From: Rubricoccaceae bacterium | GTDB taxonomy: Bacteria > Bacteroidota > Rhodothermia > Rhodothermales > Rubricoccaceae | Assembly (NCBI GenBank): GCA_963811175.1 | Contig: CAWEQE010000002.1 | Span: 276,797-340,796, forward strand | Length of the DNA stretch: 64,000 nucleotides | Direction of reading: 5' to 3' | Shown here: positions 1 through 64,000 of the stretch, piece by piece | Layout of the letters: each line of letters starts with the position of its first letter | Position numbering within the stretch: position 1 is the stretch's first letter | The notes under the pieces: model-generated | What the model was told of the DNA's origin: nothing | The model's database searches: none | What the model saw: the letters and a program-made list of their open reading frames with translations, nothing else | Made by a program: the position numbers and the translations under genes

Positions 1-374
1 GACCCTCCGACGAAGCCGATGGCCTCCCCCTTCCACGCCACCGAGCACGCATGGAGCACGAGGTGGCCCCGCTGACGGAGGATGACGGCGAGCGGCTGGC
101 CGACGAGGCACTGCTCGACGAGGTCCTCGGGCATCTCCTTCTTCCGGTACACCCAGACCTGCTCTCCCCCTTCTGCGAGGTAGTAGAGGCTCCCGTAGAA
201 TTGGGCCGCGACGGCATCTCCGCCGAGCCGGTCGGCGGCGGCGGCGTGGAGATCGTTCCACTCGGCCTCGCCCACCTCCGTGATGACGACGTCACGCGGG
301 GCCTCCTGGCACCGGAGACCTCCCAATCGAATGTCCGAGTGGATACCGAGACCGAACAGCTTGTAGGAATACAT
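1..374 (-). CDS. HPr kinase-like (HprK-related) kinase, N-terminal part; runs off the window edge
   Basis: Not in the ORF track. Manual translation from ATG at 374 gives MYSYKLFGLGIHSDIRLGG...LAVILRQRGHLVLHACSVAWKGEAIGFVGG, typical of the segment just before the P-loop of HprK-related kinases found in lasso clusters. Confidence 0.75.
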   Translation of the reverse strand, partial: MYSYKLFGLGIHSDIRLGGLRCQEAPRDVVITEVGEAEWNDLHAAAADRLGGDAVAAQFYGSLYYLAEGGEQVWVYRKKEMPEDLVEQCLVGQPLAVILRQRGHLVLHACSVAWKGEAIGFVGG

Positions 375-588
375 CCGGCGGGGTCGTCGTGAGCCAACGT
401 TATCGTGCGGTCGAGGAGCATCCTGAAACGGCGCCCCACCCGCTGGGGGGGTGACCACCCAGAAGATAGGGTGAGGCCGCCCACTGGCCCGCTTCTCCAG
501 GCGCCCCATGTCGGTGGCGACGAAGCCTCTGGAGGACGCACGACCTCTCCCTCAGAGCGTGTTGGCACGCGTCTAGAGACGGGCTACC

Positions 589-840
589 TCACGGAGTTGC
601 TCTGGGCAGCACTGATGGGGGTGGCATTCGGATAGCGCACGCGTACTCCGAAGCCCGGCCGGAGAATCCGACGGTGTCGGTGGGCGTGAGGACGGTGTCC
701 CGCCCGGTCGCGCTGCCCGTCAACCCGGTCAGAGCGACGAGGTCTCCGTGCTCCGTCATGCGCGGCGTGACGTTCGTGTTCGTGAGATGGAGGTTCAGAC
801 GAGCCGCCGCGGAGGCGCGGCGGCGAGCCTTCCTCCTCAC
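589..840 (-). CDS. Candidate lasso peptide precursor (start uncertain)
   Basis: Frame encodes N-V-T-P-R-M-T-E-H-G-D-L-V-A-L-T-G, matching YxxPxLxxxGxxxxxT spacing with Y>N and L>M. A putative core LTGSATGRD(9)... follows. It lies directly after the cyclase. An in-frame GTG at 840 overlaps the cyclase TGA. Confidence 0.55.
   Translation of the reverse strand: MRRKARRRASAAARLNLHLTNTNVTPRMTEHGDLVALTGLTGSATGRDTVLTPTDTVGFSGRASEYACAIRMPPPSVLPRATP
803..824. other. GC-rich 9-bp hairpin immediately downstream of the cyclase stop, upstream of the precursor leader motif
   Basis: GCCGCCGCG-GAGG-CGCGGCGGC; no U-tract on the minus strand. Confidence 0.5.
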
Positions 841-2870
841 AAGAGCCCGTTCCGTTCGAGCAGCTTGTAGGTCCCGTACACCTGGACGAGGAGCGTCCGC
901 GCCGGGTCCGACTGCGTCGGATCGGCGGCCATCGCGCGACGGTGTAGGTCGCGGAGCCGCTCGGGCTGCACCACGTCTCCGAACGTTCCAGGATCGTCCA
1001 CCCACGCCGCCAGACGCTCGCCCTCGATGCGCGTGAGCGTGTGAACGAAGGCAGACGTGATGTCCGCCTTGCCCCCCCGGTTCGCAATGGACGTCGGCAA
1101 CACGTCTCTGAGCGCGGCGCGGAGCACGTAGCGGGTCCACCCGTCGTGTAGCAAGAGGGCCGGCGGGAGCCCGATGCAGTACTCCACCAGCGGACGGTAG
1201 AGGAACGGGTGGCGCGACTCGACGCCGAACGAGCCCGCGGCGAGGTTCGTCAGCGTAATCCCTCGGTTGAACCGTGGATGCTGGAGGACCATGCGGCGTC
1301 CCTCGACCGCGTCCGATGGGTCGAGGTCGCTGAACGACGACTCGTCCGCGGCGTCGATCCGGCCCCTCAGGTTCACGCGACGGGCGAGGTCGGGATCGAC
1401 CAAGTCCAACCCCAGCGCGTTGATCTCGCCGGTCTTTTCGTCCCCGTCGGCTCCACGCCCGAGAACGGCTCGTGCTAACGCCCGGAAGAGCTGGGAGCGC
1501 GAGACGCCGAGGTGCTGGCGGGCGCCGCGGACGCCCCGAAGCAAGCTCTTCCACTCCCGGCGGGTGGCGGCCTCGTGCAGGACTGGGTACCCGTACCCCG
1601 CGAAGATGCGGCCCGTCGAGCGCAGGGTTTCCTGGAAGGGCTGGAAGTGGGCCTCTCCGTCGAGCCGGCTGGCGACAGCCGGAGCGAGCCGAGCGAACTC
1701 GGCCCAGTCGCCCTCCTGAGCCAGCCGGCGGAGGTACTCAAGACCGTGGCCCACGACGTTGTCCCCGTCGAGGCCGTCGAGCAGTACGCCGACACCGGCT
1801 TGCTTCGCGGCCCCGACGAGCCCCCACACGATGTGCTGGTTCCCCCCGACGGGCTCGTCGTCGAGGGTGTCGTAGAGGTCGTCCAGGTTGGAGAGGGGGC
1901 CGAGTTGCGCGCCGTCGACGAAGTGAGGCACGATCCCTCCTTGCTCCACCACGGCGTCGATGTAGACCCGCTCATCGGACACCGGGACGCCTTCGTAGAT
2001 GGCCGAGAACGCGTGGAGCGTCTCCCCCCGCTCCGACAGCACCTCACGAGCCACACAGGCGACGGCCGAGGAGTCGAGCCCACCGCTGAGGTGAGAGCCG
2101 ATCGGGACGACGCTCCGGGTGCAGCGCGTGACGCCCTCCCAGAACCGCGACCGGAACCCCTCCACCAGATCGTCCACCGAGCGCCCGTCCAGGCCGGCCT
2201 CCGGCTCGAGCTCGTAGTACGACTCGGTGCGGAGCCCTTGCGGCTCGACGACCAGCCTCTCTGCCGCACCGAGCAAGAACACCCCGTCGTAGATGGTCCC
2301 GTACGGGTCCTCGCGGAGCAGGGCGAGGTACTCCGCCAGCTTCCCCTCGTTCAACCGCTTCGGGACCTCTTCCAGCGTGAAGAGCGCCTTCGGCTCGCTC
2401 GCAAACGCGAAGACGGCCGGGCTGTGGTAGTAGTAGAGCGGCCGGACGCCGAACGGGTCCCGCGCACAGGTCAGCGTCCTCTCCTCCCGGTCCCAGATGG
2501 CGAGCGCGAAGTCCCCGACCAGCTGGCGGAAGGCGTCTGCTCCCCAGCGGAGGTAGGCGCGGAGCGCCAGCGCGCCGTCTGACATCGTCGCGACCTCGTC
2601 CGGCGAGAGCCTCATCCGTCGCCCGAGGTCCTCACGGTTGTCGAGCCGGAGGTCCGCGACCATCCGGTAGCGACCTCCCGCCGCCTCGACCACGCCGTCG
2701 TCGGTGGTCGCGGTCGTGCGGTGCGCCCGGTATCCGAGGGCCACCGGCCCATCCTCCAGGACCGACTCTGAGTCCGGCCCTCGATGTGAGAGGGGCCCAA
2801 TCATGTCCCGCGCCGCTCGCTCGCTCGCGTCTTGGCCAGTGAGTCGGTAGTAGCCTGAAATAGCGCTCAT
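837..2870 (-). CDS. Asparagine synthetase-like protein / lasso peptide cyclase (C protein)
   Basis: Likely start MSAISGYY at 2870. Has CARDPFGVRPLYY, FASEPKAL, the PP-loop LSGGLDSS and ESRHPFL. Ser replaces the catalytic Cys of the Ntn glutaminase domain. Confidence 0.85.
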   Translation of the reverse strand: MSAISGYYRLTGQDASERAARDMIGPLSHRGPDSESVLEDGPVALGYRAHRTTATTDDGVVEAAGGRYRMVADLRLDNREDLGRRMRLSPDEVATMSDGALALRAYLRWGADAFRQLVGDFALAIWDREERTLTCARDPFGVRPLYYYHSPAVFAFASEPKALFTLEEVPKRLNEGKLAEYLALLREDPYGTIYDGVFLLGAAERLVVEPQGLRTESYYELEPEAGLDGRSVDDLVEGFRSRFWEGVTRCTRSVVPIGSHLSGGLDSSAVACVAREVLSERGETLHAFSAIYEGVPVSDERVYIDAVVEQGGIVPHFVDGAQLGPLSNLDDLYDTLDDEPVGGNQHIVWGLVGAAKQAGVGVLLDGLDGDNVVGHGLEYLRRLAQEGDWAEFARLAPAVASRLDGEAHFQPFQETLRSTGRIFAGYGYPVLHEAATRREWKSLLRGVRGARQHLGVSRSQLFRALARAVLGRGADGDEKTGEINALGLDLVDPDLARRVNLRGRIDAADESSFSDLDPSDAVEGRRMVLQHPRFNRGITLTNLAAGSFGVESRHPFLYRPLVEYCIGLPPALLLHDGWTRYVLRAALRDVLPTSIANRGGKADITSAFVHTLTRIEGERLAAWVDDPGTFGDVVQPERLRDLHRRAMAADPTQSDPARTLLVQVYGTYKLLERNGLL

Positions 2871-3247
2871 GTAGGTCTTTGGGTGTAGAGCGTGCGCAAG
2901 GGCTCGCGGCCTCTCCCCAGGATACCCTGCTCCTGGGGAGCTGCATGCGTGGAAGTTTTGAGACGCCGGCGCCCTGTGGCCGCACGCGGCCTTGGCCGGG
3001 GTGGCGCATCCTCCAGCCTCAACATGAGCCAACTCCCCTCCTCCTGCGGAACCGAAAGCGCTTTCCTCTATCCGCCCTGTTGGTGACACTGTGGCAACCG
3101 TGAGGGGGTCCGTGCATTGCCCCTCGATTCCACCACCGCCGCCAGCTTGTGAGCTGGCGCTCGTATCGAGACCTCTAGTTGATGCCCTCACCCGCCCCTC
3201 TCGGCCGAGCGCTGAGCCCCCCTCCGACCTTCCATCCCCTTCTCAGC

Positions 3248-4003
3248 GTGTCGCTCGCCAAAAGCACTGTGGGCACCTCTCCCTCGCGTTCGGTCTCGCC
3301 CATCCGGGTCGTCGCCATCGACGACCACCCGGCGGTTCGGGACGCGATCGCCCAGGCCGTCGCGGCCCAGCCCGACATGGACCTCGCCGGCGTCGCCGGG
3401 TCCGCCGCCGAGGCCTTCGACCTCCTCCGGACCGCGGACCCCGACGTCGCCGTCGTCGACATCTCCCTCGGCGACGCCCACGGGCTCGACCTCGTCCAGA
3501 ACCTCCGCGCCCAGCACCCCGACCTCGAGGTCGTCGTCTTCTCGATGTACGACGAGGCCGTCTACGCCGAGCGCGCGCTCCGGGCCGGGGCCCGCGGCTA
3601 CGTCCGGAAGTCGGAGCCGACCACGGCCGTGACCGAGGCGATCCGGGCCGCGGCCGCCGGCGAGATCTACCTCGCCCGGCGCGCGGCGAGCCGGATCCTC
3701 GCCCGCGTCGCGTTCGGGGCCGAGCGCGGTGCCCCGACCAAGGGCGAGGGCGGGGGCCGGGCCGGGGGGCCGGGGGCCGGGCCCGCCGAGGGGCTCGAGG
3801 AGCTGACCGACCGGGAGATGGCCGTGTTCCAGCTCCTGGGGCAGGGGCGGCCGCCGGAGGAGATCGCCGACCGGCTGAACCTCTCGCGGAAGACGGTCGA
3901 GACGTACCGGCGGCGGGCCAAGGAGAAGCTCGGGCTCGACTCGGTCACGGAGCTGCTCCAGTTCGCCATCCGGTGGACCTACGCTCAGGGGACCGACAGC
4001 TAG
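3248..4003 (+). CDS. NarL/LuxR-family response regulator (REC + LuxR HTH)
   Basis: VVAIDDHP, VAVVDISL (phospho-Asp), GARGYVRK, and LTDREMAVFQLLGQG...LSRKTVETYR. Start approximate. Confidence 0.9.
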   Translation: MSLAKSTVGTSPSRSVSPIRVVAIDDHPAVRDAIAQAVAAQPDMDLAGVAGSAAEAFDLLRTADPDVAVVDISLGDAHGLDLVQNLRAQHPDLEVVVFSMYDEAVYAERALRAGARGYVRKSEPTTAVTEAIRAAAAGEIYLARRAASRILARVAFGAERGAPTKGEGGGRAGGPGAGPAEGLEELTDREMAVFQLLGQGRPPEEIADRLNLSRKTVETYRRRAKEKLGLDSVTELLQFAIRWTYAQGTDS

Positions 4004-5133
4004 GACCTCAGCTGGTCAGGCCGGGCGGGTAGCGGCGCCTCCTCATGCGGACTCACCATGCGCTCGATCAGGCGCCGGAGGGCCACGTAGCTGAGGTATC
4101 GAATCTGGCCTCGTACATCGTCCTGTGCTTGGAGAACGAGCCGCGCCCGGTCGCCCCCGCTCATGACCCACTCCTCGTGGAACGTCCTCAGGTGAGACTG
4201 GACGTGGACGGAGAGGGAGGCGGCTTTGGGATCGGACCGGGCACGATCGACGACCTCCTTTGGGAACGGAGCGCCGATCTCGTCGGCCGCGACGAGGACG
4301 CCTACGCGAAAGGCTCGGAGGCTCTTCGTCTGCTCAGCCAAGGTCTCCAACTCATTCCAGTCATCGACGAACGGCCCCAGCTGGGCTAGGTCGCTCGCGA
4401 GTCGGAGGCGGTTCCACTGGTCCTTCAGGGCGTTCACACAGAGCGTGAGGAACAGGTCGTGCCAACCGAGTGCACGGACGGCCTCGCCTCCCACCGTGAT
4501 CTCACGCGACCTCTGGATCAGAACGTCGTAGTCCCCGGCATAGGAGTATCCACGGGGTACCACGCTGGTGTGCGCGTCCACGGTCGACACCTGCGTCCCG
4601 ACTCGGCGGCCGAACGTGTACTCTCCGTGTACGAAGAGATAACCTTTGAGCTGGCGTTCGCTCTTCTTCAGGCGGTCGAATCCTATATCGAGGAGGACAC
4701 GCTCGAGCCGGGAGAAGTCGCCTGCCCGCACGAGAAGGTCGTTGTCAACGAACGGCCGGTAGGCCATGCCCCCGTACGCCTCTGCCAACGACGGCCCCTT
4801 GAGGACCAAAAATGGGATCTCGACCTCCTTGAGCGCCCGTGCAATCTTCGCCATCTCCGCGGACAGGAACAGGACCTGGACGCCTCCCTCCACCGCTCGG
4901 CGCCGGAGGTAGTCGACAACCTCGGGAGGGACGCCCTCCGGTTCGTGCTCCTTCAGGTGAACCCACATCATGGGGAGGACCCGGTGGTACGCGGCCAGCC
5001 CAATCACTCCTTTCCAGTCCACATTCTCCAGCCCCGCCTCCAGCGCGTCGATGTGGTGATCGTCCAGTCGCGCTCTGGCGAACAGGCGGACCAGTTCGTA
5101 CTCAGCGTCGGTGATAGAGGCGTAGTGTCCCAT
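4000..5133 (-). CDS. Nucleotidyltransferase family protein (NTP_transf_5 type, lasso-cluster associated)
   Basis: IPFLVLKGPSLAEAYGG...RPFVDNDLLV resembles the LKG...R...D.DLLV motif. Start MGHYAS at 5133. Confidence 0.85.
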   Translation of the reverse strand: MGHYASITDAEYELVRLFARARLDDHHIDALEAGLENVDWKGVIGLAAYHRVLPMMWVHLKEHEPEGVPPEVVDYLRRRAVEGGVQVLFLSAEMAKIARALKEVEIPFLVLKGPSLAEAYGGMAYRPFVDNDLLVRAGDFSRLERVLLDIGFDRLKKSERQLKGYLFVHGEYTFGRRVGTQVSTVDAHTSVVPRGYSYAGDYDVLIQRSREITVGGEAVRALGWHDLFLTLCVNALKDQWNRLRLASDLAQLGPFVDDWNELETLAEQTKSLRAFRVGVLVAADEIGAPFPKEVVDRARSDPKAASLSVHVQSHLRTFHEEWVMSGGDRARLVLQAQDDVRGQIRYLSYVALRRLIERMVSPHEEAPLPARPDQLRS

Positions 5134-5279
5134 CGTGAGCGAACGTAGGATAGTCAACCCCGCCTCAATGCATACTGTGGAATCGACTCGGAGCGCATCC
5201 GAGGGGCGGCTTCGTTGCCGTCCCCGGACGGAAGATCAACATACGGAGCCTCTGCCCCTCCTCGGGTCCGGGAGCAACC

Positions 5280-5345
5280 GCAGGTCGGACCTGCACAACT
5301 ATTACATCGTAATAATTTAGATTCATATGATTTAATGTCGATCGG
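5280..5345. promoter_or_regulatory. AT-rich patch with palindromes, putative internal promoter/operator
   Basis: GCAGGTC-G-GACCTGC (5280-5294), ATTAC-ATC-GTAAT (5301-5313) and TCATATGA (5323-5330), upstream of the nucleotidyltransferase. Confidence 0.4.
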
Positions 5346-5568
5346 CATACATCCTACTGTGGTGGCGCGTCCGACGCAGCCGACCGGAACCCGACCCTGC
5401 CGAGCCGATCTAGGGTCTGTGTGGGACCTCATGCGGCGCCCCCTTTCCCCGTCCGTCATTCCTGCGTAGGCGGGGCTCATCGGACGCCTCAGAAGGGACT
5501 GGCCCCCCACCTGCGCGGGGATGACGTCGGAAGGGAGTTCGTGTACAAGCCGGACCGTTCCCACTTCG

Positions 5569-6672
5569 TCACGGACGCAACCTCATCTCGGCCATCACTG
5601 CTCGGTGGTCCGAAAGTCCCGGGGGTCCGGTGGCGGCCGCGAGCACGTCCCATTCTGGACTCGCGAAGACCGCATCGATCTGGACGAGCGGTCGATCGTT
5701 GGGGTAGGTCGGAGCCCATCCAGGCGCCATCCGAATGGCATCTCGCAGGCTGGCGGAGATTGCAGCGTAGACCCACTGGTGGGGAGTCGAGTTGAGGTCG
5801 CCGGCGACGAGGAACGGGATGGTTTCTTCCTCCAAGAGAGTTCGGAGACGCTCAGCTTCCTGAGCCCGCAGCACGAAGTCGCGCCTTAACCCTTCTACCG
5901 ACTGGAGCCAGTCGCGGAGGTCCGTCGAGGGAGTCGGCATCGAGGGGCGGTCTTCGTTGAACGACCGGAGGTGGACGTTGTAGACCGCCACGTCGCGGCC
6001 GTCCCACTCGAGGGTCACACGCGAGTACCGACCGGCGCTCTCGTCCCCCGCTGCTCCGAGCGACCCGGCTGTGTGGGTGCCGATGGGCAAGCGTGTCAGC
6101 GTCGTCACGCTGCTCTCGTCGTCGGACTCGGGGGCTCGGTACCCTGCAGCGAGCGCGGCCAAGACGGGGGGAGGAGCCGAAAACACGGGCCCGACTTCCT
6201 CTACTACCGTCCGATGAAGAGCGGCTTCTTGAAACAGGACGAGGTCGGGCCGCACACGGTCGAGGACGCCTTCCATCAACGCGTGCGCCGGTGGCCCTCC
6301 CTTCCCAGCATTCAGGCTGACGATCCGAAAGGAAGTCTCCCGTCTCTCCGTCAATGCACGTTCCTCGGAGAGAAGAGGCACGGTGGTGAGGGGAATGAAC
6401 CGAACCGCAGCCGCGCCCACGAGGGCCGCGTGCGCGCCGACTCCAACCCAGCGGAGGACCCGGCCCTTCGGCGGCCAACGCGCCCACACGGCGCTCGTCA
6501 AGACGGTCCCGACAGCCGTCGCAGGCAACGCCAGCGCTGCGAGTTGGAGACGCCACTCCACGGCAGGGGGGACAGACCGAGCCGCGTATCCGAGCACGAA
6601 CAACGCGGAGACCGCAGCATCAGCGGCGGCGAACAGGCCCCACCCGACCCGCTTTCTCACGCTCACCTTCAC
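5569..6672 (-). CDS. Membrane-anchored endonuclease/exonuclease/phosphatase (EEP) family protein
   Basis: N-terminal TM helices, SLNAG, LFQEA, YNVHL, VAGDLNS, QIDAVF and SDH motifs. Start approximate (GTG 6672). Confidence 0.85.
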   Translation of the reverse strand: MKVSVRKRVGWGLFAAADAAVSALFVLGYAARSVPPAVEWRLQLAALALPATAVGTVLTSAVWARWPPKGRVLRWVGVGAHAALVGAAAVRFIPLTTVPLLSEERALTERRETSFRIVSLNAGKGGPPAHALMEGVLDRVRPDLVLFQEAALHRTVVEEVGPVFSAPPPVLAALAAGYRAPESDDESSVTTLTRLPIGTHTAGSLGAAGDESAGRYSRVTLEWDGRDVAVYNVHLRSFNEDRPSMPTPSTDLRDWLQSVEGLRRDFVLRAQEAERLRTLLEEETIPFLVAGDLNSTPHQWVYAAISASLRDAIRMAPGWAPTYPNDRPLVQIDAVFASPEWDVLAAATGPPGLSDHRAVMAEMRLRP

Positions 6673-6748
6673 CGTGTTGCGAGCACACAGCAGCCCTGAC
6701 GAACGCTGTCGTTCACCGCGAGGACTCTCGCGAACGCCCCTCGTCTCC

Positions 6749-7273
6749 TCACGCTTGTTCCGTGGCCGACGGACGTGGGCGGACAGGCCGGCTCTCGGAC
6801 GGCCGGTCGGTAGCGGGCCGGAACGGGGCATACGTCGTCCTAGAGTCGGCGCCTCCGATGACGACAGTCCCCTCGTGCTCGAGCCATGCGTGCGCCTGAA
6901 ACGTTCCGTCGGCGGATCGGGTAGCGCCCAAGTGAAGGTCTGTGTCGATTCCGCAGGATCGCAGAAGGCGACGGGCTACGAGCGCCTGGGTCAAGCAGGG
7001 GCGATCACGGAGAGCACGCTTCGAAACAGCACCGATGGCCCAGACGGTGACTTTCGCTTCTGCCCAGTCGGGGGGACGTGGAGAAACGGTCTGCCGCTCG
7101 AACGCTGCCGACACCAGCCGCCACGGGAAGACCGCCAGCGCGGCCCGCGTCGCTGGAACCCAAGCGAGTGCCCGAGCCAGCGCCGCCCACTCCCGCCCGG
7201 AGAGAGACCCCAGCGTGCGTACGTGGCGCGACGCGCGGCGGAGGGCAGCGAAGCGAGCGGTCCCGGAGTTCAT
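6749..7273 (-). CDS. Lasso peptide B2 protein (transglutaminase-like leader protease)
   Basis: Start MNSG at 7273 overlaps the PqqD stop by 4 bp. Has PCLTQAL (Cys) and AHAWLE (His). Confidence 0.88.
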   Translation of the reverse strand: MNSGTARFAALRRASRHVRTLGSLSGREWAALARALAWVPATRAALAVFPWRLVSAAFERQTVSPRPPDWAEAKVTVWAIGAVSKRALRDRPCLTQALVARRLLRSCGIDTDLHLGATRSADGTFQAHAWLEHEGTVVIGGADSRTTYAPFRPATDRPSESRPVRPRPSATEQA

Positions 7274-7548
7274 TGGACGGTAATCAGCCCCCGACGCTCC
7301 AGGTCTCCGACGAATGCGGTGACGTCTCCAAAAAGCCGGTTGCGGTCCACATCGAACTCGTCGAGCAAGCGGTCCACGATGGAGTCGATGGTGATGGTCT
7401 CCTGCGCGAGGTCGAGGATGCGAGCCGCGACCTCGTTCAGGCCGAAGTAGGTCCCGGACGTAGGATCGAGCAAAACAGCCTCGCTTCCCAGGTCGGCAAC
7501 GGCAACGTTCTGGGAGACGACGACGGTCGCGTCTGGAGAGAGGGACAT
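7270..7548 (-). CDS. PqqD-family RiPP recognition element (lasso B1/E protein)
   Basis: 92 aa; EAVLLDPTSGTYFGLNEVAARI...FVGDLERRGLI. Confidence 0.9.
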   Translation of the reverse strand: MSLSPDATVVVSQNVAVADLGSEAVLLDPTSGTYFGLNEVAARILDLAQETITIDSIVDRLLDEFDVDRNRLFGDVTAFVGDLERRGLITVQ

Positions 7549-7563
7549 CAGGTGTACGCGGTG

Positions 7564-8790
7564 TCAGGTAGGGTTCTGGAGGGCCGGCTCGTGAGACGCG
7601 CGCTCCCCAGCGGAAACTATGCCGTCTCCTCCTTCGACAGCCTCGGATTCTTTCAACGGGTACTCCCCCGCCCACTCGTCGTCGATGTTCGGCGTCTCGC
7701 GCTGCGTCAGAGCTGGGATCGGACGCAGAGAGGGCGACGAGTACGGGAAGCGGACGTAGCCTAACCGGAGAAGGAGAGCGACGATCACGACCGCCGCCGC
7801 CGCCATCGCGGCTGTGCCCCCTGTCCAGGTCGAGAAGCTCATGAGCACGGCGAGAACGCCGAACATCGACGCCACTCCGTACAGGACGATCACCGCCCGG
7901 CGCGTCTCCATCCGGTCGACCATCCGGTGATGGATGTGGTCCCGATCCGGGGCGTAGATCGACCGCTTCCCGACGGCCCGCCGCACCATCGACAAGACGG
8001 TGTCCAAAATGGGGAGGCCGAGCGCGAGCACGGGGACGAGGAGACCCAGGATAGGATTGCTACTGGCGGGCGCCGTGATCGCGTAGACCGCCAGGGAGTA
8101 CCCGAGAAAGAGGCTCCCCGAATCGCCCATAAAGATGGTCGCGGGGCTGAAGTTGTGGACGAGGAATCCTCCCACGGCCCCCACGAACACGGCCGCGACG
8201 GCCGCCAGTGCGAGGTCCCCGGAAAGTCCGAACACGACGGCCAAGCTCACGAACGCGATCCCGACCACTCCCCCGGCGAGCCCGTCGATCCCATCGATCA
8301 TGTTCACGGCGTTGGTGACTCCCACCACCCACAGGATCGTGAGCGTGGCGCCCAAGGTGGACGCAGCGGCAGGGGCCATGCCGAGCCCAACGAGGGGCGA
8401 GAGGTCCACGTTCACACCCACGTACACCAATCCGGCAGCCACGAGGGCCTCTACGACCAGTCTCGCCTTGAACCCAAGGCCCCGTACGTCGTCAATGGCT
8501 CCGGTCGCCGCCATGATACAGGCGCCCAACACGACGAAGGGGTGGAGCCCAGATCCCGCGAGGGAGAGCCGGGGGGCCGCCCACAGCACGAGAGCCATGC
8601 CGCACACCGTCCCGCAAAAGATGGCGACGCCTCCGATGGACGGCGTCACCCGTCGGTGAAGCTTCCGCCGGCCGTCCGGCTGGTCTGTCCATCCCCGCCG
8701 GACGGCGAGCCGACCCACGAGCGGAGTCATCCATGCCGTCACCCCGAACGCGACGGCGAATCCAGCGAGGACGAGATAGAAGAGCGTCAT
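7564..8790 (-). CDS. MraY/WecA/TagO-family undecaprenyl-phosphate sugar-1-phosphate transferase
   Basis: RKLH...PSIGG, GAIDD, NAVNMIDGIDGLA, FMGDSGS, DRDHIHH; polytopic. Confidence 0.92.
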   Translation of the reverse strand: MTLFYLVLAGFAVAFGVTAWMTPLVGRLAVRRGWTDQPDGRRKLHRRVTPSIGGVAIFCGTVCGMALVLWAAPRLSLAGSGLHPFVVLGACIMAATGAIDDVRGLGFKARLVVEALVAAGLVYVGVNVDLSPLVGLGMAPAAASTLGATLTILWVVGVTNAVNMIDGIDGLAGGVVGIAFVSLAVVFGLSGDLALAAVAAVFVGAVGGFLVHNFSPATIFMGDSGSLFLGYSLAVYAITAPASSNPILGLLVPVLALGLPILDTVLSMVRRAVGKRSIYAPDRDHIHHRMVDRMETRRAVIVLYGVASMFGVLAVLMSFSTWTGGTAAMAAAAVVIVALLLRLGYVRFPYSSPSLRPIPALTQRETPNIDDEWAGEYPLKESEAVEGGDGIVSAGERASHEPALQNPT

Positions 8791-8827
8791 CGAGTAAGCC
8801 TCCCCGCAGACTCACACTAGGAGGCTA

Positions 8828-9392
8828 TTACCGGGTTGCATCGTAGAGCCGGAGAATCAGCAGAGTGATTGATGCAACTCTGGATGCAATTTCTACGCCA
8901 TCTCGAAACGTGAACGGTTCACCTAGGTCCTCGTATGTCACGTCGAGTTCTACGAGGTCGTCGTTCTGGAGCACGGGATGGTTCTGGGGTTCGCGGAACG
9001 CCTGCTCCGTGGTCGCCTCGTAGATCACATCGCGGCCTCCCCCTCCCGTGGCCCGGAGGACTCCGGACGAACGCCTCGGTGATCTGGCGGTCGGTCTCTT
9101 CGGAGGTCGGGACGCCGCCGGAAAGGACCAAAAGCTGGGTGAGCGAGGTCCCTCGCTGGAGTCGGTAGATCCCGTTCCGGGCCCCCTCTCCAGCCATGAA
9201 GACCTCAATGGTCGGGGCGCCGGCCTCCGTAAAGATGAAGTACGCGGTGCCGGAAGTTTGGAGGTCTTCGGTTACGGGTCCATCGTACACCTGCGCGTTG
9301 GCGGGGAGGGCGTACGTGGCAGCGAGGAGGCAGAGCGCGAGGGCGGCGCTGGATACGGATCGGGCGCCGCCCTTGAAGCGGAGAGTCATCAT
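8828..9392 (-). pseudogene. SLBB-domain polysaccharide export accessory protein, +1 frameshift at ~9063
   Basis: Signal peptide plus GIYRLQRGTSLTQLLVLSGG in one frame and ...VLQNDDLVEL...TM in another. Removing one base at 9063-9064 joins them (GTC CGA GTC CTC; ~187 aa). Confidence 0.7.
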
Positions 9393-11752
9393 TAGGCTTC
9401 GTTCGGGGCCTTCGGCTGGCGCCGGCTGAGACGGAGCTTCTTCTTCGCCGGGGTCGATCCGTAGGCGCCGTACGACCCGCCGGGGCCGTACTTCGAGTAC
9501 GGGCCGTAGCGGGAGTAGTGGCCGTACGTGTAGGCGTAGCCGAGGGCGTTCTTGAGCGAGAACTTGTTGAGAACGGCGCCGACCACGCGAGCGCCGACAT
9601 CCGAGAGATGGGAGAGCGCTTGCTCGATGTCGCCCGCCTTCGTCTTCCCGGCGCTGGCGACGAGGATCGTCGCGTCCGCCTGCGTGGCCAGGAGCACGGC
9701 GTCGGTCGCGGCCAGCACTGGGGGCGTATCGATCACGACCACGTCGACGATCTCGTGGAGTGCCTGGAGGAGCTCTCGGAAGTCGGACGACCCGAGAAGC
9801 TCAGACGGGTTGTTCACGCGGGCCCGGCCGTCGTCTGGATCGGTAGCCCCGGCTTCGGCCGCGATGGCGCCAGTCGGGACGACGTAGAGGTCATCAATGG
9901 GACCCTTGAACGATCCGTCCAGCCACGTGCGGAGGGTCTCAGGGTCGGTACGCTTCGTCGAGAGGATCTGAGCGAGCCCCGGCGTCGGCGCCGTCCCGAA
10001 CACGTCATGGATGCGGGGACGGCGAATGTCGGCGTCGAGGAGGAGGGTCCGGCGCCCGGCCTGGGCGAACGTGACGGCGAGGTTCGAGGCCGTCGTCGAC
10101 TTGCCTTCGCCAGCCCCCGCGCTGGAGACGAGGATCGTCCGCACGAGGACGTCGGGGCGGCTGAACTGGATCGCTGTCCGGAGATGCCGGTACGTCTCGG
10201 AGGCCGGCGAGAGCGGGGCATGGAGCGCGATCAGCTCGGAGGCGATCGGGACTCCGTTCGCCTCGATGGTCGCGGCCCCGTCGTACTCGTCCTCGATCAC
10301 CGAGGTGAGATCGGGGACGGCTTCGAGGACGGGGACCCCGAGCGCTGCGATGTGCTCCGGCTTGTGGATTCGGTTGTCGATCTTGTCGCGGCCGACGGCG
10401 AGCGCGATCCCGAGCCCGAGCCCGCCGAGCAGCGCCAGCGCGAGCGTCTTGTACGGGTTCGTTCCGGTCGGGAGCACGGGCGGCGTCGCCTCGCGGAGGA
10501 CGCGGGCGTAGCCCGGCTCCGACTCCTCCTGGACGCGGACCTGCTGGAGCTGGCTGACGACGTTCTGGTACATCCCGACCACCTGATCGCGGTCGCGAGC
10601 CACACGGCCCATCGCCGTCGTCTGAGACGGGACCCGGCCCAGCTCACGCTCGAGCTCGCCGATCCGTCGGTTGAGCACGCCGATCTGGCCCTCGATCCCA
10701 TCGATCTGGATCTGCTCCTGGGACGCACTGGACTTGAGGTCGGTGACGAACGAGAGCGCCGTCTGGGGGGCCACCACGCCCCCGGCGTCGAGCGCCTCCC
10801 GCGCGAACTCGCCAGCGAGCGTCTGCTTCTCGCGCTCGAGCGAGGCGATCTGGCGCTGGATTTCCTGTGCGCGCCCACTCACACTCTCCCCCCGAGCGAT
10901 TCGGGGCTGGAACGTCGTGCGGTACTCCGTTTCGAGTTGGGCCAGTTGCGCATCGATCTGCTGGATGCGGCGCTCACTGTTAGACGACATCCGGTCCGCG
11001 AGGCGCGGGGCGATGTCGCCGAGCTGGTCGTTGATCGACTGGAGGCGGTACCGGCTCGTCTGGAGCGCGATCTGAGCCTCGTCGCGCTGGGCTTTGAGGC
11101 TGGCGAGCTGGGTGATGAGCGAGCTCGCACCGAGGGCCGCCGTGCCCTGGGACTCCATCTGGCCCTCCACTTCCCCTTCCGCCTCGTTCAACTCCCCCCG
11201 GAGCCGGTCGGCCTGCTCCTCCAAGAACTTGCGGGTGTCCGTCAGGTAGCTCCGGCTGGCCGTCTGGGTCTGCGACACGTACTCCTCGGCGTAGGCGTTC
11301 GCCAGCGCGGCGGCGGCCTGCGGGTCCGTGCTGGTGGCCGTGATCTGGATGGCGCTCGCCACGTCTCGGGTCGCCTGCGAGAACCCGACGTTCCCCGGCA
11401 GATCTCCTCCGAACCGGTTCATGACGCGCTCCCGAATCCCGAGCGACGAGTTGAGAACGAACAGCTCCGTTGACACGGAGCGGTTGGCGCGGACGAAGGG
11501 GCCGGCCTCGGTGACGGTGCTGGCCTCACTCCCCTGTGCCCGGCTGAGATCGACGAGGACGTAGGCCGCCGTCTGGTACATCGGCGTCTGCGTGAACACG
11601 TATGCGACCGACAAAGCCAGCATGACCGCGACGGAGGCCACGACGATCCAGCGGCGGCGGTAGAGGACGTCGAGGATCTCCTCGATCTGTCGCTTGCGGG
11701 AACTCGCCCGTGGAGCGGTGCGGCGAGGGACGGGGGACGGGTCGTTGGTCAT
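9392..11752 (-). CDS. wzc: Wzc/GumC-type polysaccharide co-polymerase with BY-kinase domain
   Basis: Two TMs flanking a coiled coil; SETYRHLRT, Walker A GAGEGKST, LLLDADIRRP, VIDTPP, and a C-terminal Tyr cluster YAYTYGHYSRYGPYSKY. Start MTNDP at 11752. Confidence 0.92.
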   Translation of the reverse strand: MTNDPSPVPRRTAPRASSRKRQIEEILDVLYRRRWIVVASVAVMLALSVAYVFTQTPMYQTAAYVLVDLSRAQGSEASTVTEAGPFVRANRSVSTELFVLNSSLGIRERVMNRFGGDLPGNVGFSQATRDVASAIQITATSTDPQAAAALANAYAEEYVSQTQTASRSYLTDTRKFLEEQADRLRGELNEAEGEVEGQMESQGTAALGASSLITQLASLKAQRDEAQIALQTSRYRLQSINDQLGDIAPRLADRMSSNSERRIQQIDAQLAQLETEYRTTFQPRIARGESVSGRAQEIQRQIASLEREKQTLAGEFAREALDAGGVVAPQTALSFVTDLKSSASQEQIQIDGIEGQIGVLNRRIGELERELGRVPSQTTAMGRVARDRDQVVGMYQNVVSQLQQVRVQEESEPGYARVLREATPPVLPTGTNPYKTLALALLGGLGLGIALAVGRDKIDNRIHKPEHIAALGVPVLEAVPDLTSVIEDEYDGAATIEANGVPIASELIALHAPLSPASETYRHLRTAIQFSRPDVLVRTILVSSAGAGEGKSTTASNLAVTFAQAGRRTLLLDADIRRPRIHDVFGTAPTPGLAQILSTKRTDPETLRTWLDGSFKGPIDDLYVVPTGAIAAEAGATDPDDGRARVNNPSELLGSSDFRELLQALHEIVDVVVIDTPPVLAATDAVLLATQADATILVASAGKTKAGDIEQALSHLSDVGARVVGAVLNKFSLKNALGYAYTYGHYSRYGPYSKYGPGGSYGAYGSTPAKKKLRLSRRQPKAPNEA

Positions 11753-12142
11753 GGGGATAGCAGCAGATAAGAGCCGCGAGCGTAGGTCTCGGGAACGCAC
11801 GATACCGAGCAGGACTCGCGCCACCCTCCCGGGTCGGGCTCAACAGGCATGGGTTTTTGGCGCACGTAATCCGGTCCTGGACGATCTATTCATCTTTCCG
11901 GTCGAAGTCGGCGGTCTTGTCCGTCGCGTGTCTCAACGAGCGAACAGAGCACACTCTCGATTGATCCGCGAGACATGACACCCCACAAAACTGTCACTTC
12001 GGAGACCTTTCCTGGCTCGTTTGGGGAATCCAGACGGAGCCTGGTCATCTGACGGGAACGGTCTGGCGCGAGCGCGATCCGCTAACGAGAATCGCTGGCC
12101 AACAGGACGAAACCGCCGAAGCCGTTCCTCCGAACCGAGCGT

Positions 12143-12880
12143 TTACGTCTGCGGACTACGGAAGGGGGGGAGGTCGCAGCTCTCCCGGTTCGGTCCAACC
12201 GCTGGACCCGAATCGTCACACATGGTCCCCTCGGGCATCCGCTCAATGACGAACAGGCCCGCTGGGATGGCCAGAAGTCCGAGCCACCACGGGACTCGTG
12301 TCGCCGGAGTGATCGTGGCGGAGACGGGGACGGCCGGAACGCCGGACGCCGCGATGGGAGCGAACGGCTGCGGGTTCTGAGGAGAGATCGGGAGGATGGG
12401 CGTCTTCGGGATCGGCGCCGGCCGGTCCCGAGGCGTCACCTCACGTCTCGACGCGACCTCACCCGGGGTTTTTACGCGCGGCCGCCGGCTCGATACGTCA
12501 GAACTCGACCCGCGTAACAGACCGAGGGGCGTGTACGAGGAATCGCAGCAGCAGCACGTCCGGATCACGACGCGCACCCGGTCGCGGGCGCCGTCCGGCG
12601 GCGTCTCGTCCGGGCCGTAGGGGATTCGGTAGGCCTCAGCCCCTGTTGAATCGCAATCGCCAGGGATGACTTGGACGTCGAGGTCGAGCGGGATCGCACC
12701 GTCTGGGAGTGGGCCTCCGGCCACGGCTGCCTGAACGCCCCCGCCAGCCGCGAATCCTCGTTCGATGTCGGTTGCGTCCCCGCAGGTCGAGGCCACCAGG
12801 ACGAGAGACAGACCTAGAGCGAGGCCGCCAGCGAGGTGCTGGAGTCGGGAGCTCCGATAGAAGGGGCGGGCGTAAGCCAT
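12143..12880 (-). CDS. Hypothetical exported/membrane protein with CCCC motif and Pro-rich linker
   Basis: N-terminal hydrophobic segment, RTCCCCDS, Pro-rich region, and a second hydrophobic segment PWWLGLLAIPAGLFVI. Confidence 0.55.
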   Translation of the reverse strand: MAYARPFYRSSRLQHLAGGLALGLSLVLVASTCGDATDIERGFAAGGGVQAAVAGGPLPDGAIPLDLDVQVIPGDCDSTGAEAYRIPYGPDETPPDGARDRVRVVIRTCCCCDSSYTPLGLLRGSSSDVSSRRPRVKTPGEVASRREVTPRDRPAPIPKTPILPISPQNPQPFAPIAASGVPAVPVSATITPATRVPWWLGLLAIPAGLFVIERMPEGTMCDDSGPAVGPNRESCDLPPFRSPQT

Positions 12881-13210
12881 GGGGATTGAAGCGATGGGAT
12901 GGGAGAACCGCTCTCAAGGTTGGTGTCTTGGGAGGTCGCCCGGCGCATTGGGAGATCACAACGCAATCCGGGGTCCGCACTTGGAAACTCTCCAGATAGG
13001 AGGCACGAGCAGTAGACGCTCCGTTCCCGAATACGCAGCCAATGGCCCCGGTGTTCTCCGAGGACGGCTGCGGGCCGATTCCGGAACGTTCGCGGGGCGG
13101 CCCTCCGCCCTCTCAATGCTGGCCTCCCCCCACCTGTGCAGCAGGTCAGACCATTCGCCCCCCGAGGATGCCGCTACGTCTTCCGTGCATCCCGCTCCCC
13201 AACCGCCGTC

Positions 13211-13247
13211 GCTCCCGGTCCAGGTTCGGCGACTCTGGACCGGGAGC
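13211..13247. terminator. 13-bp hairpin directly downstream of tRNA-Ser
   Basis: GCTCCCGGTCCAG ... CTGGACCGGGAGC perfect inverted repeat. Confidence 0.55.
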
Positions 13248-13334
13248 GGAGAGAGAGGGATTCGAACCCTCGGTACCGGGAACCGGCACACGCGCTTTCC
13301 AGGCGCGCCCCTTCAGCCACTCGGGCACCTCTCC
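13247..13334 (-). tRNA. tRNA-Ser(GGA)
   Basis: GGAGAGGTGCCCGAGTGGCTGAAGG...GCGCGC-CTGGAAA-GCGCGT, long variable arm, GGTTCGAATCC T-loop, acceptor stem CTCTCC-G; CCA not encoded. Confidence 0.95.
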
Positions 13335-13423
13335 AGTAGGCAGACGGCGAAAGCTAAAAGACCGAGAGGAGGCGCGGTTGGAAGGGACCGCAAAATCGAG
13401 CCGCCGGCCTGTTGCCGTCAGCG

Positions 13424-13993
13424 TCAGACGGTCATGATGTCCTTCTCCTTCTCCTCCAGGCGGGCGTCGATGCGTTTCACGTAGCGGTCCGTCAGCTCTT
13501 GGAGAGTGCCCTCCGCCTCGTACTCCATGTCTTCTGAGAGCGACTCCGAGGTGGCGGTTTTCTTGATCCCCTCCTTGGCCTGGCGGCGCGCGTTGCGGAC
13601 CGAGATCTTGGCCTCCTCCCCCTTGGCACGGGCGTTCTTGGCGAGATCGCGACGGCGCTCCTCGGTCAGCGGGGGAATCGAGAGGAGGATCTGCTGGCCG
13701 TTGTTGGTCGGGTTGAGACCGAGGTTGGCGTTCGTGATTCCTTTCTCGATGGCCCCGATCGTGTTCTTGTCGTACGGCGCGACCGTGAGCAGGTCGGCCT
13801 GGGGCGCGGCCACGTTGGCGACCTGATTGAGCGGGACGGTGGTGCCGTAGGCGTCCACGCGGACCCCGTCGAGCATCTGGGGGTTGGCGCGGCCGGCACG
13901 GATCGAGGACAGCTCGTGGGCGAGGTGGTCGAGAGCGGCATCCATCTGCATCTCGGCCTCGTCGAGGACTTCTTGGAGCGTCGGGTCAAACAT
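13424..13993 (-). CDS. frr: Ribosome recycling factor
   Basis: IRAGRANP, IPPLTEERR, ISVRNARR. Confidence 0.97.
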   Translation of the reverse strand: MFDPTLQEVLDEAEMQMDAALDHLAHELSSIRAGRANPQMLDGVRVDAYGTTVPLNQVANVAAPQADLLTVAPYDKNTIGAIEKGITNANLGLNPTNNGQQILLSIPPLTEERRRDLAKNARAKGEEAKISVRNARRQAKEGIKKTATSESLSEDMEYEAEGTLQELTDRYVKRIDARLEEKEKDIMTV

Positions 13994-14034
13994 CGGTCGT
14001 GAGAGAGGAGGACGGGCGGCGGCCGCCGGGGGAG

Positions 14035-14844
14035 CTAGAGAGCGGCCAGGACGAGCGGCTCGGCGTCGGGGTCCCAGTGGACCGTCGTGCCGACGGGCTC
14101 GCCGCGGAGGACGCGCGCGAAGGTGCCCGGCTGGTTCATGTTGAAGACGAGGATCGGGAGCCCGCTCTCTTTGGCGAGCGTGACGGCCGTGAGGTCCATG
14201 ACCTTGAGGTCCTTCTGGATCACCTCGCCGCCGTAGATGGTCTCGAACCGACGGGCCGTCGTGTCTCGCTCGGGGTCGGCCGTGAACACGCCGTCGACGC
14301 GAGTGCCTTTGAGGATGACTTCGGCGTCGACCTCGGCGGCGCGGAGCGCGGCGGCGGTGTCGGTCGAGAAGTAGGGGTGGCCGGTGCCGGCCCCGAACAC
14401 GACCACGCGGCCCTTTTCGAGGTGCCGGATGGCGCGACGCCGGATGAACGGCTCCGCGATCTCGTTCATGTCGATGGCCGAGATCAGCCGGGTGTGGAGG
14501 CCAACGCCCTCCAGCGCGTCCTGGAGCGCCATCCCGTTGATCATCGTCGCCAGCATCCCCATGTAGTCGGCGTGGGCGCGGCTGGACATCTCCTGCCCCT
14601 GCGGCGAGACGCCTCGGAAGATGTTGCCTCCGCCGATGACGAGGGCCACCTGCGCGCCCGCCTCGACGGCCTCCTTCACGTCGGCGGCATACTGGGACAG
14701 CACCGCGTGGTCGATCCCGAACTCCTTCGACCCGAGGAGGGCCTCGCCGCTCAGCTTGAGCAGGACGCGGCGATAGCGGAGGGCGCCGTTTCCGGACGGA
14801 GACCGGTGGGTCGATGCGGGCGCGTCGTCGGCCTCGGGGGGCAT
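14035..14844 (-). CDS. pyrH: UMP kinase
   Basis: [41 protein letters not shown]. Start MPPEA at 14844 approximate. Confidence 0.96.
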
Positions 14845-14967
14845 GGCAGGAGGGAAAGCGAGAGCCGGGGCGGGGCGGCCCAAAGGTACGGCGCGGTGCT
14901 CGAGCGGGGCAACGAGACAGCGCGGCGTCGGCAGCGGTTTACCTTGCCGCCCCTCGCCCCCGGTCTG

Positions 14968-15534
14968 ATGGCCTCTTCCCCGACTCCGCCCCGCTCCGGC
15001 TCCCGCGAAGCCACCCGGCGCGCGCTGCTCGACGGCGCGCGCCGCCTGTTTTCGCAGCACGGCTACGACTACGTCGGCGTCCGCGAGATCGCGGCGACGG
15101 CCGACGTCAACGCGGCGCTCATCAACCGCTACTTCGGCTCCAAGCTCGGCCTGTTCGAGGAGGCCGTCGGCGAGAGCTTCACGATCGGCGACCTCCTCAT
15201 GGGAGACCGGGCCACGCTGGGCGACCGCCTCGCACGCTACCTTGCTCGGCCGCGCCGCACAGGCTTCGACCCGACCCTCGTCCTGCTCCGCTCGGCCGCG
15301 TCTCCGGAGGCCGGCGGCGTGCTCCGCGACGCCCTCGCCGAGCAGGTAGCCGCACCGCTGGCGGACTGGCTCGGCGCCGCCGACGCACACGAGCGGGCCG
15401 GACTCGTCGTGGCGATGCTCTTCGGGTTCGCACTCACACGCGACGTGCTCGGCGTCTCGCCGCTCGCCGACAGAGACGCCGAGGCCGTCACGCGGCACCT
15501 CGGCGCCGTCTTCCAGCGACTCATCGACGGCTGA
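14968..15534 (+). CDS. TetR-family transcriptional regulator
   Basis: [45 protein letters not shown]. Confidence 0.9.
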
Positions 15535-15637
15535 CGAGCGGCAGGCGAAGAGTCGGCGCGCGCTCGTGCCCCGCCGTCCCGGCGCTCGCTCTACTCCCCC
15601 GCCAGCCCGACGTAGACGCGGCGTCCCGAGAGGCCAC

Positions 15638-15670
15638 AAAAAAGCCCGCCCGACATCGTGCCGGGCGGGC
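15638..15670 (-). terminator. Rho-independent terminator after tsf
   Basis: GCCCGCCCG/CGGGCGGGC stem followed by T6 on the minus strand. Confidence 0.75.
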
Positions 15671-15693
15671 CCCTTCTGGTCCAGGGAAGGCCG

Positions 15694-16527
15694 TCAGCCG
15701 CCGAGGGCGAAGCGGACGAAGCGGGTGAGGCTGGCGTCGTTCTTCTTGAGCATCTGCTCGACGGTCATCGAGGAGTCCTTGACGAACGGCTGCTCCACGA
15801 GCACGTTGTCCTTGAAGTACCGGGTCAGCTTGCCCTCGGCGATCTTGTCGAGGATCTGGTCCGGCTTGCCCTCGGCACGGGCCTGCTCACGGCCGATCTC
15901 GCGCTCCTTGTCCTGCACGTCCTGCGGGACGTCGGCGCGGGTGGCGGCGACGGGGTTCATGGCGGCGGCCTGCATGGCCACGTCGCGGCCGGCCTCCTCC
16001 AGATCGCCCGAGCCGGTCATCTCGACGAGCACGCCGAGCTTGGCGCCGGGGTGGATGTAATCGACGACGGTCCCACCGTCGGTCGCCTCCACGATCTCGA
16101 AGCGGCGGAGATCGATCTTCTCGCCGATCTTGCCCGTCATCTGGGTGAGGGCCTCGCCGAGGGGCTGGCCCTCGAGTTGGACGCTCGTGCGGGCGGCCTC
16201 CACGTCGGCCGGACGGGCCGCCAGCAGGGCGTCGGCGACGGTCTGGGCGAACGTGACGAACTGGTCGTTGCGGGCGACGAAGTCGGTCTCGGAGTTGATC
16301 TCGGCGATCACGCCCGCGTCGCCGCTCGCGGTGGTGGCGGTGACGACGGCACCCTCGGTGGCCTCGCGGTCGGCGCGCTTGGCGGCCACCTTCTGGCCCT
16401 TCTTGCGGAGGATCTCGACGGCCTGCTCGAAGTCGCCGTCGGCCTCGACGAGCGCCTTCTTGCAGTCCATCATGCCGACGCCGGTCTGCTCGCGGAGCTT
16501 CTTGACGTCCTGTGCGGAAATAGCCAT
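15694..16527 (-). CDS. tsf: Elongation factor Ts
   Basis: MAISAQDVKKLREQTGVGMMDCKKAL, SETDFVARN. Confidence 0.97.
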   Translation of the reverse strand: MAISAQDVKKLREQTGVGMMDCKKALVEADGDFEQAVEILRKKGQKVAAKRADREATEGAVVTATTASGDAGVIAEINSETDFVARNDQFVTFAQTVADALLAARPADVEAARTSVQLEGQPLGEALTQMTGKIGEKIDLRRFEIVEATDGGTVVDYIHPGAKLGVLVEMTGSGDLEEAGRDVAMQAAAMNPVAATRADVPQDVQDKEREIGREQARAEGKPDQILDKIAEGKLTRYFKDNVLVEQPFVKDSSMTVEQMLKKNDASLTRFVRFALGG

Positions 16528-16570
16528 GTCTGTAGAGTCTGAGTGAGTGGTCTGAGAGAGGAGAGGCCCG

Positions 16571-16650
16571 ATGCGTGGATGCGTGACCCGTGAGGGCGCT
16601 CTGCCGCGACGCCGGGGTCGGGAGAGGCACGCATCACGGATCACGCATCC
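16571..16650. repeat. Heptamer-repeat inverted element between rpsB and tsf
   Basis: ATGCGTG-G-ATGCGTG-ACCCGTG ... CACGCAT-CACGGAT-CACGCAT. Confidence 0.65.
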
Positions 16651-16684
16651 GGTGCCCGCTCGTCGGCGGGCGAGAGGCGGAGGA

Positions 16685-17521
16685 CTAGCCGTTCGCCTTG
16701 TCGGACGCCTCGGCGTCGGCGAGCGTGGTGACGGGCTCCTTCTCCTCGGTCGCGCCGTCGTCGCCCTTCTCGGCCTCGTCGGCAGCTTCGGCGGCGCGGG
16801 TGGCGGCCTCGACGGCGGCCTCCTCGCGCTGCGCGAGCCCCGTCTGGCGGCCCTCGATGATGGCGTCGGCGATGACGCGCGTGAAGAGCGCCACCGACTT
16901 CATGGCGTCGTCGTTGGCCGGGATCGGGAAGTCGACGAGGTCGGGGTCGACGTTGGAGTCGACGAGGGCGATCACCGGGATGTTCAGCTTGCGGGCCTCG
17001 TCCACGGCGATGTGCTCGCGCTTCACGTCGACGACGAAGAGGGCGCCGGGCAGCTTGCCCATGTCCGAGATGCCGCCGAGGACGCGGTCGAGCTTCTCGA
17101 GCTCGCGGCTCCGCATGAGGCGCTCCTTCTTCTTGAGCTGCGCGGTGGTCCCATCGGTCTCCTCGCGGCGGAGCGTCTCCATGCGGCGGAGGCTCCCGCG
17201 GATCGTCGAGAAGTTGGTGAGCATCCCGCCCAGCCAGCGGTCGACGGCGAACGGCATCCCGGCGCGCTCGGCCTCCTCGCGGACCACGTTCTGCGCCTGC
17301 TTCTTGGTGCCGACGAAGAGGATGTCGCGGCCGCGGGCGGCGAACCGGGCGGCGGCGTCGGCGGCCTCGTCGAGGCGGGCCTGCGTCTGCTTGAGGTCGA
17401 GGATGTGGATCCCGTTCCGCTGCATGAAGATGAACGGGGCCATCTTCGGGTTCCACCGGCTGGTGAGGTGCCCGAAGTGGGCGCCAGCGCGGAGGAGGTC
17501 TTCGATTGGGACGCGTGCCAT
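16685..17521 (-). CDS. rpsB: 30S ribosomal protein S2
   Basis: [37 protein letters not shown]. Confidence 0.98.
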
Positions 17522-17722
17522 GAGAGTCGTGGGGGTGTGCGCCGCGGGGGCGCGGGTTGTGCCTGGCCCCGCCGTCGGCCGCGCTGGCGATCTCGGCGGC
17601 CGAGGCCGCGCGAGACACCCGCCAGCGCGTCGGGCGGGGTGTGGGATAAAGGACCAGCAGCTCGCGGCCGGCGGCCCGTGGCTCCAAGCCGCCAGTCGGC
17701 GGCCAACAGCCTGTGAAGCGGT

Positions 17723-18112
17723 TTAGCGCTTCGAGAACTGGAACTTCTTGCGGGCCTTCGGCTGGCCGGGCTTCTTCCGCTCCACCATGCGCGGGTCGCG
17801 CGTGAGGTAGCCGGCGTCGCGGAGCGGCTTGCGGAGGTCCTCGTTGAAGTCGACGAGGGCGCGGGCGATCCCGAGCTGGATGGCCTCGGCCTGTCCGGTG
17901 AGCCCACCGCCCTTGGCGTTGACGAGGACGTCGAACTGGCCGCGGAGCTCGGTGAGGTCGAGCGGCGCCGTGGCCGAGGCCTGGCGGATCGGCGTCGGGA
18001 GGTACTCCGCGAGCGGGCGCTTGTTGACGACGACGTTGCCGGCGCCGGGGCGGAGGTAGACGCGGGCGACCGACGTCTTGCGGCGGCCGACGGCCTGGTA
18101 CTGGGTTGCCAT
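17723..18112 (-). CDS. rpsI: 30S ribosomal protein S9
   Basis: GRRKTSVARV, RDPRMVERKKPGQPKARKKFQFSKR. Confidence 0.98.
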   Translation of the reverse strand: MATQYQAVGRRKTSVARVYLRPGAGNVVVNKRPLAEYLPTPIRQASATAPLDLTELRGQFDVLVNAKGGGLTGQAEAIQLGIARALVDFNEDLRKPLRDAGYLTRDPRMVERKKPGQPKARKKFQFSKR

Positions 18113-18125
18113 AAGTAGGGGAGGA

Positions 18126-18198
18126 GTCAGTTGTCAGGAATTCAGTCTTCAGTCGTCGCTGGAGGTCTTACCGAACTCTGACGACTGACAACTGACGA
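18126..18198. repeat. Heptamer-repeat inverted element between rplM and rpsI
   Basis: GTCAGTT-GTCAG ... CTGACGA-CTGACAA-CTGACGA; 12-bp perfect complement. Confidence 0.6.
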
Positions 18199-18642
18199 CT
18201 AGATCGTGAGCGTCTCGGGCTGCTGGGCCTCGTGCGGATGGTCCGGGCCGGCGTAGACGTGGAGCTTCTTCAGCATCGCCCGGCCGAGCTTGTTGCGCGG
18301 CATCATGCCCTTGACGGCGTTCTCGACGATGAACTCGGGCTTCGAGTCGCGGAGCTCCTTCGGCGTCCGCTTCTTGATGCCGCCGGGGTAGCCGGAGTGC
18401 CGGAAGTACTCCTTGTCGGTCTCCTTCTTGCCCGTGAACCGCGCCTTGTCTGCGTTGACGACGATCACGTTGTCGCCGACGTCCATGTGGGGCGTGTACT
18501 CGGGGCGATGCTTGCCGCGAAGGATGGTGGCCACGCGAGCGGCGAGCCGGCCGACGACGACGTTCTCCGCGTCGACGACGTGCCACGCCTTCTCGACGTC
18601 GCCGGGCTTCGCGCTGTACGTCTTGAACGAGGTCGTGTTCAT
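18199..18642 (-). CDS. rplM: 50S ribosomal protein L13
   Basis: Start MNTTSFKT at 18642; WHVVDA, GRLAARVA, GKHRPEYTPH, YAGPDHPHEAQQP. Confidence 0.98.
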   Translation of the reverse strand: MNTTSFKTYSAKPGDVEKAWHVVDAENVVVGRLAARVATILRGKHRPEYTPHMDVGDNVIVVNADKARFTGKKETDKEYFRHSGYPGGIKKRTPKELRDSKPEFIVENAVKGMMPRNKLGRAMLKKLHVYAGPDHPHEAQQPETLTI

Positions 18643-18994
18643 AGCTTGGAGGGGGCCGAGGCCCAGGGAAAACGGGGCCGCCGAGACGGCCGGCGCGCGA
18701 GCGCGCAGAGATAGAAGGTCGGGGCCGGACGAACAGGCGGGCGGCCATGAGACTGGCCCCGCCGAGCGGGTTGGCCAGCCCAGCCGCACCGCGACCGGGG
18801 GCGCCCACGGCCTCCCAACGGCGGGAGGCAGACGGACGGGCGCCATAGAACGGGACAAGCTAGGGCCCGCCACAGGGCCGGGTCAACGTGGCGAGGCCCT
18901 CGAAGACCCCCAAACGGACGGGTTCAAGGATTCTTCCCCGGCCTCCTGCGGCCCCGTATCTTGTTCGTTTCTCGCGCCCACGCCCCGCCGCGAC

Positions 18995-19672
18995 GTGAGC
19001 CCTGTCCAGCTTCGCCACCTCAACGCCATCGCCGAACGCCTACCGTTCGCGGTGGACGACTACTCGGCAGCGGGCGCCGCGTTTGCTCGGTGGCGGGAGT
19101 CGGAGCACCACGCCGATCTCCAGACGGTCGAGATCTGGACGTACTGCTACACGTATCGGTACTTCTACACCAAGTTCGCGCGGGAGCGGACGGGGGGCGT
19201 CAGCGACCTCGACGCGGCCATCGACAAGGCCTACCTCCGCGTCCTCACCCACCTCGACTCCGTCCGCGATCCGCTCAAGTTCGCCCACTTCGTGAGCGTG
19301 ATCTGCAAGCGGACGCTCCTCAATCACCGCGCGCGCCGAAAAGAGACGACCGAGGTGACGGAGGGGATGGCTCCCACTGGGTTCGCCGAAGCTCGCGACT
19401 ACGATCGACGCCTCGTCCGCCATGTGCTCGCCTGCGCCATCCAGGCACTCCCGGAGGCGATCCGCGATATCGCCCGGATGCGGCTGCTCGACGGGATGGA
19501 GTACGAGGCGATCGCTGAGGAGACCGGCCGACCGACGCCCACCGTCCGCACCTACGTCTCGAAGGCTCTCACCCGGCTCCGTACGAACGGCGACCTCCGG
19601 TCGCTCTACTTCGACGATCTCCTCCCGCCTGGGCTCGGTGGGCCTCCCGGTGGTGAAGAGGCCACCAAGTGA
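18995..19672 (+). CDS. ECF-type RNA polymerase sigma factor
   Basis: Region 4 ALPEAIRDIARMRLLDGMEYEAIAEETGRPTPTVRTYVSKAL and a divergent region 2. GTG start approximate. Confidence 0.8.
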   Translation: MSPVQLRHLNAIAERLPFAVDDYSAAGAAFARWRESEHHADLQTVEIWTYCYTYRYFYTKFARERTGGVSDLDAAIDKAYLRVLTHLDSVRDPLKFAHFVSVICKRTLLNHRARRKETTEVTEGMAPTGFAEARDYDRRLVRHVLACAIQALPEAIRDIARMRLLDGMEYEAIAEETGRPTPTVRTYVSKALTRLRTNGDLRSLYFDDLLPPGLGGPPGGEEATK

Positions 19673-19729
19673 TCCCGCCGGGTTAGATGTCCGCCATTTC
19701 CCTGTCTAAACGGGCGTTCTCCACCTCCT

Positions 19730-20650
19730 GTGACCGACATCAGCTCCCGCCTCGCTGACTACCCCGACCTTCTCCCTCGCCAGCGCGCTGAGGTCGACGC
19801 GTTTGTGGCGGCCCATCCGGAGTGGGAAGGCTCCCTCGCCGAGGCCCAGGCCTTCGCCGCCCTCCTCGACGCAGCCGTGGACGACGAGACGGATGCGGTG
19901 GTCCGGCGGGCCGTGGACGAACGCCTGGGGCTGAACACGTCGGAGCGAGAGTGGGCGCCCCGTTCTGGGGACACTCTCGATGCCGACCGCCTCCGCCGTC
20001 GCCTCGACGAACTGGCCACGGCCGAGGACCCGGTCCGCAAGTTCGAACGCCTGACGGGCCGGTCTCTAGACGCCGCGTCGGTCGCGGAGCCCGCCCTGGG
20101 GGGAGACGGCCAAGCGCACGGCCTCTCGGCGGCCCCGGACCGGCCGGCGGTCGTCGCATTGCGCCGGTCGTCCCATTTGCCCCGGTGGATCGCGGTCGGC
20201 GTGGCCGTGCTCGCCGTCGCGTACGGCGGGCTCTATGCGGCCTCGGCCGCCTCCGTCTCGGAGCGGTCCCAGCTCGCCGCGCTCGGCGAGCTGTCCGGAT
20301 ACGTGGCCCCCACACTGCGCGGCACCGCCGACGCCTCCCTCCCCGGGCGCCTCGACGCCGCGCTCGACCGTGTGGACGAGGCTCGCCAGTCCACGCTCGG
20401 CCTGTTCCCGCGCTACGACGCCGACCGACTGGCGGCCGTCGCCGCCGACCTCGGGGCCGTCGCCACCGAGGCCGATCCCGAGACCGCCGTCTCGCAGGAG
20501 GCTCGGTACGCGCTCGGCCGCGTCTCTCTCTACCTCGGCCGCGACGCGGACGCGGCCCGCGTGTTGGGGACGCTGGTCCGCGAAGGTGGGTACCGAGCGC
20601 CCGCGGCCCGCCGGCTCCTCGACTACATCCGCACGCAGGACGGGGCCTGA
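19730..20650 (+). CDS. Putative membrane anti-sigma factor with C-terminal TPR-like helices
   Basis: Follows the sigma gene; one TM (WIAVGVAVLAVAYGGLY); EARYALGRVSLYLG TPR-like segment. Confidence 0.55.
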   Translation: MTDISSRLADYPDLLPRQRAEVDAFVAAHPEWEGSLAEAQAFAALLDAAVDDETDAVVRRAVDERLGLNTSEREWAPRSGDTLDADRLRRRLDELATAEDPVRKFERLTGRSLDAASVAEPALGGDGQAHGLSAAPDRPAVVALRRSSHLPRWIAVGVAVLAVAYGGLYAASAASVSERSQLAALGELSGYVAPTLRGTADASLPGRLDAALDRVDEARQSTLGLFPRYDADRLAAVAADLGAVATEADPETAVSQEARYALGRVSLYLGRDADAARVLGTLVREGGYRAPAARRLLDYIRTQDGA

Positions 20651-20716
20651 ACGCCAGCACTGACAGGTCGCTGGCACGGGCCGGCGGTACCTTCGGGCGA
20701 GCCAGATTCCCCTCCT

Positions 20717-21313
20717 GTGTACGCATACGTCTCCGGCACGCTCGCCGAGAAAAAGCCCACCGAAGCCGTCATCGAGGCTGGCGGCATCGGCTACCGCCTC
20801 CTGATCCCGGCCTCGTCGTTCGAGAAGCTCCCCGCCAAGGGGCAGCCCGCCAAGCTCGTCACCACCTACGTGGTCCGAGACGATGCGCACACGCTCTACG
20901 GCTTCGCCACGGACGCGGAACGAACGACGTTCGAGACGATGACGGCCGTCTCCGGCGTCGGGCCGAAGCTGGGGCTGGCAGCACTCAGCGCCATGAGCCC
21001 CTCGGAACTGCGCGACACCGTCGTCGGCGGCGACGCAGCCATGCTCACGCGCGTGCCGGGGATCGGGAAGAAGACGGCCGAGCGGCTGATCGTGGAGCTG
21101 CGCGACAAGTTCGCGGCCATCGACGGCCTGGAGCCGGCCGGCGCCCTCGGCGGAGACGGCAGCGCCGAGGCTCGGTCCGACGCCCGCGCCGGCCTCGAAG
21201 CGCTCGGCCTCTCCCGCGCCGAGGCCGAGCGACGGCTCCGAAAAGCGCTCCGCGCCCACCCCGGCGTCCAGTCCGCCGAGGACCTCATCCGGCTCGCCCT
21301 CCGCGAAGGCTGA
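20717..21313 (+). CDS. ruvA: Holliday junction branch migration protein RuvA
   Basis: GIGYRL, LYGF, VSGVGPKLG, VPGIGKKTAERLIVELRDK. Confidence 0.97.
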   Translation: MYAYVSGTLAEKKPTEAVIEAGGIGYRLLIPASSFEKLPAKGQPAKLVTTYVVRDDAHTLYGFATDAERTTFETMTAVSGVGPKLGLAALSAMSPSELRDTVVGGDAAMLTRVPGIGKKTAERLIVELRDKFAAIDGLEPAGALGGDGSAEARSDARAGLEALGLSRAEAERRLRKALRAHPGVQSAEDLIRLALREG

Positions 21314-21429
21314 CGGCTGGCAGGCGCGTGTCGCCAGCTAGAGGGGCCTAGCGAGAGCGTAAGACGGGGGTAATACGGCTCGAGCTCCGAGCCCCTAGGT
21401 TGGAGCGCCCGTCCACGTCCCACCGCTGC

Positions 21430-22149
21430 ATGGCCCCCGACCCCGAGGTCTCCGAGACCGCCACCGTCCTCGTCGTCGACGACGAGCCGGACCTCGTCGA
21501 GTTGCTCCAGTACGCGCTCGAGACGGCCGGCTTCCGCGTGCTCACCGCCGCCGACGGCATCGAGGGGCTGGCGCTCGCCGAGGCCGAGAAGCCGGACCTC
21601 CTCGTCGTCGACATCATGATGCCGCTGATGGACGGCGTGGCCCTCACCGAGAAGGTCCGCGAGCGGGCCGCCCTCCGCCTCACCCCCATCCTCATGCTCA
21701 CGGCCCGGACCAACGAGCACGACGAGATCGCCGGGCTGGAGGCCGGTGCCGACGACTACCTCCCGAAGCCGGTCAGCCCGCGCCGGCTCGTCAGCCGTGT
21801 GAAGGCGCTCCTACGCCGGATCGAGCGCGAGGAAGAGGCGACCACCTCCCAGATCCGCGTCCACGACCTCGTGATCGACCGCGAGCGGTACGTGGTCGAG
21901 CGGCCGGGCGCGGACGAGACGTTTCGGCTCCCGCGCAAAGAGTTCGAGCTGCTGTTCTTCCTGGCGAGCCACCCCGGCCGCGTGTTCGAGCGCGACGACC
22001 TGCTGTCCGCCGTCTGGGGCGCCGACGTCGTCGTCGTGGACCGGACCGTGGACGTCCACGTGCGGAAGATCCGCGAGAAGATCGGGAGCGACTACATCGA
22101 GACGGTCAAGGGCGTGGGCTACCGACTGGCGGAGTCGTTGGACGAGTAA
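21430..22149 (+). CDS. phoB: OmpR/PhoB-family response regulator
   Basis: VLVVDDE, VVDIMMP, GADDYLPKP, EFELLFFL, RTVDVHVRKIREKIG...IETVKGVGY. Confidence 0.8.
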   Translation: MAPDPEVSETATVLVVDDEPDLVELLQYALETAGFRVLTAADGIEGLALAEAEKPDLLVVDIMMPLMDGVALTEKVRERAALRLTPILMLTARTNEHDEIAGLEAGADDYLPKPVSPRRLVSRVKALLRRIEREEEATTSQIRVHDLVIDRERYVVERPGADETFRLPRKEFELLFFLASHPGRVFERDDLLSAVWGADVVVVDRTVDVHVRKIREKIGSDYIETVKGVGYRLAESLDE

Positions 22150-22185
22150 TCCACATCGGGTCGTTCCCGCCAGCCCGAGCGGGTC

Positions 22186-22222
22186 CGTGATTCGTGACGT
22201 CGCCTCGGGAACACGAATCACG
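22186..22222. repeat. Inverted heptamer element, same family as 16571-16650
   Basis: CGTGATTCGTG ... CACGAATCACG(CATCC). Confidence 0.55.
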
Positions 22223-22379
22223 CATCCAGAGCCGACGGCCGGCCCCGCAGAGACCACGGTCGCTCCTAAAAAACCCGGGGCGACCCGTGCTTGTGGCGAG
22301 GAGGTGGGACGGGAGTACGGCTCTCGTCTCTAACGACCCAGATGCTCACCCTTTCCTGCCAACAGGGAAGCCGGCTCCC

Positions 22380-22760
22380 TCACGAGCCGGCTGCCATCGC
22401 CGCCAGGTTCGCCTGAGCCGCCTCGACGAACCGCTGGTGCTCGCCCGGGGGGGAGAGCTCGAAGAACTCGAGGTCTTCCTCGGCGACGGCGGTGTGTCCG
22501 GGGGGGAGGTAGCAGACGTCTCCCGCCCGGAGGGTCTCCTCCCCCCCGTCATCGTACTCGACCCGGATCCTCCCGCTTATGACGTAGATCCAGTGGGGGC
22601 AAGGGCAGTGGTCACCGGGAAGTCCCTTGAGGAGAGGACCGAAGTCCGTTCCGGCCGGGACCGATACGACTGCCGCCCGCATGCCTCCCCAGTCTACACC
22701 GCGGACTGTCGCGGGACCGGCTTCGAGGAGAATGGGGAGCGTGTCTTTAGAGGCTCGCAT
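22380..22760 (-). CDS. Cupin-domain protein
   Basis: CPCPHWIYVISGRIRV...GDVCYLPPGH. Confidence 0.85.
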   Translation of the reverse strand: MRASKDTLPILLEAGPATVRGVDWGGMRAAVVSVPAGTDFGPLLKGLPGDHCPCPHWIYVISGRIRVEYDDGGEETLRAGDVCYLPPGHTAVAEEDLEFFELSPPGEHQRFVEAAQANLAAMAAGS

Positions 22761-22805
22761 GGTCTCGTAGCAGGAGGGGAGATGGGCCGGATGCCGAGGA
22801 GGTAA

Positions 22806-22997
22806 CTACTCCTCAAGGCGGACGTGGACGGCGGCGGGGCACCGGCCGCCCTCGTACGTAGCCGCGTTGTTGATGCGGATTCCCTCCACGCACCGGCCCG
22901 TCTGGCGCTCGAAGTCCTGGAGGAGGGAGAGGAGCGCGTGCTCGAGCCGCTGTTTGGAGCGGTCAGGGGTGGAGACACGCTTCACAGGGTGTGCCAT
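22806..22997 (-). CDS. Small hypothetical protein (63 aa)
   Basis: MAHPVKRV...LLQDFERQTGRCVEGI...VHVRLEE; protein-like composition, upstream of the cupin. Confidence 0.45.
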   Translation of the reverse strand: MAHPVKRVSTPDRSKQRLEHALLSLLQDFERQTGRCVEGIRINNAATYEGGRCPAAVHVRLEE

Positions 22998-23275
22998 GGT
23001 CGTGGGGATCAATCTGAAGGCTCCGTCGCCACGCCGGGCTGCAGGCCCTCCAAGACGCGTGCGGCGCGGATCTGGAGACCGGACTCCGCTGAGCCCGTGT
23101 CCCTATATAGAGATCAAGTCTATATAAAACAAATGACTGATTCGAATCTCGAGGCCAGCCGCTCTCTTTCTGGGTGACCCATCAAGACCGAGAGGGGAAG
23201 GGCCGGTGGTGCTCTCGGCCAGCGGCCTACCGGGCTTGCGAGCAGCGTATCCTTCAATCTGCCGCCGCCGCCCCC

Positions 23276-24430
23276 GTGACCCGTCCGACCCCGCACTCGC
23301 CGCGTCTGCACCGCCTCGCGCTCCGCGTCGCACGGACGGTGGGGCTCGCGGTCGGCGGGGCGAGCCTTATCCTGGCGGTCCTGGTCGTTGAAGGGTGGGG
23401 CCCTCGGGTCGCGGTCGCCGCTGCGCTGGCGGCTGTCGCAGGCGGGGCCACGTACCTCACCGTTGCCCGACAAGTGGCCGACCGGCTGGAGCTGGCGCGC
23501 CGCACGCTCCGAGACGCCCGGAAACGACGGTTCGACGCCCTCGCCTCCCTCCCCGGCACCCAGAACGGCGACGAACTGGACGCCCTCATTCACCAGGTCG
23601 GACGGGCTGGGCGGACGCTCCAGCAGGAGATCGAGCGGCTGGAGCGTGTCGAGAGCTACCGGCGCGAGTTCTTGGGCGACGTGAGCCACGAGCTGCGGAC
23701 CCCCATCTTCGCCGTGGCTGGCTTTGCCGAGACCCTCCTCGACGGCGCCCTCGACGACGACCGCGTGCGCCGCCGATTCGTCGAGAAAGTCCTCTCCAAC
23801 GCCCGTCGGTTGGAGGCCCTCACGCGCGACCTCTCGGACATCTCGAAGCTCGAGACCGGCCGCCTCCAGCTCGACCGCGCCCCGTTCGACCTCCGCCAAC
23901 TGGTAGCCGAAGTGGTAGAGGGCTTGGAGCACGCCGCGCGCGACCACAATGTGACGCTCGCGGCCCGCATCTCCGCGGATCTCCCCCCCGCCGTGGGCGA
24001 CCGCGAGCGGCTACGGCAGGTGCTCACGAACCTGGCCGAGAACGCGCTCAAGTACAACGAGCCGGGCGGGCAGGTGGAGGTCACGGCCCGCCAGCGGCCC
24101 ACGGGCGACGTCCGCGTGTCCGTCGTGGACGATGGGATCGGGATTCCAGAGGAGGCGCTCGGACGGCTGACGGAGCGCTTTTTCCGGGTCGACAAAAGTC
24201 GGTCCCGGGCCGAGGGCGGTACCGGCCTCGGCCTCGCCATCGTCAAGCACATCTTGGAGGCGCATGGCCAGCGTCTCGACGTGGAGAGCCGTCTCGGCTA
24301 CGGCTCCACGTTCGCGTTCTCGCTCCCCTCGGCAGGCCCCCCGTTCCCACTCCGCGGCGACGGGGCCACGCTCGGAGCGCAGGTGCCACGGCTCCACGGC
24401 TCGGCGTCGCGCGACTCCAGGGTGCCGTAA
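23276..24430 (+). CDS. phoR: PhoR-like sensor histidine kinase
   Basis: Two TMs, DVSHELRTP, NLAENALKYN, DDGIGI, FFRVDKSRSR, GTGLGLAIVKH. Start approximate. Confidence 0.8.
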   Translation: MTRPTPHSPRLHRLALRVARTVGLAVGGASLILAVLVVEGWGPRVAVAAALAAVAGGATYLTVARQVADRLELARRTLRDARKRRFDALASLPGTQNGDELDALIHQVGRAGRTLQQEIERLERVESYRREFLGDVSHELRTPIFAVAGFAETLLDGALDDDRVRRRFVEKVLSNARRLEALTRDLSDISKLETGRLQLDRAPFDLRQLVAEVVEGLEHAARDHNVTLAARISADLPPAVGDRERLRQVLTNLAENALKYNEPGGQVEVTARQRPTGDVRVSVVDDGIGIPEEALGRLTERFFRVDKSRSRAEGGTGLGLAIVKHILEAHGQRLDVESRLGYGSTFAFSLPSAGPPFPLRGDGATLGAQVPRLHGSASRDSRVP

Positions 24431-24501
24431 GTCGTCACAACAGAGGTTTCGGAACACGGGCTCGGTCTCCACGGGTACGAGGGCTCCCCACCCCCTCCGC
24501 C

Positions 24502-24963
24502 GTGACCCTCGCCGAGCTTATCCAGCAGACCAACTTCGCGTCGCCCGCGCAGGAAGCTCTCCTCAATGTGTTCGCGACGGACTCGTGGGCGGCGGGCGAG
24601 ATCGCCGCGGCGATCTCGCCCCTTGGCATCACGCGAGCGCAGTACAACGTCCTCCGGATCTTGCGCGGCCACCATCCCGAGCGTTACGCCTGCTCCGAGA
24701 TCGGCTGCCGCCTCCTCGACCGGACGCCCGACGTGACGCGCCTCCTCGTACGCCTGGAAAAGCAGGGGCTCGTCGAGCGGCGCCAGGCCGAGCACGACCG
24801 CCGCGTGGTCGAGGTCGGAATCACGCCGGCCGGGTTGGACCTTCTCGACCGGCTCGACGAGCCGGTCGCGCGGGCTACCGCGCGCGTCACCCGTCACCTG
24901 TCCGACGACGAACTCGGGACGCTCTCCCGCCTCTTGGAAAAAATGCGAACCGACCAGACATAG
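24502..24963 (+). CDS. MarR-family transcriptional regulator
   Basis: GITRAQYNVLRILRG, PDVTRLLVRLEKQGLVER, DRRVVEVGIT. Confidence 0.9.
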   Translation: MTLAELIQQTNFASPAQEALLNVFATDSWAAGEIAAAISPLGITRAQYNVLRILRGHHPERYACSEIGCRLLDRTPDVTRLLVRLEKQGLVERRQAEHDRRVVEVGITPAGLDLLDRLDEPVARATARVTRHLSDDELGTLSRLLEKMRTDQT

Positions 24964-25026
24964 GGACGGCCCGACCTCCGGCAGGGACGCCGGCGGCCGG
25001 GCCGCACGAGATGGACCTGACCCGTG

Positions 25027-25476
25027 CTACCAGCGCGGCTCGCCGCGGACGGCGCGGAGTTGAGCGGGGGCATCCGCCACGTCGGGCGAGAACGTCCCCA
25101 CCCACACCTTGTAGGTGCCGGCGGCCCCGTTCGAGAAGGTCACGGCGGGGTTGCTCCCGTTGGCGTCGTCGCTGCAATGCCAGCGGCCGGCGGGGTCCAG
25201 CACGAGGAGCGTCGTGTCGGTGTCGGAGGTGGCGTAGATCGCGAGCGGGCCGCTGCCCTCGAACGAGACCGCTGCGTTGGGGGCGCCGTCGATGTAGCCC
25301 GAGCAGCCGTTGCCGGGGACCGCGTTGCGGTCCTGGCCGCCCGCCCGGATCGCCAGCGCCGCGGGCTCGGCGGTGACTTGAAGCGTCCCGGACTGAGGGG
25401 CCGCGTTCCGCTGTGGCTGAGCGCTGGCGGGGAGCGCCGCCAGCAGGGCGAGGGCCGAGAGAGTGAGAAGACGCAT
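25027..25476 (-). CDS. Secreted single-domain protein (PPC-like Cys/DD beta domain)
   Basis: Signal peptide; AGG..CSGY..P..DTTLLV..P.GRWHCSDD..G..P..G.YKVWVGTF. Confidence 0.75.
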   Translation of the reverse strand: MRLLTLSALALLAALPASAQPQRNAAPQSGTLQVTAEPAALAIRAGGQDRNAVPGNGCSGYIDGAPNAAVSFEGSGPLAIYATSDTDTTLLVLDPAGRWHCSDDANGSNPAVTFSNGAAGTYKVWVGTFSPDVADAPAQLRAVRGEPRW

Positions 25477-25539
25477 GGCCGGGTACGGGAGGGTGAGCCT
25501 GTGCGACTACAAACGCGGTGCCAGACGGATTGGTGCCGC

Positions 25540-27330
25540 CTACTCTCCCCCCGTCCCGACCTCCCGGAAAAGGGACAGTTCAGCGTCTGGCGGGGCGGTG
25601 AGACGGGAGAAGGTCCCGACCCAGACGGAGAAGGCGCCCTCCGCACTTTCGGGCACGTCGATGCGGGGGTCGGTGCCGTCGGCATCGTCGCTGCAATACC
25701 ACGCGCCGCCGGGCGCCTGGACGAGCAGCGTGAGGTCCGCATCGGCGGAGGCCGAGACGCGGACCGGCCCGCTGGCGGTGAACGAGGCCGTAGGCCGCTC
25801 GCTCACGAACCCGCTGCACGCGGTCCCCACCACCGGGTTGAGGATCGGCCCACCGGCCCGCACCGACGCCGTCTCGCCGAGGTCGAGCGTGAGGGCGGCC
25901 TGCCCGGCCCGGATCTCGGTCCCGTCGTACGTCCCCTCGGACTGCGGATCGACGCCGACCGGCTCTGGGCCGACGCTCCTCTCCGAGACCTCCAGTTCCC
26001 CGCGCGCCGCCCGCACCGTCACGTCGAAGGGCTCCCCCAGGTCGCCGTACGAGCCAGCCCACACGAGATAGGCGCCCGCCTCGGGCTCGTCGATCTGGAC
26101 ACCGGGGTCGAGGTTGTAGGCGTCGTCGCTGCAATACCACGTGCCGCTCGGCGTGCGGAGGATCATCACGAGGTCCACCTCGCCCGACGCCGTGATCGCC
26201 ACCGGGCCGTCGCCCTCGACCGTGACGCTCACGGTCGGGCGCTCCTCGACGAGCCCGCTACAGAGGCCGCCTTGAATGGGGTTGAGCATCGTGGGAGAGA
26301 TCACGAGGTCCGCCGAGGTCTCGTCGCCTTCCAAGACGAGCGCGGAGGGCGACGCCGAGAGGTCGAGCACGCCGTAGGTCCCCTCCCCGAACGGACCTCC
26401 CATACCGGGCTCGTCGAACGAGTAGTCGTCGAAGCCCTCGTCGCCCATCATCAACTCCGTCTCGGAGAACGTCAGCGTCGCCGGCGCCGTCTCGAGCTGT
26501 GCGCCGTAGGTCCCGACCCAGACTGCGTAGGCCCCGCTTTCTGCATCGGCCACCTCGATGGCCGGGTCCGACCCGTAGACATCGTCGTTGCACCAGACCT
26601 CGCCCTCCGGTCCGGAGACGAGCAGGACGAGGTCCCCCTCCATTGCGTACGCGGCGATCACGAGCGTTCCGGGGCCGTCGCTTGCTGTGTAGTCGATGAG
26701 GGCCGTCGGCTGGGCGGCGTCGATGAACCCGGTGCAGAACAGGCTCGGGTCCAGGTCGAGGGCGGCGGCGCGGTCTCCGCCTCCCGCCTGGACGTTGATC
26801 TCGATGGCGCCCTGTGCCTCTTCGAAGCCGGCGACCGCCTCGACGGTCCCCGATACCGGCGCGGCCGTGGGGTCGAGGACCGGCGGCGGCGGCGGCGCCC
26901 CGGCGTAGAGCGTCGCCTCGGGCTCGTACGCGTCCGGGCTGAAGGAGCCCAGCCAGACGGCGTAGCGACCCGCCTCCGCGTTCGTCAGGTCGACCACCGG
27001 CGAAGTCCCCTCGGCGTCGTCGTTGCACGTCCATTCGCCGTCGGGGCCCGCGACGAGGAGCGTCGCGTCGAACCCGGCACGGACCCAGAAGCGGAGGTCG
27101 CCGCCGCCCCAGTCCAGCACCACGTCCGGCGCCGAGGGGTCCACGTAGCCAGGGCAGTCCGGGACGCCGCTCTCCGAGACGGCCCGGACGTCGAAGGTCG
27201 CCGAGCCCTCAGCGCCGGCCGCAAGCCGGAGCGCCTGGACGGCGGCCGGCGCGTCGGTCTGCATCGGCTGCGCTGAGACCGCCAGCGGCGTGAGAAGAAC
27301 AGCGAGAAGGAGCAGGTGGACGCGCGGCAT
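25540..27330 (-). CDS. Secreted acidic protein with four tandem copies of the same Cys/DD domain
   Basis: Start MPRVHLLL at 27330; four repeats of C.G...W.C(N/S)DD...VW(V/L/A)G(S/T)(F/Y). Confidence 0.8.
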   Translation of the reverse strand: MPRVHLLLLAVLLTPLAVSAQPMQTDAPAAVQALRLAAGAEGSATFDVRAVSESGVPDCPGYVDPSAPDVVLDWGGGDLRFWVRAGFDATLLVAGPDGEWTCNDDAEGTSPVVDLTNAEAGRYAVWLGSFSPDAYEPEATLYAGAPPPPPVLDPTAAPVSGTVEAVAGFEEAQGAIEINVQAGGGDRAAALDLDPSLFCTGFIDAAQPTALIDYTASDGPGTLVIAAYAMEGDLVLLVSGPEGEVWCNDDVYGSDPAIEVADAESGAYAVWVGTYGAQLETAPATLTFSETELMMGDEGFDDYSFDEPGMGGPFGEGTYGVLDLSASPSALVLEGDETSADLVISPTMLNPIQGGLCSGLVEERPTVSVTVEGDGPVAITASGEVDLVMILRTPSGTWYCSDDAYNLDPGVQIDEPEAGAYLVWAGSYGDLGEPFDVTVRAARGELEVSERSVGPEPVGVDPQSEGTYDGTEIRAGQAALTLDLGETASVRAGGPILNPVVGTACSGFVSERPTASFTASGPVRVSASADADLTLLVQAPGGAWYCSDDADGTDPRIDVPESAEGAFSVWVGTFSRLTAPPDAELSLFREVGTGGE

Positions 27331-27501
27331 CGAACGGGGAGACGGGAAGGGAAGGCCAAGGTCGCCTCCTGGCACCACAAGAACCAGAGGCTTCGCAGGA
27401 CGGAAGCGGACCGACACGCGACGAGGCGCCCCGGCCGAACCGGAGCGCCTCGTGACTGCACCGCTGGCGGTGGCCGCCAGTGGCCGTCCAGCAGAGCGGC
27501 G

Positions 27502-28461
27502 TCAGGCCGTCTCGGCCACGTGCCCGTTCACCCCGGCCGGCGACCGGCCCTCGCTCACGAACGTGAGCCAGCCGCGCGGGTTGTCCCCGTCGCGGAGCGC
27601 CTCGAAGTACGCCGTCTGAAGCTCCTCTGTGATCGGCCCACGCTGGCCCTCCCCGATCTGGTAATGGTCCACCGAGCGGATCGGCGTGACCTCGGCGGCC
27701 GTGCCCGTGAAGAACAGCTCGTCGGCGAGGTAGAGCGCCTCGCGCGGGAGCGCCTGCTCACGGATCGTGTAGCCGCGCTCGCGGGCGATCTGCATGACGG
27801 AGTCGCGCGTGATGCCGGGCAAGATGGAGAGCGTCGTCGGGGCCGTGTAGAGGACGCCGTCGCGGACCACGAACAGGTTCTCGCCCGAGCCCTCCGAGAG
27901 GTAGCCGTCCACGCTGAGGGCGATGCCCTCGGAGTAGCCGTTGAGGATGGCCTCCATCTTGATGAGGCTGCCGCCGAGGTAGTTGCCGCCGGCCTTCGCC
28001 ATCGACGGGAGTGTGTTGGGCGCCGGCCGGTTCCACGACGAGACCTGCACGTCCACGCCCTGCTCCACGGCCTCGTCGCCGAGGTACTGGCCCCACTCCC
28101 ACACGGCGACGGCCGTCTCGACGGGGTTGCTCAACGGGTTGACGCCCATCTTGCCGTAGCCCCGGAACGCGACGGGCCGGATGTAGCAGGCGTCGAGTCC
28201 ACTGTCCGCGACGGTCTCGACGACGGCGTCGCAGAGCTGGTCCAGCGAGTAGCCGAGGTCCATCCGGTGGATCTTGGCCGAGTCGATGAGCCGGGCCATG
28301 TGCTCGCGGAGCCGGAAGACGGCCGGGCCGCGCTCGGTGTCGTAGGCGCGGATTCCCTCGAACACGGACGAGCCGTAATGGACGACGTGGGAGAGGACGT
28401 GGATGGTCGCGTCCTCGTAGGCGACGAGCTCGCCGTTGAACCAGATGCGGGGCTTCGACAT
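27502..28461 (-). CDS. ilvE: Branched-chain amino acid aminotransferase
   Basis: IWFNGE, LHY-like [49 protein letters not shown]. Confidence 0.95.
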
Positions 28462-28717
28462 GGGATGGGGGAAGGGGGTGGGAAAGACGGCGGGGCCGCT
28501 GGCGGCCGAGTCCGCCAGCACGGCGCGGAGCAGCGGGCCGGGACGACCAAGATAGAGTGGCCGAATGGCTGGAAGCGCTTCCGGTTCGGTATCGTCCGAC
28601 TCTTCAGACAAGGCGGAGCCTTCCCCTGACTGTCTTCGAAGACCGACCCATATTCCCCTCGTAGGCACCGCTCGCGCGCCGGCCTCGTTTGTCCCCAGAC
28701 CACCCACCCCTTCGCCC

Positions 28718-30160
28718 ATGCGATCCGCCGTCCCCCTCGCGCTGTTGCTCGCGCTCGTCGCTGGCTGCGCCTCCGGCGTCCAGGTCCTCGACGCCCCCGA
28801 GGCCCCGCCGTCCACCGAGCCCGCTTTCGACCCGCTCACCGCTGATGAGCTTCAGGAGGCCCAAGAGACCGAGTTCGAGGTCCCGGTGCTCTACCGGACG
28901 CTCGACAACGGCCTCAAGGTGGTCCTCTCCGAGGACCACTCCTCGCCGACCGCCGTCGTGGCCGTCTACTACAACATCGGCTTCCGCATCGAGCCCCGCG
29001 AGCGGACCGGGTTCGCCCACCTGTTCGAGCACATGATGTTCCAGGGCTCCGAGAACCTGGGCAAGAACGAGTTCATCGGGCTCGTCCAGAAGAACGGCGG
29101 CATCCTCAACGGCTCGACGCGCTTCGACTTCACCAACTACTTCGAGATCGTCCCTTCGAACACGCTCGAGACGATGCTCTGGGCCGAGGCCGACCGGATG
29201 CGCGGGCTCGACATCACGCAGGACAACCTGACCAACCAGCAGGGCGTGGTCTCGAACGAGGTCCGCGTCAACGTCATCAACCAGCCGTACGGCGGGTTCC
29301 CCTGGCTCGACCTCCCGCAGCTCGCCAACGAGAACTGGTACAACGCCCACAACTTCTACGGCGAGCTGGACGAGATCGAGGCCGCCACGCTCGGCGACGT
29401 GCAGACGTTCTTCGACACCTACTACGCGCCCAACAACGCCGCCCTCGTCGTCGTGGGCGACATCGACCCGGACCAGACGATGGAGTGGATCGAGACGTAC
29501 TTCGGCGGCATCCAGTCCGCCGACGTGCCGCCGATCCCGGACCTCGCGGAGCCGCCGCAGACGGAGGAGAAGCGGCTCGTGAAGGTGGACTCGCTGGCGC
29601 AGCGACCGGCCCTGGCCGTCGGCTACCACATGCCGCCGCGCGACTCGGATGCTTACTTCGCCATGGGCCTCCTCAACGAGATCCTGCTCCAGGGTGACGA
29701 CAGCCGGCTCCACCAGGCCCTCGTCAACGACGCGGCCGTGACGGGCGGCGTGTCGGGCGGCATCAACTTCCTCGGCAACATGTTCAACTACAACGGGCCG
29801 ATGCTGTGGGCCTTCTCGCTCGTCCACGACGAGGCGGCGGTGCCGGACTCGATCCTGGCGATCGTCGACGAGGAGATCCAGAGGGTCCAGGAGGAGGGCG
29901 TGAGCCCCGAGGAGCTGGCGCGCGCGAAGGTCAAGTTCCGGTCGGGCCTCTACGACACCATCGGCGGCACGTTCGGGTTCGGCCGCGCGGACCTGCTCGC
30001 CTCGTTCGCCCTCTTCGACGACGACCCGGCCCGCATCAACCGGCTCGTGGACCGCTTCGAGGCCGTCACGCCGGGCCTCATCCGGCGGACGGCGCAGCAG
30101 GTGCTCCGCCCTGAGAACCGCTCCATCATCGTGCTGGAGGCCGGTGCCGCCGGCTCCTGA
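28718..30160 (+). CDS. M16 zinc peptidase, catalytic subunit (lipoprotein)
   Basis: Lipobox LVAGC; inverted zinc motif HLFEH; NGST..D.TNY. Confidence 0.92.
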
Positions 30161-30278
30161 GCGACGCTGCCCAGGCGTTGCGTGCAACGCTACGGCAGCG
30201 AACACCCCCTCCAGATCCCCCGGCCGGACCGACGCCACGGCGTGGCGTCTCTGCCGCCGACCTGACTGCACCCTACTT

Positions 30279-31691
30279 ATGAACGCCTTCCGCTTTTTCG
30301 CCCTCGCCCTGCTGGCGGCCGTCGCCCCCGCCGCGGCGGCCCAAGACTTTCCCGCCACACCGCCCGCGCCCGGCGAGCCCGCCCCGTTCGAAGTCCCCGA
30401 GGGCCGGACGTTCACGCTCGACAACGGGCTCGCCGTCACCCTCGTCCCGTACGGCGCGCTCCCCAAAGCCAACGTGCTCGCCGTGGTCCGCGTCGGCAAC
30501 GTGGACGAGGGGGTGGGTCAGAACAGCCTCGCCGACCTCACGATCCCGCTCCTGACCGAAGGCACGGAGACGATGTCGGCCGAAGAGATCGCCGAGGCGG
30601 CGGCCTCGATGGGCGGTTCCATCTCAGCCGGCGCTGGGCTCGACCAGACGACCGTCGGCGGGCGCGTGCTGAGCGAGTTCGTGCCCGAGTTCGTCCGCCT
30701 CACGGCCGACGTGCTCCGTCGCCCGGCGTTCGACGCCGACGCCTTCGAGCGGAACCAGCGGAACCAGCTTCGGGGCGCGGCCGTCGCGCGGTCGCAGCCC
30801 GGCACCGTGGCACTGGCGGCGTGGCGGCGCGCGCTCTACGGCGACCATCCCTACGCCTCGGTCATCCTCCCGGACGCGGCGGCCATCGAGGCGGCGACGC
30901 CCGACGACGCCCGCGCCTTCTACCAGGCCAACGTCGGCCCGGCGCGGACGCGGCTCTACGTCGTCGGCCAGTTCGACGAGGACGCGACCGAGGCCGCCAT
31001 CCGCGCGGCGTTCGGGGACTGGGACCGTGGCGTGGTGGCCGCGGACCCGACCCCGCCCGAGACCTCGCCCGCCGGCCGGCGCGTCCTCCTCGTCGACCAG
31101 CCCGGCGCGGCCCAGTCCCAGGTGACCGTCGGCGTCCCGACCGTCGACCCGTCCGACCCGGAGGAGTACGTGGAGCTTCAGGTGACGAACGCGCTCCTCG
31201 GCGGCTCCTTCGGCTCGCGCATCACGCGCAACATCCGCGAGGACAAGGGCTACACCTACAGCCCCGGCTCGTCCGTGTCGTCGCGGTTCCGGAACGCGTA
31301 TTGGGCGGAAAGCGCCGCCATCGTCACGCCGTCCACCGGCCCGGCCATCCGCGAGATCCTCTACGAGATCGACAGCCTCGCCTCGAACCCGCCCTCCGAG
31401 GAGGAACTGGAGGGGATCAAGAACTACCTCGCCGGGACGTTCGTCCTCCAGAACTCGTCGGCGGGTGGCATCGCCGGGCTCCTCTCGTTCCTCGACCTCC
31501 ACGGCCTCGACCGGAGCTACCTGGACGAGTACGTTCAGCGCGTCTACGCCGTCACGCCGGAGGACGTCCAGCGCGTGGCGCGCGACGTGATCCGGGGCGA
31601 CGACGCGCTCGTCGTGGTCGTCGGAGACCGGAGTGTGGTGGAGGAGCAGCTCCAGCCCTTCGGCGACGTGGTGATCGAGACGGTGGAGTAG
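30279..31691 (+). CDS. M16 peptidase non-catalytic partner subunit
   Basis: Signal peptide; no HXXEH; LLGGSFGSRITRNIREDKGYTY. Confidence 0.88.
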   Translation: MNAFRFFALALLAAVAPAAAAQDFPATPPAPGEPAPFEVPEGRTFTLDNGLAVTLVPYGALPKANVLAVVRVGNVDEGVGQNSLADLTIPLLTEGTETMSAEEIAEAAASMGGSISAGAGLDQTTVGGRVLSEFVPEFVRLTADVLRRPAFDADAFERNQRNQLRGAAVARSQPGTVALAAWRRALYGDHPYASVILPDAAAIEAATPDDARAFYQANVGPARTRLYVVGQFDEDATEAAIRAAFGDWDRGVVAADPTPPETSPAGRRVLLVDQPGAAQSQVTVGVPTVDPSDPEEYVELQVTNALLGGSFGSRITRNIREDKGYTYSPGSSVSSRFRNAYWAESAAIVTPSTGPAIREILYEIDSLASNPPSEEELEGIKNYLAGTFVLQNSSAGGIAGLLSFLDLHGLDRSYLDEYVQRVYAVTPEDVQRVARDVIRGDDALVVVVGDRSVVEEQLQPFGDVVIETVE

Positions 31692-31841
31692 CTCCTCCCG
31701 TTCGTCCGGCTCTTCTACGGCCCCGCTGGCGAGCTCGCCAGCGGGGCCTCGTCGTAGAGGGGCGGAGGGCTGAACGCGAGCGGCGTTCTCTGTTTGTCTT
31801 AGACTTGAGTCGCGAACGTCTCCTCCGCGCACTCCGCTCTC

Positions 31842-32498
31842 ATGGACAACGCCCTCGACAACGCGCCCTCGGTCATCGAAGCCGCCGCACAGAGCCCCCT
31901 CGGGATTCTGGCCCTCCTGATCCTCACCGTCGGGGTCATCGCGTACCTCTTTTTCCAGAAGTCCAGCGACCGCGTGAAGGTCGTCATCTTCAGTATGATT
32001 TTCGTCGGGATGGCGGGCTTCGGGCTCGTCATCCTGGTCCAGGCGGCGCCGACGCCCTCGCCTGGCGACGGGCCTGAGCGGACGGTGGGGCGCTCGACCG
32101 AGGCGCTCCGCGAGGATCGCCCGACTCCTGAGGCGGACCGTCCCGCCCAAGCCGGTCCACCGGCGGCCCGCCCTCTCGTGGATGTCGAGGAGCCGGAGCC
32201 GGCTCGTCGGACGGAGATCTCGCTGGCCTACCTCGGCGACCTCTATAGCTGCGGCCTCCAGCTCCAGGTGCGCATCGGCGACCAGACGGCCGTTCCACAA
32301 GGCAATTCCTTTCGGATGAGCGGCGTCCTCGAAGGTCCGCAGCCGTACGAGATCCGCGGGTCGATCCAGTGTCCGTACGTCGGCTCGTGCGAGGCAGTAG
32401 GGGAGGGGACGCTCACCGTCGTGCCCAATGCGGCCTACAACGTGGTGTGGCAAGGGACCGATAGCGGTCTCTGCGACGTGACGCTCCAGCGCGGGTAG
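31842..32498 (+). CDS. Hypothetical membrane protein (2 TM + Cys-containing beta domain)
   Basis: Two N-terminal TMs, Pro-rich linker, four Cys in the C-terminal domain. Confidence 0.65.
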   Translation: MDNALDNAPSVIEAAAQSPLGILALLILTVGVIAYLFFQKSSDRVKVVIFSMIFVGMAGFGLVILVQAAPTPSPGDGPERTVGRSTEALREDRPTPEADRPAQAGPPAARPLVDVEEPEPARRTEISLAYLGDLYSCGLQLQVRIGDQTAVPQGNSFRMSGVLEGPQPYEIRGSIQCPYVGSCEAVGEGTLTVVPNAAYNVVWQGTDSGLCDVTLQRG

Positions 32499-32500
32499 CG

Positions 32501-33160
32501 CTACGGGCGGTTGGGGGCTGGCGCCGCGAGGGCGTGGAGCGCCACGTAGCCCAGCGTCAGCATTCCGCCGAAGACCACCGTCATCACGATCAGGCTCGGC
32601 GACTGGCGTGGGTCCAGGGCGAGGCTCGCGATGTCGCGCGCGAGGTGGGTCGGGGCCGTCAGCACGTCCCACGAGTTCCACCGGAGCACGCGTCCCAGGT
32701 AGACGCCGAACGCGCAGAGGAACAGGACCCCCACCGACGCCATCCACCCGCGCGCCGTGCCCCATCGCCGCGCGATCACGCCCTGCACGTCCGCCAGCGA
32801 CACGTAGCCGCTCAGCAGGCCGACGCCCGCCCCCGAGAGCAGCAGCCCGAGGTCGTACCAGAAGGGGACCGGCGGCCGGGTGCCCAAGTGGACGAGGTCG
32901 GTGAGGATGTACGGCGCGTTGGGCAAGAACGCCAGCCAGACGGCGCCGAGGCCGAGCAGCACCAGGCGGGGCGCCCCTCGCGCGTCGAGGCGGACGAGAG
33001 CCGTCGAGGCCACGAGCGGGACGGCCGCGAGGAACAGGTTCCACGCCAGGAACAGCCCGAACGGCGAGCCGGTGATCCAGAGTCGGACGGCGACGAGCGC
33101 GGCCACCCACCCTCCCAGGAGAATGGCGAGACCGAGGCGGCGGGACGGCGAAGCGAGCAC
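32501..33160 (-). CDS. DUF1361-family membrane protein
   Basis: FLAWNLFLA, FLPNAPYILTDLVHL, GVYLGRVLRWNSWD. Confidence 0.85.
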   Translation of the reverse strand: MLASPSRRLGLAILLGGWVAALVAVRLWITGSPFGLFLAWNLFLAAVPLVASTALVRLDARGAPRLVLLGLGAVWLAFLPNAPYILTDLVHLGTRPPVPFWYDLGLLLSGAGVGLLSGYVSLADVQGVIARRWGTARGWMASVGVLFLCAFGVYLGRVLRWNSWDVLTAPTHLARDIASLALDPRQSPSLIVMTVVFGGMLTLGYVALHALAAPAPNRP

Positions 33161-33258
33161 GGGGTACGGGGGTTTGCTTTAAAACGCAAAGCCGTCGAAC
33201 GACGACGCCGGGCGCGTGTTGCACCCGGCGCCCAGTTTCATCCCGCTACGGGATTTCT

Positions 33259-33597
33259 TTACCCGTCGTCGCGGTCGTTCACGCGGGCCGGCGGCGAGGT
33301 GGCCTCGACGGCGGTGAGGTCGTCGAGGACCTTGTACTTGCGGACGGCCCCGTCGGGCACGAGGTAGCTGTCGCCTGCGCCACACGTCACCACGTCGTCG
33401 CCGACGTGGACCTCGATGCGGCCCTCGACCACATAGCCGACGGTCTCGTAGGGGCGCGTGTGCTCCTCACCGGCCTCGCCGGCGCTCTCTTTCCAGAGGC
33501 GCAGGGCGAGGGAGGTGCCGGAGACGAGGTAGGTCTGGCCCATCTCGCCCTCGGGAGAGGCGGAGGAATCGATCTTTTTGATGGAGTGGTCGGACAT
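33259..33597 (-). CDS. Cupin-domain protein
   Basis: EHTRPYETVGYVVEGRIEV...GDSYLVP; EATSPPA. Confidence 0.85.
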   Translation of the reverse strand: MSDHSIKKIDSSASPEGEMGQTYLVSGTSLALRLWKESAGEAGEEHTRPYETVGYVVEGRIEVHVGDDVVTCGAGDSYLVPDGAVRKYKVLDDLTAVEATSPPARVNDRDDG

Positions 33598-33660
33598 GAG
33601 AGGGGAGGAAGGAGAGGGGTCCGTTGAATCCGAGCACGTCCGGCGGTGTTTCTCCCAGCC

Positions 33661-34815
33661 GTGACCGAGCCCTCGACTCCCGCTCTCTACGACGTCGCCA
33701 TCGTCGGCCTCGGGCCGGTGGGCGCGACGCTGGCGGCGCTCCTCGGCGGACGTGGGCTCCGCGTCGTGGTGCTAGAGCGAGAGACGACCCCGCACACGCT
33801 CCCCCGCGCGGCTCACCTCGACGGCGAGGCCCTCCGCATCCTCGACGCGGCCGGTGCGCCCGCCGCACATCTCGGCCGTCCGCTCGACGGGTTCGACCTC
33901 GTCGATGCCGCCGGCCGGCTCCTGCTCCGGGGACGCCCGTCCGAAGGGCCACCGCCCGGATTCCCGGCCGGCGTCCTCATCCACCAGCCCGACGTGGAGT
34001 CTGTCCTCCGGTCTCGGTTGTCCGACCTCGCAACGGTCGACGTTCGCCACGGGCACGCCGTCGAGCAGGTGGAAGAACGGACCCGCCTCGTGACGATCCG
34101 AGGCCGTCGCGGCGACGAGCCGTTCGAGGTCCGCTCGTCGTTCGCCGTCGGGTGCGACGGAGCGGCCAGCCGTGTGCGCGAGGTCCTCGGTGCGGAGCTG
34201 GTGGGCCGAGGCTTCGAGCAGCGGTGGCTCGTGGTCGACACGCTCCTGATGCGTCCGGTGGATCTCCCGAGCCGGCTGCTCCAGATCGCTGATCCACGCC
34301 GCCCGACGACCTTCGTCCCATTCCCCGACCCGCGCCGCCGGTGGGAGTTCAAGCTGACGGACGACGAAGACGCCGACGCGATCCGCCAGCCGGCGGCCGT
34401 CCGCGCCCTGCTCGCGCCACACGTGGCCCCCAACGCTGTGGAGGTCGAGCGCGCGGCGATCTACACCTTCCACGACCTCGTCGCGCGGCCTTGGCGGCGG
34501 GGCCGCCTGCTGATCGCGGGCGACGCGGCGCACCAGATGCCGCCGTTCCTGGGCCAAGGCCTCGGCGCGGGTCTCCGCGACGCCTGGGCGCTGGCGCCGC
34601 TCCTCGCCGGCGTCGCAGGCGGGGCGCCGGCCGAGTCCCTGGACACGTACGAGGCCGTCCGCCGCCTTCACGTCGAGGCCGTCGTGCGGCAGGCCGTCCG
34701 GCTCGGTCGGCTCGTGACGCTGCCCCCACCGCTGGCGACGCTTCGGGACGGCGCGCTTCGGCTGGCGCATCGCGTGCCGATTCTCCACCGCCCGTTGCTC
34801 GACGTGCGCGGGTAG
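33661..34815 (+). CDS. FAD-dependent monooxygenase (MhpA-like)
   Basis: GLGPVG Rossmann fold, VGCDGAAS, IAGDAAHQMPPFLGQG. Confidence 0.88.
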   Translation: MTEPSTPALYDVAIVGLGPVGATLAALLGGRGLRVVVLERETTPHTLPRAAHLDGEALRILDAAGAPAAHLGRPLDGFDLVDAAGRLLLRGRPSEGPPPGFPAGVLIHQPDVESVLRSRLSDLATVDVRHGHAVEQVEERTRLVTIRGRRGDEPFEVRSSFAVGCDGAASRVREVLGAELVGRGFEQRWLVVDTLLMRPVDLPSRLLQIADPRRPTTFVPFPDPRRRWEFKLTDDEDADAIRQPAAVRALLAPHVAPNAVEVERAAIYTFHDLVARPWRRGRLLIAGDAAHQMPPFLGQGLGAGLRDAWALAPLLAGVAGGAPAESLDTYEAVRRLHVEAVVRQAVRLGRLVTLPPPLATLRDGALRLAHRVPILHRPLLDVRG

Positions 34816-34949
34816 TGGCGTCGGGGTCGTCTCGCAGCGGACGGCAGGCTGTGGAGGCACCAAGCGCCACCCTAGCGGAGGCTCGAAGGGGAAGGTGGTG
34901 GTCCGATTGGGGGACCGGAGGCTGGTTCTCGCTGAGCCTCGTACCCTGC

Positions 34950-35380
34950 CGTGGATGCTCAGCACGCGGTCGTCCACACTGTGGATAGGGGTGTTGATAA
35001 CCCGCCCCTCACCGGGGAGGCCCGTGGACGAGCCGGATGATGGGGCCGAGGCCCGGTTCGTCAACTCCGGTCCGCCCACGGAATACCCGACAGGTTCTCC
35101 ACAGGTCCGCGGCCTCCCGGGCGTGCGGGTTAGGGCCGGAGCCTCCTCGTGGACGACGGTGGACTTGTGGACGAGATACCCGAGATCGGACCAGGGGCCT
35201 GCCTCAGCGACTCCTCGGCGGCCGCTCGGCGTGGACAGGGATGTGGATAGCGGGTGGGGTTGTCCACGGCTACGCACATCGGCGGCGGGCGCTCTGGTTG
35301 TCCACGGTGTCCACAGGCCTACTACTATTTCTTCTTTACCTAAATAACTAAACCGAATTAAAGAGGGGCGTGGAGAAGTC
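34950..35380. other. Probable chromosomal replication origin (oriC)
   Basis: About a dozen DnaA-box-like 9-mers (e.g. TGTGGATAG 34980 and 35242, TGTTGATAA 34992, TTCTCCACA 35095, TTGTCCACG 35260 and 35298, GTGTCCACA 35307). These are followed by GGCC, TACTACTATTTCTTC trios and an AT-rich run at 35341-35363. Confidence 0.85.
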
Positions 35381-35497
35381 CGCCAAGGCGCCTCCGCCTC
35401 CGGTATACCACCCTGTACCAGGAGGGTGACACCCTGACACCTGTCCTCCCCAGTCGAGCCCTACCCGTACCTTTCAGGCCCTTCTCCCGACGCCCCC

Positions 35498-36349
35498 ATG
35501 ACCCAGCGAATCCTCGTCGTCCTCGACCCGGACTCCGATACGCCTGTCGCCACGCACACCGCCATCGAGATCGCCCGTCGCTACGACGCCGAGGTGACCG
35601 GGCTGGCACTCGTCGACAAAGACTCCATCGAGAGCGATTCGCTCGGTGGGGGCATCGGGTCGATGCACTATGCCGAGAAGCTCCGCCAGCGCCTCACGGA
35701 AGAGACGCGCGAGCGCGCCAACGCCCTCATCCGGACGTTCGTTGAGGAGGTGGAAGCCGCCGGCGTCACCCATACCGGCGACCGCGTGGGGGAAGAGGGG
35801 CTCGTCCGGAGCCTCGTGGACCAGATGAGGACCCACGACCTTCTCGTAGCTGGACGCGTAAGCCATTTTTACTATGCGGACCCGGATCAGCGGACGCACA
35901 CGCTCGCCAAGGTGATCCAGTCGGCTGCCGCGGCGACGCTGATCGTGGGGAACACGCCGCCGGTTGTGCAGCGCGTGGCTGTGGCCTACGACGGGAGCAC
36001 CCCGGCCGCGCGCGTGCTCCAGAAGTTTGCCCACCTCCGCCCGTTCGGGACGGACCTCGACGTCGAGCTGGTCCACGTCCGGGGCGGGAGCTCGGCGGAC
36101 CGGCTCGCCAGCGAGCGGCTCCTCCACGACGCCGAGGCTTACCTCGGGGCCTACGGGTTCGGGTCGGTCACGCTCTCCAGCATCGAGGGCGACCCCTCGG
36201 AGCAGATCCTCCGCTACGCCGACGGCACGCGCGCGGACCTGATGGTCTCGGGGGCCTACACCAAGAGCGGCTTCCGCAAACTCGTGTTCGGGTCGACCAC
36301 GACGAAGCTGCTGGACGACGCGAAGATCCCGCTCTTCTTGTACCACTGA
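35498..36349 (+). CDS. Universal stress protein (tandem UspA domains)
   Basis: RILVVLD, HDLLVAG, VAVAYDGS, DLMVSGAY...LVFGSTT. Confidence 0.9.
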   Translation: MTQRILVVLDPDSDTPVATHTAIEIARRYDAEVTGLALVDKDSIESDSLGGGIGSMHYAEKLRQRLTEETRERANALIRTFVEEVEAAGVTHTGDRVGEEGLVRSLVDQMRTHDLLVAGRVSHFYYADPDQRTHTLAKVIQSAAAATLIVGNTPPVVQRVAVAYDGSTPAARVLQKFAHLRPFGTDLDVELVHVRGGSSADRLASERLLHDAEAYLGAYGFGSVTLSSIEGDPSEQILRYADGTRADLMVSGAYTKSGFRKLVFGSTTTKLLDDAKIPLFLYH

Positions 36350-36387
36350 GCCGCTGGCGGCACGATGCCGCCAGCCGGGCAAGGCTG

Positions 36388-38886
36388 TTAGCGCCACGCG
36401 ACGCGCGAGACGATCCGCCCGTCGGACCGGAGCCAGATGGCGCCCTCGGCGGACGTGAGGAGCATCTGGGCGCCGGTCTGCTCCCAACGGGCGAGGGGCT
36501 CGGTGTTCGGGAGCCCGTAGCGGTTGCGCCGCGCCACCGAAACGACCGCGAACGACGGCGCGCCCGCCGCCTGGACGAGCGCCGCCGTCGAGCTGGTACG
36601 CGAGCCGTGGTGGCCCACCTTCACCACGTCCGCACCGAGCGCGTCCGGATAGCGGGAGACGAGGGCCGCCTCGCCGGCCGTCTCGGCGTCGCCGGTGAGG
36701 AGCCAGCGTGTCCGTCCGTACTCGGCGAGGACGACGACGGAGGCGTCGTTCGGCTCGCCGCTGGCGACGAGCGCGGGCGAGGGGCCGAGCACGCGGAGCC
36801 GAACCGAGGGATCGATCTGGAGCGTGTCGCCCGCCGCCAGCGCCTCGACGGGAACGCCGAGCGAATCCGCTGTCTGGAGCACCCGATCCCAGAGGTCGGT
36901 CGTCCCGTCGAGGCCGTTGTGGAGGAGCCGGCCCACGCGGACGCTCCGCAGCACGGCCTGCGCGCCGCCGATGTGGTCGGCGTCGGCGTGGGTCAGGACG
37001 AGGGCGTCGAGGCGGTCGATCCCGCCGCGCTCCAGGTGCGGGACGACTGTCCGCACGCCCTCGTCCACGTACGGCGACCGGACGCCGGCGTCGATCAGGA
37101 CGTGCCCGCCGGATGGAAGCGAGAGGAGCGTGGCATCTCCCTGCCCCACGTCGAGAAAGAGGACGTCGAGCACCGGCCGCGCGTCCCCGCTGGCGACCCG
37201 TCCCCACAGGCCCACCGTAAGTGCGGCGAGGACGCCGAGCGCCAACCGCCGTCGGGCGACGGGGCGGTGCCACAGGGCGAGGCTACCCAGCGCCAGGATC
37301 CCGGCGATCAGGACGGGCGCGCTGTCCAGGTAGCCGTCGAAGGACGCCCACCCGAGCCAGGAGGCGCCGACGCGGCTCGTCCACAAGAGGCCCCTCGCGC
37401 CGGCCTCGGCGAACAGTCCGAACCCGCTCGCGGCGACCGGGAACCAGCCGTCGAACGCGGACGCGCCGAGGCCGCCCGCCAGCGCGAGGCCGGTGAGCGG
37501 GATCGCCGGGAGGTTGAGGAGCAGGCCACCGAGGGGGAGCGCGCCAAAGTGGGCCAGCAGGGCCGGTGCCGTCCCCAGCGTCGCCGCGACGGAGGCGACG
37601 AGCGACCCCGCCACGAAGGCGCCGGCCTTGGTCTCGTAGAACCGCTCGGGGAGGGCGGAGGTGAGGAGGGGCCCGAGCGTGACGAGTGCGGTCACGGCCC
37701 CGAACGAGAGCTGGAAGCCGACCTCGAACAGGGCGGTCGGCCGGAGGAGGAGCAAAACGAGTGCGGCGCCACCGAGCGAGTTCAGCGCGTCTGCCGGGCG
37801 CTCCCACGCTCGTCCAAGGATCAGCAGCGCGGCCATCACGAACGCCCGCTCCACCGATACCGACCCGCCGGTAACGAGCACGTACAGTCCGAGCACGCCG
37901 AGCGTCAGCGCGGCCCGGCTCCATTCGACCGTGAGGCGTCGGAAGCCGAGGCGCCCGAGCAGCGGCTTGAGCAGTGCGTACAGCGCCAGCCCCACGAGCC
38001 CGACGTGAAGCCCGGAGACGGCGAGCAGGTGCATCAGGCCGGTCTGGCGGAACGTGTCGAGCGCGTCGCTCTCGATCCCGCTCCGGTCGGCGAGCAGCAA
38101 CGCTAGCAGCACGGACCGGGGCTCGGACGCCGGGACGCGCCGGGCCAGGGCGCGGTAGACGTGGCGCCGGATCGTCGTCGCCAGTCGGACGGAGAGACGC
38201 CGCGACGGGGCCAGGAAGGCAACGCCCGTTTCGTCCTCGATCCGTAGCGTCGCGTGGATCCCTCGTCCTCGGAGGTACGCGCCGTAGGGCATCTGCGCAG
38301 GATTCCGTTGCGGCGGCGGACGCTCCAGCCGACCCGTCAGGCGAACCCGGTCGCCGAGGCGGAGGGCGGGGTAGACGGGCGGGGCGTCGTCGGGCGTGAG
38401 GAGCGAGACCTGGACGAGACCGGAGACGCTTCCGCGTGCGCCTCCCCGCTCCGCCGAGTCCGCCCGCACGACAAATCGGACGCTCCACGCCGACCGCGCC
38501 GGCGGATCCTCGACCGTCGCCCAGAGCGTGAGGGCGCCCCGGTCGTCCCGGACGCTGTCGGCGGCCCAGGCGGCCTGCGCGACGTGCGCCACATGGTCCG
38601 GCGGCAGCGCCCGCCACGTCGCCATGCGGGCGCCCCCGAGCCCGGCGGTCGCCACGAGGACGGCGCCGACGACCACGAGCTTCCGGAGCGACACGAGCCG
38701 CTGGCGCGTCCAGAACGCGTACGCGGCGGCGCCGACCGTCGCCAGCGCGACGCCGAGGGCCCATCCTCCGACGGGAACGGTCGGCGCGTGCGCGGACAGC
38801 CAGATTCCCGTTCCCAGTGCGACTGCCATCACGAGCAGCGGGCGCGTCGCAGCGCGGAGAGGCGGGGGCGGCGGGGCCAGCGGCAT
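36388..38886 (-). CDS. comEC: DNA internalization competence protein ComEC/Rec2
   Basis: GLMHLLAVSGLHVG, GFQLSF, FLDVGQGDA, LTHADADHIGG, KVGHHGSRTS. Start MPLAPPP at 38886. Confidence 0.93.
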   Translation of the reverse strand: MPLAPPPPPLRAATRPLLVMAVALGTGIWLSAHAPTVPVGGWALGVALATVGAAAYAFWTRQRLVSLRKLVVVGAVLVATAGLGGARMATWRALPPDHVAHVAQAAWAADSVRDDRGALTLWATVEDPPARSAWSVRFVVRADSAERGGARGSVSGLVQVSLLTPDDAPPVYPALRLGDRVRLTGRLERPPPQRNPAQMPYGAYLRGRGIHATLRIEDETGVAFLAPSRRLSVRLATTIRRHVYRALARRVPASEPRSVLLALLLADRSGIESDALDTFRQTGLMHLLAVSGLHVGLVGLALYALLKPLLGRLGFRRLTVEWSRAALTLGVLGLYVLVTGGSVSVERAFVMAALLILGRAWERPADALNSLGGAALVLLLLRPTALFEVGFQLSFGAVTALVTLGPLLTSALPERFYETKAGAFVAGSLVASVAATLGTAPALLAHFGALPLGGLLLNLPAIPLTGLALAGGLGASAFDGWFPVAASGFGLFAEAGARGLLWTSRVGASWLGWASFDGYLDSAPVLIAGILALGSLALWHRPVARRRLALGVLAALTVGLWGRVASGDARPVLDVLFLDVGQGDATLLSLPSGGHVLIDAGVRSPYVDEGVRTVVPHLERGGIDRLDALVLTHADADHIGGAQAVLRSVRVGRLLHNGLDGTTDLWDRVLQTADSLGVPVEALAAGDTLQIDPSVRLRVLGPSPALVASGEPNDASVVVLAEYGRTRWLLTGDAETAGEAALVSRYPDALGADVVKVGHHGSRTSSTAALVQAAGAPSFAVVSVARRNRYGLPNTEPLARWEQTGAQMLLTSAEGAIWLRSDGRIVSRVAWR

Positions 38887-39027
38887 CGGGTGAGAAAACC
38901 GGCTAGACCTCGCGCGAGCGATCTCTCTAACCCGTCTCGTGCTCCCACTTCGTTTCGTCTTGACCGCCTCCGCCCGTCCCGTCCCGGTATACTGAGCGGT
39001 CCCGCGTGCTCTCTCCCCGTCCCCCTC

Positions 39028-39516
39028 GTGTCCCAGCCACCCCGCCTGAGTAAACGCCGCCAGGTGCGCGAGCGCGTCCTCCAGGGCCTCTACGCCTACG
39101 AGGCCAGCGGCGACAGCGCCGACCACGTGCTGGCGACGCTCATCCGGCCGGCCTTCGAGGACGACCGGACCTACCTCCGGTTCGCGGAGCGCCTCTTCCT
39201 CAAAAGCGCCGACGCCCGGGGCGAGGCCGACGTCCTCATCGACAAGCACGTCGAGAACTGGGACCTCAGCCGTCTCGCCCGCACCGACCGTCTGGTGCTG
39301 TGGATCGCGATCGCGGAGTTTCTGTACTTCGAGGACATCCCGCCCAAGGTGACGATCAACGAAGCGGTGGAAGTCGCACGGGCATTCGGGACCGAAAAGA
39401 GCGCGCCGTTCGTCAACGGCGTCCTCGACGCCGTCCTCCAAGAGCTCCGCGACTCGGACCGCATGAAGAAGTCGGGACGCGGCCTCGTCGAGACGACCCC
39501 GCGCTCCGGCGCCTAG
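39028..39516 (+). CDS. nusB: Transcription antitermination factor NusB
   Basis: RRQVRERVLQGLYAYE, IPPKVTINEAVEVARAFG, FVNGVLD. Confidence 0.95.
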   Translation: MSQPPRLSKRRQVRERVLQGLYAYEASGDSADHVLATLIRPAFEDDRTYLRFAERLFLKSADARGEADVLIDKHVENWDLSRLARTDRLVLWIAIAEFLYFEDIPPKVTINEAVEVARAFGTEKSAPFVNGVLDAVLQELRDSDRMKKSGRGLVETTPRSGA

Positions 39517-39527
39517 CCCGAACCGAC

Positions 39528-40235
39528 GTGCTGTACGCCATCGGGGACGTCCACGGCTGCGCGCGCACGCTCGACGTCCTGCTCGACCGACTCGCCGACG
39601 ACGCCGGCGGCACGCTCCGGCCCAGCGACACGCTCGTGTTCGTGGGCGACTACATCGATCGGGGGCCGGACAGCGCGGGCGTCATCGAGCGCGCCATCGA
39701 GCTGGAGGCGGCTGCGAAAGCTGGGACGGGTCCGGCGTGCGTCTTCCTCCGGGGCAACCACGACCAGATGATGCTCGACTACGTCGACGGGACGGGCGAC
39801 GCGGAGTTGTGGTGGGCCAACGGCGGCCGGACGACGCTCCAGTCGTACGAGAACCGGCGCGAGTGGAGCGTCCCCGCGTCCCACGTCGAGTTCCTCCGCC
39901 GGACCGAGCTGGTAGCCGAGCACGGCGGGTTCGTGTTCGTCCACGCCGGTCTGGACCCGACGCGGACCGTCGCTGAGAACCTCGCCGATCCCGACCCGGA
40001 CGTCTTGCTCTGGAGCCGGTCCCACCTCCAGGCGGACCTCTCGCGCTGGGAGACGCCGGTCGTCTGCGGACACACGCCCGTCGTCGAGCCCATCGCTATG
40101 CCCATGCTGCTCGACATCGACACGGGCGCCGTGTTCGTCAACCGGGAAGGGCTGGGGCGCCTGACGGCCGTCGCGCTTCCCGAACGTCGGTTCATCGACG
40201 TGGCAACGGTCGATTACGAGCCCTGGAGCTTGTAG
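39528..40235 (+). CDS. Metallophosphoesterase (ApaH/PrpA-like Ser/Thr phosphatase family)
   Basis: IGDVHG, VGDYIDRG, LRGNHD, FVHAG, CGHTP, IDTGA. Confidence 0.9.
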   Translation: MLYAIGDVHGCARTLDVLLDRLADDAGGTLRPSDTLVFVGDYIDRGPDSAGVIERAIELEAAAKAGTGPACVFLRGNHDQMMLDYVDGTGDAELWWANGGRTTLQSYENRREWSVPASHVEFLRRTELVAEHGGFVFVHAGLDPTRTVAENLADPDPDVLLWSRSHLQADLSRWETPVVCGHTPVVEPIAMPMLLDIDTGAVFVNREGLGRLTAVALPERRFIDVATVDYEPWSL

Positions 40236-40268
40236 CGCTCGCCGGACTGGCGGTGCCGGGGCCGATCC

Positions 40269-40784
40269 TCAGAGACCGATGGACGTGGAGAGGCCGGCGC
40301 GGAGAGCGGGCGCTTGCGCCCCCACCTCCGCAAACAGGACGCGGCCCGACCCGATCCGGTACGTCGCCCGTGCGAACGGGTCGAGCATGACGCTGAACGC
40401 GCGCGACTTGCTCTCGGCCGACTGCTCGAAAAAGGCCGTGTAGAACGAGGGGCCGATTCGGATTCCGAGGTCGAGGTCGAGGCGTCCCGGGTCTCTGTTC
40501 TGGACCACTTCGTAGACCCGGAGCATCCGCACCCCCGCGCCGAGGCCGACGGCCGTGAGCAGGCGTCCGCTCCCGCCCGTGACGCGCGGGACGTAGTCGG
40601 CGTAGAGGACGGCCTCGCGCGTGAACACGTCGAACACGGGGTCCGTGGTGAACGCCACGCCGCCGACGCCCGGCCCGAATCCCACGCCGAGGTAGCCCCG
40701 CGTCTGGTCGCCGATGGGCGCCGGCTCCTGCGCGATGGCCGCCAGCGGCGCGAGGGCGAAGATCAGGGTGAGCAACGGACGCAT
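40269..40784 (-). CDS. Hypothetical exported protein, possible small beta-barrel
   Basis: Signal peptide; alternating Gly/hydrophobic strands. Confidence 0.6.
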   Translation of the reverse strand: MRPLLTLIFALAPLAAIAQEPAPIGDQTRGYLGVGFGPGVGGVAFTTDPVFDVFTREAVLYADYVPRVTGGSGRLLTAVGLGAGVRMLRVYEVVQNRDPGRLDLDLGIRIGPSFYTAFFEQSAESKSRAFSVMLDPFARATYRIGSGRVLFAEVGAQAPALRAGLSTSIGL

Positions 40785-40956
40785 GGGGGAAAGCTAGCGG
40801 TCCGAGGGGGGCGGGGTCGGCAGGTCCCGCGAGGCAGGACGACGGGCGGGCGCGACTCGCTCGACCCCGAAAGCCTCACCCTCCCTTTTCGCACCGCCTC
40901 CGCTCCGCTGGCGGCCCCGCTCGGTAGACTGCCCGCTCACCGCACCCTGCAATCGA

Positions 40957-42051
40957 ATGGCCCTCCGCGTCGGCATCGTCGGACTCCCCAACGTGGGGAA
41001 GAGCACCCTCTTCAACGCCCTCTCCGAGGCCGGCGCCGAGGCGGCCAATTACCCGTTCTGCACCATCGAGCCGAACGTCGGCGTCGTGCCGGTGCCGGAC
41101 ACGCGGCTGCACCGGCTGGCCGACCTCGCCGGCTCGGCGCAGACGCTCCCCGCCGTCATCGAGTTCGTCGACATCGCCGGGCTCGTGGCGGGCGCCTCGA
41201 AAGGGGAGGGGCTGGGCAACCAGTTCCTCGCTCACATCCGCGAGGTGGACGCCGTCGTCCACGTCGTCCGGTGTTTCGAGGATCCGAACGTCGTCCACGT
41301 CGAGGGCTCCGTCGATCCGCTCCGGGACATCGAGACCATCGAGACCGAGCTGCTCTTGAAGGACCTCGACACGGTCTCGAAGCGCCGCGAGCGCGTGGCG
41401 AAGTCGGTCAAGACCGGCGACAAGGCGGCCCGGCTGGAGGCCGACTTCCTGGAGCGCCTCGAGGCTCACCTCGGCGACGGCCAGCCCGCCCGAACGCTCG
41501 ACCTCTCCGACGCCGAGGCGCCGATCCTCCGCGACCAGTTTTTGCTCACCGCCAAGCCGGTCCTCTACGCCGCGAACGTGGGCGAGGGCGACCTGCCGGA
41601 CGGCAACGCCTACGTCGAGCAGGTCCGCCAGCGGGCCGAGGCGGAGGGCGCCGGCGTCGTCGTGGTCTCGGCCGAGTTCGAGGCCCAGCTGGCCGACCTC
41701 CCGGACGAGGACCGGACCGAGTTCCTGGAGGCGGCTGGCGTCGAGGAGAGCGGACTCGACCGGCTGGCGCAGGCGGCCTACGAGCTGCTCGGGCTCATCA
41801 CGTACTTCACGGCCGGGCCGAAGGAGGCGCGCGCGTGGCAGATCCGGCGTGGGACGAAGGCGCCCCAGGCCGCCGGCGTCATCCACACCGACTTCGAGAA
41901 GGGCTTCATCCGCGCCGAGACCATCAAGTTCGCCGACTACGACCGGCTCGGGAGCGAGTCCGCCGCCCGCGAGGCCGGCGCCATGCGGAGCGAGGGGAAG
42001 GAGTACGTCGTCTCGGACGGCGACGTGATGCTGTTCCGGTTCAACGTCTGA
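40957..42051 (+). CDS. ychF: Redox-regulated ATPase YchF
   Basis: [46 protein letters not shown]. Confidence 0.98.
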
Positions 42052-42055
42052 CGAC

Positions 42056-42625
42056 GTGTGGGGGGAGCTTCTGAACGTGGCGGCGCCTGCGGTGCTCACG
42101 TCGGCGGCGTTGTGGTGGCTGATCCGGTCGGGGGGTGGCGAGCCGCCCGTCGAGGGCGACGCGCTCGTGCTCCGCTACCCACGCGCGTTCGAGATCGCCG
42201 GCTGGGCGTTCTGCACGGTCGGTGTGGCGCTCGTCGTCTGGCTTTCCATTCCATCTGGCCTCCCGACCGTCGGCGATGCGCTGGCGGCGGCGACGATCCT
42301 CGCCATCTGCTGCGGGGGCGGCGCTCTCTTCGTGGTCGGCGCGCGCCGCGAGTGGGTCCATGTGCGAACAGACGGCCTGACCGGCCAGACGGCCTTCGCC
42401 AGCGAGCCGACGCGGCTGGAGTGGACGGAGGTGGCCGAGGTCCGGTTCGGCAAGGTCAGCGGCTATCTCACGGTCCGCACGCATGACGGCCGGAGGGTCC
42501 GGGCGAGCGCGTTCCTGGGCGGCGTGTCTGAGCTGGCGGCGTTCCTCGACCGCCGGTTTCCCGAGCGGGGTGGGGCGCAGGCGGCAGCGGAGCTCCGCCC
42601 GTTCCGCGCCGGGTTCGGAGGGTGA
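42056..42625 (+). CDS. Hypothetical membrane protein (3 TM + PH-like tail)
   Basis: Hydrophobic segments, then LEWTEVAEVRF. Confidence 0.6.
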   Translation: MWGELLNVAAPAVLTSAALWWLIRSGGGEPPVEGDALVLRYPRAFEIAGWAFCTVGVALVVWLSIPSGLPTVGDALAAATILAICCGGGALFVVGARREWVHVRTDGLTGQTAFASEPTRLEWTEVAEVRFGKVSGYLTVRTHDGRRVRASAFLGGVSELAAFLDRRFPERGGAQAAAELRPFRAGFGG

Positions 42626-42743
42626 CGGCCACGGGCTCGAAACGCTGACGCCCGTGTCCGGTACAAGCCTTTGGCGGACAGGCGCGTGCGGTCTCGTACT
42701 CGACGGGGCTTCCCTGCCGCCCTCACCAGCTCTCCCCGCCCTC

Positions 42744-42959
42744 ATGGCGTTCGACTCCGATTCCGTCACCCAAAACCTTCTGTACCACCTCGCCCGCATG
42801 CCCGGCGCCGTCCATCGCGACCGGCTGGCGGAGGCCGTCGGCACGTCGAAGGACTACGCGGGGCGGATGCTGAGCAAGCTCGTCAAGCGGGGTCGTATCG
42901 AGCGCGTCGGGCGTGGGACGTACGACCTCGCGTCGCGCGACCTCACCCCGCGCGTCTAA
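42744..42959 (+). CDS. Small winged-helix protein (AbiEi N-terminal domain-like)
   Basis: 71 aa; LSKLVKRGRIERVGRGTY. Confidence 0.6.
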   Translation: MAFDSDSVTQNLLYHLARMPGAVHRDRLAEAVGTSKDYAGRMLSKLVKRGRIERVGRGTYDLASRDLTPRV

Positions 42960-43225
42960 GCGGCCTCCTGCTTCGAGGTCTACAGGCCCGTCGGTGCGCG
43001 CTCGGGCCGGCCCCTCGTCGTCTCGCCGCTCCGTCACCCACCGCTCGGACGGACAGAGAAGGCGGGGCTTCTCGTCGAGCGTCCGGGTAGAGGAAGGGGT
43101 GCCACGCCGAGAAGGAGGCGTAGGGCGCAATCGGGGGGACGGGTGCGGGGTGGATGCGCGTGCTCGGACCCTGAAGCCACGTACGCTGCACATCCGGCTC
43201 GCGCGCCTCAGAGTAGCTTGGCCGC

Positions 43226-44554
43226 ATGAGCGAGCCCGATCCGCACCCGACCCGTCCGTTCCTGCCCGAGTACGACGTCGTGCTCACCGTCCGCAACCCG
43301 CAGCGGCCGGGCATGATCGGCCGCCTGCTCGGCCTCGTCGGCGACCTCGGCGCGCTCGTCGGCGACATCGAGACGCGCTACATCGGGCGCGACCACTTCC
43401 TCCGCGACGTCACGCTCTCCGTCTTCGACGAAGCCCACCTCGACGAGGTCCTGGCCGCGATCAAGGAGGAGACGGATACCGAGGTGCTGGACGTCAAGGA
43501 CCTCGTGTTCGAGCGCCACGCGGGCGGCAAGATCCGGACGGTCCGCACGACCGAGGTGGAGCGGCTCGAAGACCTCCGCTACATCTACACGCCGGGCGTG
43601 GCCCGCGTCTGCCGCGCCATCGAGCGGGACCCGGCCCTCGCCCGCGACTTCACGGCCGTCGGCCACACCGTCGGCATCTTCACGAATGGCACGCGCGTGC
43701 TCGGGTTGGGCAACATCGGCGCGCTCGCCAGCCTGCCGGTGATGGAGGGCAAGGCCGTCCTCTACGACCGCTTCGTCGGCCTCGGCGCCGTCCCGATTGT
43801 GGTGGACGAGGACGATCCGGAGGCGTTCGTGGACACCGTCTGCCGGGTCGCGCCGAGCTTCGGCGGCATCCACCTGGAGGACATCCGCACGCCGGACTGC
43901 TTCTGGATCGAGGAGGAACTGATCCGCCGCCTCCCGCAGCCCGTGATGCACGACGACCAGCACGGGACGGCGACCGTCCTGCTGGCGGCCGTCCTCAGCG
44001 CGCTCCGCCAGACGGGCCGCGAGGGCGACCGCGACCTGACGTGTGCTCAGATCGGCCTCGGCGCCGCCGGCCTCGCCATCGCCAAGCTCCTGCTCGACGC
44101 CGGCTTCCGCGTCGTCGGCGTGGACCCCGGCGAGGACGCCCGCCAGCGCCTCGAAGCGCGCGGCGGACGGACGGCGACGCTGGAGGACGCCGCCGCCGAG
44201 GCCGACGTGCTCATCGCCACGACGGGCGTCGTCGGCCTCATCACGCCGGAGATGATCCGGCCGGGGCAGATCGTCCTGGCGCTGTCCAATCCGGTCCCGG
44301 AGATCACGCCCGAGGCGGCCCTCGCGGCGGGGGCCATCTTCGCGGCCGACGGGCGGAGCGTCAACAACGCGCTCGCGTTTCCGGGCCTGTTCAAGGCCGC
44401 GCTCGCCGTGGGCGCGCCGGCCATCACGAGCGCGATGAAGATCGCTGCGGCGCAGGCCATCAGCGCCCTCGCGCCGGACGACGAGCTGGTCCCGAGCCCG
44501 TTCCACCCGCAGGTCCACGAGCACGTGGTCGAGGCCGTCCGGCAGGCGGCGTAG
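43226..44554 (+). CDS. NAD-dependent malic enzyme with N-terminal ACT domain
   Basis: YIYTPGVA, NGTRVLGLGNIG, PVMEGK, HLEDI, HDDQHGTA, NNALAFPG. Confidence 0.92.
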   Translation: MSEPDPHPTRPFLPEYDVVLTVRNPQRPGMIGRLLGLVGDLGALVGDIETRYIGRDHFLRDVTLSVFDEAHLDEVLAAIKEETDTEVLDVKDLVFERHAGGKIRTVRTTEVERLEDLRYIYTPGVARVCRAIERDPALARDFTAVGHTVGIFTNGTRVLGLGNIGALASLPVMEGKAVLYDRFVGLGAVPIVVDEDDPEAFVDTVCRVAPSFGGIHLEDIRTPDCFWIEEELIRRLPQPVMHDDQHGTATVLLAAVLSALRQTGREGDRDLTCAQIGLGAAGLAIAKLLLDAGFRVVGVDPGEDARQRLEARGGRTATLEDAAAEADVLIATTGVVGLITPEMIRPGQIVLALSNPVPEITPEAALAAGAIFAADGRSVNNALAFPGLFKAALAVGAPAITSAMKIAAAQAISALAPDDELVPSPFHPQVHEHVVEAVRQAA

Positions 44555-44555
44555 C

Positions 44556-45542
44556 CTAGAGGTCGCGGCTCTCCTGCCGCTTCTCGGCGGCGGCCCGGGC
44601 GATCTCGAGGCCCCGGTCGTAGGCCGCCTCGGCCGAGGTCGCCACGTCCGGCACGACGCCGACGCCCTCCCAGTTCGTCCCCGTCACCGGGTTCGCGGCG
44701 CGGCCCATCGGCATGAACACCTGGAACGCCCGCCCGATGGGGAAGGCCGCACCCGGGTTGGCCCCGCCGCCCGTCGTCTCGCCGACGAGCGTGCCCCGCT
44801 GGCGGGTCTGGACGTCGTAGGCGAACTCCTCGCCGCCCGAGAACGTCCGCGCGCTGGTGAGGACGACGAGGGGGAGGTCGGAGAGGTCCGGGCCGGGGCG
44901 CTCGTCGAGAGTCCAGAACTCCTCCGTCTCGCCGGTCTCGCGCCAGTAGAGGCTGTTGAGGTGCGTCCGCTCGGCGAACAGGTGCGTGAGGAGGAAGCGG
45001 ACCATGTCGGGGTCGCCGCCCCCGTTCTGGCGGAGGTCGACCACGAGCGCATCGGCGCCGTCGAGGAGGCGGAGGGCCGCGAGGGCCGTCTCGGCGGCGA
45101 CGTCGGTCGGGTAGAAGCCGCGGAGGTCGAGGTAGCCGACGTTGCCGTCAAGTCGCTCGACGCGGGCGAAGCCGAAGTTGCGCTCGATGGCGTGGCGCTC
45201 GCGGAGCCGGGCGAGGGCTTTCTGATCCGCGCTGTCGGTGCCCTCAGGCGTGAGCCAGACGTTGAGGTGCTTGTCGTGCGTGACCGACTGGAGGTCGGCC
45301 GTGAGCCGCTCGGCGAAGGCGTCGGCGTCGTCGAGCTCGTCGTAGGAGCCGGCCGCGAGCTGGGCCTCGACGTGGGCGGCCGCCTCAGTGCCCACGTCGG
45401 GGAAGACGTAGCGCGCCTCCAACTCGTCCGCCAGCCGGGCGACGGCATCGCGACGGGCGTCGGCGTCGAGGGGCTGCGCGTCGGCGCGTGCGACGAGGAC
45501 GACGAGAGCGAGGAGCGACCAGCGGGCGAGCGGGCGGGGCAT
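44556..45542 (-). CDS. S41-family peptidase (secreted)
   Basis: VGYLDLRGF, VDLRQNGGG, TFSGGEEF, GETTGGG, GVGVVPD. Confidence 0.9.
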   Translation of the reverse strand: MPRPLARWSLLALVVLVARADAQPLDADARRDAVARLADELEARYVFPDVGTEAAAHVEAQLAAGSYDELDDADAFAERLTADLQSVTHDKHLNVWLTPEGTDSADQKALARLRERHAIERNFGFARVERLDGNVGYLDLRGFYPTDVAAETALAALRLLDGADALVVDLRQNGGGDPDMVRFLLTHLFAERTHLNSLYWRETGETEEFWTLDERPGPDLSDLPLVVLTSARTFSGGEEFAYDVQTRQRGTLVGETTGGGANPGAAFPIGRAFQVFMPMGRAANPVTGTNWEGVGVVPDVATSAEAAYDRGLEIARAAAEKRQESRDL

Positions 45543-45619
45543 GGCAGTGGCAGAGGGGAGGCCCCTCCGACGACCTCCCCGACCGGCGGTTACGTGCGCG
45601 GCTAAAAAGACCGCAGGCG

Positions 45620-45919
45620 CTAGGGCAGCCGGATCGCCGGCTCGTCCGGGTCCGGCCGGTAGAGCGTCGCGTTGCGGCCGACCGTCTGCACCACGGCCGC
45701 CCCGTCGATGCGCGCCGCCAGCGCGTGGGCCGTCGCCGCCGCGCCGTCGGGCGCGTTCTCCAGCACCCGGACCTTCACCAGCTCGTTGGCCGCGAACGTC
45801 TGGCGGAGCCCGTCGAGCACGGCCGGCGTCACGCCCTCCTTGCCAACGTGGACGGTGGGCTTGAGCGAGTGCGAGAGGCCCCGCAGGTGGGCGCGCTGTT
45901 TGGAGGTGAGGTCGGGCAC
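45620..45919 (-). CDS. yhbY: YhbY RNA-binding (CRM) protein
   Basis: LTSKQRAHLRGLSHSLKP.V.VGKEG, ELVKVRVL, VQTVGR..LYR. Confidence 0.9.
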   Translation of the reverse strand: MPDLTSKQRAHLRGLSHSLKPTVHVGKEGVTPAVLDGLRQTFAANELVKVRVLENAPDGAAATAHALAARIDGAAVVQTVGRNATLYRPDPDEPAIRLP

Positions 45920-46041
45920 GGGGGAAGAGGGGAGGGACCTTCGCCAACCCGCGTCTGCCTCGGCGCGTTCCGACGGGGACGGGCACCGGAGCCGGTCCCG
46001 TCGCGTTCGGCGCGGTAGGAACCCGCCACCCCGCTTCCGCC

Positions 46042-46479
46042 ATGACCGCCCGATCTCTCCTGTTCGGCTCCGGCAACACGTCGCGCGCGACCGACGTCGG
46101 CCTTCTGGTCCTCCGCCTCGGTGTGGGCCTCTCGCTCGCGTTCGCACACGGGCTCGGCAAGATCCCGCCCTCCGCCGGCTTCATCGACGGGACGGCCGAG
46201 ATGGGCTTCCCGCTCCCAGTCCTGTTCGCGTGGGCCGCCGCGCTGAGTGAGTTCGCCGGCGGCCTGCTCCTCGCCCTCGGGCTGGCGACGCGCCCGGCCG
46301 CCTTGTTCGTGGCCGGCACCATGGCGGTCGCCTTCTTCGTCCGCCACGGCGACGACCCGTTTGCGGACGGCGAGAAGGCGTTCCTCTACCTCGTCGTCGC
46401 GCTGGCGCTGCTCGTGGCCGGCGCCGGGCGCTACGCCCTCGACCGATTCATCGCCCGCGAGCGCGTGACCTACGCCTGA
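46042..46479 (+). CDS. DoxX-family membrane protein
   Basis: LLVLRLGVG...HGLGK, EFAGGLLLALGLATR, GAGRYALD. Confidence 0.88.
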   Translation: MTARSLLFGSGNTSRATDVGLLVLRLGVGLSLAFAHGLGKIPPSAGFIDGTAEMGFPLPVLFAWAAALSEFAGGLLLALGLATRPAALFVAGTMAVAFFVRHGDDPFADGEKAFLYLVVALALLVAGAGRYALDRFIARERVTYA

Positions 46480-47246
46480 CTCCACACGGCGTCGCCGACG
46501 AGGTAGACGCCCACCGCCAGCAGCACGAGCGCGAGGAGCGTCGTGAGCCGCTCGGGGGCCGACCGCTGCGCGAGTCGCCACCCGATCACCGTGCCGATCA
46601 CGAGCGGCACGCCGATCACGAGGGCGAGCGGTCCGTCGACCGCCCCGCGCGCCGCGTACCCCACGGTGGCGAACACGGCAATCGCCACCGACTGGACCTG
46701 CGCCATCGCCACCGCCGTCAGCATCGGCACCCCGATGAGGACGAGCAGAGGCACGGCGAGCACCGGCCCTCCGACGCCGAGCATCCCGCCCGGCACGCCC
46801 ACCGCCACGCCCAGCATCAGCATTCCGAGGAGCGCGCGCGGCGAGCCGACATCGATCTGGACCACGGCGCCGAGTCCGCGCTGCTGGCGGACCAGGAGGA
46901 GAAGCGCCGTCGCGCCGACGAACGCACCGAGGGCGATCCCGAAGGAGGTCCGGTCCAGGAAGGCGTTGAGCGCGCTCCCGGCGAGGGCGCCCGCCACGCT
47001 CGCCGCGCTCAGGACGAGGGCGTCGCGGCGCACGCCCTCATCGGCTAGGTGGCCGGACCGCCAGTAGGCCACGCTCCCGACGAGGCCCGTCCCGATAAAG
47101 GCCGCGCTCGCCGTCCCGGCCACCACGGCGGCCGGGTAGCCCAGCGCGTGCAGCGTCACCGTCACGAAGATGCCGCCGGGTCCGAGGAGGGTGATCGCGA
47201 TGCCGCCGACGAGCGCGATCACGATCAGCAGGAGTGTGCTGTTCAT
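46470..47246 (-). CDS. TauE/SafE (sulfite exporter) family membrane protein
   Basis: Twice-repeated GxGG-type halves (LLGPGGIF; MLGVGGPVLAVP). Start overlaps the upstream stop by 4 bp. Confidence 0.8.
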   Translation of the reverse strand: MNSTLLLIVIALVGGIAITLLGPGGIFVTVTLHALGYPAAVVAGTASAAFIGTGLVGSVAYWRSGHLADEGVRRDALVLSAASVAGALAGSALNAFLDRTSFGIALGAFVGATALLLLVRQQRGLGAVVQIDVGSPRALLGMLMLGVAVGVPGGMLGVGGPVLAVPLLVLIGVPMLTAVAMAQVQSVAIAVFATVGYAARGAVDGPLALVIGVPLVIGTVIGWRLAQRSAPERLTTLLALVLLAVGVYLVGDAVWSQA

Positions 47247-48487
47247 GCGCCCAGGCCGCCTCCGAAGATGGCGTTCAGGATGCCGCTCCCGGACCGGAAG
47301 GCGGCGTAGAGCGAGAGGACCACCAGCAGGCTGTTCACCACGTTCATCTTCCACCCGTTGCGGTGCTCGCCCACTTCGTCCTTGCTGTTGACGGCCCAGA
47401 ACAGGAGGATCGCGGCGATGGGCAATCCCACAACGCCGTTGTAGGCCGGAAACAGGAGGATCATGTCCACGACGCTCAGCCCGAAAAACTGGTTGACGAG
47501 CGGCGAGAGGCTGCCGAGCAAGATGCCGACGGCGTAGATCCACTTGAACGTCCGATTCGACCCGCCTTCGGGGTCCAGATCCAGGGACCGCATCACCATG
47601 TAGGCCGGCGTCCACATGATCGGGATGATGCTGTTGAACGCGGCGGCGACGGCGCCGATGAGGAACGCTACGCGCGCCCACTGCCCGAGAACCTCCTCCA
47701 GCGCGATGCCAGGCGTCAGGAACGTGTCGAGCTGCGTGTAGCCGGCGGGCCGAAGCACGGCGGCGGCCACGACGATGATCGCAATCGTGATGATGCCGCC
47801 CACGGCGTAGCCCAACGCGAGGTCGCGGCGGACGTGCGGCAGGTCCGACTTCGTCGTCCACCCCTTCTCTTTCACCAGCGTCGACTCCAGGAAGAAGTTG
47901 GGCCAGAGCGCCGTCGTGCCGAGGATGGCGACGGCCGTGAGCAGGGCGCCCTCGCTCACGATGCGCGGGACGAACCCGGCCGCCAGCTCGATGGGCGCCG
48001 GTCCGCTCATGACGGCGACGATGAGGTACAGCGCCAGAAGCGCGAACATCATGTACGTCATCACCTTCTCTGCCTTCGCGTAGTTGAGCACGCCGGTCAG
48101 CATGGCGACGACGCCGGTGCCGTAGGCGAGCGGCTTCCACATCCCGTCCTCCATCCCGAACAGAAGTTCGATCCCCTTGCCCACGGCCGCCGTCAGTTCC
48201 AGGCACCAGAGGACGCAGCCGAACGAGAGGAACAGCGCCAGCGCGAGCGAGAGCCCCTTGCCCAGCTTGCGCCGCGTGAACGACATCAGCGTCGAGCCAA
48301 AGATGCCCACGCGGGCGCTCATGTCCTGCCCCATGAACCCGAGCGCGACGGCGCCCACGACGGCCCAGACGAGCGTGTACCCGAACCGGACCCCGGCGTC
48401 CGAGGCGATAAAGATGGAGCCGGCGCCGAAGTAGCTGGCCACCATCACGAACGAGAGGCCGTACTTGGAGAAGAAGTCTTTGGTCAT
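47243..48487 (-). CDS. Nramp-related (APC-fold) transporter
   Basis: YFGAGSI..A..AG..FGY.L.W, QDMSARVG; about 11 TMs. Confidence 0.82.
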   Translation of the reverse strand: MTKDFFSKYGLSFVMVASYFGAGSIFIASDAGVRFGYTLVWAVVGAVALGFMGQDMSARVGIFGSTLMSFTRRKLGKGLSLALALFLSFGCVLWCLELTAAVGKGIELLFGMEDGMWKPLAYGTGVVAMLTGVLNYAKAEKVMTYMMFALLALYLIVAVMSGPAPIELAAGFVPRIVSEGALLTAVAILGTTALWPNFFLESTLVKEKGWTTKSDLPHVRRDLALGYAVGGIITIAIIVVAAAVLRPAGYTQLDTFLTPGIALEEVLGQWARVAFLIGAVAAAFNSIIPIMWTPAYMVMRSLDLDPEGGSNRTFKWIYAVGILLGSLSPLVNQFFGLSVVDMILLFPAYNGVVGLPIAAILLFWAVNSKDEVGEHRNGWKMNVVNSLLVVLSLYAAFRSGSGILNAIFGGGLGA

Positions 48488-48639
48488 GCAGAGAGAGGGA
48501 GAGCCAACCCAACCGGCCCACCGGTGAGCGGTGAACCCAGAGCGGGCGTCCAGCACGCGCCGGACGCCCGCTCGTCAACATCTGGGCAGATCGGCACCGG
48601 TGCCACCGAGCGCGCCAGATATCGGACGAAGACTGGCTG

Positions 48640-51600
48640 TCAGACCTCGGCCGCCTCGGGCTCGGCGGTGGAGAGCGCCTCGGCCAGCGTGGCGAGCACG
48701 TCGCGCGCCTCGGCCAGCGTCGCCACGTCTTGGACGATGGCGCGGAGCCGGCCCGTCCGGCTGTCCTTCAGCGCGTAGCGCTGGCGGAGCCCGCCCAGCG
48801 CTTCCAGGAAGTCGTTGAACAGCTTCGTGTGGAAGTACGGGTCGTCCGACGGGTCGGGGATGGTGAGGAACAGGCGCTCGTTTTTCCAGACGACGCGCGG
48901 CAGGCGGAGCCGCATCGCGAGCGGGCGCATGGCCGCCATCACCAGGAGCGTCTCGATGGCGGCCGGCGCCGGGCCGAAGCGGTCCTCGAGCTCCTGGCGG
49001 AAGCCGTCGATCTCGTCTTCGCCCTCCACGTCCGCCAGCCGGCGGTAGAGGTTCAGCCGCTCGACGGGATTCGTGACGTAGTCCTGCGGGATGAACACGT
49101 CGTCCGCCACGTCGACGGTCGGCTCGGGTGGGGGAGGGGCCGTGTCCTGGTCGGCGAAGACGTCGGCGAACTCCTCGTGCCGGAGCTCCTGGACGGCCTC
49201 GTCGAGGATCTTGTGGTACGTCTCGAACCCGACGTCCTCGATGAAGCCGGACTGCTCGGCGCCCAGCATATTCCCCGCGCCCCGGATATCGAGGTCGCGC
49301 ATCGACAGGTTGAATCCCGCCCCCAGATCCGAGAACTCCTCGACGGCCTGGAGCCGCTGCCGGGCCTCCTTGGTCAACGAGTGGACGCTCGGCACGAGGA
49401 GATAGCAGAACGCGCGCTGGTCGTTCCGCCCGACGCGCCCGCGGAGCTGGTGGAGGTCGGCGAGGCCGTGGCGCTCGGCGTGGTCGATGATGATGGTGTT
49501 GGCGTTCGACACGTCGAGCCCGCTCTCGACGATGTTGGTGCAGACGAGCACGTCGTACTCGCGGTCCATGAACCCGAGCATCGCCCCCTCCAGGTCCTTC
49601 GTCGACATCTGGCCGTGGGCGGTCCGCACGCGAACGTCGGGGACGAGGGCGCGGATCATGGCCGCCATCTCGTCGATGGTCTGGACGCGGTTGTGGATGA
49701 AGAACACCTGCCCGCCCCGGCCCACCTCGTAGAGGATCGCGTCGCGGATGAGGTCGCGGTCGAAGGTGTGGATCTCGGTCGTGACCGGCTGGCGGTTGAG
49801 CGGCGGCGTCTGGATGAGCGAGAGGTCGCGGGCGCCGAGGAGCGAGAACTGGAGCGTCCGCGGGATCGGCGTCGCCGTCAGCGTCAGCGTGTCGACGTTG
49901 GGCCGGAGCTTGCGGAGCTTCTCCTTCGACCCGACGCCGAACCGCTGCTCCTCGTCCACGATGAGGAGGCCGAGGTCTTTGAAGGCGACGTCCTTCGAGA
50001 GCACCCGCTGCGTCCCGATCACGACGTCGACCGTCCCCTCCGCCAGTCCGGCGATCGTCTCCTTCTGATCGGCCGTGCTGACGAACCGGGAAAGCTGGCG
50101 GATCTGGATGGGGAACCGGCCCATCCGCTTGGTGAACGTCTCGGCGTGCTGCCGCGCGAGCACCGTCGTTGGGACCACGACCGCCACCTGCTTGCCGTCC
50201 TGGATCGCCTTGAAGGCGGCGCGCACGGCCACCTCGGTTTTCCCGAACCCGACGTCGCCGCAGACGAGGCGGTCCATCGGGACCGCCTGCTGCATGTCCT
50301 CTTTGATGGCGTCGATGGCGGTCGCTTGGTCGGGCGTTTCCTCGAACTCGAACGACGCCTCCAACTCGCGCTGCCACACGGTGTCGCCCTTGAAGGAGAA
50401 CCCCTGAGAGGCCCGGCGCTTGGCGTAGATCTGAATCAGGTCGCGGGCGATGTCCTTGACCCGCTTCTTGGTCCGTGCCTTGAGGCGCTCCCAGGCGCCG
50501 GTGCCCAGCTTGGTCAGGCGCGGCTGGTGGCCCTCCTTGCCGGTGTACTTGTGCAGCTTGTGGAGCGCCGCCACGTTGACGAACAGCTCGTCGCCGCCCT
50601 GGAAGATGAGCCGGACCGCCTCCTGCTTCTGGTCGCGGACGGTGATCGTCTGGAGCCCGGCGAACTTGCCGATCCCGTAGTCCACGTGGACCACGAAGTC
50701 GCCGGGGCGGAGGGCCTTGACTTCGCGGAGCGAGAGGCCGCCGCGCGCCTTGGCCCGTTTCCGCGCCGTCGGGCGGTGGTAGCGGTTGAAGAGCTGGTGG
50801 TCGGTGTAGACCGCCAGCGAGGCGGCGGGCACCTCGAACCCCTCGTGGAGCGACTCGACCAGGAGGTCGGCGTTCGTGGGCGGCTTGCCGCTCTCCAGGT
50901 CGCCGCCGAGCAACTCCCACAGCCGGCTCTTCTGCGAGGTGCTGTCGCACACGATCACGGTGTCCGTTCCGGTACGCACGTCGAGGTCAGCGCGGAGGCG
51001 CTTGAGGTCGCCGTTGTACGACGGCTGCGGCGTCGCCTGAAGCTCCAACGCCGTGTCGCCATCGCCGCTGAACGTGCCGAAGAGGAGCACCGGCCGCGCG
51101 TCGACGAGCGCCGACAGGGCCTCGCCGGTGAGGTACTGGCTATCCGGTTCGGCGGGTTTTTCGTCCGCGTCTCCGAGGTCCGCCCGTCGCTCGCGGTACG
51201 CCTCGGTGGCGGCCGCGAACCGCTCCTGCGCCGACTCGACCAGCCGTTGTGAATCGAACAGGGCGAGCGGCGTCGTGGCCGGGAGATAGTCGAGCGGCGT
51301 GACGTGGCCGCTCTCGGTGTACCGCTCGGCGCCCAGGTTGGGGACGAGCCGGGCCGTCTCCAGGCGCGTCACCGAGCGTTGCGTTTGGGGGTCGAACTCG
51401 CGGATCTGGTCCACCTCGTCGCCGAAGAACTCCAGGCGGATCGGGTAGCCTCCGGCGAACGGGTACACGTCCAGGATGCCGCCGCGCAGGGCCAGCTCGC
51501 CGGGCTCGCTCACGAACTCGACCGGCCGGAAACCCTGGCCCGTCAGGCGGTCCATCAGGTCCTCTGGCGGCACCTCGTCGCCCACACGCACCGTCATCGT

Positions 51601-52041
51601 CTCGTCGCTGACAGTCTCGGGGAGCGGCACCAGCTCCGAGATCGCCTCGACGCTCGTCACCAGGAGCCCGTCGAAGCCGTCGCGGAGGCGGCCGAGCGCG
51701 TCGGCCCGCTGGACGAGGGGGAGCGTGTCGGCCAGCTGCTCGGGGTCGTACGGGTCGTGGCCGGTGGGGGGGAGGAAGAGGACCCGGTCGTCGCCGCCGA
51801 GGAGCTGCTCGAGGTCGGAGCGGAGGTAGTCGGCGCTCTCGCTCTCGGCGAGCAAGGCCACGAGCGGCCCGCCGCGCTGGTCGAGAAGATCCGCCAGCAC
51901 GAAGGCCGGCAGCGAACCGACCGTCCCCCGTAGACGAAGCCGGCCGCCGGGATCGAGCGCGCGGGTCTCGCGCCGGACGGCGTCGAAGAAGGGGAGGGCG
52001 GCGAGGCGGTCGCGGAGGTCGGAGAGCGTCACGGCGGGCAC
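48640..52041 (-). CDS. mfd: Transcription-repair coupling factor
   Basis: RGGILDVYP, VVHVDYGIG, RLVCGDVGFGKTEVA, VDEEQRFGV, SATPIPRT-like, QLRGRVGR. Confidence 0.98.
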   Translation of the reverse strand: MPAVTLSDLRDRLAALPFFDAVRRETRALDPGGRLRLRGTVGSLPAFVLADLLDQRGGPLVALLAESESADYLRSDLEQLLGGDDRVLFLPPTGHDPYDPEQLADTLPLVQRADALGRLRDGFDGLLVTSVEAISELVPLPETVSDETMTVRVGDEVPPEDLMDRLTGQGFRPVEFVSEPGELALRGGILDVYPFAGGYPIRLEFFGDEVDQIREFDPQTQRSVTRLETARLVPNLGAERYTESGHVTPLDYLPATTPLALFDSQRLVESAQERFAAATEAYRERRADLGDADEKPAEPDSQYLTGEALSALVDARPVLLFGTFSGDGDTALELQATPQPSYNGDLKRLRADLDVRTGTDTVIVCDSTSQKSRLWELLGGDLESGKPPTNADLLVESLHEGFEVPAASLAVYTDHQLFNRYHRPTARKRAKARGGLSLREVKALRPGDFVVHVDYGIGKFAGLQTITVRDQKQEAVRLIFQGGDELFVNVAALHKLHKYTGKEGHQPRLTKLGTGAWERLKARTKKRVKDIARDLIQIYAKRRASQGFSFKGDTVWQRELEASFEFEETPDQATAIDAIKEDMQQAVPMDRLVCGDVGFGKTEVAVRAAFKAIQDGKQVAVVVPTTVLARQHAETFTKRMGRFPIQIRQLSRFVSTADQKETIAGLAEGTVDVVIGTQRVLSKDVAFKDLGLLIVDEEQRFGVGSKEKLRKLRPNVDTLTLTATPIPRTLQFSLLGARDLSLIQTPPLNRQPVTTEIHTFDRDLIRDAILYEVGRGGQVFFIHNRVQTIDEMAAMIRALVPDVRVRTAHGQMSTKDLEGAMLGFMDREYDVLVCTNIVESGLDVSNANTIIIDHAERHGLADLHQLRGRVGRNDQRAFCYLLVPSVHSLTKEARQRLQAVEEFSDLGAGFNLSMRDLDIRGAGNMLGAEQSGFIEDVGFETYHKILDEAVQELRHEEFADVFADQDTAPPPPEPTVDVADDVFIPQDYVTNPVERLNLYRRLADVEGEDEIDGFRQELEDRFGPAPAAIETLLVMAAMRPLAMRLRLPRVVWKNERLFLTIPDPSDDPYFHTKLFNDFLEALGGLRQRYALKDSRTGRLRAIVQDVATLAEARDVLATLAEALSTAEPEAAEV

Positions 52042-52123
52042 ACACGAAAAGCCCGAAGCGCGGCGCTCCGGGCGTGGAAGGGAGAAGGGTGAACCCCGGG
52101 TCCGGCTGTCGGGTCCGGCGTGG

Positions 52124-52630
52124 TTATCGAGCGTCTGCGAAGAGCGTCGTGCCGGCGGGCGTCGCTCCCCGGATCACACGTCCGCCCGCCGGGCTGAACG
52201 GGTACGTCTCGCCGTCGAACGAGAGCCGACGGGCGACGCCGTTCTCGTCTTGGACGATCAGGTCGCTCCACGTCCCGCGCCGCCCCGCGACCACGTGGAC
52301 CGACCCATGCATCATGCTGATCTCAGCGGCCGGGCGGTAGGCGCCCATTTCCTCGGCGTCGATCTCGTCCATCGCCTCGAACACGAGGACGGTGCAGCCG
52401 CCTGAGCCGCACCAGTCTCCTGCCGTGAGGTAGACGAGCGCGTCGTCCCGGCCATCGCCGCTCACGTCTACCCAGGCGACCCGGACGGCGACCGAGTCCA
52501 GCGAGGCATCGACGGGCCGGGCGTACTGGCGGACGGCGGCCATCACCTCCGCGTGGCGGTCGGCGTCGTCGATGCTGTCGGGGACGGCCGGGGCGGCGGC
52601 GAGGAGGGAAACGAGGAGGAGAGCGATCAT
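52124..52630 (-). CDS. Hypothetical secreted protein
   Basis: Signal peptide; DVSGDGRDDA, WCGSGGCT. Confidence 0.7.
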   Translation of the reverse strand: MIALLLVSLLAAAPAVPDSIDDADRHAEVMAAVRQYARPVDASLDSVAVRVAWVDVSGDGRDDALVYLTAGDWCGSGGCTVLVFEAMDEIDAEEMGAYRPAAEISMMHGSVHVVAGRRGTWSDLIVQDENGVARRLSFDGETYPFSPAGGRVIRGATPAGTTLFADAR

Positions 52631-52833
52631 GAGAGGAGCCTGTCAACGGAGAAGAACGCGCGGGACCCGGGAGATTGCCGCAAGGCGGAGGCGTCCAGGC
52701 GATCTCTGACGCGCCTCTACGGCGTTCCCGACACGGGAGGTACGCCGCTCTGGCTGACACCATGCCGACACCCCCGACGCGCGCGTTCCCGCGCCCTCCG
52801 CGTCGCGTCTCGGCTCCCTCGTCTCGTTCTGGA

Positions 52834-53757
52834 TTACGCCGTCCCCTCGATGGCGTGCCGCACGAACCCGTCTGCACGCTCGATCCGCTGGCGGGCGGCC
52901 TCGGCGTCGACGTCCGCCAGCAGCATCACGAGCGCCGTCTTGACGTGCCCGCCGGCCGCCTCCAGCGTGGCGCCGGCCGTCTCGTAGTCGACGCCCGTTA
53001 CTGTCATTACGATCTTTTTGGACCGCTCGACGAGCTTGAGGTTGGTCATCTGGAGGTCCACCATCATGTTCTCGTAGACCTTCCCGAGCCGGATCATCGT
53101 CGCCGTCGAGATCATGTTGAGGACGAGCTTGGTGGCCGTCCCGCTCTTCATCCGCGTCGAGCCCATGATCGGCTCCGGCCCCACGTCCGGGCAGATCGCG
53201 ACGTCCACGTCGAGGGTGAACTGGCTGCGGGGGTTGCACGTGACGAACAGCGTCCGCGCCCCGATCTCGCGGGCGCGTTTGACGGCGCCGACTACGTAGG
53301 GCGTCCGCCTGCTGGCGGCGATGCCGCACACGACGTCGCGCTCGGTGATGCCCGCCGCGTCGATGGCCTCCGCGCCGTTCGACTCGTGGTCCTCCGCGCC
53401 CTCTTGGGCCTCGAACATGGCCTCGCGCCCGCCCGCGATCAGGCCCTGCACCATCTCCGGCGGCGTGCCGAACGTCGGCGGGCATTCGGCGGCATCGAGC
53501 ACCCCGAGGCGCCCGCTCGTCCCGGCGCCGGCGTAGAACAGGCGCCCTCCGCTGCGGAAGGCGTGCTCCACGATCTCGACGGCCCGCTCCACGTACGGTA
53601 GCTCCGGCGTCACGGCGTCGACGGCCCGCTGGTCCTCCTCGTGGAGCAGGCGGAGGACCTCCCCGAGCGGTGCCGTGTCGATCCCCATCGTTCGGGGATT
53701 CCGTTTCTCGGTGGTCAGTGTCTGGAGTTGGGCGAAGAGCTCGGACGAGTCAGGCAT
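52834..53757 (-). CDS. murQ: N-acetylmuramic acid 6-phosphate etherase
   Basis: LTTEKRNP, YAGAGTSGRLGVLDAAECPPTFG, GSTRMKSGTATKLVLNM. Confidence 0.97.
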   Translation of the reverse strand: MPDSSELFAQLQTLTTEKRNPRTMGIDTAPLGEVLRLLHEEDQRAVDAVTPELPYVERAVEIVEHAFRSGGRLFYAGAGTSGRLGVLDAAECPPTFGTPPEMVQGLIAGGREAMFEAQEGAEDHESNGAEAIDAAGITERDVVCGIAASRRTPYVVGAVKRAREIGARTLFVTCNPRSQFTLDVDVAICPDVGPEPIMGSTRMKSGTATKLVLNMISTATMIRLGKVYENMMVDLQMTNLKLVERSKKIVMTVTGVDYETAGATLEAAGGHVKTALVMLLADVDAEAARQRIERADGFVRHAIEGTA

Positions 53758-56429
53758 GGGAGGGGCGCGTGCGAAGGAACCAAGCTAGCCCGGCTCCGAG
53801 GCCGCCGAGCAGGACGGCCAGTATCCAGCCCGCCCCGCCTGTCCCGTCGATGGGGACGGGGGAGGGGTCGCCCGAGAGGACGGGGGCGGCCCAGTAGAAC
53901 GGGCTCGCCGCTAGGCCCTCGCTCTGTTCGAGGTAGGCGAGCTGGGCGCGTTGCAACGCCTCGTCCTTCGAGAGCCCTTGCGTCAGACCGTTGTAGAACT
54001 CGCCCATCAGGTCGGCGACGGCATGGTCGTCGACGGGCCATAGCGTGGCGAGAGACGCGTGCGCGCCGGCCGTCCTCACCGCGTACTGGAGCCCGTTGAT
54101 CCCCTCGCCCGCCTGCCCGCTCGCGGTGGAGCACCCGCTGAGGACCACGAGGTCGGCCGGGAGCGACTGGCTTTGGATCTCGTAGAGGTAGAGGACGCCG
54201 TCGTCGCGGTCCTCCGGGTCATCGCGGAGGTAGATCCGGCTGTAGAGCGGGAGCGTGGGGTGGACCTCGGCGTGCGAGGCGACGTGGACGATGCGGGCTG
54301 TGCCGAGGTCGTGACGCAGGCTCGCCTCCGTCGCCTCGTCCCCCGTCACGACCCGGCTGTCTTGGACCTGCCGAGTGACGCGTCGAAGCTCGTCCTTTAC
54401 GAAGGGGAGGTCGATCAGAGGGTGCCGCTCGTACTCCGGGACGCGCGGCGTGTCGAACTGGCTGCGGCCGTACGCCAGCAGGTCGAGCTCCGGGGGCGCC
54501 TCCCGTTCGTTCTCCGTCCCGACCAGGGACGTGGCGAGCTCGTATGCGATTGGGAAGCGGCGCACGAGGTACGGCGCCTCCTCGTAGCTCTCTGCCGGCG
54601 CCGTGAGGAGCATGGACAAGGGCACGGCGGCGAGCACTCCGTCGGGGACGATGGTGAGGGCTCGCGTGTCGTCCGGGATCCAGGGCATCACCGGCTCGAC
54701 CACCGTCCGGTACAGGTCGTGAAGCGGGCCGAGCGCGAAGGCAGGGTCTGGGACGCCGTCCTCGTCCCACCTCGAACCCACGGCACGGAGTAGATCGCGG
54801 ATGCCGGACTCCGAAGTCTGAAGCGGGACCGCTACGACGGTATCGGGCCGGACCACGAACGCCGTGCTCTTGCGATCGTCCAGGAAGTAGGCGATGAGCG
54901 TCCGGCCCTCGGTGAGGAGCACCTTCTGCACGCGGCTCACGTCGAGCGGGGCCGGTGGGAGACTCCGCGACTCCGTGACTTCTTCTAGACTCGTTTGCAG
55001 CTCGGCGGCCGTCTGCATCAGGGCTGCTCGTTCGCCGCCCCCTGTGTTCCGGTTGAGCAGGGCCAGCCGGGCCGCTTCCAGGGCGTTTACCAGGCTGTCG
55101 GCGACGGAGCGTTGGGCGCTGCTCAGCCGCTCGCGCAGCGCGAGGTGATTCCGCAAGTCGCGGAGGTAGCGGGCTTGCGTTTGGTCGAGCGTGCCGAGCG
55201 CTCCTCGAGCGTCGCCGGTCGCCAGCTGGACCCGGATGAGCCCACGGTACGGCTCCTGGAGGCTGGCGAATGCCTGCGCGTTCCAGTCCCGGAGGCCCAT
55301 GGCCTCGTGGCGAGTTTCTTGCAGGTCGATGGCACGGTTGTACTCGGCCGCCGCCTGGTCCCACGCTCCGCGCTGCTCGGCGAGATCCCCCAGCCTGATG
55401 GTTGCGTCGGCCTCGTACTCTACCAGCTCCAGCTCTCGTGCGGTCTGCAGCGCCTGGAGGGCCGCATGCCGCGCCGTCGCGGTGTCGCCCGCCATCTCCG
55501 CGACCCGATGCCGTGCTAGCCACGCGTTGATCCTGGCGTTGGGATCTGCGCTCCCGGCCTCAATGGCGAACGCGAGCGCGGGCCCGATGCGGCTGGCGGC
55601 TTCTCTGTGATGGCCCTGGATGGCGGCTGCGAGCGCGTAAAAGTTGAGGGCTTCGGAACGGTTGCCGAGCGTCCACCGACGCGTCGAACTGTTGTCGTCT
55701 GCGAGCATCTCGAGCGCCCGCTCCGACGACGACTCCAAAGCTTCTGCGAGCCGAGTTGCGCTCTGCCCGATCGGACGTCATGGACAGGCGGTAGAACGTG
55801 AGATAGCTCTGGCTCAGGAGCGCGAAGCCCAGTTCCTTCCGAAGCCCCGGATTTGTCTCCAGGCTATCCGCCACGAGGCGGTAGATATGATCGAGGTAGC
55901 GCTGGGCGGTTTCGAGGTCCCCGAAGTCCCGAGCGCTCATGGACGCGGTGACGAGCGCGCGGACGGCGGACGCCGCCTTGGCCTCGTCTGCCAGTGCGGC
56001 GGCGGCGAAATACTCCCGCGCCATCGACTGGATGTCTCCGAGACGCCTGAACGAGTACGCGCGTTGCCGCCGAATGCTGATCCGGTCGCTCGGGTCGCCC
56101 TCATCTCCGGAACGCTCGAGGTATTCCGACGACCGTTCCAGGAGATCCTCGTACCGCTTGTTGAACACGAGGAGGTAGGCCTCGTGGTTGCGCAGTCGGC
56201 TCTCGCAGATCGGCGTCTGGACCCGGGATCGTTCGAGAAGCGGAGCCAGCTTCTCTAGCAGCCGCTCTCGCGCCTCCGGGCTCTGGTTGCGCTCGGCTAC
56301 ATAGATCCTGCTGAATTCCTGCTGCTCCCTCCAGCACTGCTCTTCGGTCATCAAGTCCTCTTGGTACGCGAGGCGATAGCCGGAGAGGCTCAGCGCGACA
56401 GCGAGCACAATCCAGAGCGAGGCGCGCAT
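53750..56429 (-). pseudogene. TPR-like + CHAT (caspase-like) protease, +1 frameshift at ~55751
   Basis: The C-terminal ORF has HVASH and VVLSGCST (His/Cys dyad) and a C-terminal TM. Removing one base at 55751-55752 gives ...RNSLAEALESSSER... and a continuous ~892-aa protein. Confidence 0.75.
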
Positions 56430-56524
56430 AGGCAGGAGGGTTCAATCCCTACGAGGGCAGAGGTTCTAACGATACTGAACTTGACAGTCCTCGTAGGGTA
56501 CGAACCGCCCCTTCCCTCGATCTG

Positions 56525-57673
56525 TTGAACCTCCGCCATCTTCGTCTGACCCATTTTCGGGCCCACACGGGTACGTCCCTCGACCTGTCTCCTCGCGTCA
56601 ATGTGTTCGTCGGCTCTAATGGGGCTGGCAAGACGAATCTGATCGAGGCGGTCGGGTACTTGTGTCTGGGCAAGAGCTTCGTGGCGTCCACCGACCAGCA
56701 CGTCGTTTCGAGAGGGGCCTCTTATTTCGACGTCGCGGGTCGGTTCGAGAGCGACCACGGCACCAGCGTCTCCGTGCGTCTCGCGTTCGTCCCCGGTGAG
56801 GGCAAACGGGCGTTCGTCAACGGTGCTCCTCTCGACCGTCTGGCGGACCTCGTCGGCCGGGTTCCTGTCGTGATCCTCTCTCCCTCCGACTACGACTTGA
56901 CAGCGGGTGGACCCTCCGAGCGGCGCCGATTCCTCGACGCCACCCTGAGCCAGGCCTACCCTGTCTACTTGGACGATTCGCTCAAGTACCGGCGTGCGTT
57001 GAAGCAGCAGAATGCCCTTCTCCAATCAGCGCGGAAGGGCCGTTCTGTCGCCGCCGACACGTTCGATGCGTGGGAGGAGGAACTGGCTACGTTGGGGGGA
57101 CGGCTGATGGAGCGGAGGCGTTCGTTCCTCGATCGGTTCGTGTCGTTCGTCGCGGACGCGTATCGACTGTTGGACTCGCCTGGTGCCGAGCCTACCCTTA
57201 CCTACGCCCCGTCGGTTGATGTCGAAGATGGGCCCTACGACTCGCTTCGCGAAGCGCTCGTACGGTCTCGCCGTCGGAGCCGCCAGCTTGGCCGAACGCT
57301 CGTGGGCCCCCACTTGGACGAAGTCTCGTTTCAACTCGACGGCTTCGACGTTCGTCCGTTCGCTTCTCAGGGTCAACACCGCACGTTCGCCCTTGCCGTT
57401 CGACTCGCTCAAGCGCTTTACCTCCGCGATCGCCTGGATGAAACGCCTCTTCTCCTCCTCGATGACGTGTTTGGGCCTCTCGATTCGGACCGGACCTCAC
57501 TCGTCTTGGATCTTCTTGCGTCGGGCCAGATCGGGCAGTCTCTCATTACGGCAGCGCGTGAAGAACCCTTCATGGGGTCTGTTCCGTTCGAAGACTCCGA
57601 GCACGCACTGTTTCACGTGGAACACGGTGAGGTCGCTCCCACCTTCTCCTCCTCAACCTCTCTAGATTCATGA
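56525..57673 (+). CDS. recF: DNA replication/repair protein RecF
   Basis: FRAH, GSNGAGKTNLIEA, ERRRFLD, GPHLD, SQGQ, LLLLDDV. Confidence 0.95.
   Translation: MNLRHLRLTHFRAHTGTSLDLSPRVNVFVGSNGAGKTNLIEAVGYLCLGKSFVASTDQHVVSRGASYFDVAGRFESDHGTSVSVRLAFVPGEGKRAFVNGAPLDRLADLVGRVPVVILSPSDYDLTAGGPSERRRFLDATLSQAYPVYLDDSLKYRRALKQQNALLQSARKGRSVAADTFDAWEEELATLGGRLMERRRSFLDRFVSFVADAYRLLDSPGAEPTLTYAPSVDVEDGPYDSLREALVRSRRRSRQLGRTLVGPHLDEVSFQLDGFDVRPFASQGQHRTFALAVRLAQALYLRDRLDETPLLLLDDVFGPLDSDRTSLVLDLLASGQIGQSLITAAREEPFMGSVPFEDSEHALFHVEHGEVAPTFSSSTSLDS
57609..57624. other. parS centromere-like site
   Basis: TGTTTCACGTGGAACA, matching the parS consensus, inside the recF 3' end. Confidence 0.85.
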
Positions 57674-59163
57674 GTCGACGCTCTTTCCAATCCCGCATCG
57701 GTCTCTCACTCGTTGTCCTCCTCTTCCTTTCTGCCTGCGGCACGTCTAACGTCAACTACGTGACAGGAGAAAAGCAGCAGGGGGCGTACACGTGGGCCCA
57801 GGAGGTTCAGCTAGGAACGGAGGCCGACCAACAGATCCAGGCTGCTTACGGTCTGTACGACGCTGATCCCGCTTTGACAGCATATGTAGAGCGGATTGCG
57901 CAGGATGTGCTGACAACGAGTGCCTACACGGACCCGACCACACCTGTGGAAGTCCGCAACACGGAGTTTCACTTCCGAATCCTCGACTCTCCCGTTGTCA
58001 ACGCATTCGCGTTACCTGGCGGGTACGTCTACGTCACCCGGGGATTGCTGGCGTATCTGGAGAATGAGGCTCAACTGTCCGTCGTCCTCGGCCATGAGAT
58101 CGGACACGTGCTGGGTCGCCATTCGTCGCGTCAGGCGTTCGAGGCCCAGCGGAACCAACTCGGCCTGATCGGAGCGGCCGTCCTGGGCGGCGTTCTGGGA
58201 GGGGGAAACGTGGCCGAGGGGCTTCTCAACTACGGAGGTGCTGGCCTCCAGCTTCTCCAGCTCAAGAATGGCAGACAGGCGGAGCGTGAGGCGGACCGAG
58301 CTGGCGTTGCTTACTCGGAGTTCGCCGGCTACGATGCCGAACAGGCCGCTCGTTTCTTCGTCGCTTTGCAGCGGCTCGGCGAGGCGTCTGGGCAGGGGGG
58401 AATCCCCAACTTCCTCTCGACTCATCCAGATCCGGGGGAGCGTGCCCAGACAATTCCAGATCTCGCTTCCCAGTATGACCCGCGAGGGACGGAGGTAGAC
58501 GCAGCCGAGTATCTCCAGCACATCGAAGGGATCGTCATTGGCGAGGACCCTCGCCAGGGATTCGTCGAGGGGAACGTGTTCTACCACCCGGAGCTTCGGT
58601 TCCGCTTTTCTTTCCCTGCTGGCTGGCAGACGCAGAATACTCCGGCAGCCTTTGTGATGTCTGAGCCCAACGGGCAGGCGGCGATGCAACTAACCCTGTC
58701 GGATGAGACTTCTGCCGAGGCTGCGGCACGCTCTTTTGCGTCTCAGCAAGGGATCCAGGTGACGGGAAGTCAGTCAATCACGATCAATGGGAACCCAGCG
58801 TATCGAGTAGAGGGGCGCGCTCAGCAGCAAAATGGGACGCTCGGCTTTTCGGCCACTTTTATCGATTTTGGAGGCAACGTGTACCAACTTCTCGGCATCA
58901 CCTCTGCTGACCTGTTCTCGCAGTACGTCCGCCAGTTTCGCTCGACTGCTGACAGCTTTGGCCGCCTAACGGAGAGTCGGTACCTCAACCGTCAGCCCAG
59001 CCGCTTGGAAGTGATGAGGACGAGTGGCCCTACGAGCATTGAGGCTCTTCTTCAGGGACGAACTCTCCCCACCGGATTGTCGGCCGTCGAGATCTCCATC
59101 ATGAATCAAGTCGGCTTGTCTGAAGTGATTCCCACTGGCCGATCGGTGAAACTACCCGAGTAA
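57670..59163 (+). CDS. M48-family metalloprotease (lipoprotein)
   Basis: Lipobox LSAC; VNAFALPGG, HEIGH, EREAD, FLSTHP. Confidence 0.9.
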   Translation: MSRRSFQSRIGLSLVVLLFLSACGTSNVNYVTGEKQQGAYTWAQEVQLGTEADQQIQAAYGLYDADPALTAYVERIAQDVLTTSAYTDPTTPVEVRNTEFHFRILDSPVVNAFALPGGYVYVTRGLLAYLENEAQLSVVLGHEIGHVLGRHSSRQAFEAQRNQLGLIGAAVLGGVLGGGNVAEGLLNYGGAGLQLLQLKNGRQAEREADRAGVAYSEFAGYDAEQAARFFVALQRLGEASGQGGIPNFLSTHPDPGERAQTIPDLASQYDPRGTEVDAAEYLQHIEGIVIGEDPRQGFVEGNVFYHPELRFRFSFPAGWQTQNTPAAFVMSEPNGQAAMQLTLSDETSAEAAARSFASQQGIQVTGSQSITINGNPAYRVEGRAQQQNGTLGFSATFIDFGGNVYQLLGITSADLFSQYVRQFRSTADSFGRLTESRYLNRQPSRLEVMRTSGPTSIEALLQGRTLPTGLSAVEISIMNQVGLSEVIPTGRSVKLPE

Positions 59164-59239
59164 GCGAGCAGGCAATCTGTACTGCGTCGACCGTGACGCG
59201 AACAGCGAGGTCCTGCCCTCTCGTCCGCTTCCCTACCGC

Positions 59240-59659
59240 TTATGAGGGCGATGGAGGGGGGATCACTACCGCTTCGCCGCCGAGCGCCATTTTGCCGCCC
59301 GTATATGCATACATCCGCATTTTCACATGGTGATGGCGTTCAAGCTTTTCGGACACCTTTACTTCGATCCTCACCTCCTCACCCACGGGAACAGGGCGGA
59401 GGAACTTCGCCGAAAGCGACACGGCGATTGAGCCCGGGCCTGGAAAGTCTCGTCCCAACACTTTCGAGGCGAGCCCCAGGATGTACACCCCATGCACGAC
59501 TGGACGTCCAAAGCGGCTGTTCCGCCCGGCCTCTTCGTCGATATGGATCGGGTTGTCATCGCCTGTGATGTCGGCGAACGAGCGAACATCATCCATCGTT
59601 AGAACCCGCGACCATGAGTAGGTGTCGCCAACGGAGAGGGAGTCGTACGTGTGGGCCAT
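59240..59659 (-). CDS. MaoC-family dehydratase
   Basis: FADITGDDNPIH, VVHG, FPGPGSI, FLRPV. Confidence 0.9.
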   Translation of the reverse strand: MAHTYDSLSVGDTYSWSRVLTMDDVRSFADITGDDNPIHIDEEAGRNSRFGRPVVHGVYILGLASKVLGRDFPGPGSIAVSLSAKFLRPVPVGEEVRIEVKVSEKLERHHHVKMRMYAYTGGKMALGGEAVVIPPPSPS

Positions 59660-59858
59660 GGGTCTAGAAGGAGAGGAGCACAGAGGCTACCAAGGCCGTG
59701 AACGTCATGCCAGGTTTTTCCCTCACTCCTCGTTCGAGGTGCGACCGGCCACCTCTTCATTCGAAGACGAGGACAAGCATCTAGATTTCGCCTGCGGCAG
59801 TTGTACTTGTACATGACGCTCTTGAGTCCCCCTGGCACCAATCGGCATTCCAGGAGGG

Positions 59859-59874
59859 GGTTCCACGTGAAACG
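59859..59874. other. parS centromere-like site
   Basis: gGTTCCACGTGAAACg: 14-bp parS core, intergenic between MaoC and MMPL. Confidence 0.75.
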
Positions 59875-59926
59875 TTCAGCGTAGAGATCCCACAACCCCC
59901 TCACCCCGTAGCGCTCTAGCATCTCC

Positions 59927-62521
59927 GTGTTCGACCGATTTCGAGGCGTCCCAAGATGGATCGCGGTGCACCCGTATGCCGTGGTTGCTGTGGCCGTCGC
60001 ACTGGCAGCACTCGGGCTGTGGAGGGCTACGGCCCTGAAAGTAGATGCCGACATCGTCACGCTGCTTCCGCCGGAGTACGAGAGCGTGCAAGCGCTCCAA
60101 CGCCTGCAGGAAGCGGTAGGGGCAGAGACGACCGTAGACGTCGCAATCGCCAGCTCCGAATTCGACGACAACCTCGAGTTCGCGACAGACTTCGTTCCGG
60201 CGATGTTGAGCCTAACCGCTCCGGACGGGTCGGACTACTTCACGCGGGTCGACTTCAAGAGGGACATCGGATTCGTCTCGGCCAATGCCCTCTACTTCGC
60301 GACGTTCGACGAGATCGACCGACTGGAGAGGTTCCTGAGAGGCCAGGCGCAGCAGGTGCGATCCGCGACCGACCCGCTTCGGATGAACCTGTTCCAGATA
60401 GCGAGCGACAGCGTCGAGGCGGCCCGCCAGCGAGACGCAGATCGGCTCCGAGCAGACCTCGCACAGATCGCGCTCTCAGAGTACCTCGTCAGTCCAGACT
60501 CGACGACGCTGGTCGTTCGGTTCTACCCGACGGGCTCTCAGACGGACCTCGCGTTCGTTGAGAGACTGTACGCGGACGTCGACTCTCTGGTGGACCGAAT
60601 GAACCCGTCGGACTACGCGGCCGACATGGTGGTGACACCTGCGGGGCGGCTCCTCCGACAGACCATCGAAGTCCGATCCATCACGAACGATGTGCGGAAC
60701 TCGTTCGGAGCTGGCGTGCTGGCGGTGATCCTGTCCGTCGTTCTCTACTTCCTCTACAAGTCAGTTCAAGCAAGAACGGGAGGGAGGCTCGTGTGGAGCG
60801 TGGTGTTCAGCGAGTTGCTGAGAACGCCGGTGACGGCACTGCTCCTCACCCTGCCGCTCCTTATCAGTCTGTCGTGGGCAGGAGGCGTTGCGGCGGTGGC
60901 ATTCGGAACGTTGAACCTGATGACGTCAACGCTCGGCCTCATTCTCTTTGGGCTCGGTATCGACTACGGCATCCACTTTTACGCCCGCTACGCCGAAGAG
61001 CGGGGAGCTGGGAAGAACGTAGAGGATGCCGTGGAAGAGACGTTCGTCAGCACGGGCCAGGGGATCGCCGTATCCGCATGTACCACCGCGTGCGCCTTGT
61101 TCGTGTTGCAACTCGCTGACTTCCGCGGGTTCAGCGAGTTCGGGCTGATCGGCGGGCTTGGAATCCTGTTCGCGCTGCTCTCCATGCTGACGGTGCTCCC
61201 CGCGCTCCTCAGCATCGCGGAGCGGACGGGGGCGCTGAACCTCCGTGCACGTGGGGAGGCGTCGCCGTACGATCCAGACACCCGTTTCCCGTTCTCTCGG
61301 ACGATCGTAGTCGCCTGTCTCGTCCTGGTGGTGGCGAGTGGGGCCGTCGCGCCCGAGACGTCGTTCGAGTACAACTTCTCGAAGCTGGAGCCGGAGTACG
61401 ACGAATACTATCGGCGTGCCGAGGCGCTCGCCCCCGTCTTCGGGCAGAGCGAGCGCCGAAACCCGGCCTACATCCTCCTCGACAATACGGAGGACGTCCG
61501 CCAAGTCTCCGAGGCGTTGGAGGGACTGGCTGCATCCGACTCCCTCATCCTGACGGTCGAAAGCTTGCAGGAGCGGTTCCCCACGGATGAGAGGACGACG
61601 GAGGAGAAGTTGAACCGTCTCGCTCAGATCCGCGCGGTGCTCGACGACCCGTTCCTGATCGCGGACACGACGGGACAGGTGGAGCGGCTGCGACAGGCGG
61701 CCTCCGCGACGGAGCCGATCCCACTCGATAGTGTGCCTCCGTTCATCACCCGCCAGTTCACGACTCGCGAGGGAGAGCTTGGCAACTTCGTGATCGTCTT
61801 TCCACGTGGAAACATGGCCGACGGGAGGCGCTCTCTCCGATTTGCAGAACTGATCGGCAAGGTGACGACCGAAGACGGGGGAGAGTTTTACGCGGCGTCC
61901 ACGCAACTCGTCGCCGCCGATATGCTCCGGCTGATGCAAGAGGAGAGCCCGTTGATGATCGGAGTCACGTTCTTACTCGTCTTCGTGCTGGTGTTCGTTT
62001 CGTTCCGGTCGTTCCGGTGGACTCTCGTCGCCATCACGCCGCTGGCGGTCGGGCTGGTGTGGATGATGGGCATGATGGTGCTGTTCGACATCCGACTGAC
62101 GTTCTACAATCTCGTGGTGCTCCCCACGGTGCTCGGCGTCGGGAACGACGGGGGCGTCCACCTGACCCACCGATACCAAGAAGAGGGGAGGGGCTCCATC
62201 CGGCGAGTCCTCCGCTCTACGGGCGAGCACGTCACGATGGGAGCGCTCACCAACCTCATCGGGTTCGGCGGCCTCCTGCTGTCGTCACATCCCGGCCTCC
62301 GATCCATCGGCGTGCTGGCCGTCGTAGGGATCAGCACCACATTGGCGGCCACACTCGTCTTCTATCCCGCTCTCTTGCAGGTGCTCGAAGACAACCGATG
62401 GCTCGACGGGCCTCGACGCCAGCGCCGCCGTTATGACCTGGGCGACCTCCGCGCGCTACGCCGACCGACTTTCCGGCTTCACGCAGACGACGGCAAACCT
62501 AACGGTGAAACGACTGTCTAG
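59927..62521 (+). CDS. MMPL/RND-family transporter
   Basis: Two RND halves; GLGIDYGIH and GVGNDGGVH. Confidence 0.9.
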   Translation: MFDRFRGVPRWIAVHPYAVVAVAVALAALGLWRATALKVDADIVTLLPPEYESVQALQRLQEAVGAETTVDVAIASSEFDDNLEFATDFVPAMLSLTAPDGSDYFTRVDFKRDIGFVSANALYFATFDEIDRLERFLRGQAQQVRSATDPLRMNLFQIASDSVEAARQRDADRLRADLAQIALSEYLVSPDSTTLVVRFYPTGSQTDLAFVERLYADVDSLVDRMNPSDYAADMVVTPAGRLLRQTIEVRSITNDVRNSFGAGVLAVILSVVLYFLYKSVQARTGGRLVWSVVFSELLRTPVTALLLTLPLLISLSWAGGVAAVAFGTLNLMTSTLGLILFGLGIDYGIHFYARYAEERGAGKNVEDAVEETFVSTGQGIAVSACTTACALFVLQLADFRGFSEFGLIGGLGILFALLSMLTVLPALLSIAERTGALNLRARGEASPYDPDTRFPFSRTIVVACLVLVVASGAVAPETSFEYNFSKLEPEYDEYYRRAEALAPVFGQSERRNPAYILLDNTEDVRQVSEALEGLAASDSLILTVESLQERFPTDERTTEEKLNRLAQIRAVLDDPFLIADTTGQVERLRQAASATEPIPLDSVPPFITRQFTTREGELGNFVIVFPRGNMADGRRSLRFAELIGKVTTEDGGEFYAASTQLVAADMLRLMQEESPLMIGVTFLLVFVLVFVSFRSFRWTLVAITPLAVGLVWMMGMMVLFDIRLTFYNLVVLPTVLGVGNDGGVHLTHRYQEEGRGSIRRVLRSTGEHVTMGALTNLIGFGGLLLSSHPGLRSIGVLAVVGISTTLAATLVFYPALLQVLEDNRWLDGPRRQRRRYDLGDLRALRRPTFRLHADDGKPNGETTV

Positions 62522-62624
62522 AAAGTCCGCCAGCCCCTCCCAGTTTTCCCACAGTCTCTGGATGAAGAGAGGTACAGTTAAGCATAAACATCATTGTGTT
62601 AAATATTTAGACAGAAAAAATACG

Positions 62625-63770
62625 TCAGATTCGGGCGCCACGCGGGCTCATGGCACCTCGATAGAACTCGACCATGCGATGGAGGACGGCGGGCCAGTCG
62701 TATTCGCGGGCCGAGTCGCGAGCGGCGGCTCCGAGCCGAGATCGTAGGTCCGCGTCAGAGACGAGGAGGCCGGTCTGCTCCACGAAACAGCCGGTCGTAC
62801 GTGGGGGGCAGAGGAGGCCGGTGACGCCGTCTCGGACTAGACTCCGGCTTCCCGCGGCGTCCGCACAGACAACGGGGAGCCCGGACGCCATGGCTTCTAG
62901 TGTGACGTTCCCAAACGTCTCCGTCTCACTAGGAAAGAGGAACACGTCGGACGACGCATACGCGGTCGCGAGGTCGGAGCCGCTGAGGTGCCCGCTGAAC
63001 ACCGCGTCGGGCAACTCGGCGCCGAGCGCTTCCCGCGCGGGCCCCTCGCCGACGACGAGGGCGCGGATGGGCCGATCCGCGCGCTGAAGCTGGCGGACCG
63101 TCTCGACGAACACGTCCAGGCCCTTTTCTTTCACGAGTCGGCTCACGAACGTGACGACGATATCGGAGGGAGCAAGTCCCTGAGCTCGCCGCCAGTCCTC
63201 GGAGCGGAACGAGGGGGAGAACCGGTCGAGCTCGATCCCACGCGGCCAAATGCGGATCGGGGCGGCGATGCCGTGGTCGCGCAGCGCCTGCTCCATCGAG
63301 GGCGTCGGGACGTAGACCTCGTCGCAGCGGTTGTAGAAGTGCCGGGCGACCGCCCACAGAGCCGGTTCGCCGAACCCGAGGCCGTAGTACGAGAGGTAGG
63401 ACGGGAAGTGGGTGTGATACGTCGAGACCACGGTGAGCTTCTGCCTACGCGCCCACGTCACCGCGCGGTGACCCAACACGTCCGGTGTGGCGACGTGGAC
63501 GAGGTCGGGCCGGAACGCCTCGATCCGCTGGCGGAGCGCGCGCGGGAACCCGACCGTAAACCGATACTCCGGACGCCCAGGGATGGGAACGGAAGGAGCC
63601 GCGAGGAAGGGTCCCGGCTGGTCGAGCGGGTCGTCGATGGTCGGGCCGACGACGAGAACCTCGTGCCCCTCGCGCTCCAAGTACCCGACGAGCCGGCCGA
63701 GCGTCCGCGAGACGCCGTCCTCAATGTGATTGTAGTTGCCCGTGAACAGGGCGATCCGGAGGGGCGACAC
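62625..63770 (-). CDS. GT4-family glycosyltransferase
   Basis: RIALFTGNY...GVSRT, VHVATP, YHTHF, EKG, ETFGNVTLEAMASGLPVV. Start approximate. Confidence 0.9.
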   Translation of the reverse strand: MSPLRIALFTGNYNHIEDGVSRTLGRLVGYLEREGHEVLVVGPTIDDPLDQPGPFLAAPSVPIPGRPEYRFTVGFPRALRQRIEAFRPDLVHVATPDVLGHRAVTWARRQKLTVVSTYHTHFPSYLSYYGLGFGEPALWAVARHFYNRCDEVYVPTPSMEQALRDHGIAAPIRIWPRGIELDRFSPSFRSEDWRRAQGLAPSDIVVTFVSRLVKEKGLDVFVETVRQLQRADRPIRALVVGEGPAREALGAELPDAVFSGHLSGSDLATAYASSDVFLFPSETETFGNVTLEAMASGLPVVCADAAGSRSLVRDGVTGLLCPPRTTGCFVEQTGLLVSDADLRSRLGAAARDSAREYDWPAVLHRMVEFYRGAMSPRGARI

Positions 63771-63831
63771 AGAGAAAGCGTGGGACGTGGGGCGTGAGGA
63801 AGATCGCATCCCATGCCCTCCGCCCCACGCT

Positions 63832-64000
63832 CTACGCGTCGGTCGTCAACACGTCGCGGAGGAACCGGCCCGTATGGCTCTCCTCCACCGCAGCCACCTG
63901 CTCCGGCGTGCCTTCCGCGACCAGGAAACCGCCGCGCCGACCCCCCTCCGGCCCGATGTCGATCACCCAGTCGGCCGCCTTGATCACGTCCAGGTTGTGC
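63832..64000 (-). CDS. uvrA: Excinuclease ABC subunit A, C-terminal fragment
   Basis: Manual translation: [24 protein letters not shown]...[18 protein letters not shown]. Confidence 0.92.

Follow-up and report, generated by a model that had tools for sequence, protein, structure and literature searches.

Lasso peptide clusters that carry kinase and nucleotidyltransferase genes were already known, as in the cases of paeninodin and pseudomycoidin, and such clusters were also known from inside the capsule loci of Bacilli (PMC13381572). The lasso kinase K phosphorylates a Ser residue (PMC8498205), and in the pseudomycoidin pathway PsmN, which was described as an "uncharacterized NTP transferase," was needed together with the kinase to place a hexose on phosphoserine (PMC6993621). 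In Bacilli, paeninodin-like lasso clusters and LPP clusters are embedded in capsular polysaccharide loci (Nat Commun 2026, PMC13381572); according to the authors, the role of these clusters is unknown, and a function in biofilms was speculated.

The locus examined here is from a Rubrivirga-like soil bacterium and lies at the left edge of the window (the whole 64,000-nt stretch of DNA that was analyzed). The original prediction was that lasso peptide genes were fused to a capsule/EPS export operon in a single co-oriented run. All of the genes that it named (Wzc, SLBB, WecA-like, PqqD, B2, EEP, nucleotidyltransferase, opposed regulator, cyclase, precursor-like ORF, and kinase) were recovered using ORFs and domain profiles, and all but the opposed regulator were located on the minus strand. 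The features, with negative coordinates to the left of the window, are as follows.

9392 to 11824, minus strand: Wzc, first gene of the operon; Wzz, GNVR, and P-loop parts; 810 aa
8828 to 9392, minus strand: SLBB, OPX-like; two ORFs (8919 to 9392 and 8828 to 9208); weak PF10531 match
7564 to 8790, minus strand: WecA-like GT4; PF00953, 124 bits; 408 aa
7270 to 7548, minus strand: B1, PqqD; PF05402, 71.5 bits; 92 aa
6749 to 7273, minus strand: B2, leader peptidase; NF033537, 74.4 bits; PF13471, 71.7 bits
5569 to 6831, minus strand: EEP enzyme; PF03372, 49 bits
4000 to 5157, minus strand: PF14907 nucleotidyltransferase (NTase); 153 bits
3179 to 4003, plus strand: LuxR-type response regulator; Response_reg and GerE
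837 to 2870, minus strand: C, cyclase; NF033535; Asn_synthase and GATase_7; 677 aa
589 to 840, minus strand: A, precursor-family ORF; alignment to the precursor family
1 to 509 in the window, continuing to -504, minus strand: K, HprK-like kinase; weak Hpr_kinase_C and AAA_33 matches
-2420 to -552: D, ABC exporter; ABC_membrane and ABC_tran; 622 aa

When the coordinates were remeasured, the PqqD gene started 15 nt past the end of the GT4/WecA gene and the B2 start codon (ATG 7273) fell on the PqqD stop codon, as originally described; the Wzc and SLBB genes shared 1 nt. The predicted gene content and orientation held up, but the run was not continuous in this genome, as the opposed regulator parted the Wzc-to-NTase genes from C-A-K-D. 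The divergent neighbors of the EPS module were genes for a glycosyltransferase, an AsnB-type amidotransferase, and a T9SS-tail protein, and a tRNA-Ser gene was located 1.4 kb upstream of wzc. On balance, we leaned toward the idea that a split-B lasso pathway of the kinase/nucleotidyltransferase type was inserted into a small Rhodothermales EPS module and inherited with it as one unit.

The product of the first gene was assigned as a Wzc-type polysaccharide co-polymerase/tyrosine autokinase based on its TIGR01007 score (155.8 bits versus a cutoff of 108), its Pfam Wzz, GNVR, and ParA/CbiA matches, its Walker A (AGEGKST), A' (LLLD594), and B (VVVID695) motifs, and the nine Tyr residues in its C-terminal 45 residues. 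The SLBB ORF at 8919 to 9392 matched PF10531 below the cutoff (17 bits), and the gene resumed in another frame down to position 8828. Compared to the orthologue in genome G010, it contained one extra base near position 9062, which created a 1-nt frameshift; jointly, the two ORFs aligned to the intact 177-aa G010 protein, and the proteins of relatives were about 175 aa. An AlphaFold model (pLDDT 82.8) contained a signal helix, a beta-grasp domain, and a 24-residue C-terminal helix, and a fold search yielded no significant match to Wza. The model suggested that the SLBB product is a short beta-grasp OPX-like protein that is predicted to be secreted. The third product was classified by its profile matches as a WecA/MraY-family polyprenyl-phosphate sugar-1-phosphate transferase (TIGR02380, 133 bits, under the cutoff of 326). 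This WecA-like gene was present in most fused operons and was missing from those of G007, G008, and G010, indicating that it is dispensable to the fused operon.

The SLBB family was found in 166 of the 285 genomes of the order, directly after a Wzc paralogue wherever coordinates were compared or loci were fetched, and in G147 the pair occurred without lasso genes beside AsnB-GT1-ABC. Because Wzc and SLBB were the usual EPS pair of the Rhodothermales, it seemed that an EPS module had received the lasso genes, rather than a lasso cluster having acquired EPS genes. No Wzb, Wzx, or Wzy was recognized among the annotated genes of the window and the operons of three relatives, and the annotated genes of these operons included no further glycosyltransferase. 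Thus, the predicted fusion had a Wzc/SLBB/WecA-type head, but "capsule/EPS export operon" overstated the polysaccharide side of the unit, which comprised the PCP Wzc, the short OPX-like protein, and, in most operons, an initiating transferase.

The profile matches indicated that the predicted split-B lasso pathway was genuine, as were its accessory kinase and nucleotidyltransferase genes. The B1 product, whose top NCBIfam matches, to lasso PqqD models, scored 55 and 54 bits (both below the cutoffs), was assigned as a PqqD-type RiPP recognition element. The B2 product, which was the only B2 found in the genome (one tblastn match), was assigned as a transglutaminase-like lasso leader peptidase, as it scored above the NF033537 cutoff of 33 and contained the invariant PCL.QA ... 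AHAW.E motif. The cyclase, whose frame was counted from ATG 2870, exceeded the NF033535 cutoff (532.1 versus 525 bits) and was 71% and 58% identical to the cyclases of G010 and G007, respectively.

The start of the EEP gene was ambiguous (ATG 6831, or GTG 6672, 6666, or 6660 downstream of the B2 stop codon). Its product had a hydrophobic N-terminal region and appeared to be a membrane-anchored endonuclease/exonuclease/phosphatase-family enzyme; the gene was kept after D in many fused operons. The NTase gene, found in all fused operons whose sequence extended far enough, belonged by its PF14907 (NTP_transf_5) match to the type named gene N in pseudomycoidin-type clusters. Kinase K started at position 374 or 509 (full protein, L003:17496-18509) and contained a P-loop (GGSGVGKST), and its TIGR04352 score of 30 bits (cutoff, 200) was far short of the curated HprK-related cutoffs. 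The exporter gene directly followed the kinase gene, and the K-D order was conserved in relatives. Its product was annotated as an MsbA-like ABC exporter, which would give the peptide its own inner membrane export route. The original prediction had noted that no exporter was visible, which was true within the window, and had named an exporter just outside it as evidence against its proposal. One was found that starts about 550 bp beyond the left edge of the window, as part of the conserved operon.

The local A ORF aligned to a leader (Y..P.L...G.....T.) and core in which ring residues 1 to 9 were LTGSATGRD, and the P, G, T(-2), and D9 residues were invariant in the precursor family alignment. 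The cores, 40 to 55 residues long, had two Cys residues and a 1-9 ring whose first residue varied (A, F, L, I, or D). No C-terminal Ser, the known kinase site, was present in the precursors, so C-terminal phosphorylation of the paeninodin type could not be assumed. The local precursor had Asn in place of Tyr in the RRE-binding leader motif and no ATG ahead of that motif; the sole ATG (762) was inside it, and the sole upstream start was GTG 840, which overlapped the cyclase stop codon. Relative to its paralogues, it also had two 1-nt deletions, near positions 630 and 620, which removed the second Cys. Thus, judging from its sequence, the local precursor is probably decayed.

These lesions were consistent with a decaying remnant, in which the SLBB and local precursor genes have become pseudogenes, the operon is broken, and no coupled product is made in this genome. 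The rearrangement pointed the same way. In relatives the opposed response regulator ended the operon, and here C-A-K-D was located behind it, parted from B1-B2. A direct repeat of the 697 bp at the 3' end of the regulator gene (3308 to 4003) was found at positions -6585 to -5889 with 99.4% identity, which marked recent recombination. However, the Wzc, GT4, B1, B2, EEP, NTase, C, K, and D frames were intact and full length, three intact precursor paralogues were located elsewhere in the genome, and the indels may be errors in a three-contig metagenome assembly. We considered a decaying remnant somewhat unlikely.

The arrangement itself recurred in about 20 species and was therefore far beyond chance. 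The order in relatives was Wzc-SLBB-(WecA)-B1-B2-C-A(x1-4)-K-D-(EEP)-NTase. A canonical, tightly spaced operon was found in three independent assemblies, one of which also carried Rep3 and ParA-like genes (plasmid-like), and the same order was found in G002, G008, G009, G013, G015, G016, G152, G153, G167, G136, G137, and two further Rhodothermales species. Thus, the synteny anticipated for wzc-slbb-(wecA)-pqqD-B2-C was kept in Rubrivirga, in other Rubricoccaceae genera, and in a second Rhodothermales family. Wzc orthologues (53 to 78% identity) adjoined lasso B1 in every relative that possessed them. Within the genus, an orthologous Wzc gene was located at most 2.2 kb from B1 in 9/9 genomes carrying this lasso family and was present in 0/12 genomes without it. 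The lasso-linked Wzc proteins formed one clade (support, 100/99), in which identity fell to 42% across families while the linkage was retained. The cyclases behind the common Wzc-to-B2 head fell into three clades, one of which included the cyclase described here. Because these cyclases and the varied precursors shared one head, the linkage persisted while the peptide part turned over. Judging from the gene orders and the Wzc tree, the linkage of the lasso genes to Wzc/SLBB was real and had a single origin.

It was unlikely, in our view, that the two sets of genes were neighbors only, with a phospho- or glycopeptide secreted freely as an antimicrobial or signal via its own ABC exporter, Wzc, SLBB, and WecA serving an unrelated polysaccharide, and the genes traveling together through a shared promoter or regulator (e.g., a biofilm program) or on one mobile island. 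The dedicated exporter gene in every operon, the many genomes in which the Wzc/SLBB pair stood alone, and the plasmid-like copy and tRNA-Ser gene, which suggested that the unit may be mobile, were consistent with this idea. Furthermore, homologous lasso clusters of Salinibacteraceae, Longibacter, and others had no Wzc gene nearby, indicating that the lasso pathway does not need Wzc. In contrast, comparable co-location was reported in Bacilli (PMC13381572), and a second, independent lasso-then-Wzc-SLBB association was found in G036 and G139. The linkage also outlasted family-level divergence, replacement of cyclases and precursors, and several rearrangements, and its presence/absence correlation within the genus was perfect.

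It was quite improbable that Wzc and SLBB form a periplasm/outer membrane leg that carries the modified 40- to 55-residue peptide outward from D: PCP/OPX pairs serve ABC-dependent capsules, Wzc and SLBB were invariant partners of the lasso genes while WecA was optional, no other outer membrane component was recognized among the operon's annotated genes, and the signal peptide, beta-grasp domain, and terminal helix predicted for SLBB and the unusually long cores fit such a role, but the two proteins were the order's general EPS pair, Wzc retained a full tyrosine kinase domain and a Tyr cluster, as is typical of proteins that control polymer length, SLBB lacked a significant structural match to Wza, and to our knowledge there is no precedent for peptide transport by PCP/OPX proteins.

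Under our preferred reading, a lasso pathway inserted into an EPS module, the ancestral unit would have run co-oriented from wzc to the NTase gene with overlaps or short gaps and would have been closed by the LuxR-type response regulator. B1 would bind the YxxP leader, B2 would cleave after Thr(-2)-x, and C would close a nine-residue ring onto Asp9, leaving a 30- to 45-residue tail that would form a disulfide. K may phosphorylate a conserved tail Ser (motif S-x-D/F-x-C), a site that is a guess, and the NTase may add a sugar to the tail phosphate, by analogy with PsmN. The product would be exported by D, and in the present genome the substrates would come from the three orphan precursor paralogues. 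Since the peptide genes would be transcribed behind wzc, peptide and polysaccharide may be produced jointly and function in one common product of the envelope or matrix, with the peptide carried either on the glycan or beside it. A functional link of the peptide to EPS is likely from the conserved gene order, and the peptide and slime layer probably work together, because about 20 related species keep the arrangement; a covalent linkage between peptide and polysaccharide would be pure conjecture. Several observations spoke against a coupled product: the operon's own exporter would suffice for a free peptide, Wzx, Wzy, and a further glycosyltransferase were not recognized, the WecA-like gene was dispensable, and SLBB had no significant Wza match and, like the precursor, was frameshifted here. 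The low kinase scores and the absence of a terminal Ser spoke against the proposed modification.

Compared to known systems, the locus was most similar in its lasso genes to the clusters for paeninodin (padeCAKB1B2D, Paenibacillus dendritiformis) and the polyphosphorylated lasso peptides of Sphingobium yanoikuyae, which share the split B1/B2, Asn-synthetase-like cyclase, HprK-like kinase, and ABC exporter, as well as the leader YxxP motif and Thr at -2 (PMC8498205). It differed from them in its precursors, which had long, two-Cys cores with a 1-9 ring and no terminal Ser, in its extra EEP and NTase genes, and in its position behind wzc/slbb/wecA in a diderm phylum. The kinase and NTase were shared with pseudomycoidin (psm, Bacillus pseudomycoides), with a common family suggested by annotation and PF14907, whereas genes for Wzc, OPX, PGT, and EEP proteins are absent from psm. 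The NCBIfam "HPr-rel-A system" (TIGR04352 kinase A and TIGR04353 PqqD) likewise pairs an HprK-related kinase with a PqqD-family chaperone, but the scores here were below the cutoffs (30 versus 200 and 33.8 versus 35), and a true lasso B2 and cyclase were present. The head resembled the Wza-Wzb-Wzc (group 1 capsule)/PCP-OPX system in its Wzz/GNVR parts, Walker A/A'/B motifs, C-terminal Tyr cluster, and order (Wzc, then a secreted SLBB-type protein), but its OPX-like protein was only about 175 aa and had no Poly_export (PES) domain. Like the capsule-locus clusters of Bacilli, it placed K, an NTP transferase, an MsbA-like exporter, and RRE RiPP genes inside a polysaccharide locus; no archaeal-type signal peptidase, which is the hallmark of LPP clusters, was seen here. 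The Bacilli clusters belong to another phylum and envelope type, whereas here the lasso genes were fused at the operon level to a PCP/OPX/PGT head in a monophyletic, co-inherited unit.

Profile matches confirmed the gene run of the original prediction, from Wzc, a polysaccharide co-polymerase, to an HprK-like kinase. The source genome comprises 3.77 Mb on three contigs, and the window lies at C2:276797-340796.

Genes of the window operon (window coordinates, strand, identity)
9392-11824, minus: Wzc, with Wzz, GNVR, and P-loop regions (TIGR01007 155.8 bits, cutoff 108)
8828-9392, minus: small SLBB protein (PF10531 match below threshold, 17 bits versus 27)
7564-8790, minus: WecA/MraY-family GT4 transferase (PF00953 124 bits)
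7270-7548, minus: PqqD, the B1 protein (PF05402 71.5 bits, cutoff 23.4)
6749-7273, minus: B2 peptidase (NF033537 74.4 bits, cutoff 33)
5569-6831, minus: membrane endonuclease/exonuclease/phosphatase (EEP)-family enzyme (PF03372 49 bits)
4000-5157, minus: PF14907 nucleotidyltransferase (NTase; 153 bits)
3179-4003, plus: LuxR response regulator (Response_reg and GerE)
837-2870, minus: lasso cyclase, C (NF033535 532.1 bits, cutoff 525)
589-840, minus: precursor-family ORF, A (family alignment)
from 374 or 509 past the left edge, minus: HprK-like kinase, K (weak Hpr_kinase_C match)

All of the real genes in this region were on the minus strand, with the exception of the single regulator; many spurious ORFs were present because the G+C content is 62-72%. 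As originally described, 15 nt separate the GT4 and PqqD genes, and the B2 gene overlaps the PqqD gene (ATGA); the Wzc and SLBB genes overlap by 1 nt. The gap between the EEP and NTase genes (window 5158-5568) was unusually long at 411 nt and had the lowest G+C content of the region (about 0.62); the corresponding genes of relatives abut or overlap. The sole sigma-70-like match in the region (5341-5312) was located in this gap, and the promoter and terminator scan, which used a sigma-70 model ill-suited to the host phylum, yielded counts at the level of shuffled sequence.

The original prediction had reported no peptide ABC exporter and had named an exporter just outside the window as a point against joint export of peptide and polysaccharide. 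Such a gene, which we call D, was found directly after the kinase gene, and the peptide therefore has its own exporter. The original reading was partly supported: the fusion of the two gene sets proved to be real and conserved in relatives, and the exporter claim did not stand. Further to the left of D, we found the YjbH-like pair, genes for a PAS histidine kinase and a duplicate response regulator, another cyclase-kinase pair, CysD, and CysNC.

Features flanking the window operon (negative coordinates lie left of the window)
-2420..-552: ABC exporter D, 622 aa (ABC_membrane and ABC_tran)
-3367..-2525 and -5500..-4678, plus: two YjbH/GfcD-like genes (outer-membrane, EPS-associated)
-11493..-8848 (L003:6507-9152), minus: second cyclase-like gene (NF033535 353 bits, below cutoff) and second HprK-like kinase
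-14574..-11531: CysD and CysN/CysC (PAPS synthesis), judged by eye from translations
-23125..-17558: glycosyltransferase, AsnB-type amidotransferase, MsbA-like ABC protein, and T9SS-tail protein
about -25200..-23900: sulfotransferase-like ORF, based on a P-loop-like motif seen by eye only
13246-13334, minus: tRNA-Ser(GGA), between frr and a 245-aa ORF upstream of wzc

The YjbH-like pair flanks a 440-aa Cys-rich secreted protein directly to the left of D, and a YjbH-like gene also follows D in the genus-mate G010. In the second cyclase-kinase pair, the cyclase-like gene directly precedes the kinase gene with no intervening precursor ORF; the pair adjoins the duplicated regulator and the PAS histidine kinase, which is divergent. 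Given the nearby CysD/CysNC and sulfotransferase-like genes, sulfation of the peptide or the glycan is possible; at L029, one of the relatives' loci described below, the divergent gene set next to wzc has a weak Sulfotransfer_4 match and an ATP-grasp gene at its distal end. The tRNA-Ser(GGA) gene may mark an island boundary or serve as an integration site.

The enzymes identified the pathway as a split-B lasso pathway. The cyclase and B2 both scored above the cutoffs of their lasso models, with the PCL...AHAW motif of B2 being invariant, and the ABC exporter expected of paeninodin/pseudomycoidin-type clusters was present. B1 was recognized as an RRE protein by PF05402, with 55 and 54 bits in the lasso-specific NCBIfam PqqD models (cutoffs, 80 and 70). 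The kinase contained a P-loop and scored 19.4 bits with Hpr_kinase_C (cutoff, 33.3); its orthologues in L029 to L031 matched PF27840 ScmC and PF07475 weakly. An HPr-rel-A system was rejected based on the scores with TIGR04352 (30 versus 200 bits) and TIGR04353 (33.8 versus 35 bits). Four cyclases, four kinases, two B1 proteins, and one B2 protein were encoded in the source genome.

To define the precursor, we aligned about thirty family members from relatives and the source genome. A first reading of the window copy (leader ending in TDTV, core GFSGRASE, Gly1-Glu8 ring) was rejected by this alignment, which placed the cut site after LTG and the ring on Asp9. The leader consensus was M-K-x-x-Y-x-x-P-x-L-x-x-x-G-x5-T-x, with Thr at position -2. 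The cores were unusually long (40 to 55 residues), had a variable residue 1 (A, F, L, I, or D) and an invariant Asp at position 9, and ended in a tail of 30 to 45 residues with a conserved Ser-x-(D/F)-x-Cys and a second Cys. No core among the roughly thirty precursors had a C-terminal Ser (the endings include FCE, NCSGA, and QCQAP); the conserved internal Ser ahead of the first Cys may be an alternative phosphorylation site.

The precursor copy in the window appears to be degenerate. It has Asn in place of the leader Tyr, and no ATG precedes the leader motif; the sole ATG (762) is within the motif, and the sole upstream start is a GTG at 840 that overlaps the cyclase stop codon. In addition, its C-terminal part is lost to two 1-nt deletions, near 630 and 620. 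Elsewhere, the source genome encodes about a dozen orphan ORFs that carry the lasso leader motif Y..P.L...G.....T., and three of them are intact paralogues of the window precursor.

Orphan precursor-like ORFs (contigs C1 and C2)
Group 1, intact paralogues of the window precursor: C1:127687, C1:194920, C2:1411088
Group 2: C1:809691, C1:886191, C1:891466, C2:1214239, C2:1495100, C2:1551875, C2:1555077, C2:1666017

The eight group 2 ORFs formed a second, Ser-terminated family with the core GP.ADGGN.D.LVG..GGF...S/TS. Asp residues are at positions 5 and 10 of these cores, so that no Asp or Glu is found at the usual ring positions 7 to 9. The group 2 ORF at C2:1495100 is about 4.4 kb from another Wzc paralogue.

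The polysaccharide half of the operon was headed by a PCP-2a Wzc with a tyrosine autokinase domain, as indicated by the TIGR01007 score, the Walker A, A', and B motifs, and nine Tyr residues in the tail; Wzc equivalog models scored far below their cutoffs (161 versus 1068). The neighboring 175-aa SLBB protein lacked the PES (Poly_export) domain that is a hallmark of OPX (Wza) proteins. In its AlphaFold model (pLDDT 82.8), a signal helix, which stops at an invariant A-Q, precedes a beta-grasp domain and a C-terminal helix of 24 residues. A Foldseek search of this model against the PDB yielded no match with E<0.001 and no Wza; the matches were generic beta-grasp proteins (ComEA, ferredoxin, and ubiquitin-like), the most probable of which was an SLBB-like ComEA domain. 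The protein is at most a putative mini-Wza, for which a Wza-like role is plausible from context.

That context was examined across the order. The short SLBB family was present in 166 of 285 genomes and, wherever its coordinates were compared with a Wzc search or the locus was fetched, its gene was always located right after a Wzc paralogue. These data identified the two genes as the ordinary co-polymerase/OPX-like pair of Rhodothermales polysaccharide loci.

Next to the lasso genes, this pair belongs to a conserved operon. We selected three independent assemblies through the neighborhoods of SLBB homologues (L029 to L031), and all three had the same canonical order: Wzc, SLBB, GT4, PqqD, B2, cyclase, one to three ORFs of 61 to 64 aa, kinase, ABC exporter, (EEP), and NTase. 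The genes were co-oriented with several start/stop overlaps, and an opposed LuxR regulator was located at the end of the operon. The order was kept in the genus (G002, G008, G009, G013, G015, and G016), in other genera of the family (G152, G153, and G167), and in another family (G136 and G137), and two additional Rhodothermales species share it. Among the congeners, each of the nine genomes that encode this lasso family had an orthologous Wzc (54 to 78% identity, aligned from about residue 25) no more than 2.2 kb from B1, and the other 12 genomes had only Wzc paralogues of about 40% identity. The lasso-linked Wzc proteins formed one clade (support, 100/99), and every member with enough flanking sequence was lasso-adjacent. 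Three different cyclase clades were found behind the same Wzc-to-B2 head, which indicated that the peptide-specific part was exchanged while the linkage was kept.

Five lines of evidence established that the Wzc-lasso linkage is real, and a mere chance neighborhood was rejected by the synteny, co-occurrence, and tree results. The fusion arose once, survived family-level divergence and peptide-gene replacement, and is gained and lost as a unit. A second, separate association was found in G036 and G139, in which lasso genes are followed by Wzc-SLBB. We also observed that L030 (ENA contig ctg147312, 114,825 bp) carries a complete fused operon alongside Rep3 and ParA-like genes; the contig probably represents a plasmid, and the unit as a whole may thus be horizontally mobile.

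The direction of the fusion was indicated by loci with only one of the two halves. In G147, and similarly in G039 and G108, a Wzc-SLBB pair without any lasso gene was located next to AsnB, GT1, and MsbA-like ABC protein genes, and in most fused loci a GT1-AsnB-T9SS-tail set is divergent beside wzc. Together, these findings indicated that an EPS module received the lasso genes downstream of its initiating transferase.

The source genome departs from the canonical order, as the cyclase, precursor, kinase, and exporter genes are shifted behind the EEP, NTase, and regulator genes. The same arrangement was found in G010, and in G007 the block is convergent with Wzc-SLBB-B1-B2. A blastn self-comparison revealed a 697-bp direct repeat (99.4% identical, one gap) at window 3308-4003 and -6585..-5889, which corresponds to the 3' part of the LuxR regulator gene and brackets the YjbH-like genes and D-K-A-C. 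This repeat points to recent recombination; the left regulator copy is frameshifted between its receiver and HTH domains. In G010, the B1 gene and its flanks (L025:14200-14490) appeared by eye to be much more A+T-rich than the surrounding high-G+C DNA, which would suggest recent replacement, and the B2 gene, which has moved to another contig, contains a stop codon.

The enzyme genes of the source copy were all intact, but the SLBB gene, which carries an additional base near 9062 when compared with its G010 orthologue, and the local precursor were not. These apparent indels lie in stretches (590-700 and 8900-9400) that had no coverage in the one sequencing run examined, which was sparse over the region. 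We consider it somewhat doubtful that this copy is partly defunct, a judgment that is independent of how the two halves are coupled.

The comparisons established the gene content and order of the fusion, its co-inheritance, and its single origin. We lean slightly toward functional coupling of the lasso and polysaccharide halves, with a single envelope or matrix product. In this scheme, B1 would bind the leader, B2 would cleave after Thr(-2)-x, C would close the 1-9 ring, and a disulfide would form in the tail. K would then phosphorylate the conserved tail Ser, the NTase would glycosylate the phosphate, and D would export the product. Expression would be tied to wzc, so that peptide and polymer act together. 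A covalent junction between peptide and glycan, as a special case of coupling, is quite unlikely overall, and the same applies to a lasso peptide that covalently primes or end-caps the polysaccharide. For a primer, the kinase would make phospho-Ser on the peptide tail, which would take the role of undecaprenyl phosphate, and the WecA-like and/or PF14907 enzymes would add a sugar or sugar-1-phosphate. Extension and amidation of the chain would fall to the neighboring GT1 and AsnB enzymes, export of the conjugate to the MsbA-like pump together with the Wzc/short-OPX pair, and its trimming or release to the EEP enzyme. If so, a capsule or matrix polymer would be anchored by a ribosomally encoded peptide, and the covalent link would be a new means of anchoring or priming a surface polymer.

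Functional coupling has to be weighed against simple co-location or co-regulation of the two halves. No Wzc gene was found within 10 kb of the homologous lasso clusters of Salinibacter, Salinivenus, and Longibacter or of a Wenzhouxiangellaceae MAG and a Myxococcales MAG, which indicated that the fusion is lineage-specific and that the pathway does not require it. On the other side, a co-inherited fusion supports a functional peptide-polysaccharide link, on comparative grounds, far more strongly than co-location alone, and we regard mere co-location or co-regulation as unlikely. It is highly doubtful that Wzc/SLBB is the outer leg of peptide export; the pair also occurs in loci without lasso genes.

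The coupled reading bears on an open question, namely, the role of phosphorylated or phosphoglycosylated (paeninodin-type) lasso peptides, for which the only published hint is the capsule loci of Bacilli (PMC13381572). In that 2026 paper, paeninodin-like lasso and linear polyphosphorylated peptide (LPP) clusters were embedded in capsular polysaccharide loci; their roles were stated as unknown, and biofilm was speculated (PMC13381572). The Rhodothermota fusion is an independent case in a distant, diderm phylum with a complete pathway, and at about 13 kb, with intact precursors in relatives, it is a compact and testable operon.

The operon differed from each of the known systems with which it was compared. 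It shares a tyrosine-kinase Wzc with the Wza-Wzb-Wzc system; however, neither the window operon nor L029 to L031 had a Pfam-annotated gene for a Wzx flippase, Wzy polymerase, or Wzb phosphatase, and a classical system was rejected. LPP clusters of Bacillota are defined by an archaeal-type signal peptidase I as the leader peptidase and no cyclase (PMC13381572). In contrast, the Rhodothermales cluster has a cyclase and B2, which rejected an LPP identity, and no S26-type peptidase was present among the annotated genes of the window operon and L029 to L031. In kinase-bearing lasso clusters (paeninodin and Sphingobium), phosphorylation targets the Ser at the precursor C terminus (PMC8498205), and in pseudomycoidin biosynthesis PsmN, described only as an uncharacterized NTP transferase, is needed for the addition of one or two hexoses to the phosphate (PMC6993621). 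By annotation, the cluster NTase is a putative PsmN-like protein, and the Rhodothermales precursors have a conserved internal Ser instead of the C-terminal Ser of the paeninodin/pseudomycoidin type. We found no earlier description of lasso peptides in Rhodothermota or with Wzc. Thus, the general theme of kinase- and NTase-bearing lasso clusters in polysaccharide loci was already known, and what is new is an operon-level, monophyletic, co-inherited fusion to a co-polymerase, OPX-like, and initiating-transferase head in Rhodothermota, together with an unusual precursor family that combines long cores, a predicted 1-9 ring, a variable first residue, and a putative disulfide tail with no terminal Ser.

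Follow-up and report, generated by a model that had tools for sequence, protein, structure and literature searches.

The window analysed here, a 64,000-nucleotide stretch from the genome of a Rubricoccaceae bacterium (G000, contig C2, 276797-340796), contains lasso peptide genes with a short open frame, here called pepW, between the cyclase and kinase genes, and this raises the question of whether pepW encodes the peptide that the cluster matures. As assembled, pepW is a degenerate lasso-precursor homolog whose open frame runs on the minus strand from GTG840 to the stop TGA at 591-589 (589-840, 83 codons). The preliminary description had proposed an unusual class of precursor, a decaying gene or a gene containing an indel; of these the decaying gene proved to be the best supported, and an indel is also present in the sequence as assembled.

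Judged by its predicted proteins, the lasso cluster at this locus is complete and belongs to the kinase/nucleotidyltransferase type set out in PMC8498205 and PMC10368454. On the minus strand it comprises a PqqD-like recognition element (RRE), B1 (7270-7548, Pfam PqqD 71.5 bits), a leader peptidase, B2 (6749-7270, Transglut_core3), an endonuclease/exonuclease/phosphatase (EEP)-family protein (5569-6831, PF03372), an NTP_transf_5 nucleotidyltransferase which is a tailoring candidate (4000-5157, Pfam 153 bits), and an Asn-synthase-like lasso cyclase C of 677 amino acids (837-2870; Pfam Asn_synthase and GATase_7) matching NF033535 over its full length with 532 bits against a cut-off of 525. A LuxR-type response regulator is encoded on the plus strand at 3179-4003. 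Beyond pepW, the N-terminal part of an HprK-like kinase (1-374, minus strand, ATG at 374-372) runs off the window; its full reading frame (L014:11496-12509) carries Hpr_kinase_C and has an ortholog in the relative G007, and an ABC exporter (ABC_tran, L014:9580-11448) follows it outside the window. The PqqD, Transglut_core3 and NF033535 matches all fall within 7 kb, on the same strand, and the proposal that a lasso-precursor homolog sits beside B1, B2 and C is thus supported. At E<=1e-5 no B2 homolog other than that of the window was detected anywhere in the genome.

Several features of the surroundings were also recorded. Against the single B2 homolog detected at that threshold stand three or four lasso-type cyclases in the genome. 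In the sister species G010 (a Rubricoccaceae MAG from a Microflora-Danica-type long-read soil project, which bears out the phylum assumed in the preliminary description) the orthologous cyclase and the best B2 homolog are on different contigs. The gene immediately upstream of B1, in the same orientation, encodes a WecA/MraY-like glycosyltransferase of family 4 (7564-8790, minus strand), and past the ABC exporter there are YjbH-like and DUF7467 genes; the lasso cluster is thus embedded in polysaccharide-related genes. Part of the LuxR-type regulator (window 3308-4003, plus strand) is duplicated 9.7 kb away (C2:270211-270907, L014 ~5415-6111); over ~690 nt the copies are 100% identical apart from one inserted C, by which the second copy is frameshifted. 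Either the gene was duplicated very recently and the frameshift is real, or this is an artefact of assembly or polishing. Also outside the window, at L014 507-3152 (C2:265303-267948), genes for a second Asn-synthase-like protein (583 aa) and an HprK-like kinase (295 aa) adjoin each other without a precursor, B1 or B2; an APS kinase is next to this pair, which has an ortholog in G010 and may either provide additional tailoring of the long tail (such as a second lactam) or be what is left of a cluster.

The codons of pepW from AAC (774-772) to ACC (729-727), read on the minus strand as NVTPRMTEHGDLVALT, encode N-V-T-P-R-M-T-E-H-G-D-L-V-A-L-T, and are followed by GGG (726-724) for Gly(-1), TTG (723-721) for the core residue Leu1 and GAC (699-697) for Asp9. 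Against the leader pattern YxxPxLx3Gx5Tx this gives N(-17), P(-14), M(-12), G(-8) and T(-2), with an acidic residue in the expected interval of core positions 7-9 (Asp9) after Thr(-2)-x, and the assembled frame yields a core of 44 amino acids beginning LTGSATGRD. The motif as first read, with Asn in place of the expected Tyr (AAC versus TAC), was confirmed both in the sequence and by paralog alignment, where AAC(-17) aligns base for base with the TAC of the closest paralog. The open frame is no evidence by itself, because the genome has a G+C content of 72.5% and the pepW frame stays open for 382 codons.

A search for pepW-like sequences in related genomes, which had been suggested as a check, was productive: a six-frame search of 41 related genomes found paralogs in the present genome and in two congeners, and the genus holds 12 copies of the family across three species. 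pepW itself as a query gave no match among 5.8 billion proteins, and that collection contained only 15 relatives of the family, one named “hypothetical protein”, the rest unnamed and none annotated. When pepW was aligned by hhalign to a profile of these 15 relatives from which pepW had been excluded, the match had a probability of 98.2% and an E value of 2.7e-14 over 52 columns, ending at ...RMPP, and pepW scored 96.5 bits against a model built from the family alignment. The segment that is homologous in frame to the family extends over 619-774 on the minus strand and includes the leader from N(-17) to G(-1) (774-724), L1, D9 and the first Cys (639-637). The closest relative of pepW is a stand-alone gene at C1:194729-194938, with 85% DNA identity over 130 nt (window 638-767 versus C1:194784-194913). 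These sequence comparisons place pepW in a small Rubricoccaceae family of unannotated lasso precursors. That the motif might have arisen by chance in an open frame rich in G+C, unrelated to lasso precursors, has to be considered since P..G..T alone is expected many times in 64 kb and pepW falls below the cut-offs of two lasso-precursor models: for the NCBIfam lasso leader NF033521 (cut-off 19) intact paralogs pass with 22 and 25 bits while pepW fails with 16.0, and for NF033528 (lasso_cyano), a model of 35 positions that stops where the long tail of the family begins, all copies are sub-threshold over leader and ring (pepW 17.7 against a cut-off of 33). The hhalign match to an independent profile, the DNA identity to the paralog and the exact syntenic slot refute this explanation, the probability of which we consider negligible.

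The family alignment gives the leader pattern M-x(2-7)-Y-x-x-P-x-L-x-x-Y/L-G-x-x-x-x-L-T-G and the core pattern F-S/T-G-S-x-T-E/Q-Q-D-V-I-F-T-P-N-G-...-G-P-A/S-S-E-F-A-C-Q-I-P-N-P-x-x-x-x-C-.... The Tyr, Pro, Leu and Thr of the leader fall exactly at -17, -14, -12 and -2, positions that have been reported to determine recognition by B1 and B2 (PMC10368454, citing Chekan 2019 and Sumida 2019), and the start of the family core is therefore fixed at Phe1. A core starting at the Gly, with Thr at -1, was rejected, as Y, P and L reach -17, -14 and -12 only if the core begins after Gly(-1). The Asp9 column is invariant in the 12 genus copies and in the 15 database relatives whereas position 7 is occupied by E, Q, F or G, making Asp9 the likely ring acceptor and leading us to reject Glu7 for that role. 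The cleavage site and Leu1-Asp9 assignment originally proposed for pepW thus agree with the family. Family cores are 42-47 aa long, with a tail of ~35 aa carrying two Cys about ten residues apart, so the long core that had been remarked upon in pepW is a family trait and its reading frame was confirmed, but the last 8-9 of its 44 residues (SVLPRATP) are out of the frame used by the family. Leu1, which had been considered unusual, does depart from the Phe1 that is the norm within the genus, but intact precursors of another genus of the same family (G167) combine Asp9 with Leu or Ile at position 1. An AlphaFold2 prediction for an intact paralog with the family alignment gave no fold (pLDDT 53.6).

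The position of pepW downstream of the cyclase had been called atypical, a claim which comparison with other clusters overturned. In G007, whose cyclase is 58% identical, the slot between cyclase and kinase is occupied by three intact tandem precursors and an ABC exporter follows, and G167 has five or six tandem precursors in the same slot, with cores of ~43 aa that begin with Leu or Ile (LTG|LFGSS..D) and contain two Cys. The order cyclase, precursor, kinase is the rule in this Rubricoccaceae lineage. Two other lasso clusters of the present genome (C1:~680427, minus strand, and C2:~2233785, plus strand) have intact precursors directly after their cyclases, with cores of different types (GNGGSSLD... 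and QNFNKCGPNPD...). Conservation of the motif beside orthologous cyclases therefore held for G007 but not for G010, in which the cyclase is 71% identical and the 190-nt spacer between cyclase and kinase contains no trace of a precursor and no family match. The copies found in G010 are four stand-alone (orphan) genes and one divergent in-cluster copy, none of them in its orthologous cyclase-kinase spacer.

Although pepW occupies the expected slot, it differs from the intact members in several respects. Six of the 19 columns that are invariant among 17 intact members are changed (Y-17N, L-12M, F1L, F to L, G to D and P to R), while the leader keeps P(-14), G(-8), T(-2) and G(-1), and the core keeps Asp9, the first Cys and the S-E-x-A-C motif. 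Alignment of the DNA of the four copies in this genome places an indel at about 615-624, with the gap beside a run of five C at 617-621, and leaves the 3' end (573-624, minus strand) frameshifted, with the conserved CAG-TGC codons for Gln-Cys2 (614-609) out of frame. As assembled, pepW consequently has one Cys in frame and its second out of frame; TAG 575-573 closes the ancestral frame, and the alternative frame reads ...HQCCPEQLREVARL*. The frameshift was called from the DNA alignment (CAGTGC and 15 of 22 flanking bases), and a BLASTP comparison of a paralog with the alternative frame (573-719) was not significant.

The pattern of substitution points in the same direction. A Tajima relative-rate test of pepW against its sister copy C1:194729-194938, with the G010 ortholog as outgroup and spanning 50 codons, found 15 unique amino-acid changes in pepW compared to 1 in the sister (P = 5e-4), and 23 compared to 5 at the nucleotide level (P = 9e-4). 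The pepW-specific changes are spread over codon positions 1, 2 and 3 as 6, 9 and 8, compared to 29, 18 and 53% for differences between intact copies. The dN/dS ratio of pepW against its sister (0.67) was indistinguishable from 1 (P = 0.27), whereas that of the sister against the G010 ortholog was 0.14 (P = 6e-7).

There is also little to indicate how pepW would be translated. An ATG start lies 2-7 codons ahead of Tyr(-17) in all 26 intact relatives, barring a few gene calls that are extended upstream or cut short, and the pepW codon that matches it is CTC. No ATG occurs in any frame between the cyclase stop and the Met(-12) codon of pepW (ATG 759-757), and no in-frame ATG, GTG or TTG occurs between GTG840 and that codon, though a CTG is present at 798-796. 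The observation that no ATG precedes the motif was thus correct, and the sole start upstream is GTG 840-838, which overlaps the cyclase stop TGA (839-837). With no ATG, GTG or TTG near the leader and, as assembled, a frameshifted 3' end relative to the family, pepW does not have the form of a translatable gene. Directly after the cyclase stop, a 63-nt stem-loop is predicted on the minus strand at 780-842 (-39.7 kcal/mol; z -3.4; none of 200 shuffles equally stable), and its paired bases take in GTG840 as well as the AGGAGG run that follows. This structure has a perfect 9-bp GC core (GCCGCCGCG/CGCGGCGGC), lacks a T run and is not conserved in G010. Rfam gave no match over window positions 1-3300, a sigma-70 promoter scan gave no match and, of two terminator-like matches, neither lay at the ends of pepW.

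Because pepW lacks a start codon, has lost six of 19 invariant residues, carries an indel, has evolved asymmetrically relative to its sister and is absent as an in-cluster gene from G010, we think it probable that it is a decaying relic, or pseudogene, in the conserved slot between cyclase and kinase, freed from the selective constraint acting on the rest of the family. The opposing explanation is that pepW is functional but divergent: translation would start at GTG840, coupled to termination of the cyclase (or at CTG798 or ATG759), and B1, B2 and C would mature the peptide into a neofunctionalised lasso peptide with a Leu1-Asp9 ring and long tail, different from the products of the orphan copies. 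The GTGA overlap of GTG840 with the cyclase stop is typical of translational coupling and the frame is open, although at this G+C content a chance open frame is expected; P(-14), G(-8), T(-2), G(-1), Asp9 and the first Cys are kept, GC3 is still 0.88, and cores with Leu1 or Ile1 and Asp9 are normal, intact and in tandem in G167. The fast evolution of pepW may moreover reflect diversifying selection on a new product. Pseudomycoidin reportedly matures without leader or peptidase (Zyubko 2019, a work cited in PMC8498205), and a short leader is thus no proof that pepW is inactive. The same holds for the lost Tyr, as BsfA with Tyr(-17) changed to Ala still permits leader removal (PMC10368454) and, with coupling through GTGA plausible, pepW could still function. 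Against this stand the even spread of changes over codon positions and the 15:1 rate asymmetry, the lost invariant residues and out-of-frame second Cys, a start buried in a strong hairpin without the SD-independent ATG seen in all 26 intact relatives, and the gene being wholly missing from the G010 cluster, and we consider a functional pepW unlikely.

The 3' frameshift could alternatively be a homopolymer assembly error, since it sits at a C5 run, the sister MAG G010 derives from long reads and has stops inside a conserved peptidase gene, and the ~690-nt duplicate within the present genome differs by just one inserted C. Low-depth soil metagenome contigs match the window exactly at 941-1175 and 1295-1598, with nothing over 300-900, and no other strain turned up when metagenome contigs were scanned for exact 27-mers. 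Removing one C from 617-621 would change the peptide to ...ACAIRMPPHQCCPEQLREVARL, with both Cys kept, making pepW less degenerate than it looks, which fits either a relic or a functional gene. However, all the cluster enzymes are full length, a genome-wide GC3 frame-switch scan returned no more than 40 candidates in 3.77 Mb, suggesting that indels are not rampant (the scan is crude, an upper bound only, and missed the known regulator frameshift), and the other defects of pepW are substitutions which such errors do not explain. An assembly error here is therefore a possibility that we doubt, if less strongly than we doubt a functional pepW, and dropping the indel leaves the evidence for a relic from the start codon, the invariant residues and the rates intact, as those defects are separate from it.

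The substrates of the pathway are probably supplied by three intact orphan copies in the same genome (C1:194729-194938, C1:127514-127705 and C2:1411070-1411279). These look functional: they are unannotated genes of 60-70 aa with ATG starts, each with its own G+C-rich hairpin and T run (a terminator visible in the DNA), and they are under purifying selection. All sit among unrelated housekeeping genes, the neighbours being, by site, Peptidase_S46, lysozyme and DPP-IV genes; M14 carboxypeptidase and DUF3108 genes; and luciferase-like oxidoreductase, iron-dependent repressor and Nramp genes. The orphan site beside Peptidase_S46 is common to the present genome, G010 and metagenome contigs, so this orphan predates the species split and has been conserved. 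In the metagenome contigs L056-L058 (2649-3769) this orphan has an IS3-family transposase (rve, HTH_Tnp_1) immediately upstream, and such an element is a possible vehicle for precursor dispersal.

We suggest tentatively, giving it a little less than an even chance, that the one cluster, with the only detectable B2, serves dispersed stand-alone precursors in trans, that the species form a series from tandem in-cluster precursors (G007) through a relic plus three orphans (G000) to orphans without an in-cluster gene in that slot (G010), and that the predicted two-Cys cores of 42-47 aa are the longest lasso peptides known. By analogy with established lasso biochemistry, B1 would bind the Y/P/L leader, B2 would cut after Gly(-1), and the cyclase would adenylate Asp9 and join it to residue 1 (Phe, or Leu/Ile in the sister genus), forming a 9-residue ring around the tail. 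The two tail Cys of intact members may then form a class-IV-type tail-tail disulfide, and the kinase, nucleotidyltransferase and EEP enzymes may decorate a Ser or Thr; the orphans would be the substrates so processed, and pepW would be bypassed as a relic. That the phosphorylation site is a ring Ser (Ser2 or Ser4), by analogy with Ser3 of BsfA (PMC10368454), is a guess.

The nearest known systems resemble the family in part. The paeninodin, pseudomycoidin and BsfA clusters (PMC8498205, PMC10368454) likewise have an HprK-like kinase by the precursor, an NTP_transf_5-type nucleotidyltransferase, split B1 and B2, an ABC exporter and a YxxPxL leader, whereas the present cluster has an extra EEP-family phosphatase/nuclease and its precursors are mostly unlinked; paeninodin and pseudomycoidin have a C-terminal Ser as phosphorylation site, whereas none of 27 family sequences ends in Ser. 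Pandonodin, a 33-aa lasso peptide of class IV with a tail-tail disulfide, has the longest tail on record at 18 aa (review PMC13352647). Intact members of the family share with it a long C-terminal tail and two Cys, and a tail-tail disulfide is predicted for them because both Cys lie in the tail; their predicted cores are, however, 42-47 aa with ~35 residues after the ring, pepW as assembled has one in-frame Cys, and pandonodin comes from Proteobacteria whereas this family belongs to the Rhodothermota (Rubricoccaceae) and is known from genes alone. Citrulassin-type lasso peptides, which are actinobacterial, have a Leu1-Asp8 ring and a short core and undergo PAD tailoring. They resemble the predicted pepW core in that a hydrophobic non-Gly residue 1 is joined to Asp.

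What is new here, from sequence, is thus an unannotated family with a very long two-Cys core and precursors mostly unlinked from their cluster, and this family, with its three-species series from in-cluster to orphan genes, is more interesting than pepW itself, which should not be read as the product of the cluster. The predicted cores are far above the 33-aa record and are combined with a predicted tail disulfide and kinase, nucleotidyltransferase and phosphatase tailoring, and the family provides a concrete set of peptides for probing the tail length that the lasso machinery tolerates. RiPP genome mining presumes that precursors are found next to their enzymes; in this cluster the neighbouring gene is probably a relic, and as the likely substrates are unlinked, unannotated genes of 60-70 aa, standard mining tools would miss the product or predict the wrong one. 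If the proposed series is true, precursor genes have escaped from their cluster in this lineage, and three related species capture the transition.

Follow-up and report, generated by a model that had tools for sequence, protein, structure and literature searches.

The intergenic segment at positions 34970-35377 very probably constitutes the single chromosomal replication origin (oriC) of the genome of an uncultured, Rubrivirga-like bacterium (Rubricoccaceae, Rhodothermales), and it harbors what reads as a complete Bacillus-type unwinding module. The segment is located near the middle of the window, the whole 64,000-nucleotide stretch of DNA that we analyzed, which corresponds to C2:276,797-340,796 in a 3.77-Mb assembly that comprises three contigs (C1, C2 and C3), has a G+C content of 72% and is 95% complete. 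The architecture of the candidate, its uniqueness in the genome, its conservation among relatives and its position relative to strand-polarity words, parS and dif were all established by computation. An earlier note on this DNA had called the locus a probable oriC, and that call is now supported by conservation across the genus, by a switch in strand polarity, by the parS sites and by the opposed position of a dif-like site. We know of no experimental replication data for Rubrivirga or the Rubricoccaceae, for which the cluster provides a well-supported origin call.

The candidate lies within a 682-bp intergenic gap. On its left is a gene for an FAD-dependent monooxygenase (33646-34815, plus strand; Pfam FAD_binding_3, E = 4.9e-53), and on its right is a gene for a two-domain tandem universal stress protein (Usp; 35498-36349, plus strand; Pfam Usp), such that the Pfam assignments agree with the monooxygenase and Usp flanks named from the letters alone. 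These flanking genes are housekeeping genes, and rep and mobility genes are absent there. Further to the left, the genes rplM, rpsI and rpsB (16.7-18.9 kb) and a tRNA-Ser gene (13246-13334) are all located on the minus strand, and their transcription is directed away from the box cluster, as had been described. The possibility that the gap itself contains a gene was rejected, as no open reading frame within it has coding-type GC3 and the indels that separate relatives are not multiples of three. An Rfam search of the gap returned no RNA match. A conserved GGTATACCAC...GTGACA element sits between the box cluster and the usp start.

Approximately 16 nonamers related to TTATCCACA are distributed in both orientations across the gap, somewhat more than the dozen or so relaxed DnaA boxes that had been noticed earlier, and this concentration is unmatched elsewhere in the genome. 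The boxes are written in a G+C-shifted dialect (TTGTCCACR / TCGTCCACR) that has a G at position 3 and often a G at position 9; A/T-to-G/C shifts at box positions have been described in G+C-rich genomes (DoriC 10, PMC6323995). When at most one mismatch is allowed, the window contains 27 matches to TTNTCCACA, a total reached by none of 100 shuffles, with 10 of the matches falling within 34970-35377 (410 bp) and 17 spread across the other 63.6 kb. The cluster, with 10 boxes, is also the richest 500-bp stretch in the genome, and the runner-up anywhere in the 3.77 Mb contains 3. Similarly, the 5-mer core TCCAC/GTGGA is present 14 times in 450 bp at the cluster, as compared to a maximum of 9 elsewhere in the genome and a background of 3.2 per kb. 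Genome-wide counts of both boxes and cores revealed no second box cluster.

The array begins with a left group formed by a forward box, TCGTCCACA (34970-34978, plus strand), and two reverse boxes, TGTGGATAG (34980-34988, minus strand) and TGTTGATAA (34992-35000, minus strand; TGTGGATAA in most relatives), whose cores are all invariant in the alignment of relatives. It continues with a reverse box that carries three mismatches, CGTGGACGA (35023-35031, minus strand), in which GTGGACG is invariant in 12 genomes, and with a forward box, TTCTCCACA (35095-35103, plus strand), that was assigned from its single-mismatch match and the 12-genome alignment. Three co-oriented reverse boxes, CGTGGACGA, GGTGGACTT and TGTGGACGA, follow at 35148-35174 (minus strand), each with an invariant GTGGA core. 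The 12-genome alignment also delineates two reverse boxes, CGTGGACAG and TGTGGATAG (35230-35250, minus strand), and a tandem forward pair (35260-35278, plus strand) composed of TTGTCCACG and a degenerate CTACGCACA, which is TCTCCACA in relatives. A single GATC is present within the origin region.

The right end of the array contains the elements that would open the DNA. Two boxes, TTGTCCACG (35298-35306) and GTGTCCACA (35307-35315), are co-oriented on the plus strand, are separated by zero base pairs, have two mismatches each to TTATCCACA and are invariant in 12 genomes. They are directly followed by GGCCTACTACTATTTCTTCTT and then by an A/T-rich run, which is the arrangement and the location reported in the earlier note. 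Specifically, alignment with B. subtilis places a G+C gap, GGC, at 35316-35318, after which six DnaA-trios (35319-35336) are read as CTA CTA CTA TTT CTT CTT on the top strand and as 3'-GAT GAT GAT AAA GAA GAA-5' on the minus strand to which they are assigned, with a central A in every triplet, as the rule (NAN)>=3 demands. The earlier note was therefore right that trios follow the tandem boxes and one base off in their register, as it had taken the gap to be GGCC and had framed the trios as TAC-TAC-TAT from 35320; that frame is wrong because it puts a T in the center of the triplet instead of the required A. The adjoining candidate unwinding element, TACCTAAATAACTAAACCGAATTAAAGAG (35337-35365), is defined by base composition, being 29 bp in length and 72% A+T. 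Windows of 45 bp with an A+T content of 70% or more are found at only 27 loci genome-wide, including the one that adjoins the tandem boxes. On the far side of the A/T-rich tract is a final reverse box, CGTGGAGAA (35369-35377, minus strand), that faces the unwinding element and whose GTGGA is invariant in 12 genomes.

Richardson reportedly described the B. subtilis oriC unwinding region in 2016 and 2019 as DnaA-boxes 6/7, a G+C gap, DnaA-trios and an A/T-rich 27-mer. The candidate resembles it in having a co-oriented box pair, a short G+C gap, trios with the consensus 3'-GAT-5' and an A/T-rich tract, all on the same side. A sequence definition of the basal unwinding system (BUS) is available, in which a box with at most two mismatches to TTATCCACA stands beside the trios, an optional second box is co-oriented with the first, has at most four mismatches and lies within 3 bp of it, the box-trio spacer measures 0-16 bp (mode 10-13) from the better or upstream box, and at least three consecutive NAN trios with the consensus 3'-GAT-5' are located on the strand complementary to 5'-TTATCCACA-3' (Pelliciari 2021, PMC8287927). 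Every one of these features is present at 35298-35336, which contains the box, the second box, a 12-bp spacer and six NAN trios. Between the upstream box and the first trio lie the 9-bp second box and GGC, a distance that is the same as in B. subtilis, where the module TTATCCACA AATCCACA GGCC CTA CTA TTA CTT CTA CTA also has a spacer of 12 (PMC8287927, Table S2); the corresponding module in the source genome is TTGTCCACG GTGTCCACA GGC CTA CTA CTA TTT CTT CTT. The likeness to the B. subtilis box-gap-trio site that had been proposed is thus correct down to this spacing. The two systems differ in several respects. The module described here is predicted from sequence and is positioned 569 kb from dnaA-dnaN, whereas the B. 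subtilis module lies between these genes; there is one box cluster instead of two clusters flanking dnaA; and the boxes are G+C-shifted, with an inverted box closing the far side of the A/T tract.

The pattern of conservation follows these elements closely. In 16 of 18 genomes from the same genus, the gap retains 65-70% identity. An alignment of 12 genomes with a mean column identity of 66% shows no variation in the box cores, in CTACTACT at the beginning of the trios or in the GTGGA of the far-side box. Along the trio run, CTACTACT is invariant or nearly so in the 12 genomes and a C is conserved at each third base, while the spacers between boxes and trios drift freely and contain indels. Among 121 Rhodothermales genomes, the strict box-box-gap-trio pattern is confined to this genus, where each genome has it exactly once. 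All eight related loci have a box cluster upstream of a Usp homologue, and a box-trio module can be read at the six loci from the same genus as well as in L021 and L022, two distant contigs of low G+C content. A purine run, AGAGGGG, that precedes the far-side box is also conserved genus-wide.

DnaA binding, filament formation, unwinding and firing at the cluster are what we infer from this arrangement. In the model, DnaA would bind the approximately 16 boxes in both orientations over about 350 bp, and the last two co-oriented boxes (35298-35315) would serve as the starting platform for basal unwinding of the Bacillus type. From this platform, a DnaA-ATP filament is predicted to grow over the 3-bp G+C gap onto the six minus-strand trios (35319-35336), stretching the trio strand such that the adjoining 29-bp A/T-rich element (35337-35365) would open. 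Helicase loading would come next and would lead to bidirectional replication, with the conserved inverted box (35369-35377) presumably bounding the opened DNA on its far side.

The genome contains a single dnaA gene, with dnaN directly downstream, at C2:880-883 kb. These genes are 569 kb from the cluster, in keeping with the earlier description of an origin that is unlinked to dnaA. Upstream of dnaA there are only two good boxes, TGTGGATAA and TGTGGACAA, and neither an A/T-rich tract nor a trio run was found there. As the two boxes lack both an A/T tract and trios, we read them as ordinary dnaA autoregulation. A better box-trio cluster beside dnaA, which the earlier note had raised as a reason to doubt the origin call, is accordingly absent from this site. 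The distance between dnaA and the cluster varies widely among relatives, with values of 234 kb in G007, 291 kb in G008, 410 kb in G005, 422 kb in G010, 513 kb in G017 and 613 kb in G001.

Nucleotide GC skew is too weak to trace the direction of replication in this genome, so strand polarity was followed with KOPS-like words. Among 8-mers on the part of C2 that clearly runs in one direction, GGGNAGGG-type words show the strongest strand skew, and GGGNAGGG is the same word as the E. coli KOPS. The polarity of these words is biased toward the minus strand throughout C1 and toward the plus strand on C2 past ~300 kb, and it flips from plus to minus near 346 kb on C3. A two-state change-point fit by maximum likelihood was used to locate the switch on C2. 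With a broad word set, the switch maps to C2:308,205 (support 302-323 kb), 4 kb away from the cluster at 312,100, and placing it at dnaA is 17 lnL worse. When the fit is restricted to GGGNAGGG, the best switch on C2 is at 215 kb, relative to which the cluster is 4.6 lnL and dnaA 8.0 lnL worse. When plus- and minus-strand genes are averaged separately, the minimum stays at ~300 kb and there is no switch at dnaA.

An independent test made use of G017, a closed relative of 4,167,368 bp, in which we analyzed 2.0 Mb of sequence surrounding dnaA and the homologous cluster. The GGGNAGGG change-point in this chromosome is at 3,654,624 (support 3,634-3,730 kb), within 0.7 kb of the homologous cluster at 3,653,926-3,654,288, and dnaA as the switch point is 18.8 lnL worse. 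Left of the cluster, a fraction of 0.30 of the words is on the plus strand; this value rises to 0.62 in the interval between the cluster and dnaA and to 0.70 past dnaA. This result survives correction for gene strand, and gene orientation in G017 turns ~100 kb from the cluster. An inflection located elsewhere had been named as the other reason for doubt; in both the source genome and G017, KOPS-like word polarity inflects at the cluster. The remaining indicators of polarity either fail to locate the origin or point elsewhere. In the source genome, the raw cumulative GC skew has its minimum at C2:101 kb, strand-corrected GC3 skew stays flat between ~300 and 975 kb, and the gene-orientation bias is weak, with a cumulative minimum at ~1.0 Mb. 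Strand-corrected GC3 skew in G017 is noisy, and its formal minimum is nearer dnaA, within noise. We counted GC and GC3 skew neither for nor against the cluster, as their amplitudes are small (~0.01 or less) and their minima broad or inconsistent.

A dif search with proteobacterial and firmicute consensus sequences produced no match. The generic XerCD core ATAA-N6-TTAT has one match genome-wide, at C3:343,475, which falls within the interval supported for the polarity switch on C3, and an extended dif-like site, ACGATAAC-N5-TTATCGCAC, occurs once per genome in relatives. We compared its position in G017 and G008, which are closed single contigs, and in G001, for which the 4.15-Mb main contig of two was treated as the whole chromosome. 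With the cluster as the starting point, the replichores are 49.6:50.4 in G017, 51.8:48.2 in G001 (main contig as chromosome) and 47.2:52.8 in G008, whereas with dnaA as the starting point they are 37:63, 67:33 and 41:59, respectively. In all three relative chromosomes, the dif-like site is therefore opposite the cluster (47-52% replichores) and not opposite dnaA. Joining the source contigs by polarity, in an assembly that is 95% complete and in an assumed order, gives replichores of ~60:40 from the cluster and 45:55 from dnaA.

The parS sites also accompany the cluster. Two sites, TGTTTCACGTGGAACA (57609-57624), within the 3' end of a recF-like gene, and GGTTCCACGTGAAACG (59859-59874), which is intergenic, are the only ones in the genome and are situated 22-24.5 kb from the cluster, as the earlier note had stated in placing parS 22-25 kb to the right. 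In five of six other same-genus genomes that were searched, all parS sites fall 12-37 kb from the cluster, and dnaA has none nearby; no parS was found in the sixth, G005, which is 69% complete. The origin has retained its linkage to parS and usp, and dnaA-dnaN is now distant.

Related modules in other families were located via parS and Usp neighborhoods and not with the strict pattern. The closed 4.81-Mb genome G030, from another family, contains an 8-box cluster at 1,154 kb beside pgi that reads CTATCCACA TTTCCACA GGCC CTA CTA CTA C..., followed by an A/T-rich tract and then by GCTGTGGAG. This layout, box-box-GGCC-CTACTACTAC-A/T-box, is the same as that of the module in the source genome. In G030, dnaA is 230 kb away from the cluster and parS 34-40 kb, and the replichores relative to the dif-like site are 48:52. 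The closed Rhodothermus-like genome G020 (3.43 Mb) has 15 boxes clustered beside pgi, 31 kb from dnaA, and a second cluster of 6 boxes just upstream of dnaA. Counterparts of the far-side box are present beyond the A/T tract in both G030 and G020. In two contigs of distant Rhodothermaceae with low G+C content, a box-box-CTA-repeat-A/T module immediately precedes a Usp homologue. The Rhodothermales origin appears to keep its place beside usp, pgi and parS, and not beside dnaA.

Predicted origins in the order can be read in the same light. The predicted oriC of Salinibacter ruber DSM 13855 (DoriC ORI10020025) is at 13.0 kb in its record (Pelliciari 2021 supplementary table), and this coordinate means that it is not at the record start, the conventional place of dnaA. 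It comes from the same taxonomic order and has tandem TTATCCACA TTTCCACA, a 3-bp gap and trios starting with CTA, and it differs from the cluster in the far smaller distance that its coordinate suggests, its shorter trio run (3) and its other neighbor genes. The statement in the earlier note that origins in this lineage are poorly characterized is only partly fair, as DoriC holds predicted origins for S. ruber and R. marinus. Together with G030, G020 and the Usp-linked contigs, the DoriC entry for S. ruber makes the dnaA-detached origin an order-wide condition that is already partly catalogued. The predicted Rhodothermus marinus origin in DoriC-derived tables is the dnaA-adjacent cluster. If usp, pgi and parS are the lasting neighbors of the origin in the order, and in view of the 15-box and 6-box clusters of G020, the rule that oriC is found beside dnaA may have mis-assigned this catalogued origin, although we consider this unlikely.

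In E. coli, oriC lies between mnmG and mioC, ~42 kb from dnaA, and is the classic separated origin. It has been described as rearranged (PMC8287927). The E. coli origin is characterized by 13-mer repeats, IHF/Fis, GATC/SeqA control and a weak BUS score, in contrast to the strong Bacillus-type module of the cluster. Another parallel is Synechococcus lividus PCC 6715, in which the box cluster is 'far from dnaA and dnaN' in DoriC 10 (PMC6323995); this oriC is likewise distant from both genes, and it differs in belonging to another phylum and in using another box dialect, TTTTCCACA. Origins away from dnaA, including the predicted Salinibacter one, have therefore already been catalogued, and the cluster is a further example. 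It is unusual, and only mildly so, in its large and variable distance from dnaA, in the far-side box that faces the unwinding element and in several conserved non-box words. In a more speculative reading, which we consider unlikely, the Rhodothermales origin would be a variant of the Bacillus type with convergent DnaA boxes that bracket the unwinding element. The far-side box, which two other families also have, and AGAGGGG could then form a second, mirror-image loading platform on the opposite strand, for DnaA or for a second helicase.

Other explanations for the cluster have to be weighed against a role as the chromosomal origin. It might be a locus that titrates or recycles DnaA (datA- or DARS-like) or the relic of a dead origin, with replication really starting beside dnaA. 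Two good boxes upstream of dnaA, the noisy minimum of strand-corrected GC3 skew near dnaA in G017 and a replichore balance that is slightly better from dnaA in the fragmented assembly all lean in this direction. However, the dnaA boxes, without an A/T tract or trios, resemble ordinary dnaA autoregulation, and in both genomes a switch of KOPS-like polarity at dnaA is disfavored (-17 to -19 lnL). Moreover, dif is opposite the cluster and not dnaA in three relative chromosomes, parS follows the cluster, and a conserved box-gap-trio-A/T module would be superfluous for a titration site, such that we regard this explanation as very unlikely. It is scarcely probable that the cluster instead serves an integrated plasmid or another secondary replicon, or that it is one of two chromosomal origins that operate side by side. 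Some plasmid origins do pair DnaA boxes with A/T-rich tracts (DoriC 10, PMC6323995), and dual origins have reportedly been predicted in the Halomonadaceae in a preprint, but the genome contains no second cluster, the flanks are housekeeping genes without rep or mobility genes, and the locus is syntenic across the genus and sits at the chromosome-wide polarity switch, opposite dif.

The location of the cluster directly upstream of usp, a linkage that is conserved, and the conserved GGTATACCAC...GTGACA element before the usp start are also what would be expected if it were a DnaA-controlled promoter or operator of this downstream gene and not an origin. Sixteen boxes, trios and an unwinding element nevertheless far exceed any known DnaA-regulated promoter, the homologous module is beside pgi in G030 and G020, and the positions of the polarity switch, dif and parS would be left unexplained. 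We consider a promoter-only function most improbable, although promoter and origin roles at this site are not mutually exclusive.

The assignment leaves the current understanding of origin function unchanged. It does reveal that a Bacillus-type box-gap-trio module, with its 12-bp spacing, is present without alteration in a member of the Bacteroidota-Rhodothermota lineage with a G+C content of 72%. Here, dnaA position and nucleotide skew clearly fail as guides to the origin, whereas KOPS-like polarity, parS and dif succeed. This should help in the annotation of such genomes and in estimating growth rates from metagenomic data. Among public reads, one shallow soil-metagenome run carries the locus (272 million letters, 19% of sampled words).

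The A/T tract of the origin is closely followed by an inverted DnaA box, CGTGGAGAA (window positions 35369-35377), with a conserved AGAGGGG ahead of it. This inverted box is invariant in the 12 aligned genomes of the genus and is also present in two closed genomes, one from another family (G030) and one Rhodothermus-like (G020); as it lies beyond the A/T tract, the unwinding element is bracketed by convergent boxes. Several conserved words other than DnaA boxes occur inside the origin, between positions 35039 and 35211: GATGGGG (35039), CGTCAAC (35059), CCGCCCACG (35072), GGGYTAG (35127), GAGATC (35182), which holds the only GATC of the origin, and CAGCGAC (35205), which is also found in the G030 origin. 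These words may be sites for origin-binding factors. Between the origin and the start of usp lies a further conserved element, GGTATACCAC...GTGACA(N)TG(N)CA (35402-35440), which is probably the promoter or operator of usp.

Two clusters of DnaA boxes are present in G020, one of 15 boxes that adjoins pgi and lies 31 kb from dnaA (C1:~31,300-31,900, locus L102), and one of 6 boxes immediately upstream of dnaA (C1:3,430,500 to the contig end, locus L101). A DoriC-derived table places the R. marinus origin at the dnaA-adjacent cluster, an assignment that may have selected the wrong cluster.

Unlike dnaA-dnaN, a RecF-like gene (SMC_N / AAA_23; 56525-57673) is still near the origin, and its 3' end contains one of the two parS sites, while parB is located on a different contig (C1:181.5 kb). 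From 56000 to 62000 the G+C content falls to about 60%, as compared to 72% for the genome, and this stretch contains the two parS sites together with recF and genes for an M48 peptidase and an MMPL transporter.

A candidate dif site, ACGATAAC AGTTA TTATCGCAC, lies outside the window at C3:343,472-343,493, where ATAA-N6-TTAT has its single occurrence in the 3.77-Mb genome. The relatives carry one copy per genome, at 1,553,810 in G017, 2,759,618 in G001 and 2,247,386 in G008, all of the same genus, and at 3,477,324 in G030. The plus-to-minus switch in GGGNAGGG polarity coincides with the candidate site on C3. Together with GGGGAGG-type words, GGGNAGGG, which is the KOPS word of E. coli, forms the most strand-skewed oligomer family in the whole genomes of the studied bacterium and G017. 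In both, the skew is weak close to the origin and strong towards dif, which suggests an FtsK-orienting role for this family in Rhodothermales. Elsewhere on C2, outside the window, ~490 consecutive T residues (~1,080,690-1,081,180) flanked by two near-identical ~45-nt repeats are most likely an artefact of long-read assembly.
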